Assembly: GCA_964555545.1 (NCBI GenBank) | Contig: CAZKSS010000001.1 | Coordinates: 14,058 to 55,083 of the forward strand | DNA from: an uncultured Planctomycetales bacterium | Lineage (GTDB): Bacteria; Omnitrophota; Gorgyraeia; Gygaellales; Profunditerraquicolaceae | Length of the DNA stretch: 41,026 nucleotides | Reading direction: 5' to 3' | In this document: positions 1-41,026 of the stretch, in pieces | How the letters are laid out: the number at the start of each line of letters is the position of its first letter | Position numbering within the stretch: the first letter of the stretch is position 1 | Notes under the pieces: generated by a model | The model's database searches: none | Seen by the model: the letters and a program-made list of their open reading frames with translations, nothing else | What the model was told of the DNA's origin: nothing | Translations under genes and position numbers: made by a program

Positions 1-88
1 TTTATCAGTAGGTGGTAAAAATACCAAATTGTCAAAGTATCAATTTCTCATCTTACACTAAAAGTATAACATATTTTGGGCAAGGGCG

Positions 89-1027
89 TCAAGGGTAGGA
101 GCGAAATTTCAGGTAATCCTGGATAATTTTTTTGTGGTCAAAGGCGAAGTCCAGATTCAGGAGGTCGCTTAATTTCACTACTTTCAGGCGCGCGGCATCG
201 TCGCCTGCCTGGGGCTTGCCTTTGGCTTTGGCAATGAAGACCGTGCCGATAGTATGAAAGCGGGGGTCGCGGTCAGGCTGGGAATAGGTATAGAACTGCT
301 TGAGGTCTTCTAGGTCCAAACCGGTCTCCTCCTTGGCCTCTCTTCTCACCGCATCTTCCAAACTCTCTCCGTAATCCACAAATCCGCCGGGAAGCGCATA
401 CCCAAAAGGCGGGTTACTGCGTTCAATAACCACAATTCCGTCGTTAATTTCAATAATCGCATCCACAGTGCTAAAGGGGCCGTTTTGGAGTTTATAGATA
501 ATGTGTTCCAGGTAACTGAGCACCCCTTTATTGAAAACTGCGTAGGCTTCTTGATTATAGAGGCAGAAGATGATTTCTTTGAGGCCGGTCTTTTCTTCGC
601 GCAGGTGCCGGAAAACTTCCTGGGCCATAATTTTTGCCGCAGCCAGCCAAGGAAACCCTCCCACGCCGCAGCCCAAGGCGGGAAAGGCCAGGGATTTAAT
701 TTTTAATTTTTCCGCAAGCGCCAGCGCGCTTTTAGCGGCGTTTCTGATTTTGACTTCGTCGGTTTTGAAATCCAGCCCCATGGTCGCGGCATGAATCACG
801 TATTTGGCTGGTAACTTGCCTGCGCCAGTGGCCACGGCCTTACCTATATCTATAGGACCTTTCTTGACGGCCTCATCTTCAATAACCTGGCCGCCCTTTC
901 TCTTGATGGCGCCGGCCACTCCCCCGCCCATGACCAATTTATTATTGGCGGCGTTGACAATGGCCTCCACCTCTAACTGCGTAATATCGCCCTGCACGAT
1001 TTTAATCTCGATATCCTTGATTTTCAT
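89..1027 (-). CDS. Macro domain (ADP-ribose / O-acetyl-ADP-ribose processing) fused to Nudix hydrolase
   Basis: 312-aa ORF. The N-terminus has the macro signature (VQGDITQ..., NAANN, GGGVAGAI). The C-terminus has the Nudix box GGFVDYGESLEDAVRREAKEETGL. Confidence 0.85.
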   Translation of the reverse strand: MKIKDIEIKIVQGDITQLEVEAIVNAANNKLVMGGGVAGAIKRKGGQVIEDEAVKKGPIDIGKAVATGAGKLPAKYVIHAATMGLDFKTDEVKIRNAAKSALALAEKLKIKSLAFPALGCGVGGFPWLAAAKIMAQEVFRHLREEKTGLKEIIFCLYNQEAYAVFNKGVLSYLEHIIYKLQNGPFSTVDAIIEINDGIVVIERSNPPFGYALPGGFVDYGESLEDAVRREAKEETGLDLEDLKQFYTYSQPDRDPRFHTIGTVFIAKAKGKPQAGDDAARLKVVKLSDLLNLDFAFDHKKIIQDYLKFRSYP

Positions 1028-1030
1028 GCC

Positions 1031-2818
1031 TTAATCCCTTCCGGAAGCGCTAATCATCTCCTTAATTTCCCTGCAGACCTTGTGTTTTAATAATTCCTCC
1101 AGCGAAAGCGGAATGGTCAAAGACCAGTTTTTCGCGCTGATGGTGCCGGGGGTATTGATGCGGTAGGCATAAGGGTCGCCTTGGAAGATATCCGTTAGAA
1201 ACAACCAGTCCAGCAACGTCTGGATGCAAAATATCGCCCGCGCCTCTAGGGTAGTTTTTAGGGCTGCCCTGACAATCTCGGCGTCGCTCTTCTCGCGCAT
1301 CTGGCCGCTTAATTTCAGGTGCCTCCAGAGCCTCTCTTTTTCCCGATAACTATTTTCATAAAAATCTATAAAATCCTTGAGTTGCTCTCGGGGTTTGGCC
1401 AAAATCTCTACCAACTTATCCAGGCTAGTAATCTCTTCTTGCCAGCGCAGTCTGCCGTGGCAAGAGCGCTGCGGGTCAAATAATTTTTCTTTGACGCGCA
1501 GATAATCTATCCCCCGCTCAGCACACCTGCGCTGGAACAAACCCTCATCCACGGTGCCGGCCTCGTTCTCCCACCAGGCTGGCCAGTTAGTAGTATCGTG
1601 CGTAGAGAGCATGGCCACGGAAAGATAACGGTAATCTTTGGCCGGTAAAAAATCGTGTTTTACTTTCCAGTCCTTGGTCCAGCGCTGCACGTCGTTACCG
1701 GGGATGCCGAAATCCTGCAGCGTCTTCGGGCAGACCTTGGGCACTACGCCTAAATCCTCAGCGCAAACGAGCATCTGCGTGCTCTTCAGGATAATAGAGA
1801 GTATCTTTCTGCCCTGGCCTTCCCATTGGCTATCATCCCGCGGGTCAAAAAATCCGTTTAACCCCTGATTCTCCAGCGGCTCCTCATAAGGAATACTCCA
1901 GATGCGGAATACTCCTACTACATGGTCAATGCGCAGGAGGTCGTAAAAATTCCCGGCAAAGGCGAGTTTTTCTTTCAGGTACCGGTAATTGTCCTCGGCA
2001 ATCCTTTCCCAATTATAGGTCGGCATGCCCCAGCGCTGGCCCTTGGCGCAATACATATCCGGCGGCGCTCCGGCGGAAAATTGCAATTTAAAAAACTCCG
2101 GGTGCGCCCAGACATCGCTGGAATCGCGAGAGACCAAAATCGGCAAATCCCCCTTCAAGAAGACCTTCTGGCTCTGGGCATAGGCTGCGGCGTCCTTAAA
2201 CTGCCCAAAGGCCACCCACTGTAGCCAGACCTGAAAATTTATTTCTTCCTGGTGGTTTTTGTGAAACTCTTCTAGCGCCAGCCGGTCATGGTTTTTAAAT
2301 TTCTCTTCCCAGTCCCACCAGGCCCGGCCCTGGTGGTGGTATTTTAAGACCTTAAAGAAGACGAAATCCCGCAGCCAATAATAATTTTCTTCCTTAAACC
2401 TCTGGAGTGCCGCAGAATCTTTGTCTTTTGCCCTCTGATAAACTTCCTGCAGGGCCTTAAGCTTTTCTTTTTTTATCCCGTAGTCCAGGTTGGTATTTCC
2501 GACGGGAAATCTCTGGTTTAGCCTCCCCCCCAGGGCCTGCAGGTGTATATACATCGGCTCCAGGGCAAAGGAACTCAAGGCGTCATAGGGGCAGAAAAGC
2601 GGACCTACTTCGTTCATCGGCAGGAGTTGCAGGAGGGAATTCCCGCTCTGCCGGCAGAAATCCACCAGCAGTTTTAGGTCTTGGAAATCGCCGATGCCGG
2701 CGCTATTTTTGGAATAGACGGAAAAGAGCGGGACCAATAAGCCGGCCCGTTTCTGGATGCCAACTTTCTGCCATTTTTCTTTGGCGGGCGTGTTGAGGAG
2801 TTGGGGGTGAGTGAGCAT
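1031..2818 (-). CDS. malQ: 4-alpha-glucanotransferase (amylomaltase, GH77)
   Basis: 595-aa ORF with typical MalQ blocks (LLQLLPMNE, RIDHVVGVFRIWSIP, VCAEDLGVVP, STHDT). Confidence 0.9.
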   Translation of the reverse strand: MLTHPQLLNTPAKEKWQKVGIQKRAGLLVPLFSVYSKNSAGIGDFQDLKLLVDFCRQSGNSLLQLLPMNEVGPLFCPYDALSSFALEPMYIHLQALGGRLNQRFPVGNTNLDYGIKKEKLKALQEVYQRAKDKDSAALQRFKEENYYWLRDFVFFKVLKYHHQGRAWWDWEEKFKNHDRLALEEFHKNHQEEINFQVWLQWVAFGQFKDAAAYAQSQKVFLKGDLPILVSRDSSDVWAHPEFFKLQFSAGAPPDMYCAKGQRWGMPTYNWERIAEDNYRYLKEKLAFAGNFYDLLRIDHVVGVFRIWSIPYEEPLENQGLNGFFDPRDDSQWEGQGRKILSIILKSTQMLVCAEDLGVVPKVCPKTLQDFGIPGNDVQRWTKDWKVKHDFLPAKDYRYLSVAMLSTHDTTNWPAWWENEAGTVDEGLFQRRCAERGIDYLRVKEKLFDPQRSCHGRLRWQEEITSLDKLVEILAKPREQLKDFIDFYENSYREKERLWRHLKLSGQMREKSDAEIVRAALKTTLEARAIFCIQTLLDWLFLTDIFQGDPYAYRINTPGTISAKNWSLTIPLSLEELLKHKVCREIKEMISASGRD

Positions 2819-2835
2819 TTGAGAAAAAAGGCGGG

Positions 2836-3822
2836 TTAAAAGTTCGCCTCTAACCTGACCTCGGTGTATAAACCGTCTTTAAGGGTTACCTTGCCGAGAG
2901 AATCGCGGTATTTTAGGGAGCGGTCAAACATCCCGCCGGCAGAAACCGAAAGGTCAATGAATTTCGTCAGCGCATACTTCAGGCCCCCGCCTAAGTGGAT
3001 TTCATTATAGGCCAGGATCGCACTCTTATAGCCCTCTTTTTCCACCTGAAACTCGCTGCCGTTGAAGCCGCCTTCGGCAAAGATATCCAGTTTATCATTG
3101 ATACTATAGACCACTGTGGGACGGGGAGGAATCAGGTTAAAGAGGAGTTTGTCGCTGTATTGATAGATGAGTCCGGCAATGGGTCCGACCTCGTTCTCTT
3201 CACTGGGGTATACTGCCACACCGGCAATGAGAGTCAATTTGGGATTCGGCTGGTAGATTAAAAAGTACCTGGAGGGGATACGGAAGGCAGAGGCAGTGAC
3301 CCTCCAGTCGTCCGTCGGAAAAGAAGGGGTGACCCCGAAACGAAAATAGGTATTTTTAAGATTAAAGAAGGGCAGCGTTGCTTCCGCATCAAAGACGATA
3401 CTGGTCAGGTGCGCTGGAAGGAAGACTTCGGTACTATTATTTATACCTATATATTCCGAGCCAATGCCCAATTGCACCGGCAACTTGCCGAAGACCTTGA
3501 AATTATGGCTGTACTCAAATTCAGAGTGGTTTACGCCGACGCTTCCGGCTAGGCCGCGGGCATCCTGCTTGGGGATAAACCTGACAAAGGTGTCTATTTC
3601 CCGAGGGAGTTCCTCTGCGGGTTGCTCTTCTTTGGAGATGACCTCTCCTAACCTCTGTTTGTAATCTGCAGCCGATGCCTTTTGCTGGGCCTGGGCAAAG
3701 GCCTCACTCATCACCTGGGATTTTTCGCTCTCTAAGGCGGCAGCCGGCCGCAGAGAAAATAAAGGCGTAAAACTGAAGATAAAAAATAATCCGCTGGTCA
3801 GCCAGACGAATTTCCTCTCCAT
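2836..3822 (-). CDS. Putative outer-membrane beta-barrel protein
   Basis: 328-aa ORF with an N-terminal signal-like hydrophobic segment, alternating beta-strand-like composition and a C-terminal aromatic residue (..RLEANF). No family recognised. Confidence 0.5.
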   Translation of the reverse strand: MERKFVWLTSGLFFIFSFTPLFSLRPAAALESEKSQVMSEAFAQAQQKASAADYKQRLGEVISKEEQPAEELPREIDTFVRFIPKQDARGLAGSVGVNHSEFEYSHNFKVFGKLPVQLGIGSEYIGINNSTEVFLPAHLTSIVFDAEATLPFFNLKNTYFRFGVTPSFPTDDWRVTASAFRIPSRYFLIYQPNPKLTLIAGVAVYPSEENEVGPIAGLIYQYSDKLLFNLIPPRPTVVYSINDKLDIFAEGGFNGSEFQVEKEGYKSAILAYNEIHLGGGLKYALTKFIDLSVSAGGMFDRSLKYRDSLGKVTLKDGLYTEVRLEANF

Positions 3823-3879
3823 CTCCTACCCCCTTTTTTCTCTCATTATAGCATCAAAGTTGAATAAGCAAATAGTTAT

Positions 3880-5709
3880 TTACGGCTTCAGGATATTTTT
3901 CAGCAGGGTATTTTTCAGGTTGTTGATGATATCCAGCACCGGGGGGATAAATTTATACTTGGGCTCTTTCAGCGTCCCGCTGATACGGATGGTGCCAAAA
4001 GTTCCGGACTCTCCCACTATGGCCGTGGCCACCTCTCTAAAGGTTCGGTTCAGCGGTATAGCATCGCTGAAGACCTGGACGTTAATAGAGGCATCCAAGG
4101 AACTATCAAAGCCGAGTTTGCAGGAGCCGCTTAAGCCCACCAGGTCGCTTTTTAAGTTGAGGTTATCAGAAGTAATGTATCTGTCCCTGATGATAAAATC
4201 TGCTGAGCCCTGATGAAAGATGACGTTGGAGAAATCCTTGATAAAAACCAGTTTACCCAGGCCCTGGAAAAGATTTAATTCCCAGAGTTTTCCGTCGGAC
4301 ATAGAGATATTGCCAGTGCCGCTGATTTTGGAGAAGTCAACGGCAAAACCGTTGAGCCGGACTGCACCCTGGATGATGCCGGAGATATCCTTGTCTCTGG
4401 CTGCGGTGTCTGATTTTAATTTCTCAATTTTTATGCCCCGGATATCCGTGTTCAGCCAATAAGGAAGATTCTCGGCAGTAAGATTTATTTTTGCGCTGGA
4501 GGTAATCGCGCCGTCATACAAGGAAAGATGTAATACCGGTATCCCGCCCAGGCCAGCGGCCTGGTTGTAATTCAGAAAAAGCTGGGTGGCCTCCAGGCCA
4601 AAGGCAGAAACAGCCGGCGAGGATAGGGCTACGCCGACGGCGCAATTTTTTATCTGGTTAAGATTGCCTTTGAGCGCAAACTCTGCATGCACCAGGCCTT
4701 GCAGTTTGGCTGCCTCTAGTTGCGCAGCCTTCTGCTTAAAAATCGCCTTCAGGTCGCTCAGGGAGATATCGGAAATACCCTTTAGGTCTGCGGCTGGAAC
4801 TGCGGGGGTAGAGGTATCCAGGGTTGCGGCAAGTGAAAACCGGGAGTTAAGATAGCTGCCGCTCAGGCGGGAGACATTAATCACTTTATCTGCGACGCTA
4901 AAGTTACCCGCTAAGGCCAGGCCGTGGCTAGAAAGACGCAGTTGCACTAGAGGATGCTTAAAATCTTTAAACTCAAGATTAAGCGTGCCGCTGAAGGCGC
5001 TCTCCGGCGGAAAGAGGTTGAGGCCTTGCGTATAGGCGCAAAATTCACGGGGAGAAAAATCAGCAAAGGTAATCTGGGCAGTCAGTTCCTGCCGGAGAAT
5101 GGCAAATTCGCCTGTGGCCTGTATCTTTGCGGCTCGCCGGCCAGGGATTTCTGAAGCGAAGGTAAAATTTAATTTGGCTGGCAGAGATAAATAGAGCATC
5201 AAGTTGACCTGGTCCAGACTCTGGACAAAAGTCGGCTCTAGCGTATCGTCTTGAAAATCAATGCGGGAACTGCTGACCTTGACCTTTCTCACCCACAAAT
5301 TAAATTTTGCCTTTTTCACAGGGCGCGGCTCTCTTGGTCTAAATAAATCTGCGAGATTAAAGGAATTATCTGCCCGGCGTTGGAGGAATATCACTGCCTG
5401 TCTGATGTTTATAGAAGGAATGATAATCTCCCGTCGCAAAATTGGGAAAATCAGGAAGCCGCAGTCCGCCTCTTTTATGCTGAGTAAGGACTTTTGCGCG
5501 TCGTAAATCTCTAGGTCCCTGAGGACGAAGCCTTTAAAGAGATGAAATTTTAATTCTCCCAGGACAACTCTTTTCTGGGTCTCTTCAGTGAGGCCAGAGA
5601 CAACTAAAGATTTGATTTTGGTGGGCAGGAAGACCTGGTTAAGATAAATCATGCCGCAGGTGATGGCGATGGCAATGACGATAATGACTGAAATAATTTT
5701 TTTCAGCAT
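3880..5709 (-). CDS. AsmA-family / AsmA-like envelope protein
   Basis: 609-aa ORF with a single N-terminal TM anchor (IISVIIVIAIAITCGMIYL) followed by a long beta-rich repetitive region. The assignment is architecture-level only. Confidence 0.6.
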   Translation of the reverse strand: MLKKIISVIIVIAIAITCGMIYLNQVFLPTKIKSLVVSGLTEETQKRVVLGELKFHLFKGFVLRDLEIYDAQKSLLSIKEADCGFLIFPILRREIIIPSINIRQAVIFLQRRADNSFNLADLFRPREPRPVKKAKFNLWVRKVKVSSSRIDFQDDTLEPTFVQSLDQVNLMLYLSLPAKLNFTFASEIPGRRAAKIQATGEFAILRQELTAQITFADFSPREFCAYTQGLNLFPPESAFSGTLNLEFKDFKHPLVQLRLSSHGLALAGNFSVADKVINVSRLSGSYLNSRFSLAATLDTSTPAVPAADLKGISDISLSDLKAIFKQKAAQLEAAKLQGLVHAEFALKGNLNQIKNCAVGVALSSPAVSAFGLEATQLFLNYNQAAGLGGIPVLHLSLYDGAITSSAKINLTAENLPYWLNTDIRGIKIEKLKSDTAARDKDISGIIQGAVRLNGFAVDFSKISGTGNISMSDGKLWELNLFQGLGKLVFIKDFSNVIFHQGSADFIIRDRYITSDNLNLKSDLVGLSGSCKLGFDSSLDASINVQVFSDAIPLNRTFREVATAIVGESGTFGTIRISGTLKEPKYKFIPPVLDIINNLKNTLLKNILKP

Positions 5710-5730
5710 AACAAGACGAGGGAAAAAGGT

Positions 5731-6453
5731 TTAGTCCGTGGCGCAGCCTAAAGGAAGATTCCGGTCTACGAAGTCAATAATCTTTTTCTGGGTGTCGTGG
5801 GTAATATTATGGAATTCTAAACCCATGCCCGGATAAATCTGCGGCTGAATCTCTTTCTCTACTAACCAGATCACCTTGCACTGCAGTTCCAGGAGCCCGG
5901 GCTTAGGCAGAAGGGCAAGCCGGACATCCAATATTTCTCCTAAGGGATAGCTCTTATCCGCAAAAACCAATAAGCCCAGACCGCTGATATTTAAGACCTT
6001 GCCGGCATTGAATTTTTCGTTTTTGCCGGCGGATTTGAATTCTATATCTATATCCAGAGGCAGGCGCTTGAACCTGCGCCGCAGTTGTTTCTTCTGAATT
6101 TCGGCAATCACCTGGTCTTCCTCAAAGGCCCGCAGGGCGAATTCCTCCTCCGGATACATTTCAAAAACCCGGTCCAGGCCAACCAGGCAGAAGACCTTGT
6201 GCAGGTGTGCGGCGACCTTAGTAAATTTTATCCTGCCCTTGTGGTTGGTGACGTCTTTGTAGGCAATGGCCAAGACCGATAATCCGGCATAATCCACCAA
6301 ATTCACATTTTCAAAATTACAGAGTATGTCCCGGTAGCCGTTACCCAGGCACCAGGCGACCATTTCAATAAAATTGGCGCAGTTAATATCAATGCTGCCG
6401 GTCAGATCCAGGATGGCGATGGTCTTGGACCTACGAAAATCAATTTCCAACAT
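5731..6453 (-). CDS. STAS domain (anti-sigma antagonist-like) fused to PilZ c-di-GMP-binding domain
   Basis: 240-aa ORF. The N-terminal ~110 aa are STAS-like. The C-terminal part carries PilZ motifs: RxxxR within QLRRRFKR, and (D/N)xSxxG as NISGLG. Confidence 0.75.
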   Translation of the reverse strand: MLEIDFRRSKTIAILDLTGSIDINCANFIEMVAWCLGNGYRDILCNFENVNLVDYAGLSVLAIAYKDVTNHKGRIKFTKVAAHLHKVFCLVGLDRVFEMYPEEEFALRAFEEDQVIAEIQKKQLRRRFKRLPLDIDIEFKSAGKNEKFNAGKVLNISGLGLLVFADKSYPLGEILDVRLALLPKPGLLELQCKVIWLVEKEIQPQIYPGMGLEFHNITHDTQKKIIDFVDRNLPLGCATD

Positions 6454-6476
6454 TTTCTTTTTCTCCGTCGCCCATT

Positions 6477-6504
6477 ATTTTATCAGAACGGGAAAAAACT
6501 ACAA
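6477..6504 (-). promoter_or_regulatory. Possible sigma70-type promoter for the STAS-PilZ gene
   Basis: Minus strand reads TTGTAG, a 16-nt spacer, then TAAAAT, about 25 nt upstream of the ATG at 6453. Confidence 0.3.
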
Positions 6505-6523
6505 TTTATTTTTTAATGAGCAG

Positions 6524-6693
6524 ACAACTTACGCAGCGCAAGCGACGTAAGTTGTAGTCCCGCCACAGGCGGGACGTCTGCGAATTAACCCCGCCCTTTT
6601 GGCAAGGCAGGCAATCGAAGCATAACCTGCCCAAAAGGGCGGGGTAAATTCAGCCCGCAAACTTATGTTCGCTATCGCTCCATAAGTTTGGGC
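6524..6693. repeat. Cluster of four consecutive strong hairpins (REP-like or small structured RNA)
   Basis: Inverted repeats: 6524-6533/6546-6555 (10 bp, with a GCAA tetraloop inside), 6557-6564/6568-6575 (8 bp), 6588-6602/6631-6645 (15 bp, with a nested GGCAGG/CCTGCC stem), and 6654-6668/6681-6693 (13 bp with a 2-nt bulge). None is followed by a U-tract. Confidence 0.55.
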
Positions 6694-6698
6694 TTCAT

Positions 6699-8123
6699 TT
6701 ATTTTTTCTGGCGCATAAACTTTTTGGCGGCCTGAAGCGCTTGCTGGCGGTTCTGGATTTTGCCGATGGCCTGCAGTTCCTCTACTTCGCGTAGCATTGC
6801 GCCGATTAAAGGCGAGGGCTCCAATTTGAATTCCCGGATTAAATCGTCGCCGGTTACTAGGCGCGGCTCTTTTTTTTCTTTCTGCTGCTGAAAATATTCC
6901 TGAAGCAAAGCAGAAACCATTTTTTCATGGCGCATCCTGGAGGCCTTGGTGGTCAGCCGGCCTTTGGTAGAGCGCTGGTCAGCCAAGGAAATCAAGAGCG
7001 TGCTGGCGGCCTCATCCTGGGTATCGCGGAAATATCTGAATTTTGCCCGCGCCGTCAGGTTTACGTTATCCGCCAGATAACCCGGCCTTAAATGCCAGAA
7101 GACCATCTTTTTTAAGGCCAGGACTTCGTCGTTAGAAAGTTTCAGGCGCCTGGAGAGGTCTTCAGTAATCTTGGCCCCTATCCTTTCGTGGCCGTGGAAG
7201 ATGGTCTTGCCTTTTTTGCGGCGCCTGGCTTGGGGTTTTCCGATGTCGTGTAAAAGCGCGCCTAACTTCATTAATGCCCGACGCCTCCTCTGTGAAGAGA
7301 TAACCTCATCCAGGTAATCCTGGATTTCCCTATTCTTTTTTAAATCCTCAAACAATAGTTCCAACTGCCTTAAGGTCTCAAAACTATGTTTATGGACGTC
7401 CAGATGATGATACGGCCCCTGGTCCACCCCGCGCATAACTTCAAACTCCGGAAAAACCACCTTTAGTATTTTTAATTTATCCATCCGGCTAAGACACTCA
7501 GAGGCGCAGGGGCTGTCAAAAATTTTAAATAGCTCGTCGCGGATGCGCTCAGGCGATACGCCGGATAATTTCTTTTTCTTTGCCGCGATTGACCTTAAGG
7601 TCTGCTGGTCTATCTTAAATCCGAGCATACTGGAAAAACTAAAGGCGCGCAAGATCCTTAAGGGGTCTTCGTCAAAGGAATGCGCATTTACCTGCCTGAT
7701 TATTTTATCTCTTAAGTCGCCCCTGGCGTTATAAAGGTCAAGCAAGAGATCGCTCCCCAGTTCCCTGCTCAGCGTATTGATGGTGAAGTCGCGGTGGCGC
7801 AGGTCCTCGGCCAGGGTCCGGCCGCGGAAGTCGGTAAAATCCAAGGTATAGGTTTTATCTTTAATCTTTTTTACCAGACGGGCTGCGCCGTGGGCTTTGT
7901 CCAAGACCACAAAACCGGCTTTTATTTTTTTGCTTAAGGCGCGGCCAAAACTTATCGCGCCCTTTTTCAGGCAAAAATCTATATCCGGGCTCTCCCTCTT
8001 TCTCTTCAAAAGCATATCGCGTAGATAGCCGCCGACAATATAGAGTTTTACTTTTCTGGCCTTGGCAAACCCTAAAACCACTCCCAACAACTTTCTATCC
8101 TCTGCTTTTGTTAATATGCTCAT
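6699..8123 (-). CDS. cca: CCA-adding tRNA nucleotidyltransferase / poly(A) polymerase family with HD domain
   Basis: 474-aa ORF with the N-terminal nucleotidyltransferase motif (IVGGYLRDMLL...DIDF) and a C-terminal HD motif (LLHDIGKP). Confidence 0.8.
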   Translation of the reverse strand: MSILTKAEDRKLLGVVLGFAKARKVKLYIVGGYLRDMLLKRKRESPDIDFCLKKGAISFGRALSKKIKAGFVVLDKAHGAARLVKKIKDKTYTLDFTDFRGRTLAEDLRHRDFTINTLSRELGSDLLLDLYNARGDLRDKIIRQVNAHSFDEDPLRILRAFSFSSMLGFKIDQQTLRSIAAKKKKLSGVSPERIRDELFKIFDSPCASECLSRMDKLKILKVVFPEFEVMRGVDQGPYHHLDVHKHSFETLRQLELLFEDLKKNREIQDYLDEVISSQRRRRALMKLGALLHDIGKPQARRRKKGKTIFHGHERIGAKITEDLSRRLKLSNDEVLALKKMVFWHLRPGYLADNVNLTARAKFRYFRDTQDEAASTLLISLADQRSTKGRLTTKASRMRHEKMVSALLQEYFQQQKEKKEPRLVTGDDLIREFKLEPSPLIGAMLREVEELQAIGKIQNRQQALQAAKKFMRQKK

Positions 8124-8150
8124 TATCGATCATTCTCTTTTAGTAGGTCC

Positions 8151-8360
8151 TGCCTTGGTCTCCTAACTCAATCCCGTCTCCTCACTCGCTAAAAGGTGCT
8201 CGTCGCATTCGGCTCAACTTCTGCTGTAAGCCCCCCATCCCCCACTGACTGGAAAGAGAGGTGGGGGTTGTTCATAGATGCTAAGCACGGAGAAGTCTCG
8301 CCTCATATACTTACTCCTGCGCGCTCTTCAAGCTCGTTCGGAAACGGTCTTGAGTTTTTC
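8151..8360 (-). ncRNA. Conserved 3' domain of an unclassified structured element (copy B, split)
   Basis: Near-identical by eye to 28953-29160. Contains the hairpin CCCCCAC..GTGGGGG and a helix supported by compensatory changes (8218-8224 with 8289-8295). Confidence 0.45.
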
Positions 8361-8403
8361 TTTTTAATACCTGTAAAATTGATTTCTTTAATAACGGATG
8401 GCA

Positions 8404-8934
8404 TTATTGCAGTGGCGGCGGTAATCCTAAGAAATCTAAAGGTAACTCGTAGAAAAAATAATGGCAGCCAACTGACTTGACATATTCTAAGACATCTCTA
8501 TATTGTTCTTTCTTAAACCAATCATTTAAAATATACACATATTCAACTGCGATTTCTAAAGGCGCAAGTAACTTCTTATATTGGCGATATTTAAAATCGC
8601 AGGTTTGCAATTTTTCATCAACCGATCCAGTCACTTCTTGAAACTTAATTTCAATGATAAAAAGAGTCTTACCAGTAAAAATTAATATGGCTTCATCGGG
8701 TAATAATTTTTTTGAAATAATAGATGAAAAATCAATATTATTCGGCTCTAGTAAGTTTTTATATAATTTATTTTTCCCATAGAATTCAGCGACTCTTTCA
8801 TTTTGGAAATAAACTGTATCGCCTTTAATTTTGTAGCCGGCTAAAGAAGCTAAGAGCTTTTTCATCTCTACTCTTGACTCAAATCTTAAGCCCGCTATTG
8901 CTGTCTTAGAACCTCCCTTACCACCACGGATCAT
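8404..8934 (-). CDS. Putative type II restriction endonuclease (PD-(D/E)xK fold)
   Basis: 176-aa ORF whose start overlaps the methyltransferase stop by 4 nt (ATGA). Carries a PD...ExK motif (LLPDEAILIFTGKTLFIIEIKFQ). The region is AT-rich. Confidence 0.6.
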   Translation of the reverse strand: MIRGGKGGSKTAIAGLRFESRVEMKKLLASLAGYKIKGDTVYFQNERVAEFYGKNKLYKNLLEPNNIDFSSIISKKLLPDEAILIFTGKTLFIIEIKFQEVTGSVDEKLQTCDFKYRQYKKLLAPLEIAVEYVYILNDWFKKEQYRDVLEYVKSVGCHYFFYELPLDFLGLPPPLQ

Positions 8935-16815: not shown

Positions 16816-17847
16816 CTACAAGATTTCGACTGATTTTTTGCCTCTCACTACTTCGCCGATAACCCAGGATTTAAGTTTGGACTTGGCTAATTTTGCGATA
16901 ATACTTTTTGCGGCGCTGGGCTCAACTATCAAAACCATACCGATGCCCATATTAAAGGTATGATACATTTCTCTATCGTCAATATTGCCTTTGTTCTGAA
17001 TGAGGCGGAAAATCTTGGGCACTGGCCAGGAACCTTTATAGATGCGCACCTTGACATTCTCAGGTAGGATACGCGCGATTTTATCGTAGAAAGCGCCGCC
17101 GGTGATATGAGAAATGCCGTGGATTGTCGTTGGTCGTTGCCTGCCTGCCGGCGAGGCAGGGTCGTTGGTCGTTGGTAATAAAGATAAAACCGGTTTGACG
17201 TAAATCCGTGTGGGCTTCAGCAATTCATCGCTCATCCGCTTTAATTCTTTCTGCGAGAAAACTTTTCTCACCAGAGCAAAGCCATTGGAATGTAGGCCGT
17301 TTGACTCCAGGCCAATTAGCGTGTCACCAACGGCGATTTTCGCACCGTCAATAATATTCCTGCGTTCCACCGCACCCACGCAAAAACCCGCCAGGTCATA
17401 TTCGCCATTTTTATACATCCCCGGCATCTGGGCGGTTTCTCCGCCGATTAAGGAACAGCCGGCCTCAATACAACCTGCGTTTATTCCTTTGACGATATCT
17501 AACAAGGTATCCTCGCTGAGTTTGGCGTAGGCAATATAATCCAGGAAGAATAAAGGCCTGGCACCGCTACACAAAATATCATTTACGTTCATGGCCACGG
17601 CATCAATGCCTACTCTATCGTGCTTTTGCGCTAAGGCGGCTATTTTTAATTTTGTGCCTACGCCGTCGGCAGAAGAGACCAAGACCGGGTCTTGAAATTT
17701 GTTCTGGAATCGGAAAAATGCGCCGAAGCCGCCGATATCTTTGAGAACTTCGGGAGAAAAAGATTTCCTGAGTAGTGTTTTTATCTTGGCCTTGAAGGCA
17801 CTTGCACTTTTAATATCCACTCCTGACTTTTTATAAGTTAATCTCAC
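16816..17847 (-). CDS. purM: Phosphoribosylformylglycinamidine cyclo-ligase (AIR synthetase)
   Basis: 343-aa ORF with PurM blocks (GGFGA, DGVGTK, HITGGAF). Carries a ~48-nt repeat/hairpin segment inside the reading frame. Confidence 0.95.
   Translation of the reverse strand: MRLTYKKSGVDIKSASAFKAKIKTLLRKSFSPEVLKDIGGFGAFFRFQNKFQDPVLVSSADGVGTKLKIAALAQKHDRVGIDAVAMNVNDILCSGARPLFFLDYIAYAKLSEDTLLDIVKGINAGCIEAGCSLIGGETAQMPGMYKNGEYDLAGFCVGAVERRNIIDGAKIAVGDTLIGLESNGLHSNGFALVRKVFSQKELKRMSDELLKPTRIYVKPVLSLLPTTNDPASPAGRQRPTTIHGISHITGGAFYDKIARILPENVKVRIYKGSWPVPKIFRLIQNKGNIDDREMYHTFNMGIGMVLIVEPSAAKSIIAKLAKSKLKSWVIGEVVRGKKSVEIL
17126..17174. repeat. Composite element within the purM reading frame: 2 heptamers, a 21-nt hairpin, then 2 heptamers
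   Basis: Reads GTCGTTG GTCGTTG, then CCTGCC-TGCCGGCGA-GGCAGG, then GTCGTTG GTCGTTG. It encodes PTTNDPASPAGRQRPTT just upstream of the conserved HITGG block. Confidence 0.85.
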
Positions 17848-19293
17848 CTAAATCGCTCCCTGTCCGCAACAATGCTCTTCCAGCGAAAATTTGCCCTGCT
17901 TCTTCTCCGGTTTCAAGGGGTAGCGACCAGTCCAGCAGGCAGTGCAATAATTGCTCTCGTGCTGCCCCAGGCATCCGAGCATCCCTTCCAGGCCTAAATA
18001 ACCGAGGCTATCCACATCCAGGAACTTTCTGATTTTATCTAAAGATGCGTATTTATTGGCGATTAATTCCCAGGCCCGATGAAAATCTATGCCGTAGAAA
18101 CAGGGAAAACGATGCGGCGGGCAGGAAATCCTTAAATGCACTTCCTTAACCCCGGCTCTCCTTAAATTGCGCACGCGGATTTTTGAAGTGGTGCCTCTTA
18201 CGATGGAGTCATCGACGATAACGATGCGTTTTCCTTTCAGAACATCGTGCAGCAAATTAAATTTTACCCTCACCCCCAGATCCCGCGCATCCTGCGCCGG
18301 CTGAATAAAGGTGCGGCCGACATAGTGGTTGCGGATAATGCCCATTTCTAAAGGTATGCCTGATTCTCGGGAATATCCTAAAGCCGCGGAAAATCCCGAA
18401 TCCGGCACCGGCACCACAAAATCCGCCTCTACCGGATGCTCTCTGGCTAACTGCTCCCCTAATTTAGAGCGCACCGTATGCACAGTCTCTCCAAAAACAA
18501 CAGAATCCGGACGGGAAAAATATACGTGCTCAAAGATACAAAATGCACGCCTGTGGTTGGCCTTCAGGCCCTGGGGACTAATGGACCTGACCGCACCGCT
18601 CCTCTTGATAAAAATAATTTCTCCCGGAGCAATCTCGCGGATGTATTTGGCTCCGATTAAATCAAAGGCACAGGTTTCGGAGGCCAGGCACCAGGTATTA
18701 GCGATTTTTCCCAGGACCAGCGGCCGAAAGCCCAGGGGGTCTCTGATGCCAATGAGGGTATCGTTATCCATCATCACTAAAGAATACGCGCCCTTGATTC
18801 TTTTTAAGGCATAGATGAGGCTATCTTCTAAATTCCTGGTCCTGCTCCTGGCCATGAGATGAATGATAATTTCGGAATCAGTGGTGGTCTGAAATATCGA
18901 GCCGGTCTTTTCCAGGTATTGGCGTAGTTCTAACGAATTGACTAAATTTCCGTTATGGGCAATACAGATTGTGCCTTTGGCAAAATCTATTAATAAGGGC
19001 TGGGCATTCTTTAAGACGCTGGAGCCGGTAGTGGAATAACGCACATGTCCGACGGCAATATCCCCTTTTAATTTATGGATAATCTCAGCGTTAAACACAT
19101 CATTCACTAGGCCGGTGTCTTTGTGTAGCGTCAAGATGCCTTTGTGATTAGCGACGATCCCGCAGGCCTCCTGGCCCCGGTGCTGCTGGGCATAAAGCCC
19201 CAGATACGTCAGCCAACTGGCGTGCCGGTTATTTATGATACCGAACAGACCGCAGTATTCTTTCGGCTCTTCGCTGAAATTTTTCTTTTGCAT
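17848..19293 (-). CDS. purF: Amidophosphoribosyltransferase
   Basis: Ntn nucleophile motif ..EYCGLFGI after a short propeptide, PRTase loop VDDSIVRGTT and C-terminal Fe-S cysteines (CTACWTG). The likely start is MQKK at 19293; the ORF track extends to 19338. Confidence 0.93.
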   Translation of the reverse strand: MQKKNFSEEPKEYCGLFGIINNRHASWLTYLGLYAQQHRGQEACGIVANHKGILTLHKDTGLVNDVFNAEIIHKLKGDIAVGHVRYSTTGSSVLKNAQPLLIDFAKGTICIAHNGNLVNSLELRQYLEKTGSIFQTTTDSEIIIHLMARSRTRNLEDSLIYALKRIKGAYSLVMMDNDTLIGIRDPLGFRPLVLGKIANTWCLASETCAFDLIGAKYIREIAPGEIIFIKRSGAVRSISPQGLKANHRRAFCIFEHVYFSRPDSVVFGETVHTVRSKLGEQLAREHPVEADFVVPVPDSGFSAALGYSRESGIPLEMGIIRNHYVGRTFIQPAQDARDLGVRVKFNLLHDVLKGKRIVIVDDSIVRGTTSKIRVRNLRRAGVKEVHLRISCPPHRFPCFYGIDFHRAWELIANKYASLDKIRKFLDVDSLGYLGLEGMLGCLGQHESNYCTACWTGRYPLKPEKKQGKFSLEEHCCGQGAI

Positions 19294-20702
19294 GGGCGCT
19301 CCTCTTGCGGTTCTCTCCCCTGCCAACAGTAGAGACAAAGACTTTCTCTGGGCAGGCCGATGGCTTCAACCATATCGTTTGATTTCTGATATTTTAAGGT
19401 GGTGACCCCCAAGTCTTTACGGATCCATTCTACCATCTTTTTATATTTTGGGGAATTTTCATCTAGGTATGCACTTACATCTTCTAAGTCTTCACCTTCC
19501 AGCGCCCGGATCGCCCTGCGCGCAGCCAACTCGTGGATACTCCTCGTGGAATAGTTAAACTTACAGGGAAACATCAAAGGCGGGCAAGCAATTCTTAAGT
19601 GGATTTCTTTTGCGCCGTTTTCCAGAAGTTTCTGGATAGTGTAATTTTTCAATTGCGTTCCCCGGACAATAGAATCATCGCAGAACACCATGCTTTTATT
19701 TTTAATTATCTCTGGTATGGGAATTAATTTCATCTTCGCAATCAAATCCCTCTCTTCCTGTGAAGGCGGCGTATAACTGCGGTCAAAGCCCGGAGTATAT
19801 TTGACTAGCGGCCTACGCAACGGTATCCCTGAACCCATGGCATAACCAATCGCATGCGCAGTACCCGAATCCGGAATCCCTGAAACCATATCTGCTTCTA
19901 TATTGTCTGCCTTGGCTAAAAAATTTCCGCTCTTTTCCCTGGCTATCTCTACATTTAATCCTTCATAACTGGAGGCGGGGAATCCCGTATAGATCCACAA
20001 AAACGCACAGATCTGGTTGCATCCCCCTCCTTTTATCTTAGACTGCAGGCCGACCTCGCTTAAAAGGATAATCTCGCCGGGCTGAATTTCTTTCCGGATC
20101 TTAAATCCTAAGTTATGAAAGGCTGAGGTTTCAGTGGTTACTGCCCAGTCTTTGTCCCTCTCCCCTATAATCAACGGCGAATAACCGTATCTATCCCGGG
20201 CGGCATAAAGGCCTTCTTTGGCCAAGAGAAGCAAAGAACAGGAGCCTTTAATCTGGGAAAACAGGTATTCAATCCCATTGACAATCGTGTCGCCGTCTAA
20301 TATAAGTTTTCCTACCAGTTCAGTCTGATTGACTTTTCCATCGGTCACCTCGCTGAAAGACCGGCCCTCTTTATACATTTGAGCGGCTAACTCCTCGGCA
20401 TTATCAATAAAACCGTTGGTGACGATAGCAAAAGGTCCAAACTTGGAATGAATGTATATCGGCTGCTCGTCAATTGCGCTGATTACACCTATCCCTTTAG
20501 ATGCGCCTTCCATCTTTTTATAATCTTCATAAAACTTTGCCTTGAACTGGCTGCCTCTAATATCGTGGATCCGGCGTATTATTTCGCCTTTCCAAACTGC
20601 TAGGCCGGCGAATCGTGTGCCCAGATGCGAATGATAATCTGTGCCGTAGAATAAATCCTCGTGGCAATTCTCTTTAGACACAATCCCGAAAATTCCGCTC
20701 AT
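19233..20702 (-). CDS. PurF-like amidophosphoribosyltransferase paralog with Ser replacing the nucleophile Cys
   Basis: 489-aa ORF preceded by GAGGAG-N6-ATG. The N-terminus is MSGIFGIV (AGC Ser where PurF has Cys). It retains the PRTase loop CDDSIVRGTQ and Fe-S-type cysteines (CPPLMFPC, CLYCWQG). Confidence 0.8.
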   Translation of the reverse strand: MSGIFGIVSKENCHEDLFYGTDYHSHLGTRFAGLAVWKGEIIRRIHDIRGSQFKAKFYEDYKKMEGASKGIGVISAIDEQPIYIHSKFGPFAIVTNGFIDNAEELAAQMYKEGRSFSEVTDGKVNQTELVGKLILDGDTIVNGIEYLFSQIKGSCSLLLLAKEGLYAARDRYGYSPLIIGERDKDWAVTTETSAFHNLGFKIRKEIQPGEIILLSEVGLQSKIKGGGCNQICAFLWIYTGFPASSYEGLNVEIAREKSGNFLAKADNIEADMVSGIPDSGTAHAIGYAMGSGIPLRRPLVKYTPGFDRSYTPPSQEERDLIAKMKLIPIPEIIKNKSMVFCDDSIVRGTQLKNYTIQKLLENGAKEIHLRIACPPLMFPCKFNYSTRSIHELAARRAIRALEGEDLEDVSAYLDENSPKYKKMVEWIRKDLGVTTLKYQKSNDMVEAIGLPRESLCLYCWQGREPQEERPCKRKISAKSRKNTAVCSVS

Positions 20703-20714
20703 TTTTAGCTCCTC

Positions 20715-21503
20715 TTAAAAACGTTTTCTAATATATTCGATGCCGTTTTGAAAAATTGCTAGACCGTCACCCTCTTTTTTCTTCAACCAACGCGGATGCT
20801 GTTCGGCAAAAATATGTCTTTCTGGATGCGGCATTAGTCCCAAAATCCTGCCGCTATCATCGCAGATTCCGGCGATATTATCCAGAGAGCCGTTAGGGTT
20901 ATGTGGATAGCCAGCAAGGCGGCCTTTTCTATCGCAATATTGAAAAACGATCTGGCCGTTTCTTCTCAATCTCTGCAAAATCTTCTTATCTCTAGTAACA
21001 AACTTGCCTTCTCCATGCGCCACGGGCAGATAGATAACTTCAGGCAAATGCCTAGCCCATATACATTTGGTCGTTGGTCGTTGGTCGTTGGTCGTTAGTA
21101 AATAAGTCCATCTGTCTTCAAACTTTGCCGAATCATTAAGCATCAGGCTGGCCTCCTGGCGCAAATCCCTATTACCCGGCAGGAGCCCGGCCTTGACCAA
21201 AACCTGAAAGCCGTTACAGATACCGATAATCAGTTTTCCTTTCCGGATGAACTGACGCAGGTCATCAATAAGTTTATACCTTAATTCATTGGCCAAGATT
21301 TTTCCCGCGCCCAGGTCATCTCCGTAAGTAAACCCCCCCGGGATAGCCAAGATCTGGTAATCCGCAAGGGCCTTGCGCTTAGTGACTAAACTATTTATAT
21401 GTACTAATTCGCTGAGCGCTCCTACTTTGTTAAAGGCAAAAGCAGTCTCTTGGTCGCAGTTGGTACCTGCGGTTCTTAAAACGCAGACTCTAGGTCTTAA
21501 CAT
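20715..21503 (-). CDS. purQ: FGAM synthase glutaminase subunit
   Basis: 262-aa ORF of a class I amidotransferase, with the nucleophile elbow GICNGFQ and the HGEG / MPHPER blocks. Contains (GGTCGTT)x4. Confidence 0.93.
   Translation of the reverse strand: MLRPRVCVLRTAGTNCDQETAFAFNKVGALSELVHINSLVTKRKALADYQILAIPGGFTYGDDLGAGKILANELRYKLIDDLRQFIRKGKLIIGICNGFQVLVKAGLLPGNRDLRQEASLMLNDSAKFEDRWTYLLTTNDQRPTTKCIWARHLPEVIYLPVAHGEGKFVTRDKKILQRLRRNGQIVFQYCDRKGRLAGYPHNPNGSLDNIAGICDDSGRILGLMPHPERHIFAEQHPRWLKKKEGDGLAIFQNGIEYIRKRF
21069..21096. repeat. Perfect heptanucleotide tandem repeat (GGTCGTT)x4 inside purQ
   Basis: Four exact units are read directly. On the coding strand (AACGACC)n is translated as TTNDQRPTT. 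Confidence 0.95.
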
Positions 21504-22158
21504 AAAATTTCTTAATTACACTGACTACCTCTTTGGGGCTATCTACTACCGTAAAAATATCCAGATCTTTCTTACTGATGCTACCGTGTCTTAAAAGGGT
21601 ATCATGGAACCAATCCAACATTCCCTTCCAGTATTCCTTTCCCAGAAGCACTACCGGGAATTTAAGAATCCTCTCGGTTTGAATGAGGTTGATGGCCTCG
21701 GTAAATTCATCTAAAGTGCCGTATCCGCCGGGCATAATCACAAAGGCCTTGGCGTATTTGACAAACATCACCTTACGCACAAAAAAGTAACGGAAATCCA
21801 AAAGCGTTTCTACGTATTTATTGGGTCGCTGTTCGTGCGGAATCTGGATATTTAGGCCGATAGAGTGGCCGCCAGCGCGGGCAGCACCTTTATTGGCCGC
21901 CTCCATAATTCCCGGTCCACTGCCGGTAATGATGGCGAATCCCTCTTTTGCCAAAAGATAAGCGGTGTTCTCTGCGAGTTTATAATACTTGCTTGTGGGT
22001 TTAAGGCGACTAGAGCCGAATATAGAAACTGCGTTACCCACTTCAGATAAGACTTCAAACCCGTCTACAAACTCCGACATAATCCGGAATATCCGCCAGG
22101 TGTCTTCCCTGGTGAAGTCATCTCTCACAATGACGTTGCCTCTTTTTACCCTTACCAT
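21490..22158 (-). CDS. LOG-family / TIGR00730 Rossmann protein (nucleotide 5'-monophosphate nucleosidase type)
   Basis: PGGYGTLDEF motif and GSGPGIMEAANKGA. The likely start is the ATG at 22158, which overlaps the purL stop (AGATGGTAA); the ORF track extends to 22263. Confidence 0.85.
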   Translation of the reverse strand: MVRVKRGNVIVRDDFTREDTWRIFRIMSEFVDGFEVLSEVGNAVSIFGSSRLKPTSKYYKLAENTAYLLAKEGFAIITGSGPGIMEAANKGAARAGGHSIGLNIQIPHEQRPNKYVETLLDFRYFFVRKVMFVKYAKAFVIMPGGYGTLDEFTEAINLIQTERILKFPVVLLGKEYWKGMLDWFHDTLLRHGSISKKDLDIFTVVDSPKEVVSVIKKFYVKT

Positions 22159-25109
22159 CTTAACGGCTCCTTCCATGTTTCTTTCATCTCTTGAATATCC
22201 GCTTTGATACAAATTTTCCCGTCTAAGCCATGAACCTGAAATTCTTTTTTTGCGCTGGTGCAACCGATTAAGCCAAAGGGAAGGCCCGCAAGTATTCTTT
22301 CAAACTTTTTCTGATTCTTTTTGGAGACTTCTACAATAAAACGGGAGTTAGATTCCGAAAATAAAATAAAGTCATTCCTTAAATTTTCTATTTTTGGTTT
22401 TTGATTTGTATTTTTGATTTTATATGGCACTTCTGACAAAAATAAATCCATGCCCCACCCGCCGGAAAAAACCATCTCTGCTGCGGCCACGCCGATGCCG
22501 CCGTCGGAACAGTCGTGCATGGCTTGCACCAGACCCGCGGAAGAAGCCCGGCTTAAGGCAGCAAAAATTTTTTTGGCTTGAGCAGGATAAACCCTGGGCA
22601 CATTATTACCGATAGCGCCGGACAAATCATAATAATGCGAGCCGCCTAATTCAGGATAAGTTTCCCCGACTACGTAAACCAAATCCCCCGGCTCTTTGGC
22701 AGACAGAGAAACTGCTTTACTGACCTCGTCCATCACGGCCAGGGCAGAAATCAGAAGCGTCCCAGGGATGCTTAAGGATTTTCCCTTAACCGTGTATTCG
22801 TTATTCAGACTGTCTTTACCGGAGATAAAGGGAATTCCAAAACCCTTGGCAATAGCATAACAACCCCGGGCCGCCCTGACTAAACTCCCCAACCTGTCAG
22901 GCTTATCCGGATTGCCCCAGCAGAAATTATCCAGAATCGCCACTTCTTTTAAAGAGCCACCCACGGCAATAATCTGGCGCAAGGCCTCGTCAATACAGGA
23001 GGCAGCCATCCAATAAGGGTCAATAAAACCGAACCTGAAATTAATCCCGTTGGCGACAACAATTCCTTTTTTTGAATTTAAAAGCGGCCTCACAATGCTG
23101 GCGTCGGACGGGCCGTCGTTAAGTAACCCCACCAAGGGTTTTAAAACCGAGCCTCCCTGCACCTCGTGGTCGTATTGGCGGATGACCCACTCTTTGGAAC
23201 AGGTATCATAATGCGCCAGCAATTTTAGTAAATATTTGGTCAGGTCCCTGGGGCATTTGAATTCCGGCTCTCTGTGTCTGGGTTGCATAAATACCGCTTT
23301 CTTCTCTATCTCCGGAATCCCCTCGTGCAGAAAGCGCATTGCCAGGTCGCAGACGAGATTATCCTGATAATAAAGCTGCAGCCTTTTCGTAGCGGTAAAT
23401 TCGCCGATTACGGTTGCCTCCACGTCCTCCTGATGAAAAACTTCTAATAAGGCATCTAAGTTTTCAGGCGCTACCGCAAGCACCATCCGCTCCTGCGACT
23501 CAGAAATCCAGATCTCGGTGTAAGACAGGCCTGCATATTTTAAAGGGACTTTCTCTAAATAAACCTTCGCCCCTAATTCCGCGGCCATTTCTCCTACTGC
23601 ACTGGATAACCCGCCGGCGCCGCAGTCAGTAATGGCATTATAGAGATTTTTATCGCGCGCCATAATAATCGCATCCAGCATCTTTTTTTCCTGAATAGGA
23701 TTGCCAACTTGCACTGCGCCGCTGGAGAGCGTCTCTGATTCGTGGGTCAATTCGCCCGAAGAAAATGTCGCGCCGTGAATTCCGTCCCTGCCGGTCCTGC
23801 CGCCGACCAGCACTATCAGATCGCCTGTCTTTGCCTGCTTAAAAGATTTTTCTTTAGGCATAATCCCGACTGTGCCGCAATAGACCAGCGGATTTCCTAC
23901 AAAGCCGTCGTGAAAAAGTATGGCTCCGTTTACGGTCGGAATACCCATTTTGTTACCATAGTCGCGCACGCCGGAGACCACGCCTTTCATAATCCGCTTG
24001 GGATGCAACGTCCCTGCCGGCAAGCGGCCAAAAGGATAATCCGGTGGCCCGAAACAAAAAACATCAGTATTCAGTATTGGTTTTGCGCCCAGGCCTGTTC
24101 CCAGGGGGTCACGGATTACTCCGCCCACGCCGGTATTCGCCCCGCCAAAAGGCTCTAAGGCCGAAGGATGATTATGGGTCTCCACCTTAAAACAAATATT
24201 GTATTTATCGTCAAAGCGGATTACCCCGGAATTATCCTTGAACACCGAAACACACCAGGGCTTATTTAACTCTTTGGTCACCTTCATAATGGTAGATTTA
24301 AGTAAATTATCAATCCTTCTTTTCTGTACCCTGTACCCTCTATCCTCTACCCTGACCTTCTCGCGATATTTTATCTTTCCTCTGAATGTCTTATGCCAGC
24401 AATGTTCTGACCAGGTCTGGGCAATGGTCTCTAATTCGCAGTCACTAGGATTGCGTTTTATTTTTTTAAAATAATCCTTGATCCGGCGCATCTCCGCCAA
24501 ATTCAGGAATAACTGGCCTTGTTTACTGATATCCAATAATTTTCTATCCGAAGCATTTGATAAATCAACGGTAATGAGTCCGAAAACTAAAGATCCGCCC
24601 GCTATTAAAGACCCGGTCTTACAGGTCACTTTATCTTCTTGCAAGACCGGGTCTTTAATAATATGCTGGATTAATTTATTATAAAGCAATTTCTCGGAGA
24701 TGGTCTTTAACTGCCGAGGGGAAAGTCTGCCTTGGATAATATATTTCTTTGCGGTCTTAAAGGAAGTAACGCTATCTATGCCTAAGTCTTTTATGCCTTT
24801 TAAGGCCGATTCTTCCACCGGATCCATTACGCCCGGGTTGTAGGCGGCTTCAACTATAAATTCGTCCCTCGTCCCTCGTCCCTCGTCCTTCGTATTAATA
24901 GCGTAATTCTGGGAAATCTTATCGGTAAGTAATTCCTGGCAAATCCTCTCAATCTCACTTTCAGAAACCTCGCCTTCAATGGTATAGACCTGTGCGTACT
25001 CAACTCGGCGGACAGAATTCACCCCTAAGTCCAGGATATCTTTCTTGATGCCCGCGCCCACCGCATCAAAAACTCCGGGCCTGTCTTTTACCTCAATCCG
25101 ATAAAACAT
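22152..25109 (-). CDS. purL: FGAM synthase II with two N-terminal PurS-like modules (PurS-PurS-PurL fusion)
   Basis: 985-aa ORF. Residues ~1-75 and ~85-150 each resemble PurS (V.DPxG-like, LG..V, LL...I..Y). The PurL core begins near WSEHCWHKTF. Three heptamer-repeat segments lie inside. Confidence 0.93.
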   Translation of the reverse strand: MFYRIEVKDRPGVFDAVGAGIKKDILDLGVNSVRRVEYAQVYTIEGEVSESEIERICQELLTDKISQNYAINTKDEGRGTRDEFIVEAAYNPGVMDPVEESALKGIKDLGIDSVTSFKTAKKYIIQGRLSPRQLKTISEKLLYNKLIQHIIKDPVLQEDKVTCKTGSLIAGGSLVFGLITVDLSNASDRKLLDISKQGQLFLNLAEMRRIKDYFKKIKRNPSDCELETIAQTWSEHCWHKTFRGKIKYREKVRVEDRGYRVQKRRIDNLLKSTIMKVTKELNKPWCVSVFKDNSGVIRFDDKYNICFKVETHNHPSALEPFGGANTGVGGVIRDPLGTGLGAKPILNTDVFCFGPPDYPFGRLPAGTLHPKRIMKGVVSGVRDYGNKMGIPTVNGAILFHDGFVGNPLVYCGTVGIMPKEKSFKQAKTGDLIVLVGGRTGRDGIHGATFSSGELTHESETLSSGAVQVGNPIQEKKMLDAIIMARDKNLYNAITDCGAGGLSSAVGEMAAELGAKVYLEKVPLKYAGLSYTEIWISESQERMVLAVAPENLDALLEVFHQEDVEATVIGEFTATKRLQLYYQDNLVCDLAMRFLHEGIPEIEKKAVFMQPRHREPEFKCPRDLTKYLLKLLAHYDTCSKEWVIRQYDHEVQGGSVLKPLVGLLNDGPSDASIVRPLLNSKKGIVVANGINFRFGFIDPYWMAASCIDEALRQIIAVGGSLKEVAILDNFCWGNPDKPDRLGSLVRAARGCYAIAKGFGIPFISGKDSLNNEYTVKGKSLSIPGTLLISALAVMDEVSKAVSLSAKEPGDLVYVVGETYPELGGSHYYDLSGAIGNNVPRVYPAQAKKIFAALSRASSAGLVQAMHDCSDGGIGVAAAEMVFSGGWGMDLFLSEVPYKIKNTNQKPKIENLRNDFILFSESNSRFIVEVSKKNQKKFERILAGLPFGLIGCTSAKKEFQVHGLDGKICIKADIQEMKETWKEPLRW
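22391..22424. repeat. Imperfect heptamer-like tandem repeat (TTTTTGR) inside the purL 3' region
   Basis: Reads TTTTTGG TTTTTGA TTTGTA TTTTTGA TTTTATA. It encodes KNTNQKPKIEN. Confidence 0.55.
24324..24358. repeat. Heptanucleotide tandem repeat (CTGTACC family, 5 units) inside purL
   Basis: Reads CTGTACC CTGTACC CTCTATC CTCTACC CTGACCT. It encodes VRVEDRGYRVQ. Confidence 0.85.
24863..24893. repeat. Heptanucleotide tandem repeat (CGTCCCT)x3 plus a degenerate unit inside purL
   Basis: Reads CGTCCCT CGTCCCT CGTCCCT CGTCCTT CGT. It encodes KDEGRGTRDE, located between the two PurS-like modules. Confidence 0.92.
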
Positions 25110-25146
25110 CTTTTAATCACAGGGGCCTAAAAAGGCAGGAATAACT

Positions 25147-26439
25147 TTATAAGCCGATTCTTCTAAAAATCTTATTTACGTTGCGCAGGTAATAATCTAA
25201 ATCCATCATCCTGTCTAACTCTTTGGGGGAAAGATACTTTGCGACTTGTTTATCCGCCAAAAGCGCTTCCTTGAAATCTCTACTTTGTCTCCAGGTCTGC
25301 ATGGCGCATCTCTGCACCAAGTCATAGGCCTTTGGACGGGGGAGACCCTTGGCCATTAATCCCAAGAGCACCCCCTGAGAAAAAATCAGGCCGTGCGTAC
25401 GCGCCAGATTCGCCAGCATATTATCCGGATAGACATTTAATCCAGTGATAACTTCCATAAATTTATGCAGCATATAATCCAAGAGCAGAGTGGAATCCGG
25501 CATAATTATGCGTTCCACCGACGAATGGGAGATGTCGCGCTCATGCCAAAGCGCAACGTTCTCCATTGCCGCCAGGGCATTAGCGCGCAGGATTCTGGCT
25601 AGACCACAGATGCGTTCGCAGATGACCGGATTTTTCTTGTGCGGCATGGCAGATGAGCCTTTCTGTCCTTTAGCAAAAGGCTCCTCTGCCTCCAACACCT
25701 CAGTGCGTTGCAGGTGCCTGATTTCTAAGGCAAATTTTTCTAAAGATGAACCAATTACCGCTAAAGTGGCCAGATATTGGGCATATCCATCCCGTGGTAT
25801 AACCTGGGTGGAGACCTTTGCCGGTTTAAGCCCGAGTTTTTTACAGACATAGGTCTCGACCTCAGGTCCAATATTAGCATAGGTGCCTACGGCGCCGGAA
25901 ATTTTGCCCAGGCAGACTTCTTCCTTTGCCTGCCTCAGCCGGACTAAATTGCGCTGGTTTTCCTCAAACCAAAGCGCAAGTTTCAGGCCGAAGGTCACCG
26001 GCTCAGCATGCACGCCGTGGGTGCGGCCGATACAAACCATATCCTTGTATCTTTTGGCCTTCTTGGCCAGCACTGCGGAAAGTTCATTTAAATCCTCAAG
26101 AAGAATATCCGAGGCGGCTTTTAACTGTATGCCCAGTGTCGTATCCATGATATCAGATGAGGTCAGGCCTAAATGCAGATATCGGGCATCTGACCCAATA
26201 TATTGGGCTACATTCTGCACAAAAGCCACTACATCATGTTGTGTCTGGGTTTCTATTCTCTGGATTTGGGCGATATTGAACTTGGCTTTTCTTTTGATTC
26301 TGGAAAGGGCAGCCGGCGGGACTTGTCTCTGTTTAGAGAGGGCCTCCAGGACGAGGAGCTCGACGCGCAGCATGGTCTGAAATTTAAACTCCTCCTGCCA
26401 TATTTTGGACATCTCAGGCCTGCTATAACGTTCGATCAT
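25147..26439 (-). CDS. purB: Adenylosuccinate lyase
   Basis: 430-aa ORF with the fumarate-lyase signature region (GSSAMPHKKNP) and PurB-type termini. Confidence 0.95.
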   Translation of the reverse strand: MIERYSRPEMSKIWQEEFKFQTMLRVELLVLEALSKQRQVPPAALSRIKRKAKFNIAQIQRIETQTQHDVVAFVQNVAQYIGSDARYLHLGLTSSDIMDTTLGIQLKAASDILLEDLNELSAVLAKKAKRYKDMVCIGRTHGVHAEPVTFGLKLALWFEENQRNLVRLRQAKEEVCLGKISGAVGTYANIGPEVETYVCKKLGLKPAKVSTQVIPRDGYAQYLATLAVIGSSLEKFALEIRHLQRTEVLEAEEPFAKGQKGSSAMPHKKNPVICERICGLARILRANALAAMENVALWHERDISHSSVERIIMPDSTLLLDYMLHKFMEVITGLNVYPDNMLANLARTHGLIFSQGVLLGLMAKGLPRPKAYDLVQRCAMQTWRQSRDFKEALLADKQVAKYLSPKELDRMMDLDYYLRNVNKIFRRIGL

Positions 26440-26462
26440 GGCATCTCCTCTAAAAGCAAATA

Positions 26463-26491
26463 ATTATACCAAAAAGCAGGGTGTTGCGCAA
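26463..26491 (-). promoter_or_regulatory. Extended -10 sigma70 promoter upstream of purB
   Basis: Minus strand reads TTGCGC, a 17-nt spacer ending in TGG, then TATAAT. An AGAGGAG RBS precedes the ATG at 26439. Confidence 0.6.
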
Positions 26492-28864
26492 TCAAAATAA
26501 TCGGGTAGCCAGCATGAACCAACTGGCTGAGCCGGTAAGGTAGGAATACATACCGCGGCCCTCGGCGTTAAAATACTCGGGAAGGCAGGGGTAAATTTTG
26601 CTTACCGGCGTATTTATGCTCATCCGATAAACCGAATCTAAAACCTCTTCGCCTTCTTTGGCATAGCCGCGCTTTAAAAGCGCGTAGGCAAACATTACGG
26701 CCATATGGTTAAAAAATGCGCCGTTTTCTTTATCGCCATAGACAAAAGAAAATGCCCGGCCAAGATGGTGTTGCTCCTCTTTGAAATCCGTATTCAACCG
26801 ATATCCTTTTAATCTCTTGTCCCAGAGATATTTTTTGGTATTCTCCAAAATAGATTTAATCTGCTCATCCGTGGCCACTCCGCTCATTATGGCAAAGACC
26901 TGGGCAGTCAGGGTCATCCTGATTTGGCCGTTCTTTAACCCCTCTACGCGTTCGTTTTTATTATCGTAATACCCATTAAAAAATCCTTGTTTTAACCATT
27001 CTTTCTTACGGATATACTGCTTCATCCATTCAGATTTGGTTAATAAATCTTTGGCCAATAAATCGCTATCTATACTGAATTTTTCTCCGCAGATATGCGA
27101 TTTTGTTTCTTCAAAGTACTTCTTTAATATCTTTTGCTTGGCCTGGATATTACGGTAATCTGTTTTCGTAAAGAGTATCTTCAATTCGCGGGCAATTTTA
27201 ATTTTCTTTTGACCTAAGCTAAGTAAAATTTCGGCTAGGCAGCCGAGGTTATAGGCGTACATACAACTAAAGGCCACGCTCTCACCCTTGTCTCTGGCCA
27301 TATCTAGGCCGTCATTCCAATCGCCGCCTTCCAGGCGCACGTGATTATGGGCACCGACATTGAAAAACTGCACTAAATTCTCTACCAGGAGATGTTCTAA
27401 AATCGTGCCTTGATATACCTTTCCCGACGGGGTTTTCAGTTTATTTCCTGCGGCGGGGCTCCAGTTATGGTCAAAACCCCGCGAGCGAAAAATCTGCTGG
27501 TCGCGAAAATATGGGGCCTCTCTAAACAAAAGAGAAAAATCCCCTGTCTCCTTAAGGTATAAATCCGTGGTCAGTAAAGGCCAGACGCCGTGGTCCATCC
27601 AGACGCGGCTGAGATTATTGCGGTCGGCAATGAATTCTCCCGGTTTTTTGCCCACGATGGTAGCATGAGAGCCGTCAATGCGCACGCCGGAAAAATTATT
27701 AGTGAGTATTTTGCGCGCTTGAGCGGGATTACTAAAAATTAAACCCAGACAATCCTGCCACAAATCCCGCCAGCCGCGTCCGCCTTTACCGTAATCAAAG
27801 TCCGGTAAAAACGAGCAACCAAAAATCCTTCTCAGGGCCGGCTGGATACTCACCCAGCGAAACCAGTTAGCAAAATCCGCATCGCCGCTAGATAGGACAA
27901 AGGAATCGGCTTTCTTCTTCCAGAAGTCCTGCGTTATCTTTAAGGCTGCTTCTACTTTTTTAGGGCGGTTAAACTGGCGTACGGCTCTAAGGATTTCTCT
28001 TTTGTCGTCGGAAATTCCGGCTAAGATTATATAAGCCTGACTTTGCCGGGGCCTGAGGGTTACCTTTCGGAAACGCAGGCCCCCCATCGCCTCTTTACCC
28101 TGAATTCTTTCCTTTCCAGGAGGTAAATTTCTCAATACGCTTAGTGGCGCTTCCAGATCGCCTCCTTCGCCGCAGAACATCTCCTGCGTCGGATAAAGAT
28201 ATTGCGGGGCCTTAAAATTCTGGTCCCAACCTAAGACAAAATAATAGTTTTTATTTGGCCGGTGGCCAGACTCATCAAAAACCAACGTAGGTTTGACGAT
28301 TACCCCGAATTTATGCAAGGTAATGCGTTGCAACAGCGAAGTAACGTGGCGGTGGTCGCGGAGATTAGCGGCGCTGCGGGCATATATAGGTATACTAGCA
28401 GTAGGGATAAAGGTGATGTTTCTGGTAGTAACGTTGGTAACCCTTACCTGCGTTATTTCCACTGGCTCATTGCCTGCCGGTACAAAAGAAAGAATTTCTG
28501 CCTTTAGACCAATACACTTATTTTCGCGGGTGATTTTATGCCAAAGCAAGCCGGCCTCAAGATAGAATTTATCCTTTTCCATCTGTCTTAAGTCCTTAGA
28601 TACGCCGGTGGCAGACCAAATTTTATCTTTATTAATATAGACCCAGAAATTTCTTGATGAGCGCGCATCCACTAAATCTATGCGGGAAACCGGAGTAAGC
28701 AGGAATGAATTCTCTCCGGTTTTGATATCGCCGTGCAGATCAGGCGACACTGAAGACATAATTTTTTCGTTACAGAGCGGAAAATAAAGACCACTGATGC
28801 GGTGGGCGCAATCAGACTCAAACGTGCCGCAGTTATCCGTAAATCTCCACATCCTATCTTTCAT
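26492..28864 (-). CDS. GH94-like glycoside phosphorylase (cellobiose/chitobiose phosphorylase-type (alpha/alpha)6 protein)
   Basis: 790-aa ORF. The N-terminal region and the GGDWNDGLD block resemble cellobiose-phosphorylase-family proteins. Substrate unknown. Confidence 0.6.
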   Translation of the reverse strand: MKDRMWRFTDNCGTFESDCAHRISGLYFPLCNEKIMSSVSPDLHGDIKTGENSFLLTPVSRIDLVDARSSRNFWVYINKDKIWSATGVSKDLRQMEKDKFYLEAGLLWHKITRENKCIGLKAEILSFVPAGNEPVEITQVRVTNVTTRNITFIPTASIPIYARSAANLRDHRHVTSLLQRITLHKFGVIVKPTLVFDESGHRPNKNYYFVLGWDQNFKAPQYLYPTQEMFCGEGGDLEAPLSVLRNLPPGKERIQGKEAMGGLRFRKVTLRPRQSQAYIILAGISDDKREILRAVRQFNRPKKVEAALKITQDFWKKKADSFVLSSGDADFANWFRWVSIQPALRRIFGCSFLPDFDYGKGGRGWRDLWQDCLGLIFSNPAQARKILTNNFSGVRIDGSHATIVGKKPGEFIADRNNLSRVWMDHGVWPLLTTDLYLKETGDFSLLFREAPYFRDQQIFRSRGFDHNWSPAAGNKLKTPSGKVYQGTILEHLLVENLVQFFNVGAHNHVRLEGGDWNDGLDMARDKGESVAFSCMYAYNLGCLAEILLSLGQKKIKIARELKILFTKTDYRNIQAKQKILKKYFEETKSHICGEKFSIDSDLLAKDLLTKSEWMKQYIRKKEWLKQGFFNGYYDNKNERVEGLKNGQIRMTLTAQVFAIMSGVATDEQIKSILENTKKYLWDKRLKGYRLNTDFKEEQHHLGRAFSFVYGDKENGAFFNHMAVMFAYALLKRGYAKEGEEVLDSVYRMSINTPVSKIYPCLPEYFNAEGRGMYSYLTGSASWFMLATRLF

Positions 28865-28952
28865 CGCATTTTAAGTTACCATAGCCAGAGCGCTTTTTCA
28901 AGGGATTTTAACCCTAAACTCGGTGTTCGAACTATTCGGTTTTAACCGATGA

Positions 28953-29390
28953 TGCCTTGCTCTCCTAACTCAATCCCATTTCCTCACTCGCAAAAAGGTG
29001 CTCGTCGCATTCGGCTTTTGTTTTCCTGTAAGCCCCCCATCCCCCACTCACTTGAAAGAGAGGTGGGGGTTGCTCATAGATGCTAAGCACGGAAAACCTG
29101 CGCCTCATATACTTGCTCCTGCGCGCCTTATGCTCGTTCGGAAACGGTCTTGAGTCTTTCCCGCCTGCTGATTTTTGCGGGTGGCTTGGGTGTTTTCAAG
29201 CAGCATGTATTTTGTGCAAGCGGTCTCAGGGTGCCCCGCTTCCTTAAGATAAATAAGGCGAGCGAGCACAAAATCTCAAGCGACATTTTCCACGGTGGGG
29301 AAAATGGAGCGGTGCTGCAAGAATTTACCCAAGACAGGACCCGCAAAACCGTGCGCGAGTAAACCCCGAGGCAAAATAAGAGAGAGAAAC
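28953..29390 (-). ncRNA. Unclassified structured element, intact copy A (candidate large ncRNA or MITE-like element)
   Basis: Second copy of the sequences at 8151-8360 and 9961-10190, here contiguous. Has multiple hairpins, terminal complementarity (28957-28968 with 29377-29389) and a G-U pair that only works on the minus-strand transcript. No credible ORF or RBS. Confidence 0.45.
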
Positions 29391-29404
29391 CCAGAGGGGC
29401 ATTT

Positions 29405-29437
29405 AACAAAAAACCCGCCAGAAAACTAGCGGGTTTT
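29405..29437 (-). terminator. Rho-independent terminator after tRNA-fMet
   Basis: Minus strand reads AACCCGC, an 11-nt loop, then GCGGGTT followed by TTTTTTG. Confidence 0.75.
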
Positions 29438-29440
29438 AAG

Positions 29441-29517
29441 TGGTTGCGGGGGCTAGATTTGAACTAGCGACCTCAAGGTTATGAGCCTTGCGAGCTACCA
29501 GGCTGCTCCACCCCGCG
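29441..29517 (-). tRNA. Initiator tRNA-fMet (anticodon CAU), CCA encoded
   Basis: The 77-nt cloverleaf is nearly identical in its acceptor, D and T arms to E. coli tRNA-fMet. It has the C1-A72 mismatch, A11-U24 and the CUCAUAA anticodon loop. Confidence 0.93.
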
Positions 29518-29578
29518 AAATCTCTTTGTCAGGGGGAATCCGAGTGAAATCGAGGGACTCCACCCCGCGATTATTTAT

Positions 29579-29860
29579 CTATCTTTCCCTGCTGGGGACT
29601 ATTCTGACGGGAATCTCGCCTTTCTTCACAATCCCCATCTTCTCCCGGACAATCTTTTCCCGGTAAAGCGGGTCGTTTTCTATACGCTCGATCTCTTCCT
29701 GCAATAGAGAATTCTCTATGCTTAACCTTCTAATCTTTATCTCTAAGTCGCGATTCCTGTCTCTTAATTCCTGCAGTTTAGTGTAACCCGGTAAAAATAT
29801 AATCAGGAGAAATACGGTAATACCAAAGAGCCAGAATGCCTTTCGTAACTTCGCTAGCAT
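29579..29860 (-). CDS. ftsB: Septum formation initiator (FtsB/DivIC family)
   Basis: 93-aa ORF with an N-terminal TM segment followed by a coiled coil (LQELRDRNRDLEIKIRRLSIENSLLQEEIERI). Lies directly downstream of eno, as in many bacteria. Confidence 0.75.
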   Translation of the reverse strand: MLAKLRKAFWLFGITVFLLIIFLPGYTKLQELRDRNRDLEIKIRRLSIENSLLQEEIERIENDPLYREKIVREKMGIVKKGEIPVRIVPSRER

Positions 29861-31126
29861 TTATTTCTTCCAAAATCTCCCTGCATATACCGCCTTCTCT
29901 CCTAGTTCCTCTTCAATCCTTAAGAGTTCGTTGTATTTGCAAATCCTCTCGGTACGGGAAAGCGAGCCGCTCTTGATCTGACCTGTGCCTGCGGCTACTG
30001 CCAGATGCGCGATACTAGTATCTTCAGTTTCTCCCGAACGATGGGAAATAATCGTCTGATATTTATTCTGCTGGGCAATATTTATTGTTTCAAGGGTCTC
30101 GGATAAAGAACCGATCTGGTTTAGTTTAATTAGTATAGCATTCCCAATTTTTTGCGCAATACCTTTTTTAAATATCTTGGGGTTGGTGACAAAAATATCG
30201 TCGCCGACCAACTGCAATTTATCCCCCAATTCCCGAGTCAGCTCTGCCCAGCCTCTCCAGTCATGCTCGCCCAGACCGTCTTCGATAGAAACTATGGGGT
30301 ATTTACTGCACCAATTTTGGTAGATACGGATTAAATCTGCGGCAGTCTGAAGTCTTCCTTCAAACTGGTATCTGTCGTCTTGGGAAAAGGCACTGGCGGC
30401 GCAGTCCAAGGCCAAAGACACATCTTTACCGGGCGTATAGCCGGCCCCGCTAATTGCCTGGATGAGTAAGTCCAGGGCCTCCTGGTGGGAGTCTAAATTC
30501 GGGGCAAACCCCCCCTCGTCTCCGACGGAAGTGGCCAGTTTCTTTGCCTTTAAAATGGACTTGAGATGATGGAAAATTTCTGCGGCATACCTTAAGGCCT
30601 CGCGGAAACTCGGCGCGCCGATAGGCATAATCATAAATTCCTGGATGTCCAGGTTATTATCCGCATGCATCCCGCCGTTTAAGATATTCATCTGGGGTAT
30701 GGGCAGGAGGTGAGCATCTGCTCTACCTAAGAACTTATAAAGCGGCTCCTTTTTGACTAAAGCAGCGGCCTTAGCGCAGGCCAAAGACACCCCCAAAATC
30801 GCATTGGCTCCCAGTTTAGACTTATTCTCGGTGCCGTCCAGATCTATAAGGAGTTTATCTATTTTTTGATAATCAGGGCTTAAACCCTTTATTTTTGAAG
30901 CAATTATAGTATTGACGTTGCTGACCGCCTTTAATACTCCCTTACCTAAATATCGCTTTTTATCGCCGTCCCTTAATTCCAAGGCCTCCCTCTCTCCCGT
31001 GGAAGCGCCCGAAGGAACAGCTGCCCGGCCCAGGATGCCGTTATCCAAAACTAGGTCCACCTCTATAGTAGGGTTTCCGCGCGAGTCTAGGATCTCGCGG
31101 CCTGAAACTTGCTCAATCTTTGCCAT
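29861..31126 (-). CDS. eno: Enolase
   Basis: 421-aa ORF with canonical enolase blocks ([37 protein letters not shown]). Confidence 0.97.
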
Positions 31127-31151
31127 GCGCCATCCTCCTTTTAGGAATAAT

Positions 31152-31179
31152 ATTATATCAGCAAAAATAGCCGGGTCAA
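31152..31179 (-). promoter_or_regulatory. Extended -10 sigma70 promoter for eno-ftsB-tRNA-fMet
   Basis: Minus strand reads TTGACC, a 16-nt spacer ending in TGA, then TATAAT. AGGAGG precedes the ATG at 31126. Confidence 0.6.
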
Positions 31180-31187
31180 GAAAAGGT

Positions 31188-31216
31188 TTGACTAAAATCT
31201 TTTCCTATGTTATTTT
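31188..31216 (+). promoter_or_regulatory. Possible promoter for the ftsH-like gene
   Basis: Reads TTGACT, a 17-nt spacer, then TATTTT. An AAGGAG RBS precedes the ATG at 31238. It sits back-to-back with the eno promoter. Confidence 0.35.
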
Positions 31217-31237
31217 AACATATTAAAGGAGAAAGGC

Positions 31238-32917
31238 ATGGGGTGGAAACAGGTCAGATTCTACTGGAAGTTATACTGGATCAGGATACTGGTCATTACT
31301 ATCCTCGCCGCGCTCGGCATTTCGCTTATCCTGGTAGTGATCAACGGTATCCGCGCCTGGAATGAGGCCGAATCGTATCTGAGGCAATCGCAACTGGCGA
31401 TGATCCCCATGCAACTATACCTACAGATTATCATGGCCCTCATCTTCGGCGTGGTCTATACCTTTATGTGGTATTGGCTGATGTTTAAGCGGGGGGCGCA
31501 ATCCTTTACCCAGGCCGCAAAAAAATCCATTGCCGGCGAGGATATCGGGATTACCTGGAATGACGTGATCGGTATGGAAGAGGCAAAACAAGAGGCCCTG
31601 GAAGTAGTTAAACTCATCACCGACCGTGCCCAACTGCAGCGTATCGGAGGAAAAATCTTAAAAGGCATCCTGATGTTGGGGCCGCCGGGATGCGGAAAGA
31701 CCTACCTGGCCAAGGCCATTGCCACCGAGGCCAAACTTCCTTTTATTTCTATGTCCGGCTCGGAGTTTGTGGAGATGTTTGTCGGTGTAGGCGCAGGCAG
31801 AATCCGCAGTCTATTTAAAAAGGCGCGCCAATTAGCAGAACTCAAAGGCGGATGCATTATTTTTATAGATGAAGTAGACGCCGTAGGCGCGCAAAGGGCA
31901 GCGGATACGGGCTTCGGAGGCCAAACCGAAACCAATACTACCCTGAACCAACTCTTAGTAGAAATGGACGGCCTCAAGGAAAAAGACCTAAACGTGGTGA
32001 TTATCGGCGCCACGAATATGGCGGAATACTTTCTCGATGCGGCCCTCTTAAGGCCGGGCAGGTTTGACCGCAAGATTTACGTGGATAAACCCAGCCTTGA
32101 AGACCGCGAAAAATTATTTGCCTATTACCTGAAAAACGTAAAATACGATGCCAATGATGTAAAGATTGACCGGTTGGCGCGCATTACCGTAGGCAACAGC
32201 CCTGCGGATATCGCCAACATCGTCAGAGAGGCGGCGCTCATTGCCGTGCGCCGGAGCAGACCGCTCATCACGATGAAGGATATCGACGACGCCCGGGAAA
32301 GAATCGCCTTGGGCATTAAACGCAAGATTAAACTCAGCGAAAAAGAAAAATTGCAGGCCGCCTATCATGAAGCCGGACACGCCATCGTTACCTACCTCTT
32401 GGTGCCTTCAAAGGATGTCTTCAAAATTACCATTACCCCTCGCGGCCATACCGGCGGGGTAACCTGGATCCCTGAACGCGAAGAGATACTTATTGAGGAT
32501 GAAAAACAACTCTTAAATGATATCAAGATCTCCCTGGGCTCTTACGCCGCGGAAAAAATAAAATTTGGCTTTACCACCTCCGGCGTAGGCGCAGATTTCT
32601 CGAACGCCCTTTACATCGCCCACAATATGGTCTGGCGCATGGGCATGGGCAAGACCGGCATCATCGGCGATTTTCACGCCCTGGATTTCTACCGGCGCAT
32701 CGGCTCAAGCCCCTTAATTTCCGAAGAGATGAAAGGCCGCCTGGATACAGACGTGCAGGAAATCATGCAAAGATGCTTAAGCGAAGTCACCCAACTCCTC
32801 AAAAAAGAAGAGCCGCTCTTGGAGCGCCTGGCTGGAGAATTGGTCAGTAAAGAAGAATTAAATTACGATGAGATTGAGGCGGTATTTAAGGAATTTGGTA
32901 AGACCCGTCCTAATTAA
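31238..32917 (+). CDS. ftsH: FtsH-like AAA+ zinc metalloprotease
   Basis: 559-aa ORF with two N-terminal TM segments, Walker A (GPPGCGKT), Walker B (IIFIDEVD), an SRH region (RPGRFDR) and the zinc motif HEAGHA. Confidence 0.88.
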   Translation: MGWKQVRFYWKLYWIRILVITILAALGISLILVVINGIRAWNEAESYLRQSQLAMIPMQLYLQIIMALIFGVVYTFMWYWLMFKRGAQSFTQAAKKSIAGEDIGITWNDVIGMEEAKQEALEVVKLITDRAQLQRIGGKILKGILMLGPPGCGKTYLAKAIATEAKLPFISMSGSEFVEMFVGVGAGRIRSLFKKARQLAELKGGCIIFIDEVDAVGAQRAADTGFGGQTETNTTLNQLLVEMDGLKEKDLNVVIIGATNMAEYFLDAALLRPGRFDRKIYVDKPSLEDREKLFAYYLKNVKYDANDVKIDRLARITVGNSPADIANIVREAALIAVRRSRPLITMKDIDDARERIALGIKRKIKLSEKEKLQAAYHEAGHAIVTYLLVPSKDVFKITITPRGHTGGVTWIPEREEILIEDEKQLLNDIKISLGSYAAEKIKFGFTTSGVGADFSNALYIAHNMVWRMGMGKTGIIGDFHALDFYRRIGSSPLISEEMKGRLDTDVQEIMQRCLSEVTQLLKKEEPLLERLAGELVSKEELNYDEIEAVFKEFGKTRPN

Positions 32918-33755
32918 AAGCTGCCTTCTGATTATCCTCCTCTGCGGCTGCACCTCCTCTACTACCCCCACCTACATCCAGGAAAACATAGACACAGCGG
33001 TCAAGGACGTCTGTAAAAAAGAATACCGCATTGATGTAGTCACGAAACTCGTCGGCTCGACCCTCTGGATCTATCTTCCCTTGGAAGACATCTTTGAAAA
33101 ATCCGAAAAGCCGGAAAAATACGTGGAGAGGTTTGAGATCAAAGATAACCGCGAGGATTTCCAGGGAGGAACCTTAGATCTGGAATATCTGATTAGGCCG
33201 ATCGCAGACCAGGAAAAAACTAACGAACTCAAATATAACAAGTCTGCACTGGATAAGGTCAATGACGTCTGGAAGGTGGTACGCCGGGTGCTCTTCAGTA
33301 TGGAGCGCCTGAAAGGAAACGAGCCGCAATTCTTCGTGATGGTGACTGCGGACATAAAAAACGGGTTTGAGATCAAAGAAATTTCTTATATAGAAGACCT
33401 GAAAAAGGTCTCTTATGAGTTTATCTCCTGGGGGGAATACCAGCACCGCACCATCCAGGACACCGCTATCTCGCCTGCTATCGTTGGCGATAAGGAAGGC
33501 CTGCATTTGGACTATCAGGATATCACCATGCAAAACTTTATTGCCGCGCAAATCCGGCAGCGCATAAAATTAAAATTCCAGAAGCCGGAAGTGGACAAAA
33601 GTGCGGATATAGACAAAGAGATCCTCAAAATCGTCGTCTATACCTTAAAGACCTACAGTTTTAAGGACTTTTCCTCCGTGGAATTGAATAACCTCTTGAC
33701 TAACAATAAAATTATTTTGAATCAGGCGGCAGTTTGGGCGAGGCCTACGGAATAA
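32868..33755 (+). CDS. Putative lipoprotein, unknown function
   Basis: 295-aa ORF with a basic N-region, a hydrophobic segment and a lipobox-like LLCGC. Overlaps the ftsH 3' end by 50 nt if the ATG at 32868 is used; a TTG at 32895 is an alternative start. Confidence 0.55.
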   Translation: MRLRRYLRNLVRPVLIKSCLLIILLCGCTSSTTPTYIQENIDTAVKDVCKKEYRIDVVTKLVGSTLWIYLPLEDIFEKSEKPEKYVERFEIKDNREDFQGGTLDLEYLIRPIADQEKTNELKYNKSALDKVNDVWKVVRRVLFSMERLKGNEPQFFVMVTADIKNGFEIKEISYIEDLKKVSYEFISWGEYQHRTIQDTAISPAIVGDKEGLHLDYQDITMQNFIAAQIRQRIKLKFQKPEVDKSADIDKEILKIVVYTLKTYSFKDFSSVELNNLLTNNKIILNQAAVWARPTE

Positions 33756-34347
33756 TCTTGACTGACCTTCCTTCTATCTTTAATTTTCCCTCGGTAAACA
33801 ATTTGATGGCGAGAGGATAAAGTTTGTGCTCTACCTTATGGATTTTGGCTTCCAGGGTCACAGGGGTGTCGTCTTGCTCCACTTTGACTGTCTGCTGTAA
33901 AATTATGGGCCCGTGGTCCATAACCTCATCCACAAAATGCACAGTCACGCCGGTAACCTTGACGCCGTAATCAAAGGCGTCCTTTATTCCTTGCGTGCCT
34001 TTAAAGGCAGGAAGCAATGCCGGATGGATATTCAAGATGCGTCCTGAATAGGCACGCACCAATTCTGGGGAAAGCATCCGCATAAACCCGGCTAAGACAA
34101 TCAAGTCTATTTCTGCTGCTTTTAAATGACCTAAAATTGCAGCCTCAAAATCTTTCTTATTCGGGAAATCTTCTCTTTTGACTAAGGCAACTTTTATCTT
34201 TGCCCGCTTGGCTTTTGTCATGGCGCCGGCCTGGGGATTATCGCAAACCAGCAAAGACAGGTTGGCCTTAATCTTTCCTGACTTGACCGCCCGGATTATG
34301 GCAGCAAAATTCGTACCTCTGCCTGAGGCAAAAACTGCGATATTCAT
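33745..34347 (-). CDS. purN: Phosphoribosylglycinamide formyltransferase
   Basis: 200-aa ORF with PurN blocks (VFASGRGTNF, LAGFMR, NIHPALLP). Its start overlaps the rnfB stop by 4 nt. Confidence 0.93.
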   Translation of the reverse strand: MNIAVFASGRGTNFAAIIRAVKSGKIKANLSLLVCDNPQAGAMTKAKRAKIKVALVKREDFPNKKDFEAAILGHLKAAEIDLIVLAGFMRMLSPELVRAYSGRILNIHPALLPAFKGTQGIKDAFDYGVKVTGVTVHFVDEVMDHGPIILQQTVKVEQDDTPVTLEAKIHKVEHKLYPLAIKLFTEGKLKIEGRSVKIIP

Positions 34348-35180
34348 TCTCTAATCCTTATGGTTTTCATGGGACAGACCTTTACGCATTCACCGCAAGA
34401 CGTACACTTATTATAATCTATTACCGCCAGATTATCAACCCTTCGATTACACCCAGGGTTGACGCTGAGCGCAGTCGAAGCGTCAATCACATGTATGGCG
34501 TCAAAAGGACAGGCCTTTTGGCAGAGGCCGCAGGCAATGCAGCCTACGGGGCAGACGGCTTTGGTTTCTTTACCTGGATCATGAGAAGAGCAGGCGACAT
34601 AAACTGTACTTGTCACCGGGATAAGACTAAATAATTTCTTTGGACAGACCAAGACGCATTTATTGCAGGCCCGGCATTTATCTTTATCCACGACGGGAAG
34701 GCCCTCATCCGACATTTTAATGGCACCAAAGGGACAAACCTTAGCGCAGGTACCAAACCCCAGGCAGCCAAAAACGCAATCTTTCGCTCCCCCTAAAACT
34801 AAATTTGCAGCCACGCAATCTAGGATGCCGTCATAAATATATCTCTCCTTCACCCTGATGCCGCCGTTACAGTGTAAGGTGGCGATGGTCTTAACTTTTT
34901 TCTCTAATTTCTGGCCCAGGAGTCTAGCAATCTGCTCCTTGACCCGCTCTTCGCTGACGCGGCAGGCATCCACAGGCAGTTTGCCGCTTAAGACGCTCTC
35001 GGCAAAGCCAAAGCACCCTGCCCCGCCGCAGGCGCCGCAGTTTGAGCCGGGTAAAAGCCCGTGGATTTTTTCTAAACGCGGGTCAACCTGCACGGCAAAT
35101 TTCTTAGAGGCGATGGCCAGCCCCACGCCGAAGATGGCTCCCAAAACCCCCAAAGTTAAAATGGGTATGAAGATCTCCAT
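34344..35180 (-). CDS. rnfB: Rnf complex subunit B (polyferredoxin)
   Basis: 278-aa ORF with an N-terminal TM segment, a CxxCGxxGC cluster and several CxxCxxCxxxCP ferredoxin motifs. Confidence 0.88.
   Translation of the reverse strand: MEIFIPILTLGVLGAIFGVGLAIASKKFAVQVDPRLEKIHGLLPGSNCGACGGAGCFGFAESVLSGKLPVDACRVSEERVKEQIARLLGQKLEKKVKTIATLHCNGGIRVKERYIYDGILDCVAANLVLGGAKDCVFGCLGFGTCAKVCPFGAIKMSDEGLPVVDKDKCRACNKCVLVCPKKLFSLIPVTSTVYVACSSHDPGKETKAVCPVGCIACGLCQKACPFDAIHVIDASTALSVNPGCNRRVDNLAVIDYNKCTSCGECVKVCPMKTIRIRE
34437..34486. repeat. Two adjacent hairpins within the rnfB reading frame (short palindromic element)
   Basis: Stems AACCCT/AGGGTT (34437-34442 / 34455-34460) and TTGACGC/GCGTCAA (34459-34465 / 34480-34486). 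The core CTGAGCG..AGTCGAAG is shared with the rnfD-rnfE intergenic repeat. Encodes ASTALSVNPGCNRRVD between two ferredoxin motifs. Confidence 0.55.
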
Positions 35181-35789
35181 TTAGAACCTGAATCCGTTGA
35201 ACCCCAAAAAACTCAAACTCATCAGCGCAGCGATAATAAAGGCCAGGGGAAAATCTTTCATGCTCCGAGGCACAGCGCAGAAGTCCAGCCGTTCCCTGAT
35301 CCCCGACATCAAAAGCATGGCCAGGGTATAACCTAAGCCTACGCATATCCCCTGAAACGCCGAATACCAGAAACTTCCGGGCACGGCCCTGCCCTGCACA
35401 AAAAACATATCTATGTTTAAGACCGCTACGCCCAGGACTGCGCAGTTTACCGTAATCAAAGGCAGATAGATGCCGAAGAAGCGATACATCGCCGGGCTAG
35501 TCTTCCTGATAACCATCTCTACGAACTGCACGAAGGTGGCAATGACTAAAATGAAGGAGATGGTGCGTAGATACGTCAGGTGAAAAGGAATGAGCAGGAA
35601 TCTGTAGATGAACCAGGTGATCACCGAAGACATGGTAATCACGAAACACACTGCCAGACTCATGGCCAGCGCCGGTTTTGTCTCCTTAGAAATGGCGATG
35701 AAAGAACACAGGCCCAGAAAACGGGAAAGGATGACGTTGTAGAGAAAAACCGCACTGATAAATATCGTCAGGAACTCTGCGAGGTTCAT
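35181..35789 (-). CDS. rnfA: Rnf complex subunit A
   Basis: 202-aa polytopic membrane ORF of the RnfA/NqrE type. Confidence 0.9.
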   Translation of the reverse strand: MNLAEFLTIFISAVFLYNVILSRFLGLCSFIAISKETKPALAMSLAVCFVITMSSVITWFIYRFLLIPFHLTYLRTISFILVIATFVQFVEMVIRKTSPAMYRFFGIYLPLITVNCAVLGVAVLNIDMFFVQGRAVPGSFWYSAFQGICVGLGYTLAMLLMSGIRERLDFCAVPRSMKDFPLAFIIAALMSLSFLGFNGFRF

Positions 35790-36379
35790 TCTTTTTTCAC
35801 CTTGAGGGTATTAAAAAATCCTAGTAATAAGCCGATGACCAAAAGCGCGCCTGCGGGCATGCCAAGGGCGAAGGCAGGGTCAAACCCTTTAGTGAGACTA
35901 TGGCCTAAGAGTTTGCCTGCGCCCAAGAATTCTCTGATGCCGGAAATAAGAACTAAGGCCAGTGTAAAACCCGCTCCCATCCCTAAGGCGTCAAATAAAG
36001 AATTCACTAAAGTATTTTTGGAGGCATAGGCCTCGGCGCGGCCCAAGACAATGCAATTGACTACAATCAGGGGGACATAGATGCCTAAGGCCCGGTCTAA
36101 GGCCGGACTATATGCCTTCATCACCATCTCCGTAATCGTAACAAAGGTAGCGATGACCACGATAAAACAGGGGATACGGATTCTCTCCGGAACAATATTT
36201 TTAATCAACGCGATGATGATATTAGAGCCCAAGAGCACAAAAGTAGCCGCCACGCCCATGCCTATACCGTTAATCACGGAAACAGATACTGCCAGCGTCG
36301 GGCATAAGCCCAAGGCCAGGACAAAGGTCGGGTTTTCTTTGATGATACCCTTTAAGAACTCATGGATTAATTTCTTCAT
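35786..36379 (-). CDS. rnfE: Rnf complex subunit E
   Basis: 197-aa polytopic membrane ORF of the RnfE/NqrD type (LGLCPTLAV). Confidence 0.9.
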   Translation of the reverse strand: MKKLIHEFLKGIIKENPTFVLALGLCPTLAVSVSVINGIGMGVAATFVLLGSNIIIALIKNIVPERIRIPCFIVVIATFVTITEMVMKAYSPALDRALGIYVPLIVVNCIVLGRAEAYASKNTLVNSLFDALGMGAGFTLALVLISGIREFLGAGKLLGHSLTKGFDPAFALGMPAGALLVIGLLLGFFNTLKVKKE

Positions 36380-36380
36380 C

Positions 36381-36440
36381 CTTCGACTCGCCTTGCTCGC
36401 TCAGGATGACCCTAAAGCGTATTTTGTCGAATGGGTCATC
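36381..36440. repeat. REP-like palindromic element between rnfD and rnfE
   Basis: On the minus strand the core is CTGAGCGAGCAAGGCGAGTCGAAG (36381-36404). Next to it is the 8-bp hairpin GATGACCC/GGGTCATC (36405-36412 / 36433-36440), which overlaps the rnfD stop. Confidence 0.5.
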
Positions 36441-37389
36441 TCGTTCCGTAAATCCTATTTTTCGTATAGCGGTCAATGATCGGGGTAGCGGCATTCATCA
36501 TTAAAATTGCATAAGAAGCTCCCTCGGGATATCCGCCCCAAAGCCGGATCACTGCGGTCAGGAGGCCGCATCCGATGCCGAAGATCACCTGGCCTTTGCG
36601 GGTCAGCGGAGAAGTGACGTAATCCGTGGCCATAAAAAAAGCGCCCAGGATGAGTCCGCCGGATAAAATATGCAATAACCAGTCTCCGCTAAAGAGAGTC
36701 TTGCCCGCGAAGATATAGGTAAATATACCTGTAGTAGCGACATAAGTTATCGGGATATGCCAGGAGAGATAACCTCTCCAGAATAAAAATAATGCGCCCA
36801 AAAGCAAAGCCAAGATGCAGACCTCGCCGATAGAGCCGCCTCTCTTGCCCAAAAATAAATCCAGATAAGAGATATGCTCTAAAGCCCTGCCCTCTTTGAT
36901 TAAGGCCAAGGGCGTAGCCGAGGTAACCGCGTCATACCCAGCCCTTGCGTGCAAGGGCTGGGTAAAGGCCGTCATATACTTTGGCCAGGAGGCCATCAAG
37001 AATACCCGGCCGGCTAGTGCGGGGTTGAAGATATTCTGGCCTAACCCTCCGAAAGCCTGTTTCGCGATGGCAATGGCAAAAAAGGAACCCACTATCGGCA
37101 ACCAGAATGGCACCTGCGGCGGAAGATTGTAAGCCAACAACAGCCCGCTGAGGCAGGCGCTGCCGTCCCAGATGGTGATTTTCCTTTTGGTGCATAGTTG
37201 TAAAACCCCTTCTGTAATTACTGCAGAGATAATCCCTAAGATAATTACTTTCAGCGCCTCCAGGCCGAAAATAATTACGCCAGCGGCGCCTGCAGGGATG
37301 AGGCTTAAAACCACTAACCACATAATTCCCGCCACAGATTCGTCTTTATGTAGGTGTGGGGATGTCGCAACAATGAGTCTATTTTTCAT
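36436..37389 (-). CDS. rnfD: Rnf complex subunit D
   Basis: 317-aa membrane ORF of the RnfD/NqrB type (TSPHLH, SATPL). Confidence 0.9.
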   Translation of the reverse strand: MKNRLIVATSPHLHKDESVAGIMWLVVLSLIPAGAAGVIIFGLEALKVIILGIISAVITEGVLQLCTKRKITIWDGSACLSGLLLAYNLPPQVPFWLPIVGSFFAIAIAKQAFGGLGQNIFNPALAGRVFLMASWPKYMTAFTQPLHARAGYDAVTSATPLALIKEGRALEHISYLDLFLGKRGGSIGEVCILALLLGALFLFWRGYLSWHIPITYVATTGIFTYIFAGKTLFSGDWLLHILSGGLILGAFFMATDYVTSPLTRKGQVIFGIGCGLLTAVIRLWGGYPEGASYAILMMNAATPIIDRYTKNRIYGTR

Positions 37390-37897
37390 TTTCCAGCCTT
37401 GCCTTTACCTCTGCGCTTTTCTTTTTTACCGAGTCGATTACTGCCTTTGAGGAAATGGTTGCGCCGGTAATTGCCTGTACGCCACCTAAATCTTTTTTAT
37501 TCCTGAATTGTCCGGTAAAACTGGATTCGGCAACGCGAGCCCCTAATCCCGGCGTTTCATTCTGGGATAATATTTTGATGACGGTAATTGTCCCGTCTTT
37601 AAGCATGCCGACCATCGTTTCAATAGTGCTGGAATAACCTTTGCCCTGGGCCTTAAAGGCCGCGCCGATTAATTTTCCCGTCTGGTCATAGGCCTTATAA
37701 TAAAGCACTTCCTCGCCGGATTTTACCGCTAGAAAATGCGTTGCCTCAGGCATAACCTCTTGGAGGCTGGCCTCTTCCTCGGCCTGCGTCTGGGCGAGAA
37801 TCTTGCTCCTGGTCAGGACATTCACTCCTGCCAAGAGGCCGGCGGCCACAATACAGATTAGGGACAAGATAAAACCGTAGCGTAGCATTTCTTTCAT
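37379..37897 (-). CDS. rnfG: Rnf complex subunit G (FMN-binding)
   Basis: 172-aa ORF with an N-terminal TM segment and an FMN_bind domain carrying ETPGLG and the flavinylation-type motif ITGATISS. Confidence 0.88.
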   Translation of the reverse strand: MKEMLRYGFILSLICIVAAGLLAGVNVLTRSKILAQTQAEEEASLQEVMPEATHFLAVKSGEEVLYYKAYDQTGKLIGAAFKAQGKGYSSTIETMVGMLKDGTITVIKILSQNETPGLGARVAESSFTGQFRNKKDLGGVQAITGATISSKAVIDSVKKKSAEVKARLENEK

Positions 37898-37913
37898 CCC
37901 TCAACTCCTTTGG

Positions 37914-39200
37914 TCATCTTGCCACCTCTAATTTTGCCCTTTTTATGGACTGCACTAACCTGCGTTTTGCCGGACAGACATAGTTGCAGAGCCCGCATTC
38001 AATACAATCGGCTGCGCCGTAGCCTGCGGCCTGCTGCCATAATTCCTTCTCCGCAGCCAAGTTTATCAGGCAGGGCATCAGGCTCACCGGGCATTCCCTG
38101 ACGCAGGCGCCGCAACGGATACAGAATTCCTCTTCCAGCATCCTGGCTTCTTTTTTATTGAACAATACTACCCCGGTCGTAGACTTGATTACCGGGACCT
38201 CTTCTGTAAATTGGGCAATGCCCATCATCGGCCCCCCGATAATAATTTTAGCCGGATCTTCCTTTAGACCGCAGAAATCCATTAATTCCTTTATGGGCGT
38301 ACCAAGACGCACTAAAATATTCTTGGGATTATTTAGGCAACTACCCGTTACCGTCACTACGCGTTCATATAAAGGTTTATTTTTATAAACGGCTTCGTAA
38401 ATAGCATATAGCGTGGATACATTCTGCACCACCACGCCGATGTCAAAGGGAAGTTTCCCCTGCGGAACTTCCTTGCCTAAAATATTCTTTATCAGCTGTT
38501 TTTCTCCTCCCTGCGGATAAGCGCTTTTTAAAACCCAAACGCTGAACGCTGAACGCTGAACGCTGAATTTCTCTATGGCTTCGGGCTTATTATCTTCGAT
38601 AGCGATAAATACATTCTTCGCCCCTAAACACCTAACCGCCAATTCCATCCCTTGGCAGATCTCCTCTGTTCTTTCTACCATCAGCCGCGCGTCGCCGGTC
38701 AAAAAGGGTTCGCACTCCGCGCCATTGACAATCAAAGTATCTACTGGCTGAGGGGGATTAAGTTTGATGTGGGTAGGAAAACTCGCCCCGCCCAGGCCGA
38801 CAATCCCTGCCTCAAAGACGAGATTGCGGATCTGTTCAGCATCTAACTTGTCTATCTCCGGCTGAACCCTGAACCCTGAACCCTGAACCCTGTCCTGCCC
38901 GTCATTCTCAATTATTATTGTCTTACAGCGGCCGAGGACAGGATGCGGCCATTCCTGGATAGCGCAAACCCTGCCTGAAACCGACGAGTGGATGGGGGCA
39001 GAGACATGCGCCTCAATAGCGGCAATTTTTTGGCCGAGAAACACGGTGTCTCCTACTTTCACCAGCGGTTGACAGACCTTGCCCACGTGCTGGCTTAAAG
39101 GAATGTATACGCGCGCCGGCAAAGGCGCTCTTTCTATGGCTTTGTCTTGTGTATCTTGTTTATGTTCTTCTAATTCAACCATGGAATCTTTCTCTGCCAA
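37914..39200 (-). CDS. rnfC: Rnf complex subunit C
   Basis: 428-aa ORF with GLGGASFPT, YPQGGEKQLI and two C-terminal CxxCxxCxxxCP motifs. An alternative start lies at 39182. Contains two perfect heptamer arrays. Confidence 0.92.
   Translation of the reverse strand: MAEKDSMVELEEHKQDTQDKAIERAPLPARVYIPLSQHVGKVCQPLVKVGDTVFLGQKIAAIEAHVSAPIHSSVSGRVCAIQEWPHPVLGRCKTIIIENDGQDRVQGSGFRVQPEIDKLDAEQIRNLVFEAGIVGLGGASFPTHIKLNPPQPVDTLIVNGAECEPFLTGDARLMVERTEEICQGMELAVRCLGAKNVFIAIEDNKPEAIEKFSVQRSAFSVWVLKSAYPQGGEKQLIKNILGKEVPQGKLPFDIGVVVQNVSTLYAIYEAVYKNKPLYERVVTVTGSCLNNPKNILVRLGTPIKELMDFCGLKEDPAKIIIGGPMMGIAQFTEEVPVIKSTTGVVLFNKKEARMLEEEFCIRCGACVRECPVSLMPCLINLAAEKELWQQAAGYGAADCIECGLCNYVCPAKRRLVQSIKRAKLEVAR
38540..38567. 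repeat. Perfect heptanucleotide tandem repeat (CGCTGAA)x4 inside rnfC
   Basis: Four exact units are read directly. On the coding strand (TTCAGCG)n is translated as FSVQRSAFSV. Confidence 0.95.
38862..38896. repeat. Perfect heptanucleotide tandem repeat (CTGAACC)x4 plus a degenerate unit inside rnfC
   Basis: Four exact units followed by CTGTCCT. The coding strand is translated as QDRVQGSGFRVQP. Confidence 0.95.
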
Positions 39201-40423
39201 ATAAAATTGACGATCCCCACCAGGATAATCAAAATACCGACGGCTACCAGGATATAGAGGTGCGAAAACTTTTCCGCAAGTAGGCTGCTGATGAACATAA
39301 ACAATAAAAACCCTAAATGCATGACTATCTCCATGGAACTGAAGATCTTGCCCATCATTTCGTTATCGCTCACATTATGGATGATGGTATTGGAGGCAAT
39401 CATAATCGGGGCGACCAAAATACCCAGCAGCAAAGACAAGGCCGCTGCCGCAAAAAAATAAGGGTAACGCTGTATAGTCAGGGCAAAAATAACCAGTATC
39501 AGGCCGCTTAAAATCAGAGAAGAAAAGATAATTTTATAATGCGAGAGCCGTTGGCCGAACTTGCCATAGAGGAGCGAACCCAAAAATAGGCCAATCCCCA
39601 AAAACATAATCAAGAGCCCTAAGTCCTTGGTTGCCGAATGCAGCGTCTTCTGCACAAAGACAATCAAAACCACATAGACCGCGCCTAATGCCGACCATAA
39701 AATAAAGATGACGCCTGCGCTAAACCTGACTCCTTTGGTGCGGATGAAATAGAGAATGCCTTCTTTAATCTCCTGAAATACGGATTTCCGGATGACCTCC
39801 ACTATCTCCCGGCTGACCTTGCCTAAATTCATCGAGACGCTGGTCTTTCTGATAATCAAAAATATCAGCGTCCCGGAGATGAGAAAACTCAAGGCATCCA
39901 GATAAAACCCGCTTTTTGCGCCCAACCACTCTACCACTACCCCGCTGATGCCAAACCCTAAAATCGCGGCAATCATGCCGGTCGTATTCACCAGGGAATT
40001 AGCCATTAAGAGGTCTTCTTTATCCACCAGGTCTGGAATGATGGATAATTTTGCCGGGACAAAAAACCTTCCGATGGAGAAAACCACGAAGATGATCAGG
40101 TATACGGGCGTAAGGTATCTGGTATAAAACAAAAAGAGCGGTATCATCAAGACCAGGGCCGACCTTAAAAAATCGCAGGTATACATAGTGCGGCGCCGGT
40201 CCCACCTGTCCACATAGACCCCGGCCAAAGGCCCGATGATAAAGACAGGGATGATGGTAAAGGAAAGGATCTTGGCGATTTCTAAGGTGGAGCCCGGAGC
40301 GCGTAGGTAGACAAAAGCGATCAAGGCCATCTGGTCCAGCCGATCACCCAGCTGAGAGATAATCTGGCCCAACCAGAGCAGGAAGAAATTACGGTTTTTT
40401 AAGACTTCGGTAAATTTAGACAT
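39170..40423 (-). CDS. MFS transporter
   Basis: About 417 aa with about 12 predicted TM segments and an MFS-type loop motif (GVYVDRWDRRR). The ATG at 40423 is preferred over the TTG at 40429 used by the ORF track. Confidence 0.8.
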   Translation of the reverse strand: MSKFTEVLKNRNFFLLWLGQIISQLGDRLDQMALIAFVYLRAPGSTLEIAKILSFTIIPVFIIGPLAGVYVDRWDRRRTMYTCDFLRSALVLMIPLFLFYTRYLTPVYLIIFVVFSIGRFFVPAKLSIIPDLVDKEDLLMANSLVNTTGMIAAILGFGISGVVVEWLGAKSGFYLDALSFLISGTLIFLIIRKTSVSMNLGKVSREIVEVIRKSVFQEIKEGILYFIRTKGVRFSAGVIFILWSALGAVYVVLIVFVQKTLHSATKDLGLLIMFLGIGLFLGSLLYGKFGQRLSHYKIIFSSLILSGLILVIFALTIQRYPYFFAAAALSLLLGILVAPIMIASNTIIHNVSDNEMMGKIFSSMEIVMHLGFLLFMFISSLLAEKFSHLYILVAVGILIILVGIVNFIWQRKIPWLN

Positions 40424-40429
40424 ACTCAA

Positions 40430-40502
40430 AGCCGGCGGGGGGACTTGGACCCTCGACCCGCGCTTTACGAAAGCGCTGCTCTACCAACTGAGCTACGCCG
40501 GC
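40430..40502 (-). tRNA. tRNA-Thr (anticodon CGU), no encoded CCA
   Basis: Acceptor stem GCCGGCG/CGCCGGC, canonical D arm (TAGCTCAGTTGGTAGAGC) and anticodon loop TTCGTAA. The T arm GAGGG-TCCAAGT-CCCCC has an A-C mismatch and C at position 55. Confidence 0.82.
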
Positions 40503-40516
40503 GTCACATTCGGGTA

Positions 40517-40545
40517 ATTATAGCATACAAAAAATAGATTGACAA
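40517..40545 (-). promoter_or_regulatory. Sigma70 promoter for tRNA-Thr / MFS / rnf transcription unit
   Basis: Minus strand reads TTGTCA, a 17-nt spacer, then TATAAT. The -10 ends 14 nt upstream of the tRNA 5' end. Confidence 0.6.
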
Positions 40546-40566
40546 AATAAAAAAGCCTGGTATACT
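40539..40566 (+). promoter_or_regulatory. Sigma70 promoter for the cold-shock gene
   Basis: Reads TTGACA, a 16-nt spacer, then TATACT. This gives a ~120-nt leader, as is typical for cspA-family genes. Confidence 0.55.
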
Positions 40567-40620
40567 TCTTTTAGTTGTGAAGCAAGTCAAGGAGTAAGGA
40601 TATTGTCAGTCAACAAGAAA

Positions 40621-40664
40621 AACCGTAAAGCAAGGAAATTACTATTGTGCTCTACGGTTTTTTT
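40621..40664 (+). promoter_or_regulatory. Terminator-like hairpin with U-tract inside the csp 5' leader
   Basis: AACCGTA (40621-40627) pairs with TACGGTT (40653-40659). The 3' arm runs into a 7-T run at 40658-40664, ending 28 nt before the csp ATG. Confidence 0.4.
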
Positions 40665-40692
40665 ATTGGTGAAGGGGGTGAAAGAGTAAGAA

Positions 40693-40902
40693 ATGGCAAG
40701 GGGTAAAGTAAAGTGGTTTAGCAATCAAAAGGGTTATGGTTTTATCACTGCTGATACGGGTAAAGACGTGTTTGTGCATTACAGCGCGATCAAAGGTGAT
40801 GGCTACAAGAGCCTGCAAGAGGGCGATGAGGTAGAGTTTGAGATTACGCAGGGCCCTAAGGGAGAACAAGCGACCAACGTAACCAAGGCAGGCGCAGTCT
40901 AA
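40693..40902 (+). CDS. csp: Cold-shock protein (CspA family)
   Basis: 69-aa ORF with the RNP1 motif KGYGFI and the RNP2 motif VFVHYS. Confidence 0.96.
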
Positions 40903-40929
40903 CCTCTCCAGTCGCCTCCAAAATAAAAA

Positions 40930-40970
40930 CCCCGCTTAAGGATTTTAGTCCTTGCGGGGTCATGTTTGTT
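40930..40970 (+). terminator. Probable terminator hairpin after csp
   Basis: CCCCGC..AAGGA / TCCTT..GCGGGG stem (40930-40959) followed by the T-rich run TCATGTTTGTT. Confidence 0.55.
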
Positions 40971-41026
40971 CCTCCTTTCTGGTTTTTGGTTTTCCCAAAC
41001 TAATTATACCAAAAAGGTTAACATGA

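Follow-up and report, generated by a model that had tools for sequence, protein, structure and literature searches.

The window, by which we mean the whole 41,026-nt stretch of DNA that was analysed, contains the AIR synthetase gene purM on the minus strand at 16816-17847, a 343-residue open reading frame with the Pfam domains AIRS and AIRS_C. The source organism belongs to Omnitrophota; the close PurM homologues that bear names all come from Omnitrophica/Omnitrophota metagenome-assembled genomes. Within purM, at 17126-17176, lies a composite repeat of 51 nt, which consists of a 30-nt heptamer array and a 21-nt core. On the plus strand it reads as two copies of GTCGTTG, then CCTGCCTGCCGGCGAGGCAGG, then two further copies of GTCGTTG followed by GT. 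The 14-mer GTCGTTGGTCGTTG occupies 17126-17139 and again 17161-17174, and Tandem Repeats Finder extends the right half-array two bases past the second 14-mer, to 17176. The core between them (17140-17160) is an imperfect palindrome of the form CCTGCC-TGCCGGCGA-GGCAGG.

Read on the coding strand, the composite is CCAACGA CCAACGA C (CCTGCCTCGCCGGCAGGCAGG) CAACGA CCAACGA CA. It is in frame within purM (peptide PTTNDPASPAGRQRPTT). The 5' half of the array in the coding direction (17161-17176, minus strand, unit CCAACGA) encodes PTTND, the core (minus strand, CCTGCCTCGCCGGCAGGCAGG), a copy of a dispersed mini-element, encodes PASPAGR(Q), and the 3' half of the array (17126-17139, minus strand) encodes QRPTT. 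The whole translation LLPTTNDPASPAGRQRPTTIHGISHITGG, that is PTTND-PASPAGR-QRPTT, adjoins IHGISHITGG on its N-terminal side, and the composite is located in the loop just ahead of the GISHITGG strand of PurM. Once the core is removed, the phase of the two half-arrays is continuous. The initial annotation had described pairs of heptamers flanking a hairpin, all translated before HITGG, and this layout stands, with the span extended from the about 48 nt given there to 51 nt.

A search of the window for perfect tandem repeats with periods of 4-12 and a length of 17 nt or more gave five period-7 arrays and one 6-mer. The further period-7 arrays are about 30 nt long (4.3 units), and each is genic and in frame; all those described here are on the minus strand. 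The gene purQ carries an uninterrupted array of the same cassette family as purM (21067-21096; CTAACGA, three copies of CCAACGA, then CCAA), which encodes LTTNDQRPTTK. A decayed copy of the purM/purQ cassette is found in purD (14982-15014; CTAACGA CCACAGA CCTTCGA CTAACGA CTAAA), where it forms a 7-residue insertion relative to a solved PurD structure. The fused purSL gene has an array at the PurS/PurL junction (24862-24893; GGGACGA on the coding strand), and purL has a partly decayed array at a recurrent site after KIKY.E (24324-24354; GGTACAG). Two perfect arrays are present in rnfC, one at 38538-38567 (CAGCGTT on the coding strand) and one at the end of the RnfC_N domain at 38862-38892 (GGTTCAG on the coding strand). 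The 14-mer of the composite, allowing up to two mismatches, occurs five times in the window as against 0.08 expected, and this together with the period-7 arrays of the window excludes chance. Next to no weight can therefore be given to the idea that the composite is an artefact of assembly or a chance local duplication, for which the expectation is approximately zero. An identical purM including the composite is present on a second contig, from ENA metagenome assembly ERZ27245470 (which may share the window's source), and the same phenomenon recurs in dozens of metagenome-assembled genomes that come from separate studies and assemblers, as well as in one single-cell genome and on a contig of 1.19 Mb.

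The core forms a hairpin. By itself the 21-mer folds with -11.7 kcal/mol, and the versions of the core that differ at its variable base give stems of 7-8 bp and energies of -10.4 to -14.9 kcal/mol; the hairpin in purM folds as a 5+3 bp stem. In an 81-nt RNA context the energy is -13.1 kcal/mol, which is unexceptional compared with shuffled sequences (z = -0.34), and a search of Rfam gave no family match at the site, two tRNAs being the sole matches in the window. A kinship with hairpins at 6606-6631, which had been suggested from their shared stem motif, is not borne out: the window contains GGCAGG 22 times and CCTGCC 28 times, and holds no second copy of the core within three mismatches.

Compared with the solved structures of PurM from E. 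coli and Vibrio, the window protein is longer by 13 residues, which lie between the helix ending VLELIEK and the strand VHAIAHLTGG. In an AlphaFold2 model of the window PurM (mean pLDDT 71.6) residues 222-241 are predicted as coil, with pLDDT below 50 at 228-235. In 120 homologues with 71-76% identity, the residues between LSLL and I[KH]GI[AS]HITGG form a hypervariable segment. It has 10-12 residues with a 7-residue period in most of them (examples are RTTNYELRTT, RNTQYSIRNT, HGTRYTVHST, YAKRYTLNAK and QASGFRLQAS), and only 5-6 residues in 14. DNA was also collected from 80 Omnitrophota species genomes, in 72 of which the PurM site could be read. Half of these 72 genomes have a segment of 9-21 residues at the identical position, mostly 7- or 8-periodic, and at this codon position the orthologous purM genes have an array of about 30 nt without interruption, whose repeat unit varies from genome to genome (CGAACTA, CGCAATA, CACGGTA, TCCACTA, CGACCAT, AGGGTTA, AAAGTCAC and others). 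The other 36 genomes have non-repeat loops of 5-8 residues, for example PDKNIK and RQYGQSVH, compared with 19 residues in the window protein. A neighbour-joining tree of PurM is star-like at 71-77% identity, and does not resolve whether the unit groups are clades. Perfect arrays are kept at the same site between lineages that are 25-30% apart in PurM protein sequence. Slippage by one unit would shift the frame of an essential gene, yet perfect arrays persist at this site.

The array at this site existed before the core entered it. Deletion of 21 nt from either the window or L004 restores an exact 30-nt array, and the purM genes of L221 and L222 contain a core-free cassette of the same family as the window, CTAACGA-CTAACGA-CCAACGA-CCAACGA-CT, which is an empty-site allele. 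The core is present in only 3-4 of about 190 PurM orthologues. In L004 it lies within a TCCGCTA array and gives the peptide PCLAGRQ, in L223 it lies within a CGCAATA array and gives PALPAGRQ, and L068 has a 19-nt variant. The core entered a PurM array independently at least three times, namely in the window (CCAACGA), in L004 and in L223, with units, offsets and reading frames that are all different. The initial annotation had taken the composite for a miniature insertion, either domesticated or tolerated in a loop. That it is an insertion in a loop is upheld by the residues missing from E. coli and Vibrio PurM, by the shorter loops of relatives without repeats and by the predicted coil. The absence of the core from all other places, which that annotation had named as a refutation, does not apply, because the core does recur. 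The heptamers, however, belong to the pre-existing array, as the core-free L221/L222 cassette indicates, and the rarity of the core among the orthologues gives no sign of domestication.

The 21-nt core is independent of purM and widely dispersed. JGI metagenomes were scanned for CCTGCCTNGCCGGCAGGCAGG, and it was found on at least 120 contigs in at least 124 distinct flanking contexts. Among the matches listed the core-bearing contigs are mostly of 29-49% GC, in which fewer than one chance match is expected by our estimate. All six frames of the core are free of stop codons unless its variable base is A, and among the matches listed this base is T in 67, C in 37, G in 16 and A in 4, so that the stop-creating A is the rarest. 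Inside open reading frames of at least 150 residues lie 79 of the 127 copies (62%) among the matches listed, and their flanks show only a weak bias towards ATC before the core and a pyrimidine after it. The core is also nested in longer palindromic repeats, three times in L194 and further in L197, L177 and L129/L175. On the core-bearing contig L089 it is part of a composite, FPASPAGRQFPIS, in a TsaD whose named homologues are from Patescibacteria or Parcubacteria, most orthologues lacking the insert; the core and the arrays are therefore found in at least two phyla. Within 2.5 kb of the core, the 120 contigs listed show no recurrent protein family, and a Pfam search of 37 open reading frames in the window gave no transposase or reverse transcriptase. 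A phage vector was considered and rejected: the 19 matches on viral contigs are mostly of 65-69% GC, none is in an array, several are duplicates, and they are probably unrelated GC-rich palindromes.

The core shows a clear preference for heptamer and octamer arrays. Among the matches listed, 28 of 124 copies (about 23%) lie within period-7 or period-8 arrays, which account for about 0.4% of the DNA of the core-bearing contigs, a preference of roughly 50-fold. The phase shift of the array across the core is 0 in 26 of these 28, including three period-8 arrays, and this unbroken phase implies that the core makes no target duplication. With the core subtracted, the host arrays among the matches listed measure about 32 nt. 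We also considered that the core had replaced three heptamers (21 = 3 x 7), and rejected this, because the phase is continuous in period-8 arrays as well and the host arrays have their full length of about 32 nt.

The composite might alternatively be a single miniature mobile element, of which the heptamers would be the terminal direct repeats. We consider this unlikely. Among the matches listed, the arrays around the core are built from more than 20 different units, its position in the array ranges over offsets of 9 to 26 nt, and about 77% of its copies have no surrounding array at all. Uninterrupted arrays of normal length are moreover found at the PurM site in most of the array-bearing orthologues, and in the purQ gene of the window. 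The single-element explanation does account for L004, in which the entire 51-nt composite occurs twice, in PurM and in MiaB, identical over more than 58 nt and with equal core offset. Copying of this composite as a unit fits the pair at least as well as two insertions of the core. Copying of whole composites therefore also occurs, and a weaker form of the single-element explanation stays alive.

The arrays themselves form a widespread system. In 1.25 Mb of Omnitrophota DNA there are 71 arrays of at least 24 nt with period 7 and 17 with period 8, while periods 4, 5, 6, 9, 10 and 11 give 1, 0, 3, 7, 2 and 4, respectively. The excess of period 7 is also seen in the window and in the core-bearing contigs. 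Inside long open reading frames, and in frame, are 73 of the 88 arrays (83%). Orthologous sites recur: the PurM loop, PurQ between EDRWVYL and KCVWTK, PurD between FHAGTK and TNGGRV, the N-terminus of PurF, MiaB, and PurL at about residues 75, 160, 250 and 905. Hairpins other than the core are also nested in arrays, in PurM of L005, PurQ of L014, PurL of L041, and in L006. When arrays are compared in pairs, 20 of 75 (27%) taken from different sites of the same genome have a unit in common (with up to one mismatch), as against 92 of 2385 (3.9%) taken from two genomes (odds ratio 9, p = 3e-11). The cassette CTAACGA-CCAxCGA-CCAxCGA-CTAACGA is shared by purQ, purD and purM of the window and by PurL, PurQ and PurD of L033. 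Such internal variant patterns in common indicate that the arrays are copies of one another and not independent products of slippage.

The array-encoded peptides are rich in S, R, K, T and Q, and in L041 and L033 substitutions are located where a perfect repeat would yield an in-frame TAA. This would fit arrays that are translated and are under selection for harmless loops. It also bears on the suggestion that the insert is bypassed and not translated, as in the T4 gene 60 gap and the mitochondrial 'byp' elements, or that the heptamers act as a phase-variable contingency switch. Identical codons do flank the hairpin, as they do at the take-off and landing sites of bypassing, and slippage by 7 nt would change the reading frame. 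However, every genic array and core copy that was found is in frame and has no in-frame stop, and substitutions sit exactly where a stop would arise, a constraint from which bypassed elements would be free. Unlike programmed bypass elements (gene 60, byps), the genic copies here keep the frame and the core is stop-free in six frames. The host genes are single-copy housekeeping genes, presumably essential, and slippage would seldom occur in arrays of only about four units. Both bypassing and switching are thus highly improbable.

In the loci studied, pur genes account for 47.5% of the sequence and hold 75 of the 83 arrays (p = 2.5e-16). Pure neutrality does not predict such a concentration. This strong enrichment over neighbouring genes, and the conservation of array positions across genomes, would be explained if the arrays, with or without the hairpin, were functional signals in pur mRNA or DNA (for the binding of a regulator, pausing or processing) that coordinate purine biosynthesis. 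A preference for four units, as described for GGGNATC repeats between genes in Xanthomonas and Nostoc (PMC4692102), points the same way. Against this, the units differ between the genes of one genome (there are five in the window) and between genomes at one site, and in L032 and L033 members of one unit family run in either direction with respect to the coding strand. Half of the PurM orthologues are free of arrays, arrays also occur in rnfC, miaB and the Patescibacteria-like tsaD, and the site has no Rfam match. A signalling role accordingly seems improbable to us.

It is likely, in our view, that the composite consists of two nested layers of repeats, a heptamer cassette and a presumably mobile 21-nt palindrome inserted into it, which are tolerated together as a translated and disordered surface loop. 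The first layer is a cassette of about 30 nt, or four and a bit heptamers, in the C-terminal domain of PurM, where it fills the loop that connects the last helix to the HITGG strand. Cassettes of this kind occupy fixed loop sites of Omnitrophota housekeeping enzymes (PurM, PurQ, four sites in PurL, PurD, PurF, MiaB and RnfC), and would be copied or homogenised between the sites of one genome, with selection passing only those lengths that keep the frame and those units that create no in-frame stop. The second layer is the 21-nt GC-rich imperfect palindrome, inserted in the middle of the PurM cassette with neither duplication nor deletion of the target. It represents a dispersed, presumably mobile, mini-element that prefers heptamer and octamer arrays. 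At seven codons and stop-free in six frames, it can land harmlessly in genes.

Both layers may be selectively neutral or selfish. The core could move as a single-strand hairpin on which an enzyme of the HUH/RAYT type acts in trans, or by template switching at slipped repeats, and the cassettes might be renewed by ectopic conversion between arrays, which is our preferred guess. More tentatively, and with considerable doubt on our part, Omnitrophota and Patescibacteria may share an active, enzyme-driven system of two parts, in which cassettes are written and replaced at fixed loops and the hairpin homes to the cassettes. If so, the cassettes would be genome-specific 'rewritable' peptide loops, and the hairpin, with 20 of its 21 bases conserved across phyla, would rank with the smallest mobile DNAs that are known to prefer particular sites. 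Repeats spread in this way, whether mobile or templated, would constitute a new class of system, as opposed to passive slippage and decay.

The two-layer arrangement has some practical consequences. Tandem repeats that are not triplets can be stable, translated parts of conserved and presumably essential housekeeping enzymes, which has a bearing on the tolerance of slippage in small, repeat-prone genomes. Gene callers and pipelines for alignment and phylogeny will meet hypervariable loops of 10-19 residues that originate at the DNA level, and estimates of protein divergence in both phyla are affected.

In the literature that we searched, no paper contains the core sequence, and none links Omnitrophota or Patescibacteria with heptamer repeats. 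Heptanucleotide tandem repeats are nevertheless familiar from heterocystous cyanobacteria, where they are called STRR. GGGNATC heptamer repeats of Xanthomonas and Nostoc prefer four units and are in excess between genes and depleted within them (PMC4692102), and the TAACTGA repeats of Beggiatoaceae are mainly intergenic (PMC4679880). An excess of heptamers among long simple-sequence repeats is attributed to Mrazek (2007) in the two papers that cite that work (PMC4692102, PMC4679880). The arrays described here resemble these repeats in their period of 7, their preference for about four units and their genome-specific unit families. They differ in that 83% are in open reading frames and translated, whereas the known ones are mainly intergenic, and in that the same loop site has a different unit from genome to genome. 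The units here are also very diverse and mostly not G-rich, so that the G-quadruplex explanation of the four units is inapplicable.

As regards the core, REP/REPIN elements are extragenic, with a conserved 5' tetranucleotide and a gene for a RAYT HUH transposase flanked by REPs (PMC3116915). They are similarly short imperfect palindromes with dispersed copies, and insertion of the core without target duplication would be compatible with single-strand hairpin chemistry, as for REP/REPIN and IS200/IS605. Among the matches listed, however, 79 of 127 core copies are inside open reading frames, as is the window copy in purM, and no conserved GTAG-like 5' tetranucleotide is present beside the core. 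No RAYT (Y1 HUH) gene recurs within 2.5 kb of the cores on the 120 contigs listed, and there is none in the window. REP/RAYT is a mechanistic analogue, one whose defining extragenic location and 5' tetranucleotide are not shared by the core.

Rickettsia palindromic elements are reported (Ogata et al. 2000) to be selfish DNA of about 100-150 nt, inserted in frame in genes at surface positions where they are tolerated. They are like the core in being palindromic and in their in-frame genic insertion at a surface position. The core is only 21 nt, belongs to another lineage and is associated with tandem heptamers, whereas the Rickettsia elements are known only from Rickettsia and are not known to be associated with tandem heptamers.

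The closest known parallel, likened here by description, is with the SDR hairpins of Nostoc punctiforme. SDR4, SDR5 and SDR6 are reported (Elhai et al. 2008, Genome Res 18:1484, a paper cited in PMC3116915) to be hairpin-forming elements of 21-27 nt with many dispersed copies, which frequently lie within tandem heptamers and inside other small repeats. We know of no enzyme that mobilises them, and to our knowledge the spread of hairpin elements of about 20 nt has not been resolved since the Nostoc SDRs were reported in 2008. The core is likewise 21 nt long, forms a hairpin, occurs in at least 124 contexts and is often in heptamer arrays. The hosts here are Omnitrophota and Patescibacteria, whereas that of the SDRs is cyanobacterial, and the array and hairpin here are in frame at fixed loops of conserved housekeeping enzymes. 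Elements of the SDR type are now present in two uncultivated phyla with many public metagenome-assembled genomes, and a universal enzyme offers clean sites both with and without the insert, so that the enzyme responsible can now feasibly be sought by phylogenetic profiling. Four aspects are new compared with the known systems: these phyla as hosts, placement in frame within fixed loops of housekeeping enzymes, replacement of one unit by another at orthologous sites, and a core that is nearly identical between phyla.

Besides the purM array, the window contains seven more in-frame heptamer arrays, which range in state from perfect to decayed. They lie in purD (14982-15014), in purQ (21067-21096), at three places in purL (22390-22421, 24324-24354 and 24862-24893) and at two in rnfC (38538-38567 and 38862-38892). 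The cassette found in purM is common to purQ and purD, while the other arrays each have different units.

Two further features of the pur region were observed. The interval between purD and purM (16125-16792) holds two small genes, one encoding a DUF5674 protein of 113 aa and the other a 109-aa ORF without a family, which is an odd insertion for a pur operon. Locus L001 has this DUF5674 neighbour as well. In addition, two consecutive ORFs (17848-19338 and 19233-20702, overlapping by about 100 nt) encode class-II glutamine amidotransferases resembling PurF, and only the first has a match to the phosphoribosyltransferase domain.

In the Omnitrophota loci around purM (L002-L081), pur genes make up 47.5% of the DNA but contain 75 of the 83 arrays (p = 2.5e-16). 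The period is not always seven. Arrays of period 8, for example AAAGTCAC and GGTCACCA, occupy the same loop sites of PurM and PurQ as those of period 7, where they are in frame and cover 33-39 nt (L019, L024, L029, L036, L039, L047 and L048). The PurM site of L054 carries a period-16 duplication.

The 21-nt hairpin core, which in purM lies inside an array, was found in the same arrangement twice in one genome. In L004 a single 51-nt composite, consisting of a TCCGCTA array and the core, is present in both MiaB and PurM (602-654 and 4689-4742), and the two copies show no difference over a stretch of more than 58 nt. A second, different array lies in MiaB at 910-943. Elsewhere the core sits within longer palindromic or dispersed repeats (three copies in L194, with L197 and L177; two copies in L129, with L175), in the contexts ..CCTGTCCGCCGTAGC[core]CTTGGCGAAGGAGG.. 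and ..GACGATTTCAAGTTTTTC[core]TTTGGCGGCAAATTC..; the longer repeats have the appearance of miniature elements of a larger kind. Heptamer or octamer arrays also harbour unrelated hairpins, 15-43 nt in size, some of them in PurM, PurQ or PurL (L005 8887-8949, L006 13609-13682, L014 8155-8208 and L041 4286-4357). Several hairpin families use arrays as landing sites.

Two other GC-rich hairpins in the window (6558-6577 and approximately 6588-6647) occupy the 245-nt gap between a PilZ/STAS gene and the gene for the CCA-adding enzyme, one of them having the long stem ACCCCGCCCTTTTGG...CCAAAAGGGCGGGGT. Neither matched Rfam, and they are unrelated to the core. At positions 8001-10000 the GC content is low, 39% compared to about 48%. 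This stretch contains a gene for an N6/N4 DNA methylase, together with a 176-aa ORF without a family, and may be a restriction-modification islet.

Among the matches listed for metagenome contigs that bear the core (L082-L201), copies vary at the eighth base, which is T in 67 of them, C in 37, G in 16 and A in 4. Stop codons arise only with A, as TAG in two of the six frames, which suggests that the coding context selects on this base. Taxonomy was checked for one of these contigs, L089 (5080-6180), a low-GC contig that carries both the core and heptamer arrays and whose TsaD homologues are named as Patescibacteria or Parcubacteria. Across the two phyla, the Omnitrophota and that of this Patescibacteria-like contig, 20 of the element's 21 bases are shared.

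Follow-up and report, generated by a model that had tools for sequence, protein, structure and literature searches.

Directly upstream of the canonical purF gene of an Omnitrophota MAG lies a second gene of the same family, here called purFx, whose product, judged by its sequence, has lost the site for glutamine hydrolysis and kept the phosphoribosyltransferase site. The explanation that we favour, and consider probable, is that PurFx acts as an ammonia-dependent 5-phosphoribosylamine (PRA) synthase alongside the glutamine-dependent PurF of the same genome. Use of ammonia is best supported because the glutaminase site is dismantled family-wide and the transferase site is invariant, because 16 near-complete genomes, most of them with PurD, encode no PurF-type enzyme other than PurFx, and because PurFx sits in the operon slot of purF and co-occurs with PyrJ. 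That NH3 is the nitrogen donor we infer only from the missing residues and from this co-occurrence.

The purFx gene and its operon

The window, i.e. the whole 41,026-nt stretch of DNA that was analysed, carries an operon in the order purB-purSL-LOG-purQ-purFx-purF-purM-purD-purE. Its features are as follows:

25147-26439, minus strand: purB (Lyase_1 and ADSL_C)
22152-25109, minus strand: purS-purL fusion, 985 aa (PF02700 at residues 4-72, FGAR-AT linker, AIRS/AIRS_C)
21490-22263, minus strand: LOG/Lysine_decarbox-family gene (PF03641, PF18306)
20715-21503, minus strand: purQ, glutaminase subunit of FGAM synthase (PF13507, 276 bits)
20715-20717, minus strand: TAA stop codon of purQ, 15 nt upstream of the PurFx ATG and in the same frame
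20709-20714, minus strand: GAGGAG ribosome-binding site, 6 nt 5' of the PurFx ATG (sequence read)
19233-20702, minus strand: purFx, encoding the PurF-like paralogue of 489 aa, MSGIFGIV... (ORF list)
20697-20699, minus strand: AGC codon for Ser2 of PurFx, aligned with the Ntn nucleophile Cys1 (sequence read, alignment)
20616-20639, minus strand: DYHSHLGT signature of PurFx, residues 22-29 (alignment, column counts)
19653-19682, minus strand: PRPP-binding loop of PurFx, CDDSIVRGTQ, residues 341-350 (alignment)
19233-19293, minus strand: overlap of purFx and purF, 61 nt, out of frame
17848-19293, minus strand: canonical purF, 481 aa (TIGR01134, 508 bits; own-genome search)
16816-17847, minus strand: purM (AIRS and AIRS_C)
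14832-16124, minus strand: purD (GARS_N/A/C)
14354-14839, minus strand: purE (AIRC)

An initial, sequence-only reading of this DNA had proposed a full-length PurF homologue immediately upstream of purF, beginning MSGIFGIV with an AGC serine codon behind a GAGGAG ribosome-binding site, and overlapping the start of purF by about 60 nt. All of these elements were recovered. PurFx and the adjoining PurF are 30% identical over their full length, and the PurFx start codon occupies positions 20702-20700. The overlap comprises, on one side, the C-terminal tail of PurFx, which is non-conserved and disordered (residues 472-489 at pLDDT < 50), and, on the other, the purF propeptide and Cys1 codon (19252-19254). 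In close relatives, the two genes are instead separated by 20 nt or overlap by 4 nt.

The purF product starts with MQKKNFSEEPKEY, a 13-residue propeptide (MQKK..EY), followed by CGLFGI, and contains the QHRGQE, GHVRYST, HNGN, TTDSE and DDSIVRGTT motifs; the gene has a GAGGAG of its own at 19304-19299. The LOG-family gene, whose true start probably lies downstream of the listed TTG, holds an equivalent operon position in relatives. An Rfam scan of the window returned two tRNAs only and no riboswitch before the pur operon.

The serine at the PurFx N-terminus is neither a sequencing error nor a single-genome variant; this was ruled out by the presence of an MS start in 117 of 120 close orthologues (74-83% identity). 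Likewise, the in-frame TAA of purQ ruled out a hidden upstream start: with this stop 15 nt from the ATG, no N-terminal extension or propeptide ending in Cys is possible for PurFx.

Glutaminase and transferase sites

Residue frequencies were counted by column in 102 diverse members of the PurFx family and 18 canonical PurF proteins, using E. coli residue numbering. Ser2 of PurFx aligns with Cys1 of B. subtilis PurF. Across the family this position is occupied by Gly in 45 members, Ser in 44, Thr in 5 and Ala in 2; on a tree of 55 rows, the residue changes state 13 times or more. Thus, conservation of the serine, which the sequence-only reading had wished to see checked, holds among the close orthologues and fails in the family at large. 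The same reading had named Cys-bearing orthologues and an upstream start with a Cys propeptide as findings that would overturn it; neither was encountered, none of the 102 members having Cys.

Further glutaminase residues are missing. Arg26 is replaced by Leu in 86 members and Met in 11 (Leu27 in the protein studied here), and DYHSHLGT takes the place of the glutamine-site motif LQHRGQE. Arg73-Tyr74 is deleted in 102 of 102. Asn101, present in PurFx itself, is not conserved (Val in 46 members, Asn in 14, and others). Asp127 is lost in the family, and no acidic residue of PurFx aligns there. Around the old glutamine pocket, His25 and Gly27 are kept, as are Gly102 and the Asn that begins NLVN or ends it.

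The retention of the PRPP loop and of Fe-S-type cysteines, also put forward at the outset, was borne out. The D, S and R of the PRPP loop and the K and R of the flexible loop are found in all 102 members. The type I PRTase features of PurFx comprise the PRPP loop together with K301, R308, Q315, R318 and K325, all conserved. The cluster-ligand cysteines C232, C380, C456 and C459 are conserved in 99-102 of the 102 members, and these four ligands assign PurFx, by prediction, to the B. subtilis-type [4Fe-4S] subgroup.

Together, the alignments show an N-terminal domain that has kept its fold and lost the nucleophile as well as the residues for glutamine binding (Arg, Asp) and for the oxyanion (Asn), and a C-terminal phosphoribosyltransferase domain that, along with the flexible loop and the [4Fe-4S] ligands, is under strict conservation. 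Judged by sequence, Ser2 is simply one among several small residues tolerated at its position. PurFx scores 203.9 bits against the PurF equivalog model TIGR01134, below the curated cut-off of 350 bits, versus 508.4 for the adjoining PurF; lacking also the N-terminal Cys and the glutamine-site residues, it would fall outside this equivalog. The N-terminal domain has near-invariant motifs of its own across phyla (DYHSHLGT, QFKxKF and GIGVISDxDxQP). Since the domain is thus not decaying, it has a role that the notion of a dead glutaminase leaves unexplained.

The AF2 model of PurFx (pLDDT 91.6, pTM 0.89) has the two-domain Ntn plus PRTase fold, and its best PDB match in Foldseek is B. subtilis PurF, 1ao0 (E 6e-43, TM 0.80/0.85); the sequence match to 1ao0 covers PurFx residues 3-395. 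A phylogeny of PurF-like proteins, also suggested by the sequence-only reading, placed PurFx in a monophyletic, cysteine-less DYHSHLGT-type clade of 26 rows (99 SH-aLRT). This clade is nested in a cysteine-less superclade of 34 rows (99 SH-aLRT), made up of three subclades, one of them with mostly Ala at the Cys1 position; a cluster look-up supplied hardly any taxon names for the other cysteine-less subclades. PurFx displays all the signatures of the DYHSHLGT type, namely M-[SG]-G-x-F-G, DYHSHLGT, QFKxKF and DDSIVRGTQL. Hence, as judged from the tree and these signatures, PurFx belongs to a large, ancient, cross-domain and cysteine-less branch of the PurF family.

Distribution, genomic context and possible roles

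The purFx gene is present in single copy in 114 of 251 Omnitrophota genomes. It encodes the sole PurF-type phosphoribosyltransferase of 16 Omnitrophota genomes from 14 genera, with a completeness of 89-98%, in which no second match to the PurF transferase domain was found even at E <= 1e-3. PurD, the enzyme that consumes phosphoribosylamine, is kept in 15 of the 16. Reading the loci of four PurFx-only genomes from the window's family yielded the order purB-purL-LOG-(purQ)-purFx-purM-purD; PurFx therefore occupies the exact slot of the purFx-purF pair in the window. Two other PurFx-only genomes have carB-pyrJ-purFx. When the 16 PurFx-only genomes were set against 16 canonical-only controls, PyrJ was found in 16/16 versus 4/16, PurQ in 4/16 versus 16/16 and CarA in 8/16 versus 16/16; these counts are phylogenetically non-independent and, the genomes being MAGs, the absences are probabilistic.

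Among the Omnitrophota carriers of PurFx, about 80% also have a PurF with the N-terminal Cys, as do all well-assembled carriers checked from other phyla. Eight of 20 genomes outside the Omnitrophota had at first appeared to have PurFx as their only PurF, a result that did not hold on re-examination: Oligosphaera and a Bacteroidales MAG have a long Cys-PurF (~620 aa) that scores below the TIGR01134 cut-off, one genome has a truncated PurF, another a PurF split by a stop, and the rest are small partial assemblies. The sole-PurF claim is limited for this reason to the 16 Omnitrophota genomes.

We postulate that PurFx still binds PRPP and forms 5-phosphoribosylamine, drawing its nitrogen from free NH3 instead of glutamine. 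In the organism studied here, purFx and purF would be co-transcribed within the purB...purE operon, and their products would be isozymes serving under ammonia-replete and glutamine-replete conditions, respectively. Loss of purF in the sister genera, frequently accompanied by loss of purQ and carA, would have left PurFx alone to supply PurD. Against this proposal counts the fact that canonical PurF itself uses NH3 in vitro, so that it is not obvious why a dedicated isozyme should be needed. Nonetheless, among the four options that the sequence-only reading had offered, the use of ammonia appears best supported, the serine nucleophile is not upheld, and a regulatory or a new phosphoribosyl-transfer role is less likely.

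An extended version of the ammonia proposal, which we regard as unlikely, holds that the N-terminal domain was rebuilt to capture and deprotonate ammonium, or to process a donor other than glutamine, and feeds the old ammonia channel, with DYHSHLGT and QFKxKF surrounding the former glutamine pocket. PurFx would furthermore belong to a portable, glutamine-sparing module of anaerobes, combining it with PyrJ, CarB without CarA and PurL without PurQ/PurS in many bacterial and archaeal phyla; genomes with both routes in tandem, as here, would switch between them. To a related alternative we assign the same low probability: the rebuilt domain might serve another nitrogen donor or ammonium capture, or else phosphoribose might be transferred onto a nucleophile other than NH3. 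Near-invariant motifs across phyla are indeed unexpected for a relic, and the residues kept at the old pocket point the same way. Clustering of the ORFs from 80 loci across phyla disclosed no universally conserved purFx neighbourhood, pur genes, carB or pyrJ being nearby in subsets of these loci only, and most loci outside the Omnitrophota have no pur-gene context, as a different reaction might lead one to expect. However, wherever a context exists it is one of purine or pyrimidine synthesis (purM, purF, purQ, purB, carB, pyrJ), PurFx replaces PurF in position and in genome content where PurD is present, and no candidate for an alternative substrate emerged from the neighbourhoods.

It is also improbable, in our estimation, that PurFx is a non-catalytic partner or regulatory pseudoenzyme forming a hetero-oligomer with PurF, whose activity or feedback inhibition it would tune with its PRPP/nucleotide site as a sensor. 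PurF itself is a homodimer or tetramer, and its catalytic site is also a nucleotide-inhibitor site, as illustrated by ADP and GMP in PDB 1ao0. Such a partnership would fit the purFx-purF tandem, translationally coupled in the window and in close relatives, the adjacency of the two genes in about 8 of the 80 diverse loci (in both orders), and the presence of Cys-PurF in most PurFx carriers. Yet the 16 PurFx-only genomes have no PurF to pair with, and all but one have PurD. Moreover, all catalytic transferase residues and the flexible loop are conserved more strictly than a sensor would need. Coordinates indicate, finally, that purFx and purF are as a rule not linked in genomes from beyond the window's family, in most Omnitrophota families as in most other phyla, which argues for an independent function of PurFx.

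That PurFx works as a glutamine-dependent Ntn glutaminase with Ser as its nucleophile, after removal of the Met, we deem very improbable. Ser or Thr can serve as nucleophile in the Ntn hydrolase superfamily, and the near-uniform serine of close Omnitrophota orthologues would agree with this. Nevertheless, the PurFx family does not have the conserved nucleophilic N-terminal residue of a Ser/Thr Ntn hydrolase, Gly being as frequent as Ser and the position having changed repeatedly; the glutamine-binding and oxyanion residues are missing family-wide; and E. coli PurF C1S is described in PMC3261824 as devoid of glutamine-dependent activity. To the idea of a functionless, decaying purF duplicate, suggested by the adjacency to purF and by a domain without catalytic residues, we give hardly any credence: it is effectively refuted by the conservation data, that is, an intact frame, hundreds of orthologues (60-83% identity) with invariant motifs, an ancient cross-domain clade, the low identity to the adjoining PurF and the single copy per genome.

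Significance and relation to known systems

These analyses suggest that thousands of database proteins labelled "amidophosphoribosyltransferase" would not use glutamine by the known mechanism; their carriers include Omnitrophota, Planctomycetota, Thermodesulfobacteriota, Bacteroidales, Clostridia, Verrucomicrobiota, Acidobacteriota, and Asgard and other archaea. If PurFx is indeed an ammonia-dependent PRA synthase, there are two forms of the enzyme for the committed step of purine synthesis, one of them independent of glutamine, as PyrJ is in the synthesis of CTP, and the two should be kept apart when the metabolism of uncultured anaerobes and gut bacteria is reconstructed. Loss of PurF, PurQ and CarA and gain of PyrJ would then fit together as a coherent "ammonia economy" in the making of nucleotides. 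The tandem pair of the window would offer matched isozymes from one organism for comparison.

The closest characterised relative of PurFx in structure is the [4Fe-4S] PurF of B. subtilis (1ao0/1gph; TIGR01134), with which it has in common the two-domain fold, PRPP loop, flexible loop, four cluster cysteines and operon neighbourhood. It differs in having no Cys1, Arg26, Arg73/Tyr74, Asp127 or propeptide, and no conserved Asn101, differences that would make glutamine hydrolysis by the known mechanism impossible.

A laboratory analogue of the proposed state of PurFx is provided by E. coli PurF mutants that carry Ala or Ser in place of Cys1; as Mei & Zalkin 1989 is cited in PMC3261824, these lose glutamine-dependent activity and keep NH3-dependent PRA synthesis. 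Those mutants are engineered and have the remainder of the glutamine site intact, whereas PurFx represents an evolved family with N-domain motifs of its own.

A literature search on PurF paralogues, PurF-like proteins and purine biosynthesis in Omnitrophota returned no characterisation, the only description being a 2011 note on archaeal PurF'. In Crenarchaeota, this protein lacks the N-terminal Cys (Ala or Val instead), has its gene close to purF and further pur genes, and was proposed to be an ammonia-dependent PRPP aminotransferase (Brown, Hoopes, White & Sarisky 2011, Biol Direct 6:63; PMC3261824). PurFx answers to that description as a Cys-less homologue found with purine genes and a true purF; PurF', however, was reported in a note and for archaea only, with no link to PyrJ or to loss of PurF, PurQ and CarA.

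PyrJ (DUF1846) has been shown experimentally to be an ammonia-only CTP synthase (bioRxiv 10.1101/2024.09.24.614635). It is unrelated to PurFx in fold and reaction, and its function is experimentally established. Still, it resembles what we propose for PurFx in being a glutamine-independent stand-in for an amidotransferase of nucleotide synthesis that coexists with the canonical enzyme or replaces it; moreover, PyrJ adjoins PurFx in some operons and accompanies it in every PurFx-only genome.

Position and start of purFx in the purine operon

The window derives from an Omnitrophota MAG (1.15 Mb, 113 contigs, 88% complete). Its minus strand carries a purine operon in which purFx, encoding the 489-residue PurF-like protein under study, lies between purQ and the canonical, cysteine-bearing purF:

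25147-26439 (-): purB
22152-25109 (-): purS-purL fusion, PurS domain (PF02700) at residues 4-72 of the PurL N-terminus
21490-22263 (-): LOG-family gene, between purL and purQ
20715-21503 (-): purQ
19233-20702 (-): purFx
17848-19293 (-): canonical purF
16816-17847 (-): purM
16125-16792 (-): two small genes separating purM from purD, DUF5674 (113 aa) and a 109-aa ORF
14832-16124 (-): purD
14354-14839 (-): purE
13299-14357 (-): Sua5-LMWPc gene, directly after purE; then rpiB, glyA, dCMP deaminase and nrdR, in that order

The purFx start is marked by GAGGAG (20714-20709), a six-base spacer and an ATG at 20702, followed by an AGC serine codon. Directly downstream, a separate GAGGAG (19304-19299) precedes purF, whose product has an N-terminus reading MQKKNFSEEPKEY followed by CGLFGI and carries every canonical motif. 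These features bear out the sequence-only reading of a tandem, full-length PurF paralogue with Cys1 replaced by Ser. PurF and PurFx share a full-length identity of 30% and score 508 and 204 bits, respectively, on the TIGR01134 profile, the latter under the family cut-off of 350. A hidden upstream start adding a Cys-ending propeptide is excluded, since the purQ TAA stop lies in frame 15 nt upstream of the ATG. The overlap with purF, first put at about 60 nt, measures 61 nt (19233-19293) and exists because PurFx extends at its C-terminus by about 24 residues that most orthologues (464-467 aa) lack and that are predicted to be disordered (pLDDT < 50 at residues 472-489, AlphaFold2 model). In close relatives the two genes stand in the same tandem order, either separated by 20 nt or overlapping by 4 nt.

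PurQ stays a separate gene in the window although PurS is fused to PurL. The LOG gene, of the LOG/"possible lysine decarboxylase" (SLOG) family, occupies the same slot in every related Omnitrophota operon inspected (L004, L005, L089-L093, L099-L103). Because LOG-family enzymes cleave nucleoside 5'-monophosphates, it may be linked to purine salvage or regulation. Its listed TTG start implies a 112-nt overlap with purL, and the true start probably lies downstream. The 109-aa ORF had no Pfam match; relatives have other inserts between purM and purD, such as a 288-aa ORF in L089, or lack one. The gene after purE joins a Sua5/YciO/YrdC domain to one of the low-molecular-weight phosphotyrosine phosphatase type, an arrangement conserved in relatives L100 and L102.

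Glutaminase and transferase sites of the PurFx family

A search returned 8415 relatives (one representative per 50%-identity cluster), the nearest sharing the N-terminus M-[S/G/T/A]-G-[ILF]-F-G and having FYGTDYHSHLGT where PurF has LQHRGQE. Residue counts (E. coli numbering) come from aligning 18 Cys-bearing PurFs with a diverse set of 102 family members. In the family, the Cys1 column holds Gly (45), Ser (44) or Thr (5), never Cys; Arg26 is replaced by Leu (86) or Met (11), Arg73-Tyr74 are deleted in 102/102, the Asn101 column holds Val (46), Asn (14) or others, and Asp127 is lost. The PRPP-loop Asp, Ser and Arg and the flexible-loop Lys and Arg are present in 102/102 members and the four [4Fe-4S] ligand cysteines in 99-102. 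Judged from these columns, the glutaminase machinery is shown to be gone and the transferase machinery intact.

An initial MS is present in 117 of 120 homologues (74-83% identity). A sequencing error at the Ser codon is thereby ruled out, and the concern that orthologues normally have Cys, the Ser being a single-genome variant, fell away. Placement in a phylogeny, as the sequence-only reading had proposed together with this survey of Ser1, put PurFx in a supported clade: on a maximum-likelihood tree of 55 rows, the DYHSHLGT family of cysteine-less PurF-like proteins has an SH-aLRT of 99 and is nested among the 34 rows of a broader cysteine-less clade (SH-aLRT 99). On this tree at least 13 state changes are counted for the residue at position 1, and only 3 for Cys versus non-Cys. 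Given these changes and the Gly/Ser mix, the serine is a lineage habit at a site that needs only a small residue.

Further cysteine-less lineages lie beyond the family (P0240; P0238; P0173/P0209; P0215/P0221/P0232/P0234/P0237/P0258). P0240 starts MSGILGI yet retains QHRGQE, and another clade combines a MAG[LI]xGLS start with FYQQHLGEE. Loss of the nucleophile thus seems to have occurred three times or more.

An AlphaFold2 model of PurFx with the family alignment as input (pLDDT 91.6, pTM 0.89) had as its best match among solved structures B. subtilis PurF (1ao0; E 6e-43, TM 0.80/0.85, 29% identity), followed by the Arabidopsis and then the E. coli enzymes, in agreement with a sequence-level match to B. 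subtilis PurF over residues 3-395.

Genomes with PurFx as the only PurF-type enzyme

Canonical PurF scores above the TIGR01134 cut-off in 217 of 251 Omnitrophota genomes and a single PurFx is found in 114, so that roughly 95 carry both. In the 16 genomes examined from 14 genera (89-98% complete, one in 8 contigs), only a PurFx-level hit appeared. At E <= 1e-3 they yielded no second match to the PurF model's transferase portion, the other matches being GlmS- or AsnB-type glutaminase domains; PurD is present in 15. Genomes whose purine operon is otherwise ordinary can have PurFx as their sole PurF-type enzyme. Four of the 16 belong to the window's own family, with the operon purB-purL-LOG-(purQ)-purFx-purM-x-purD: the window's operon less purF and, in three cases, less purQ and the PurS fusion as well. 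Two others have a carB-pyrJ-purFx locus.

Compared with 16 canonical-only control genomes, the PurFx-only set has PyrJ in 16/16 (against 4/16), PurQ in 4/16 (against 16/16) and CarA in 8/16 (against 16/16), counts that are not phylogenetically independent; the PyrJ pattern holds also among genera within the window's family. PyrJ (DUF1846) is a CTP synthase experimentally shown to use ammonia, not glutamine (bioRxiv 10.1101/2024.09.24.614635). The window's genome has PurF, PurFx, PurQ, CarA and PyrJ; its pyrJ is split over two contig ends (C99 and C14; model positions 74-331 and 1-89), which looks like an assembly break rather than a pseudogene.

In the sister genera that lost purF (L089 6214-8424; also L090, L093, L004), purQ has gone from both operon and genome, and PurL, at 736 aa, lacks the PurS domain that is fused to the N-terminus of the window's 985-aa protein, which suggests that FGAM synthesis may be ammonia-dependent there too. 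In several Omnitrophota carB, pyrJ and purFx form one operon (L092 9172-15373; L094 4351-10432; L012 4456-10713). Eight of the 16 PurFx-only genomes have no carA at all; deprived of its glutaminase partner, CarB would likewise depend on ammonia.

Apparent PurFx-only genomes outside Omnitrophota did not survive checking. Oligosphaera ethanolica (L084 1111-2970 (-)) and a Bacteroidales MAG (L085 1006-3012 (+)) encode a long, ~620-aa Cys-PurF with KHECG, QHNRGQDGAG and DDSIVRGNT that scores only 83-135 bits on TIGR01134, making automated calls of purF absence unreliable in such genomes. The remaining cases trace to genes that are truncated or split, or to incomplete assemblies.

A pattern scan (one genome per species) gave at least 600 purFx loci. 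The matches listed include Omnitrophota, Planctomycetota, Thermodesulfobacteriota, Syntrophia, Elusimicrobiota, Clostridia, Bacteroidales, Verrucomicrobiota, Lentisphaerae, Gemmatimonadota, Acidobacteriota, Spirochaetes and Anaerolineae, and, among archaea, Altiarchaeota, Thermoplasmatota, Methanobacteriota and Asgard archaea. No universal neighbourhood was found across 80 loci: pur genes are near about 10, purF adjoins about 8 in either order, carB is near 5 and DUF1846 near 3, with one DUF1846-purFx-carB operon.

Proposed function and relation to known enzymes

We favour, as the probable reading, that PurFx would form phosphoribosylamine from PRPP and free NH3, acting in the window's genome as an ammonia-route isozyme beside glutamine-dependent PurF. 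Ammonia use was one of the options in the sequence-only reading, and it gains from the lost glutaminase site, the kept transferase and the 16 genomes with no other PurF. Its main uncertainty is the role of the N-domain, whose strongly conserved motifs (DYHSHLGT, QFKxKF, GIGVISDxDxQP) are unlike a relic's; a remodelled N-site or another substrate is a minor, unlikely possibility. Slightly less likely still is a non-catalytic partner of PurF, against which stand the PurF-less Omnitrophota and gene coordinates placing purFx and purF apart in most lineages. The Ser-nucleophile glutaminase also proposed at first is rejected as very unlikely: position 1 is too variable, and E. coli PurF C1S loses glutamine-dependent and keeps ammonia-dependent activity (Mei and Zalkin 1989, as cited in PMC3261824). 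A decaying duplicate is the least credible reading of all.

PurFx belongs to a huge family that is uncharacterised and mislabelled: database sources call it plainly "amidophosphoribosyltransferase", and no characterisation of the bacterial family was found among the papers searched. The predicted function is concrete and cheap to test, and ties in with a broader tendency to spare glutamine when nucleotides are made. Lacking the nucleophile and the glutamine site and scoring under the TIGR01134 cut-off, PurFx falls outside PurF proper; it may be seen as a natural counterpart of the E. coli Cys1 mutants. By description, it most closely resembles PurF' of Crenarchaeota, Cys-less paralogues adjoining purF and suggested to be ammonia-dependent (Brown et al. 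2011, PMC3261824).

Follow-up and report, generated by a model that had tools for sequence, protein, structure and literature searches.

The window, by which we mean the whole 41-kb stretch of DNA analysed, carries on one strand a pur operon with purB, a purS-purL fusion, LOG, purQ, two purF-like genes, purM and purD, and this gene order is common to the window, L001, L003 and L004. All close homologues of PurQ and RnfC that come with a source name are from Candidatus Omnitrophica/Omnitrophota. The purQ gene contains a short tandem repeat in its reading frame:

20715..21503, minus strand: purQ (FGAM synthase glutaminase subunit), intact, 262 aa, with Cys96, His226 and Glu228 present
21067..21096, minus strand: perfect period-7 run of 30 nt, (AACGACC)x4.3 in coding sense, encoding LTTNDQRPTTK

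The protein matches the Pfam family GATase_5 (PF13507) along the entire profile (E=3.3e-82; residues 3-258, profile 1-260 of 260) and T. maritima PurQ (PDB 3d54_D, E=1.6e-32), while C96 (in GICNGFQ) and H226 and E228 (in MPHPER) are invariant across 119 PurQ sequences. The first-pass annotation had reported four exact GGTCGTT heptamers at 21069-21096 inside an open purQ frame; both the gene assignment and the repeat hold, the heptamers being part of the 30-nt perfect run. On the plus strand this run reads TTGGTCG x4.3, and on the coding strand CT(AACGACC)4AA, which is translated as L-TTNDQRPTT-K (residues 136-146) and includes the TTNDQRPTT peptide given before. The unit had also been described as free of stop codons, and we confirmed this in all six frames (NDQRPTT, GRWSLVV). 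We are dealing with a non-triplet repeat tract within an ORF, a tandem run of a unit in the 5-11-nt range that is longer than expected by chance. As nucleic acid, the array folds worse than shuffles (z=+1.5), and the Rfam search with it returned no hit, the sole match (mir-999) being below the gathering score and due to chance.

Alignment with orthologues and mapping on a PurQ structure, both proposed in the first-pass annotation, place the array at a variable loop. Residues F128, E129, R131, W132 and L135 on one side and C147 and W149 on the other are invariant, and they bracket a stretch variable in length and sequence where the segment is an insertion. In the AF2 model built from 119 sequences (pLDDT 85.9; a 33-sequence model, with pLDDT 57 and the C-terminal half below 50, was unusable), residues 137-145 have no regular secondary structure and follow the strand 130-136. 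The counterpart of this segment in the alignment with T. maritima PurQ is the hairpin region LIVENNDTPFTNAF. The array position is thus predicted to be a permissive surface loop, immediately following a beta-strand and preceding the strand that leads to the catalytic His/Glu.

Among 112 Omnitrophota PurQ orthologues the loop has 5-7 aa in 20 and 11-14 aa in 88, a shift of +7, and in the four remaining proteins nested inserts bring it to 22-24 aa. Long loops consist of lineage-specific heptamer or octamer arrays; the octamer arrays (L007, L259) also have about four units, and a seven-unit array occurs in one case (L060). In the tree, PurQs with short loops are dispersed among those with long loops. 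An array-less purQ has a loop of 5 aa, with LLTTK as the predicted single-copy form, and against such orthologues the array represents a gain of three units, that is, 21 nt or 7 aa. The frame arithmetic of the first-pass annotation is right: in computed variants, gain or loss of three units keeps the frame, whereas gain or loss of one or two units brings in stop codons between aa 146 and 184, ahead of the catalytic His226/Glu228. The frame-switching instability that it implied is not supported. We found no out-of-frame form among the 112 orthologues, a sample of predicted intact proteins that is biased that way, and the insert comes in a fixed step of +7 aa.

The arrays stand at orthologous positions, with copies identical within each array while the units differ between close relatives. 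Outside the loop, P0007, P0014 and P0008 share 91-94% identity and their flanking DNA is almost the same, but their arrays differ, being (AAAAATC)4, (AAAGTGTC)4 and (CGCAWAT)4-5, respectively. Judging from these alignments, the arrays appear to be replaced whole, at a far higher rate than the gene around them evolves. On the other hand, the PurQs of the window and of L003, an independent assembly, are only 70% identical, yet they contain the same perfect AACGACC array with zero synonymous differences. A decayed AACGACC array occupies the same purQ codons in the assembly pair L001/L002, and in L001 the TTNDQRPTT peptide has survived three synonymous changes, a hint of some constraint on the loop at the protein level. 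L001 provides the only equivalent peptide without nucleotide periodicity, and there the peptide comes from the AACGACC array in decay and is not of independent origin. In L004 the purQ AACGACC array is split 2+2 by a 36-nt insert. What goes beyond the first-pass annotation is that most Omnitrophota PurQs have arrays in this loop and that these arrays differ among them, within a genome- and phylum-wide pattern.

About nine period-7 arrays were found in the window, in purD, purM, purQ, purSL (three) and rnfC (two), every one of them in frame and nearly all with about four units. Those outside purQ are:

14985..15012, minus strand: purD degenerate array AACGACC ACAGACC TTCGACT AACGACT, four units, peptide LLTTTDLRLTTK
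17125..17139, minus strand: last two AACGACC units (coding sense) of the purM array, the final unit one base short
17140..17160, minus strand: mini-element CCTGCCT-N7-AGGCAGG between purM units 2 and 3, coding strand CCTGCCTCGCCGGCAGGCAGG
17161..17176, minus strand: first two AACGACC units (coding sense) of the purM array, peptide LLPTTND
22390..22421, minus strand: purSL C-terminal degenerate array, CAAAAAT-like x4.7
24324..24354, minus strand: purSL degenerate array, CAGGGTA-like x4.4, between the linker and the first AIRS domain
24862..24893, minus strand: purS-purL fusion array (GGGACGA)x4.6 at the PurS/linker junction, peptide TKDEGRGTRDE
38538..38567, minus strand: rnfC site 2 array (TTCAGCG)x4.3, perfect, peptide FSVQRSAFSV
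38862..38892, minus strand: rnfC site 1 array (CAGGGTT)x4.4, perfect, peptide DRVQGSGFRVQ

The unit family of purQ had been said to recur in purM and, degenerate, in purD. This is the case, giving three AACGACC-unit arrays within 41 kb, in a window with at least six unrelated units in all; the purM array (17125-17176) has the same unit as purQ, interrupted by a 21-nt insert. The PurD orthologue of L001 lacks exactly 7 aa at the purD array site, and other units are found in orthologues at the PurS/linker junction. At rnfC site 1, arrays are present in nearly all of 120 orthologues; at site 2 they are also nearly universal, with the 21-nt mini-element in three orthologues, while most of the others lack this element. 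In the window, period 7 gives seven perfect runs of 16 nt or more, and periods 2-5 and 8-13 give none; nine segments match at period 7 in 15 or more of 21 positions, compared with 0.1 in codon-block shuffles.

The purM insert is a palindromic mini-element, in frame (peptide PASPAGR), with a boundary ambiguous by 1 nt. The same 21-mer, CCTGCCTNNCCGGCAGGCAGG, was found with 0-3 differences in the window purM, in L060 (twice), L255, L256 and L257. In total there are about seven copies on five contigs, and most arrays are empty. In six of six clear cases the element lies after the second array unit, and the flanking units are all different: AACGACC in the window purM, CAAACCG and GAGACAAC in L060, AAAATTC in L255, a GAGCTA-type unit in L256 and AATTACC in L257. 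No transposase linked to the mini-element was found, and the AACGACC arrays of other phyla have no nested element of the Omnitrophota type. The presence of the mini-element in arrays hints at an active element-linked process, and its position after unit 2 suggests that the arrays are recognised or made by dedicated machinery.

In 220 kb of Omnitrophota-like DNA we found 24 period-7/8 arrays with copy numbers of 3.6-5.0; genes contain 23 of these (coding proxy 93%), so that they are not predominantly intergenic. Perfect arrays of at least three copies were seen for period 7 (10) and period 8 (3), with none for periods 5, 6 and 9-12. PurL, PurM and RnfC orthologues have common array sites with differing units. 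Units also recur in different genes, such as AACGACC in purQ and purL of L004 and (T)AGTTCA three times in L001, and the peptides KSQIPNPKSQ and SPQSTVHSPQ are found at PurQ and RnfC sites alike. Such recurrence argues against pure local amplification, and we keep the idea of a native heptamer amplified on the spot only in part. The arrays seem to be many cassettes at common loop positions in housekeeping genes across Omnitrophota.

A genome scan for AACGACC arrays gave at least 120 matches in many phyla. We considered AACGACC as a specially favoured unit and dropped the idea, since viral contigs gave 6 for AACGACC against 12 and 31 for same-composition controls. The genomes with AACGACC arrays are heptamer-rich: they contain 51 heptamer arrays of other sequence, compared with 2-11 arrays for each of the periods 5, 6, 8 and 9. 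Non-ORF arrays also have a length mode of about four units in a small sample (14 clearly non-coding among 120 loci), and the comparison of copy number between coding and non-coding arrays over the 120 loci was non-discriminating, spurious ORFs being frequent in GC-rich DNA. From this mode and from the intergenic repeats of other bacteria, the four-unit preference is perhaps intrinsic, and it may be the product of the mechanism rather than of frame selection. Our literature search returned nothing on Omnitrophota repeats and nothing containing these array sequences.

Several known repeat systems invite comparison. STRR (short tandemly repeated repetitive) sequences were reportedly described by Mazel and colleagues in 1990 as heptamers of heterocystous cyanobacteria, with the units CCCCA(A/G)T, TT(G/T)GTCA and CAACAGT, and Vioque is said to have noted in 1997 that they can occur inside a gene (RNase P RNA). 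The analogy with STRRs drawn in the first-pass annotation is reasonable, given the tandem heptanucleotide units, the same unit at several loci of a genome, the occurrence inside a gene, and the window TTGGTCG equal at 6/7 positions to the reported TTGGTCA. In the cyanobacterium Laspinema, AACGACC is interleaved in one array with AATGACC, the reverse complement of TTGGTCA. Membership of the STRR family is not established, however: the unit is identical to none of the reported consensus heptamers, the host belongs to Omnitrophota and is not a heterocystous cyanobacterium, the arrays have only about four units with many unrelated ones per genome, and 23 of the 24 lie in frame within protein-coding genes, where they take up orthologous loop positions.

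For the mini-element, the nearest likeness is with the SDRs (small dispersed repeats) of Nostoc, which Elhai and colleagues (cited in PMC4390886) are said to have described in 2008 as 21-27-nt mobile modules inserting at precise positions in repeats. Like these, the 21-mer is very short, with nearly identical dispersed copies, inserts precisely in a repeated target and is tolerated in genes. It differs in sequence and phylum and in its target, which is after unit 2 of a heptamer array and not HIP1, and it is a putative mobile element.

Heptanucleotides are the most abundant class of long simple-sequence repeat (SSR) in many bacteria, attributed to polymerase slippage (Mrazek 2007, as excerpted in PMC4679880), and the dominance of period 7 and the occurrence of AACGACC arrays in many phyla fit this class. 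Non-triplet units are disfavoured in coding regions according to the same excerpt (Mrazek et al. 2007; PMC4679880), while the Omnitrophota arrays show no deficit in coding DNA and come in a step of +3 units. Rehm et al. (2015; PMC4692102) describe a four-unit preference of heptamer repeats in Xanthomonas and Nostoc; the GGGAATC / GGGGAYT repeats form G-quadruplexes and are mostly intergenic, near ORF ends, whereas AACGACC is incapable of forming a G-quadruplex and is unstructured. The TAACTGA direct repeats of Beggiatoaceae, Cyanobacteria and Bacteroidetes (MacGregor 2015; PMC4679880) are likewise a heptamer family across distant phyla with a location constrained by coding potential. Nevertheless, TAACTGA has stop codons and lies upstream of start codons, and AACGACC is stop-free and inside ORFs. 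Lin & Kussell (2012) do not treat heptamers.

We consider that the purQ array is probably a heptanucleotide SSR of the STRR-like class, tolerated in a permissive loop, with a passenger peptide, turnover at the level of the whole array and no switch. It would be tolerated there because only three-unit changes preserve the frame. The process would be one of whole genomes and of the whole phylum, bringing arrays of about four heptamers (sometimes octamers) into loops and linkers of housekeeping proteins. Turnover could proceed by contraction to one unit and re-expansion by three, or by some concerted replacement to the same effect, with slippage or template switching in registers of 7-8 nt as the means. 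Selection would purge changes other than multiples of three units as well as stop-containing units, which would explain why the ORF is open and the copy number is about four. The array peptide would be a tolerated passenger and not a functional motif, and the array would not turn purQ on or off. Classical slippage does not easily take a single copy to four in one step, and intermediates of +1 or +2 units are frameshifts; for these reasons the origin of the arrays is not explained by this mechanism. A polyploid cell would be able to pass through such out-of-frame states.

We also entertain, as a rather doubtful possibility, active machinery, tied to the 21-nt mini-element, by which cassettes of four 7-8-nt units would be written and rewritten at fixed positions. 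The mini-element would dock after the second unit, and with 21 or 24 nt gained per event the cassettes would be in frame by construction. Loops of essential proteins would be colonised and their sequence continually replaced, perhaps also in other heptamer-rich phyla, cyanobacteria included. If true, this would amount to an ultra-small mobile or templated element of a new class, and it would account in general for STRR-type bacterial heptamers and their four-unit preference.

Closely related, and in our opinion just as unlikely, is the explanation that an ultra-small mobile element docks at the arrays or has left them as footprints, its palindrome or enzyme recognising or generating four-unit repeats. 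The empty purQ array would then be the unoccupied or post-excision state of the occupied purM array. The constant position after unit 2 among different flanking units agrees with it, and so do the element length, equal to the +3-unit increment, and the L004 purQ array, split 2+2 by another insert of 36 nt; targeting of pre-existing arrays accounts for the same data, though, and we know no plausible reaction giving 2+2 direct repeats from a single target. One unit common to several genes of a single genome, a four-unit preference perhaps independent of coding context and the reported precedent of tiny 21-27-nt modules in Nostoc would also fit, but about seven copies on five contigs among mostly empty arrays, no transposase linkage and no nesting in the AACGACC arrays of other phyla speak against it.

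Selection at the protein level for a longer hydrophilic PurQ loop, for example in PurQ-PurL-PurS assembly, with the repeat only as its route of origin, seems improbable to us. The long form is present in 80% of the PurQ orthologues, but the 20 without extension are scattered in the tree and the peptides at this site are unrelated between close relatives. Retention of TTNDQRPTT in L001 through synonymous changes would be expected from such selection, as would the filling of both RnfC sites in nearly all orthologues, with a partly conserved pattern F.V[QH].S.F.VKV. However, such selection does not require copies that are perfectly identical in nucleotide sequence, and the same pattern is found in many unrelated proteins.

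Non-triplet repeats in the ORFs of Haemophilus and Neisseria are phase-variable contingency loci. With a unit that is not a multiple of three, and early stops after a change of one or two units, purQ resembles them, and slippage could switch the gene off and on; Omnitrophota may be able to scavenge purines. We find this very improbable. The tract has four units only and lies mid-gene (aa 136-146 of 262) in a housekeeping enzyme of purine biosynthesis, whereas contingency tracts are long and mostly close to the 5' end of surface, restriction-modification or virulence genes, and the same architecture is found in many core genes (purD, purM, purL, rnfC). No length series was seen among relatives, and all 112 PurQ orthologues, in a sample biased to intact proteins, are in frame with a quantised insert.

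Even less probable is a cis-acting nucleic-acid element whose heptamers would each bind one protein, such as one with a cold-shock domain, regulating translation or replication. Conserved positions with lineage-specific units, partly common within a genome, resemble co-evolution with a trans-acting factor, and a cold-shock-domain gene is near the rnf operon in relatives; CspB, moreover, binds heptamer repeats with one protein per unit (PMC4679880). The six or more unrelated units in one window, the unstructured purQ array and the absence of a positional relation to start codons are difficult to reconcile with such an element. Finally, short repeats can be mis-assembled, but an assembly or sequencing artefact is practically discounted by the identical array in the independent L003 assembly, the decayed copy at the same codons in L001/L002, the preserved frame and an array of 30 nt, much shorter than a sequencing read.

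Non-triplet repeats in essential coding sequence are expected to be purged or to work as on/off switches. The Omnitrophota arrays are neither, standing at fixed loop positions in PurQ, PurL, PurM, PurD and RnfC, and they offer a natural system for the origin of 7-nt repeats, a question dating from the STRR and long SSR descriptions. They may also link heptamer arrays with tiny palindromic mobile modules, hitherto seen only in cyanobacteria. For the annotation and phylogenetics of uncultured lineages, the loop segments formed by arrays are not residue-by-residue homologous, and they create spurious low-complexity matches among unrelated proteins, TTNDQRPTT being found in PurQ, PurM, PurL, ribonucleotide reductase, MnmG and DnaX.

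The ORF that carries the array was identified as purQ, as the first-pass annotation had proposed. It matches the Pfam GATase_5 profile over its full length (E=3e-82), T. maritima PurQ (3d54_D, E=1.6e-32) and also the glutaminase domain of Salmonella PurL, and the catalytic Cys96, His226 and Glu228 are all present. Tandem Repeats Finder and direct reading agree on the array itself and on its four exact GGTCGTT units:

20715-21503, minus strand: purQ ORF, 262 aa, containing the array
21067-21096: perfect period-7 run of 30 nt (4.3 copies, 100% matches, score 60)
21069-21096: the four GGTCGTT units

The coding strand reads CT(AACGACC)4AA, encoding L-TTNDQRPTT-K (residues 136-146). The predicted frame behavior holds, since AACGACC is free of stop codons in all six frames, a gain or loss of one or two units leads to stops at aa 146-184, upstream of the catalytic His and Glu, and a change of three units leaves the frame intact. 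The closest PurQ and RnfC homologues share 63-78% identity with those of the window, and all with a source name are named Candidatus Omnitrophica or Omnitrophota. A LOG/'lysine decarboxylase-like' (SLOG) gene (21490-22263) lies between purSL and purQ, its ORF overlapping those of both neighbours, an arrangement kept in the compared loci L001, L003, L004 and L260. There are also two tandem purF-like class-II amidotransferase genes (17848-19338 and 19233-20702), whose ORFs, as called mechanically, share about 100 nt; the second has no phosphoribosyltransferase-domain match.

In alignments of 33 and 119 PurQs, F128, E129, R131, W132 and L135 on one side and C147 and W149 on the other are invariant, with a stretch between them that varies in length and sequence. 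This loop has 5-7 aa in 20 of 112 orthologues, 11-14 aa in 88 and 22-24 aa in the remaining 4, which contain an additional nested insert. The shift between short and long loops is exactly 7 aa. Most long loops are 7-aa periodic with differing sequences (KNQKSKIKNQK, KSPQSTVHSPQ, RRAQSAERRAQNK and KTQNLKLKTQK, for example), and the DNA shows a separate array behind each one, always at these codons.

Arrays at the PurQ loop in the window and in compared loci (L numbers)
Window and L003: (AACGACC)4.3, perfect
L005, the closest relative (78% aa identity): (CGCACGG)4.4
L011: (AAAATCC)4.7
L258: (AAAAATC)4
L007, 2435-2463: (GAACTCAC)3.6, octamer
L259: (AAAGTGTC)4, octamer
L060: seven units, decayed

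Comparison with the orthologues, which the first-pass annotation had advised, places the array as an insert within a permissive loop, at a site that most relatives also use. It aligns with LIVENNDTPFTNAF of T. maritima PurQ. In an AlphaFold2 model built with 119 sequences (mean pLDDT 85.9, pTM 0.89), residues 137-145 come right after the strand 130-136; they lack regular secondary structure and are modelled with somewhat lower confidence. A second variable site is found near the C-terminus (columns 255-290 of the PurQ alignment, after HPRW, near window 20740-20800), where four orthologues (P0046, P0071, P0098 and P0102) have non-periodic inserts of 10-30 aa. Comparable sites can also hold octamer arrays (L007 2435-2463, the L259 PurQ loop, L003 7060-7093, L060 3684-3718 and L256 4686-4718). 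Since these also have about four units, what seems to be fixed is the gain of three units, not the 7-nt length.

Counting perfect runs of 16 nt or longer, the window contains seven of period 7, and periods 2-5 and 8-13 yield none. A looser scan (at least 15/21 period-7 matches in 28 nt) found 9 windows, against 0.1 in codon-block shuffles. The long arrays are all intragenic with about four units each, and the recurrence of the unit in purM and, degenerate, in purD was recovered as first annotated:

14985-15012: purD, AACGACC ACAGACC TTCGACT AACGACT, a decayed four-unit copy encoding LLTTTDLRLTTK
17125-17176: purM, two AACGACC units, a 21-nt insert and two further AACGACC units
22390-22421, 24324-24354 and 24862-24893: purS-purL, in frame, about four units, unit other than AACGACC
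38862-38892 (site 1) and 38538-38567 (site 2): rnfC, in frame, about four units, unit other than AACGACC

The purD orthologue of L001 is exactly 7 aa shorter at the array point, and PurM orthologues have different arrays at the purM site. PurS-PurL of the window, L001, L003 and L004 have arrays at three common positions with different units, and L004 PurL carries TNDQRPTTN, the product of AACGACC. In 120 RnfC orthologues both sites are filled in nearly all (segments of 23-24 aa at site 1 and, for the most part, 24-26 aa at site 2) by 7-aa periodic peptides with related units, such as F.V[QH].S.F.VKV and xYELRxTxYELR. A 220-kb set of Omnitrophota-like DNA (93% coding as judged by an ORF proxy) holds 24 period-7/8 arrays, 23 of them in genes, so coding DNA is not depleted of them. 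By contrast, heptamer repeats of this kind are mostly outside genes in Xanthomonas (7-11% intragenic) and Nostoc (68% intergenic) (PMC4692102). Copy numbers in the 220-kb set range from 3.6 to 5.0; the only clearly intergenic array (L001 17300-17402, between purD and purE) is longer and decayed, with period 7/14 and about 7.7 copies.

Outside the loop, the PurQs P0007, P0014 and P0008 share 91-94% identity. Their DNA differs at only 1-2 positions in the 60-odd nt upstream of the loop, and the downstream flank is highly similar too. Their arrays are (AAAAATC)4, (AAAGTGTC)4 and (CGCAWAT)4-5, respectively, with the same 2-3 base changes, and even the change of unit length, in every copy of an array. 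On the other hand, the window and L003 PurQs are 70% identical outside the loop and yet share the identical perfect array, with 0 synonymous differences. Different arrays in close relatives, and an identical one at 70% identity, indicate that arrays are homogenised or rewritten as units, unlike ordinary codons; judging from these sequences, turnover of the loop is concerted and fast. Short-loop PurQs are interspersed among long-loop ones in a neighbor-joining tree, a weakly resolved tree of a single protein.

The three-unit increment, the orthologous sites, the identity within arrays with replacement between lineages and the collapsed forms are all observed. We suggest that arrays shrink to one unit and then regrow by three units of 7- or 8-nt register, or that an equivalent concerted replacement proceeds through slippage or template switching. 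Selection would purge every change that is not a multiple of three units, as well as all units with stop codons. With a single copy, the window locus would encode Y-L-L-T-T-K-C, whose 5-aa loop resembles LKIQK, LKNHK and LRLKK of array-less orthologues. The weak point of this reading is how an array begins: with one copy there is nothing to misalign against, and gaining one or two units shifts the frame. Speculatively, polyploidy could shelter out-of-frame intermediates, or some process could add three units in one go. Heptanucleotide repeats are dominant in bacteria, and about 7 nt was proposed as the polymerase contact length (Mrazek 2007, in the summary given by PMC4679880), a pattern that the period of 7 fits.

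The main rival, which we consider unlikely, is that a mini-element targets the arrays or has left them as its footprints. The element is the 21-nt palindrome CCTGCCT-NNCCGGC-AGGCAGG, found after unit 2 of arrays whose units all differ.

Copies of the mini-element
Window 17140-17160, purM: after the second unit, flanking unit AACGACC
L060 1163-1193 and 1745-1765, purL: after the second unit, flanking units CAAACCG and GAGACAAC
L255 3812-3832, RnfC site 2: flanking unit AAAATTC
L256 5032-5052, RnfC site 2: flanking unit of GAGCTA type
L257 10627-10647, RnfC site 2: flanking unit AATTACC

Its host arrays are heptamer or octamer arrays, and one L060 copy is nested within another. It is in frame (7 aa), folds as a hairpin and, read in different phases, accounts for the AGRQ, GRQAG and PCRQAG peptides that recur as nested segments in the loops of orthologues. 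In L004 purQ (7422-8246, P0116), the AACGACC array occupies the same codons as in the window and is cut into 2+2 units by another insert, of 36 nt (AGGAGCGGAGCGAAGCGGAGCCTCCCCGAAGGGG), which includes a TCCCC-GAA-GGGGA hairpin; comparable nested inserts of 10-12 aa occur in P0054, P0102 and P0117. The mini-element recalls the tiny SDR modules of Nostoc, reportedly of 21-27 nt. One of them, SDR5, is inserted precisely inside HIP1 (Elhai 2008, in the passage quoted by PMC4390886). This rival is also favored by the presence of one unit in several genes of one genome, which is hard to get by amplifying unrelated native sequence: AACGACC in purQ, purM and purD of the window and in both purQ and purL of L004, and (T)AGTTCA three times in L001. 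KSQIPNPKSQ and SPQSTVHSPQ occur at PurQ as well as RnfC sites in different lineages, run lengths of about 27-30 nt are alike inside and outside ORFs (in a small sample), and the four-unit preference is also seen in intergenic heptamer repeats of other bacteria (PMC4692102).

A functional loop peptide deserves some weight, since the three changes of the L001 array relative to the window are all synonymous and the RnfC sites are near-universally occupied, but close relatives have unrelated sequences and 20 orthologues lack the insert. Phase variation of purQ is very unlikely, as there are only four units, in mid-gene, in a housekeeping enzyme, with the same architecture in five core genes and no out-of-frame orthologue among 112 PurQs, a set of predicted intact proteins; in tract length, gene class and position the array departs from a contingency locus. 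A role as RNA or DNA structure is rejected, the array being less structured than shuffles (z=+1.5) and matching no family in an Rfam search. An assembly artefact is ruled out by the identical array in the independent L003 assembly, and countered by the decayed copy at the same codons in L001/L002.

The array behaves as a heptanucleotide simple-sequence repeat and is similar to the short tandemly repeated repetitive (STRR) heptamers of cyanobacteria. Our literature search found no description of four-unit arrays that stay in frame at orthologous loop positions throughout a phylum, of array-level replacement at such loops or of the nested 21-mer. By itself the array would be a modest curiosity; it is the phylum-wide pattern, together with the mini-element, that deserves a dedicated genome-wide study.

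(AACGACC)3 is found in at least 120 stretches of species-representative genomes, where about 0.3 would be expected by chance for a specific 21-mer (an estimate). Among the matches listed, about half are from Acidobacteriota and the others from Bacteroidota, Chloroflexota, Planctomycetota, Verrucomicrobiota, Gemmatimonadota, Cyanobacteria, Gammaproteobacteria and one candidate-phyla-radiation genome. Several of these arrays, of about four units each, are in frame in real housekeeping genes of Acidobacteriota, Bacteroidota and others (L155, L103, L143, L139, L127 and L117), namely class II ribonucleotide reductase, MnmG, DnaX (cultured Pedobacter), PurS-PurL, DPP-IV and U32 peptidase. AACGACC is not a special unit, since same-composition control heptamers gave 12 and 31 matches in viral contigs against 6 for AACGACC. 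At the loci that contain AACGACC, another 51 heptamer arrays are present, compared with 2-11 arrays for each of the periods 5, 6, 8 and 9. In the cyanobacterium Laspinema olomoucense (L153 1700-1830), a long array mixes AATGACC/AATGACT units with AACGACC runs. The reverse complement of AATGACC is TTGGTCA, an STRR-type unit, and this interleaving ties AACGACC to the STRR-type family. The STRR likeness put forward by the first-pass annotation thus stands as a resemblance, while membership fails on host, location and exact unit.

Follow-up and report, generated by a model that had tools for sequence, protein, structure and literature searches.

The window analysed here, a stretch of 41,026 nucleotides, carries at its positions 28,953 to 29,390 a helix-rich block, which a sequence-only reading had put forward as a large structured RNA of about 440 nt. 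This block, termed copy A, lies between the gene for initiator tRNA-Met and a GH94 gene, and the following features are found at its site.

26492-28864, minus strand: GH94 "cellobiose phosphorylase" gene, flanking copy A on the side opposite tRNA-fMet
28866-28910, minus strand: promoter-like region preceding GH94, CUUGAAAAAGC..N..UAACUU, conserved in the alignment with L174 and L177 and lying on the downstream side of module T
28911-29405, no strand assigned: whole inserted block at the copy A site, ~495 nt, delimited by comparison with syntenic relatives
28934/28953-29389, minus strand: copy A, from the repeat search
28953-29160, minus strand: module T of copy A, 206 nt that close into a fold of their own; identity to copy B is ~89% across the 168 nt free of indels
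29172-29353 (core 29177-29348), no strand assigned: complete HL element, from family members, alignment A5 and folds
29354-29405, minus strand: 5' block shared with copy B, 83% identical to 10143-10178, from the P-family consensus
29407-29436, minus strand: intrinsic terminator hairpin of tRNA-fMet, AAAACCCGC...GCGGGUUUUUU, read from the sequence; the same hairpin is present in L174 and L177
29441-29517, minus strand: initiator tRNA-Met (CAU), from ARAGORN and the Rfam tRNA model; a neighbour outside the element

As read from the sequence, the tRNA has C1/A72 and is near-identical to E. coli tRNA-fMet. Protein homologues of the GH94 product carry the names Candidatus Omnitrophota or Omnitrophica, and the gene order ftsH-eno-divIC-tRNA-fMet-GH94 is kept on the contigs of these homologues. 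In L174 and L177 the tRNA terminator ends in ...GGCGGGTTTTTTGTT and is followed directly by GAAAAAATCTTGAAAAAGCC..TATGGTAACC, which belongs to the promoter region, and then by the GH94 start codon. In the window, ~495 nt (29405 to 28911) stand between GGCGGGTTTTTTGTT and GAAAAAATCTTGAAAAAGCC, and no insert is present at this site in L174 and L177. By this alignment, copy A as a whole is an insertion of ~495 nt relative to its syntenic relatives. Since the tRNA terminator directly abuts the GH94 promoter region in these relatives, the tRNA-fMet neighbour is incidental. The conserved region at 28866-28910 may be the GH94 promoter. A terminal-inverted-repeat element with the ends CTTGCTCTCTAA and TTAGGAGAGCAAG was also considered for this site and was discarded, because the two ends match at chance level and no flanking duplication is present. 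Separately, L047 resembles a strain variant of copy A and shares a repeat with L142, which is another locus; L047 may be an assembly chimera.

A repeat search in the window confirmed a second copy of the element, copy B, with the following features.

8132/8151-8360 plus 9961-10178, minus strand: copy B, from the repeat search
8151-8360, minus strand: module T of copy B, from the repeat search, ending 24 nt upstream of the start codon of the CCA-adding enzyme
8361-9960, minus strand: putative restriction-modification (RM) cassette in the middle of copy B, AT-rich, 1.6 kb, from Pfam and GC content
8404-8934, minus strand: PD-(D/E)XK nuclease of the cassette, a weak PDDEXK_11 match (E 4.8e-4, 20.3 bits vs a cut-off of 23.7)
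8931-9815, minus strand: methylase of the cassette (Pfam N6_N4_Mtase, 9.5e-56)
9961-9987, minus strand: half H element, 3' arm only, CUCGAAAACACCCAAGCCACCCGC, from repeat family D2; it matches the H-defining 19-mer
9995-10199, minus strand: 5' part of copy B, consisting of the shared flank (10167-10199) and a complete P-type long hairpin (9995-10166), from its fold and P relatives

The alignments of copy B with copy A run from 8132-8324 to 28934-29126 (86% identity), from 8321-8360 to 29121-29160, from 9961-9985 to 29177-29201, and from 10143-10178 to 29354-29389 (83% identity). Both outer parts, the ~50-nt 5' block and module T, are thereby common to the two copies. The 5' block of copy A is composed of ~25 nt of flank (UAAAUG..GUUUCUCUCUCUUA) and of the initial ~30 nt from one arm of a P-type hairpin (UAUUUUGCCUCGGGGUUUACUCGCGCAC). 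Copy A thus consists of this stub, a complete HL element of 172 nt and the 206-nt module T, and copy B has the same outer frame filled by a complete P element, a half H element and the cassette. The methylase and the nuclease in copy B together look like a restriction-modification cassette; the GC content of this DNA is 0.31-0.42 against ~0.49, and homologous cassettes are found in L100 and L151.

No reading frame open in both copies runs through the conserved part. At gathering score, Rfam 15, whose families include GOLLD, ROOL, OLE, HEARO, raiA, 6S, RNase P and Y RNA, matches only the two tRNAs in the window. At E<=10, the region 28850-29450 gives only terminator-like chance matches of <=22 bits, and copy B gives only a generic long-hairpin match, at 26 bits where 268 are needed. 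The element has no BLAST match among plasmids and phages, and a literature search with 14-mers and for repeats in Omnitrophota returned nothing relevant. The earlier description of a repeated, helix-rich, non-coding element is borne out to this extent: there are two copies, no ORF is shared between them, and the Rfam check, run down to E<=10, agrees that no recognised RNA family is present. The further step of taking the element for one RNA does not hold, for the reasons given below.

The H, HL and P repeats

A block ending ...GAAAACACCCAAGCCACCCGC in minus-strand reading is common to copies A and B. A metagenome scan with the 19-mer AAACACCCAAGCCACCCGC, which is conserved between A and B, found at least 119 loci, and in every real match among those listed the sequence past CCACCCGC diverges at once. 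The repeated unit, H, is a compact imperfect hairpin upstream of CCACCCGC, usually of 62-67 nt, with the consensus (UUUUA)GCGGGUCCUGUCUUGGGUAUUUUCU-(short variable stem)-CGAAAACACCCAAGCCACCCGC(UAAAA). The longer form, HL, has the H base with ~130 nt in place of the short apical stem and ranges from 165 to 180 nt, copy A having 172 nt. Both forms have an almost invariant common base, UUUUA-GCGGGU / ACCCGC-UAAAA with an asymmetric internal loop. The upper part above this base is variable in length and covaries.

A covariance model of H built from 55 distinct copies detects 94 sites in 635 kb of the loci, up to three of them within 7 kb, and also recovers copies that do not have the exact 19-mer. 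In those copies whole helices are exchanged by compensatory swaps (for example CCGCGGGC/GCCCGCG for UCUUGGGU/ACCCAAG), and neither the basal stem GCGGGU/ACCCGC nor the asymmetric internal loop changes. The bases that flank the H stem also covary, as UUUUA/UAAAA, UUUU/AAAA, CAG/CUG and UCG/CGA. In the H alignment (A1), neither arm is itself palindromic and GTAG does not occur.

In minus-strand reading, the HL core of copy A is GCGGGUCC...CCACCCGC, flanked by UUUU/AAAAA, and its best fold is on the plus strand. Its relatives lie in unrelated contexts, with identities over 172 nt of 91% (L143), 87% (L142), 84% (L146) and 82% (L070); L107 and L140 are further members of the family. When 20 members were aligned on the best-folding strand (alignment A5), a three-way consensus structure of 50 pairs was obtained. 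Of these, 32 show compensatory changes, as against 21.1 in shuffles, none of 500 shuffles reaching 32, and 93.3% of the cells are paired vs 76.5% in shuffles. The covariation score is 0.431, as against 0.145 in shuffles (reached by 0/500) and 0.05-0.125 when the register is slid. Four conserved unpaired GAGCG motifs are carried in the upper part. The structure is therefore real, but it belongs to a dispersed repeat of 172 nt, which a basal helix of its own closes, and not to part of some larger RNA.

The strand that reads GCGGGUGGCUUGGGUG... is the more stable one as RNA in 90/90 H copies and 20/20 HL copies; for HL this is the plus strand, with a mean margin of 12.5 kcal/mol. This asymmetry rests largely on family-wide features, namely one G.U for A.C and tandem G.A for U.C. 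At the variable positions of HL, G.U occupies 36 cells and A.C 21 cells. This near balance indicates a pairing constraint that is roughly the same for both strands. A DNA palindrome would be expected to show this, and so would a hairpin transcribed from either of its strands.

Among H sites with a called gene on both sides, 67/68 lie between co-directional genes (43 in one orientation, 24 in the other); the remaining site has convergent neighbours, and no site has divergent ones. The distance from the upstream stop codon to the element is typically 0-10 nt. An intrinsic terminator is not a suitable description, because H has no U tract and is almost absent from convergent spacers. The occupancy of a given site varies between related genomes. 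One orthologous spacer contains the element in + orientation in L090 and in - orientation in L081, and is empty in L078; L081 vs L164 and L057 vs L091 are further filled and empty pairs, and the H element that stands after nrdR in L077 and L118 is missing there in the window. Elements directly adjoin one another in both orientations and half-elements occur. Pairs of elements, inverted H pairs among them, enclose ordinary housekeeping genes (tgt, queA, tmk, cysS and the like). Conversely, H elements with compensatory changes are kept at orthologous sites in L063 and L089; such retention would also fit selection for function and need not mean selfish spread.

Most copies are flanked by TA...TA, but the two flanks can pair with each other (UUUUA/UAAAA, UUUU/AAAA, CAG/CUG) and lengthen the stem. 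In a non-systematic look at the loci examined, no transposase, RAYT or integrase was noticed near the copies. The H family is short, non-coding, multi-copy and dispersed, has the inverted-repeat termini GCGGGU.../...ACCCGC and is polymorphic for presence and absence at orthologous sites, all of which are MITE features. The sequence-only reading had named MITE-like behaviour with target-site duplications as a sign against an RNA. The gain, loss and flips at orthologous sites come close to this; filled and empty sites, only ~76% identical, are too diverged for a duplication to be read.

The second family, P, consists of imperfect-palindrome intergenic repeats. In copy B, it forms a long, nearly perfect hairpin from 10166 to 9995, UAUUUUGCCUCGGGG...CCCCUCGGCAAAAU. 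Other members are found in L127, L086, L134, L059, L131, L116, L053, L052 and elsewhere, and the alignment of nine P sequences (A6) shows compensatory changes in 10/30 pairs. The syntenic locus L131 (~72% nucleotide identity) has a P element in the corresponding position, on the downstream side of the bifunctional-nuclease gene. The "variable 5' half" of the supposed RNA is therefore not one fast-evolving domain but two non-homologous repeats, since copy A carries HL and copy B carries P with a half H.

Module T

The 3' half of the block, module T, is known only from copies A and B, and a strain variant of the copy B module is found in L172. It is absent among the 119 matches listed and from the syntenic places in L131, L174, L175 and L177. 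Two conserved blocks of T gave one chance coding match each in viral contigs. The 42 matches of a T 19-mer in genome contigs all extend over 20-26 nt and fall in unrelated genomes, most of them high in GC. The six-frame peptides of T, joined end to end, returned nothing from a set of 5.8 billion proteins. T is a separate, species-specific unit.

The fold of T closes on itself, with -81 kcal/mol (z -5.2) on the minus strand and -60 kcal/mol (z -2.6) on the plus strand. When A, B and L172 are compared on the minus strand, three changes are compensatory, six one-sided changes are kept as G.U, and three pairs are broken; the same six changes are A.C on the plus strand. One of the helices had already been noticed in the sequence-only reading, and it is upheld here: GUUUUCC/GGAAAAC in copy A stands against CUUCUCC/GCAGAAG in copy B, with two of these compensatory changes and one mismatch. 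The substitution pattern is suggestive of constraint at the RNA level, the six wobble changes out of six giving P ~0.03 after the strand has been chosen, in two or three sequences of one species. T probably folds as a minus-strand RNA.

As for its surroundings, T in copy A is closely preceded by the end of a weak promoter-like site (TTGAAA-17-AAAAAT), no terminator is found after T, and both copies of T point in the same direction as the downstream gene. T is not the leader of GH94, because the conserved promoter-like region of that gene lies downstream of T. It is also not a missing N-terminus of the short GH94 gene, whose homologues align from residue 1 and whose deficit is at the C-terminus. 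Nor does T resemble the non-coding sequence that is conserved on the upstream side of tRNA-fMet in L175 and L177.

From these data, T alone might be a genuine small structured RNA or an RNA-level cis element on the minus strand, with the flanking repeats as unrelated passengers. We regard this as possible but doubtful. It would account for the strand difference of the self-closing fold, for nine pair-preserving changes as against three disruptive ones, for the lack of a frame open in both copies, for the common orientation with the downstream gene, and for the weak site upstream of T in copy A. It has to be set against the small number of sequences from a single species, the modest P value of the wobble evidence, and the failure to find a homologue among the 119 matches listed, in syntenic relatives, in Rfam, in plasmids and phages, or among predicted peptides. 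The position of copy A T upstream of the GH94 promoter region and the missing terminator also speak against it.

The block as a probable mosaic

The best explanation of the "440-nt RNA" is, in our estimate with a probability of about 0.7, that several independent non-coding modules make up a mosaic, which was copied inside a single Omnitrophota genome, and that it is not one RNA gene. Two points weigh against this: the outer flanks common to A and B mean that the whole frame was copied as a unit, and T, with its nine pair-preserving changes, may be a genuine RNA, to which the mosaic gives no function. Because P is the ancestral occupant of the B site, a B-like locus is the most likely source from which the frame reached the A site by copying. 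The two middles would later have become different, A having HL, and B a complete P, a half H and the RM cassette. The repeats H, HL and P probably move as DNA, through a trans-acting protein that would recognise the invariant basal stem and loop. Transcribed together with the operon in which they have inserted, they would form stable hairpins in its mRNA and might have a role there.

A different emphasis is placed by the view that H and HL serve above all as functional RNA or protein-binding modules, such as mRNA-stabilising or mRNA-processing hairpins, kept by selection and multiplied by recombination. That they stand almost only between co-directional genes and right after stop codons is in keeping with it, as are the heavy covariation, the conserved unpaired GAGCG motifs in the upper part of HL, the retention with compensatory changes in L063 and L089, and the one more stable strand in 110/110 copies. 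However, both orientations are common (43 vs 24), G.U and A.C are nearly balanced, the same spacer is occupied either way or is empty in related genomes, elements adjoin one another or occur as halves, and the strand asymmetry comes mostly from family-wide features. This view is unlikely. It is rather improbable that HL/H, and separately T, are functional structured RNAs, HL being a very abundant Omnitrophota module to which a dedicated protein might bind so as to control processing or stability of operon mRNAs, and T a small RNA of ~206 nt.

Recombination sites of the integron attC type, at one of which the RM genes of copy B would have been captured as a cassette, are very improbable. The architecture is alike in its conserved basal stem, asymmetric unpaired spacer, variable-length terminal structure and one better-folding strand, and the RM cassette lies directly 3' of such a hairpin in B, L100 and L151; however, H and HL have the ends UUUUAGCGGG/CCCGCUAAAA in place of the RYYYAAC/GTTRRRY core sites, no same-orientation cassette arrays and no integrase were seen, the elements stand singly and in mixed orientation (43/24) between housekeeping genes, and the RM cassette occurs in only 2/119 of the matches listed.

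The original proposal, a single minus-strand structured RNA of ~440 nt in the class of GOLLD/ROOL, its 5' domain variable, its 3' domain conserved and its termini paired, is likewise very hard to maintain. In its favour, the whole block does fold better on the minus strand (-170.8 kcal/mol, z -4.7, vs -150 kcal/mol, z -2.5, on the plus strand), and the absence of an ORF and of an Rfam match and the outer flanks shared by A and B would also agree with it. The pairings that were to hold the molecule together do not survive. First, the terminal helix is a CU/AG-rich pairing of 7-8 bp, which has P = 0.4-0.7 in composition-matched shuffles and is matched by 22% of random 440-nt segments of the window. 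Second, the helix proposed between the 5' strand and the internal segments of the 5' half is explained by pairing within the modules, as it is the stem of the P palindrome in copy B, and in copy A the partner CAAAAUA belongs to a helix of HL that is conserved in the family. Third, the ACUCGC/GCGAGU link between the two halves is also at chance level, as one among 23 complementary hexamer pairs where 13 are expected; its two ACUCGC sites are non-homologous and GCGAGU is already used in T's own closing helix. Nor are there variable and conserved halves of one RNA, since A has HL where B has P and a half H.

In addition, the halves occur independently, HL, H and P being found in >100 loci without T and T nowhere else. 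They prefer opposite strands (HL plus, T minus), each closes on its own basal helix, and no pairing between them is supported. The block is an insertion absent in relatives, and its H-family repeats show gain, loss and orientation flips at orthologous sites. The claim of one RNA therefore fails on the independence of the halves, on their own basal helices and opposite strands, on the lack of linking pairs and on the MITE-like behaviour, and these observations are accommodated by a mosaic of modules.

Within the mosaic, the behaviour of the repeat families is nearest to that of ERIC, REP/REPIN and MITE elements. H/HL and P are new in sequence and in host phylum (Omnitrophota), and the kind of element is familiar. 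ERIC (IRU) elements, the enterobacterial repetitive intergenic consensus, are imperfect palindromes of ~127 bp in transcribed intergenic DNA that occur in either orientation and in many copies, and their longer variants arise by insertion at an internal position, like HL in relation to H. H/HL differs in its unrelated sequence, its different phylum, its minimal unit of 62-67 nt and its tight position against stop codons, and the long form HL has a conserved, covarying three-way upper domain and not an arbitrary insert. REP/BIME elements and REPINs, with their RAYT (HUH Y1), are similar as extragenic palindromic hairpins in operons that have an invariant part suited to protein recognition, are present or absent between relatives and are often adjacent. 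In contrast to these, H has no GTAG/GGAG 5' tetranucleotide, its unit is not two short palindromes, and no RAYT gene was seen in the loci examined. Correia/NEMIS MITEs share the short non-autonomous inverted-repeat ends, the intergenic position, the co-transcription, the mRNA hairpins and the breaking of assemblies. H differs in that no consistent TA duplication is apparent, about a third of the copies having UUUU...AAAA or CAG...CUG flanks that extend the stem, and in that no parent IS was noticed in the loci examined.

GOLLD, ROOL, OLE and HEARO resemble the candidate in being non-coding, strongly structured and present in uncultivated bacteria, and GOLLD sometimes adjoins tRNAs. The candidate differs from them in that it has no Rfam match at any threshold and is not a single unit: its parts measure 62-206 nt, H, HL and P are dispersed in many copies, and T has two copies.

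A false lead for a new "giant RNA" is thus removed, and H/HL, P and T stand in its place as three sequence families not described before in Omnitrophota, a phylum that is both widespread and uncultivated. If H/HL is mobilised through its invariant stem and loop, it would point to a not-yet-identified transposase or recombinase in this phylum; if it acts in RNA, it would constitute a REP-like layer of operon regulation. In either case the family is unusually well defined by its invariant base, its 32 covarying pairs and its placement at stop codons, and it needs to be recognised by annotators and by those who search for RNA motifs, as it breaks assemblies and spawns spurious gene calls. A spurious ORF of 70 aa inside HL returned only itself from the protein set, and contigs of the window's own population end inside repeats.

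Restriction-modification cassette and hairpin elements

One of the two non-coding repeat copies in the window, copy B, contains a two-gene cassette, and a further hairpin lies elsewhere in the window:
8361-9960, restriction-modification cassette of two genes (methylase and PD-(D/E)XK nuclease), within copy B
6582-6651, an inverted repeat whose two 26-nt arms are 88% complementary, a short distance past the stop codon that ends the CCA-adding enzyme gene

The cassette is AT-rich (GC 0.31-0.42), and homologous cassettes with 75-77% nucleotide identity to it are carried by two unrelated loci, L100 and L151, where they are positioned immediately 3′ of HL hairpins, the expanded 165-180-nt form of the 62-67-nt hairpin repeat H. 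A promoter-like motif, GTTAGATTTYRCC...GCGTCTATT, is common to L064, L100, L120, L166 and the window (~9860-9900); it is found 40-60 nt downstream of H/HL elements and precedes the methylase gene in the window and in L100. The inverted repeat at 6582-6651 constitutes a further long hairpin, placed like H elements relative to the gene.

Surroundings of tRNA-fMet and the GH94 gene

The cellobiose-phosphorylase-like (GH94) ORF at 26492-28864 (minus strand) is ~100 aa short at its C-terminus compared with the ~887-aa Omnitrophota homologues. Between GH94 and purB, the relatives L174 and L177 harbor a histidine kinase gene and a response regulator gene, which are absent from the window.

In relatives, the spacer between divIC and tRNA-fMet includes a conserved non-coding stretch of ~270 nt (L177 2560-2830; L175 1690-1950) with a strong plus-strand fold (-112 kcal/mol in L177). 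In L175 and L177 this stretch has no Rfam match and no similarity to T, the 206-nt module forming the 3′ half of copies A and B; it may represent an undescribed RNA. In L175, an NCBI Omnitrophota MAG, the tRNA-fMet gene (1955-2664) is interrupted in the anticodon loop by a group I intron (Rfam RF00028, 62.5 bits) bearing a PDDEXK_5 endonuclease-like ORF. In the window, a partial copy of the tRNA-fMet 5′ end (CGCGGGGTGGAG..., 29540-29570) lies a little upstream of the intact tRNA gene.

A possible variant junction

In L047 (1460-1674), a contig that opens with divIC, tRNA and HL as copy A does, the sequence past CCACCCGC runs into an inverted HL variant instead of T. L142 shares this junction, with different upstream DNA. 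The arrangement could reflect either strain variation or a chimeric assembly spanning the repeat.
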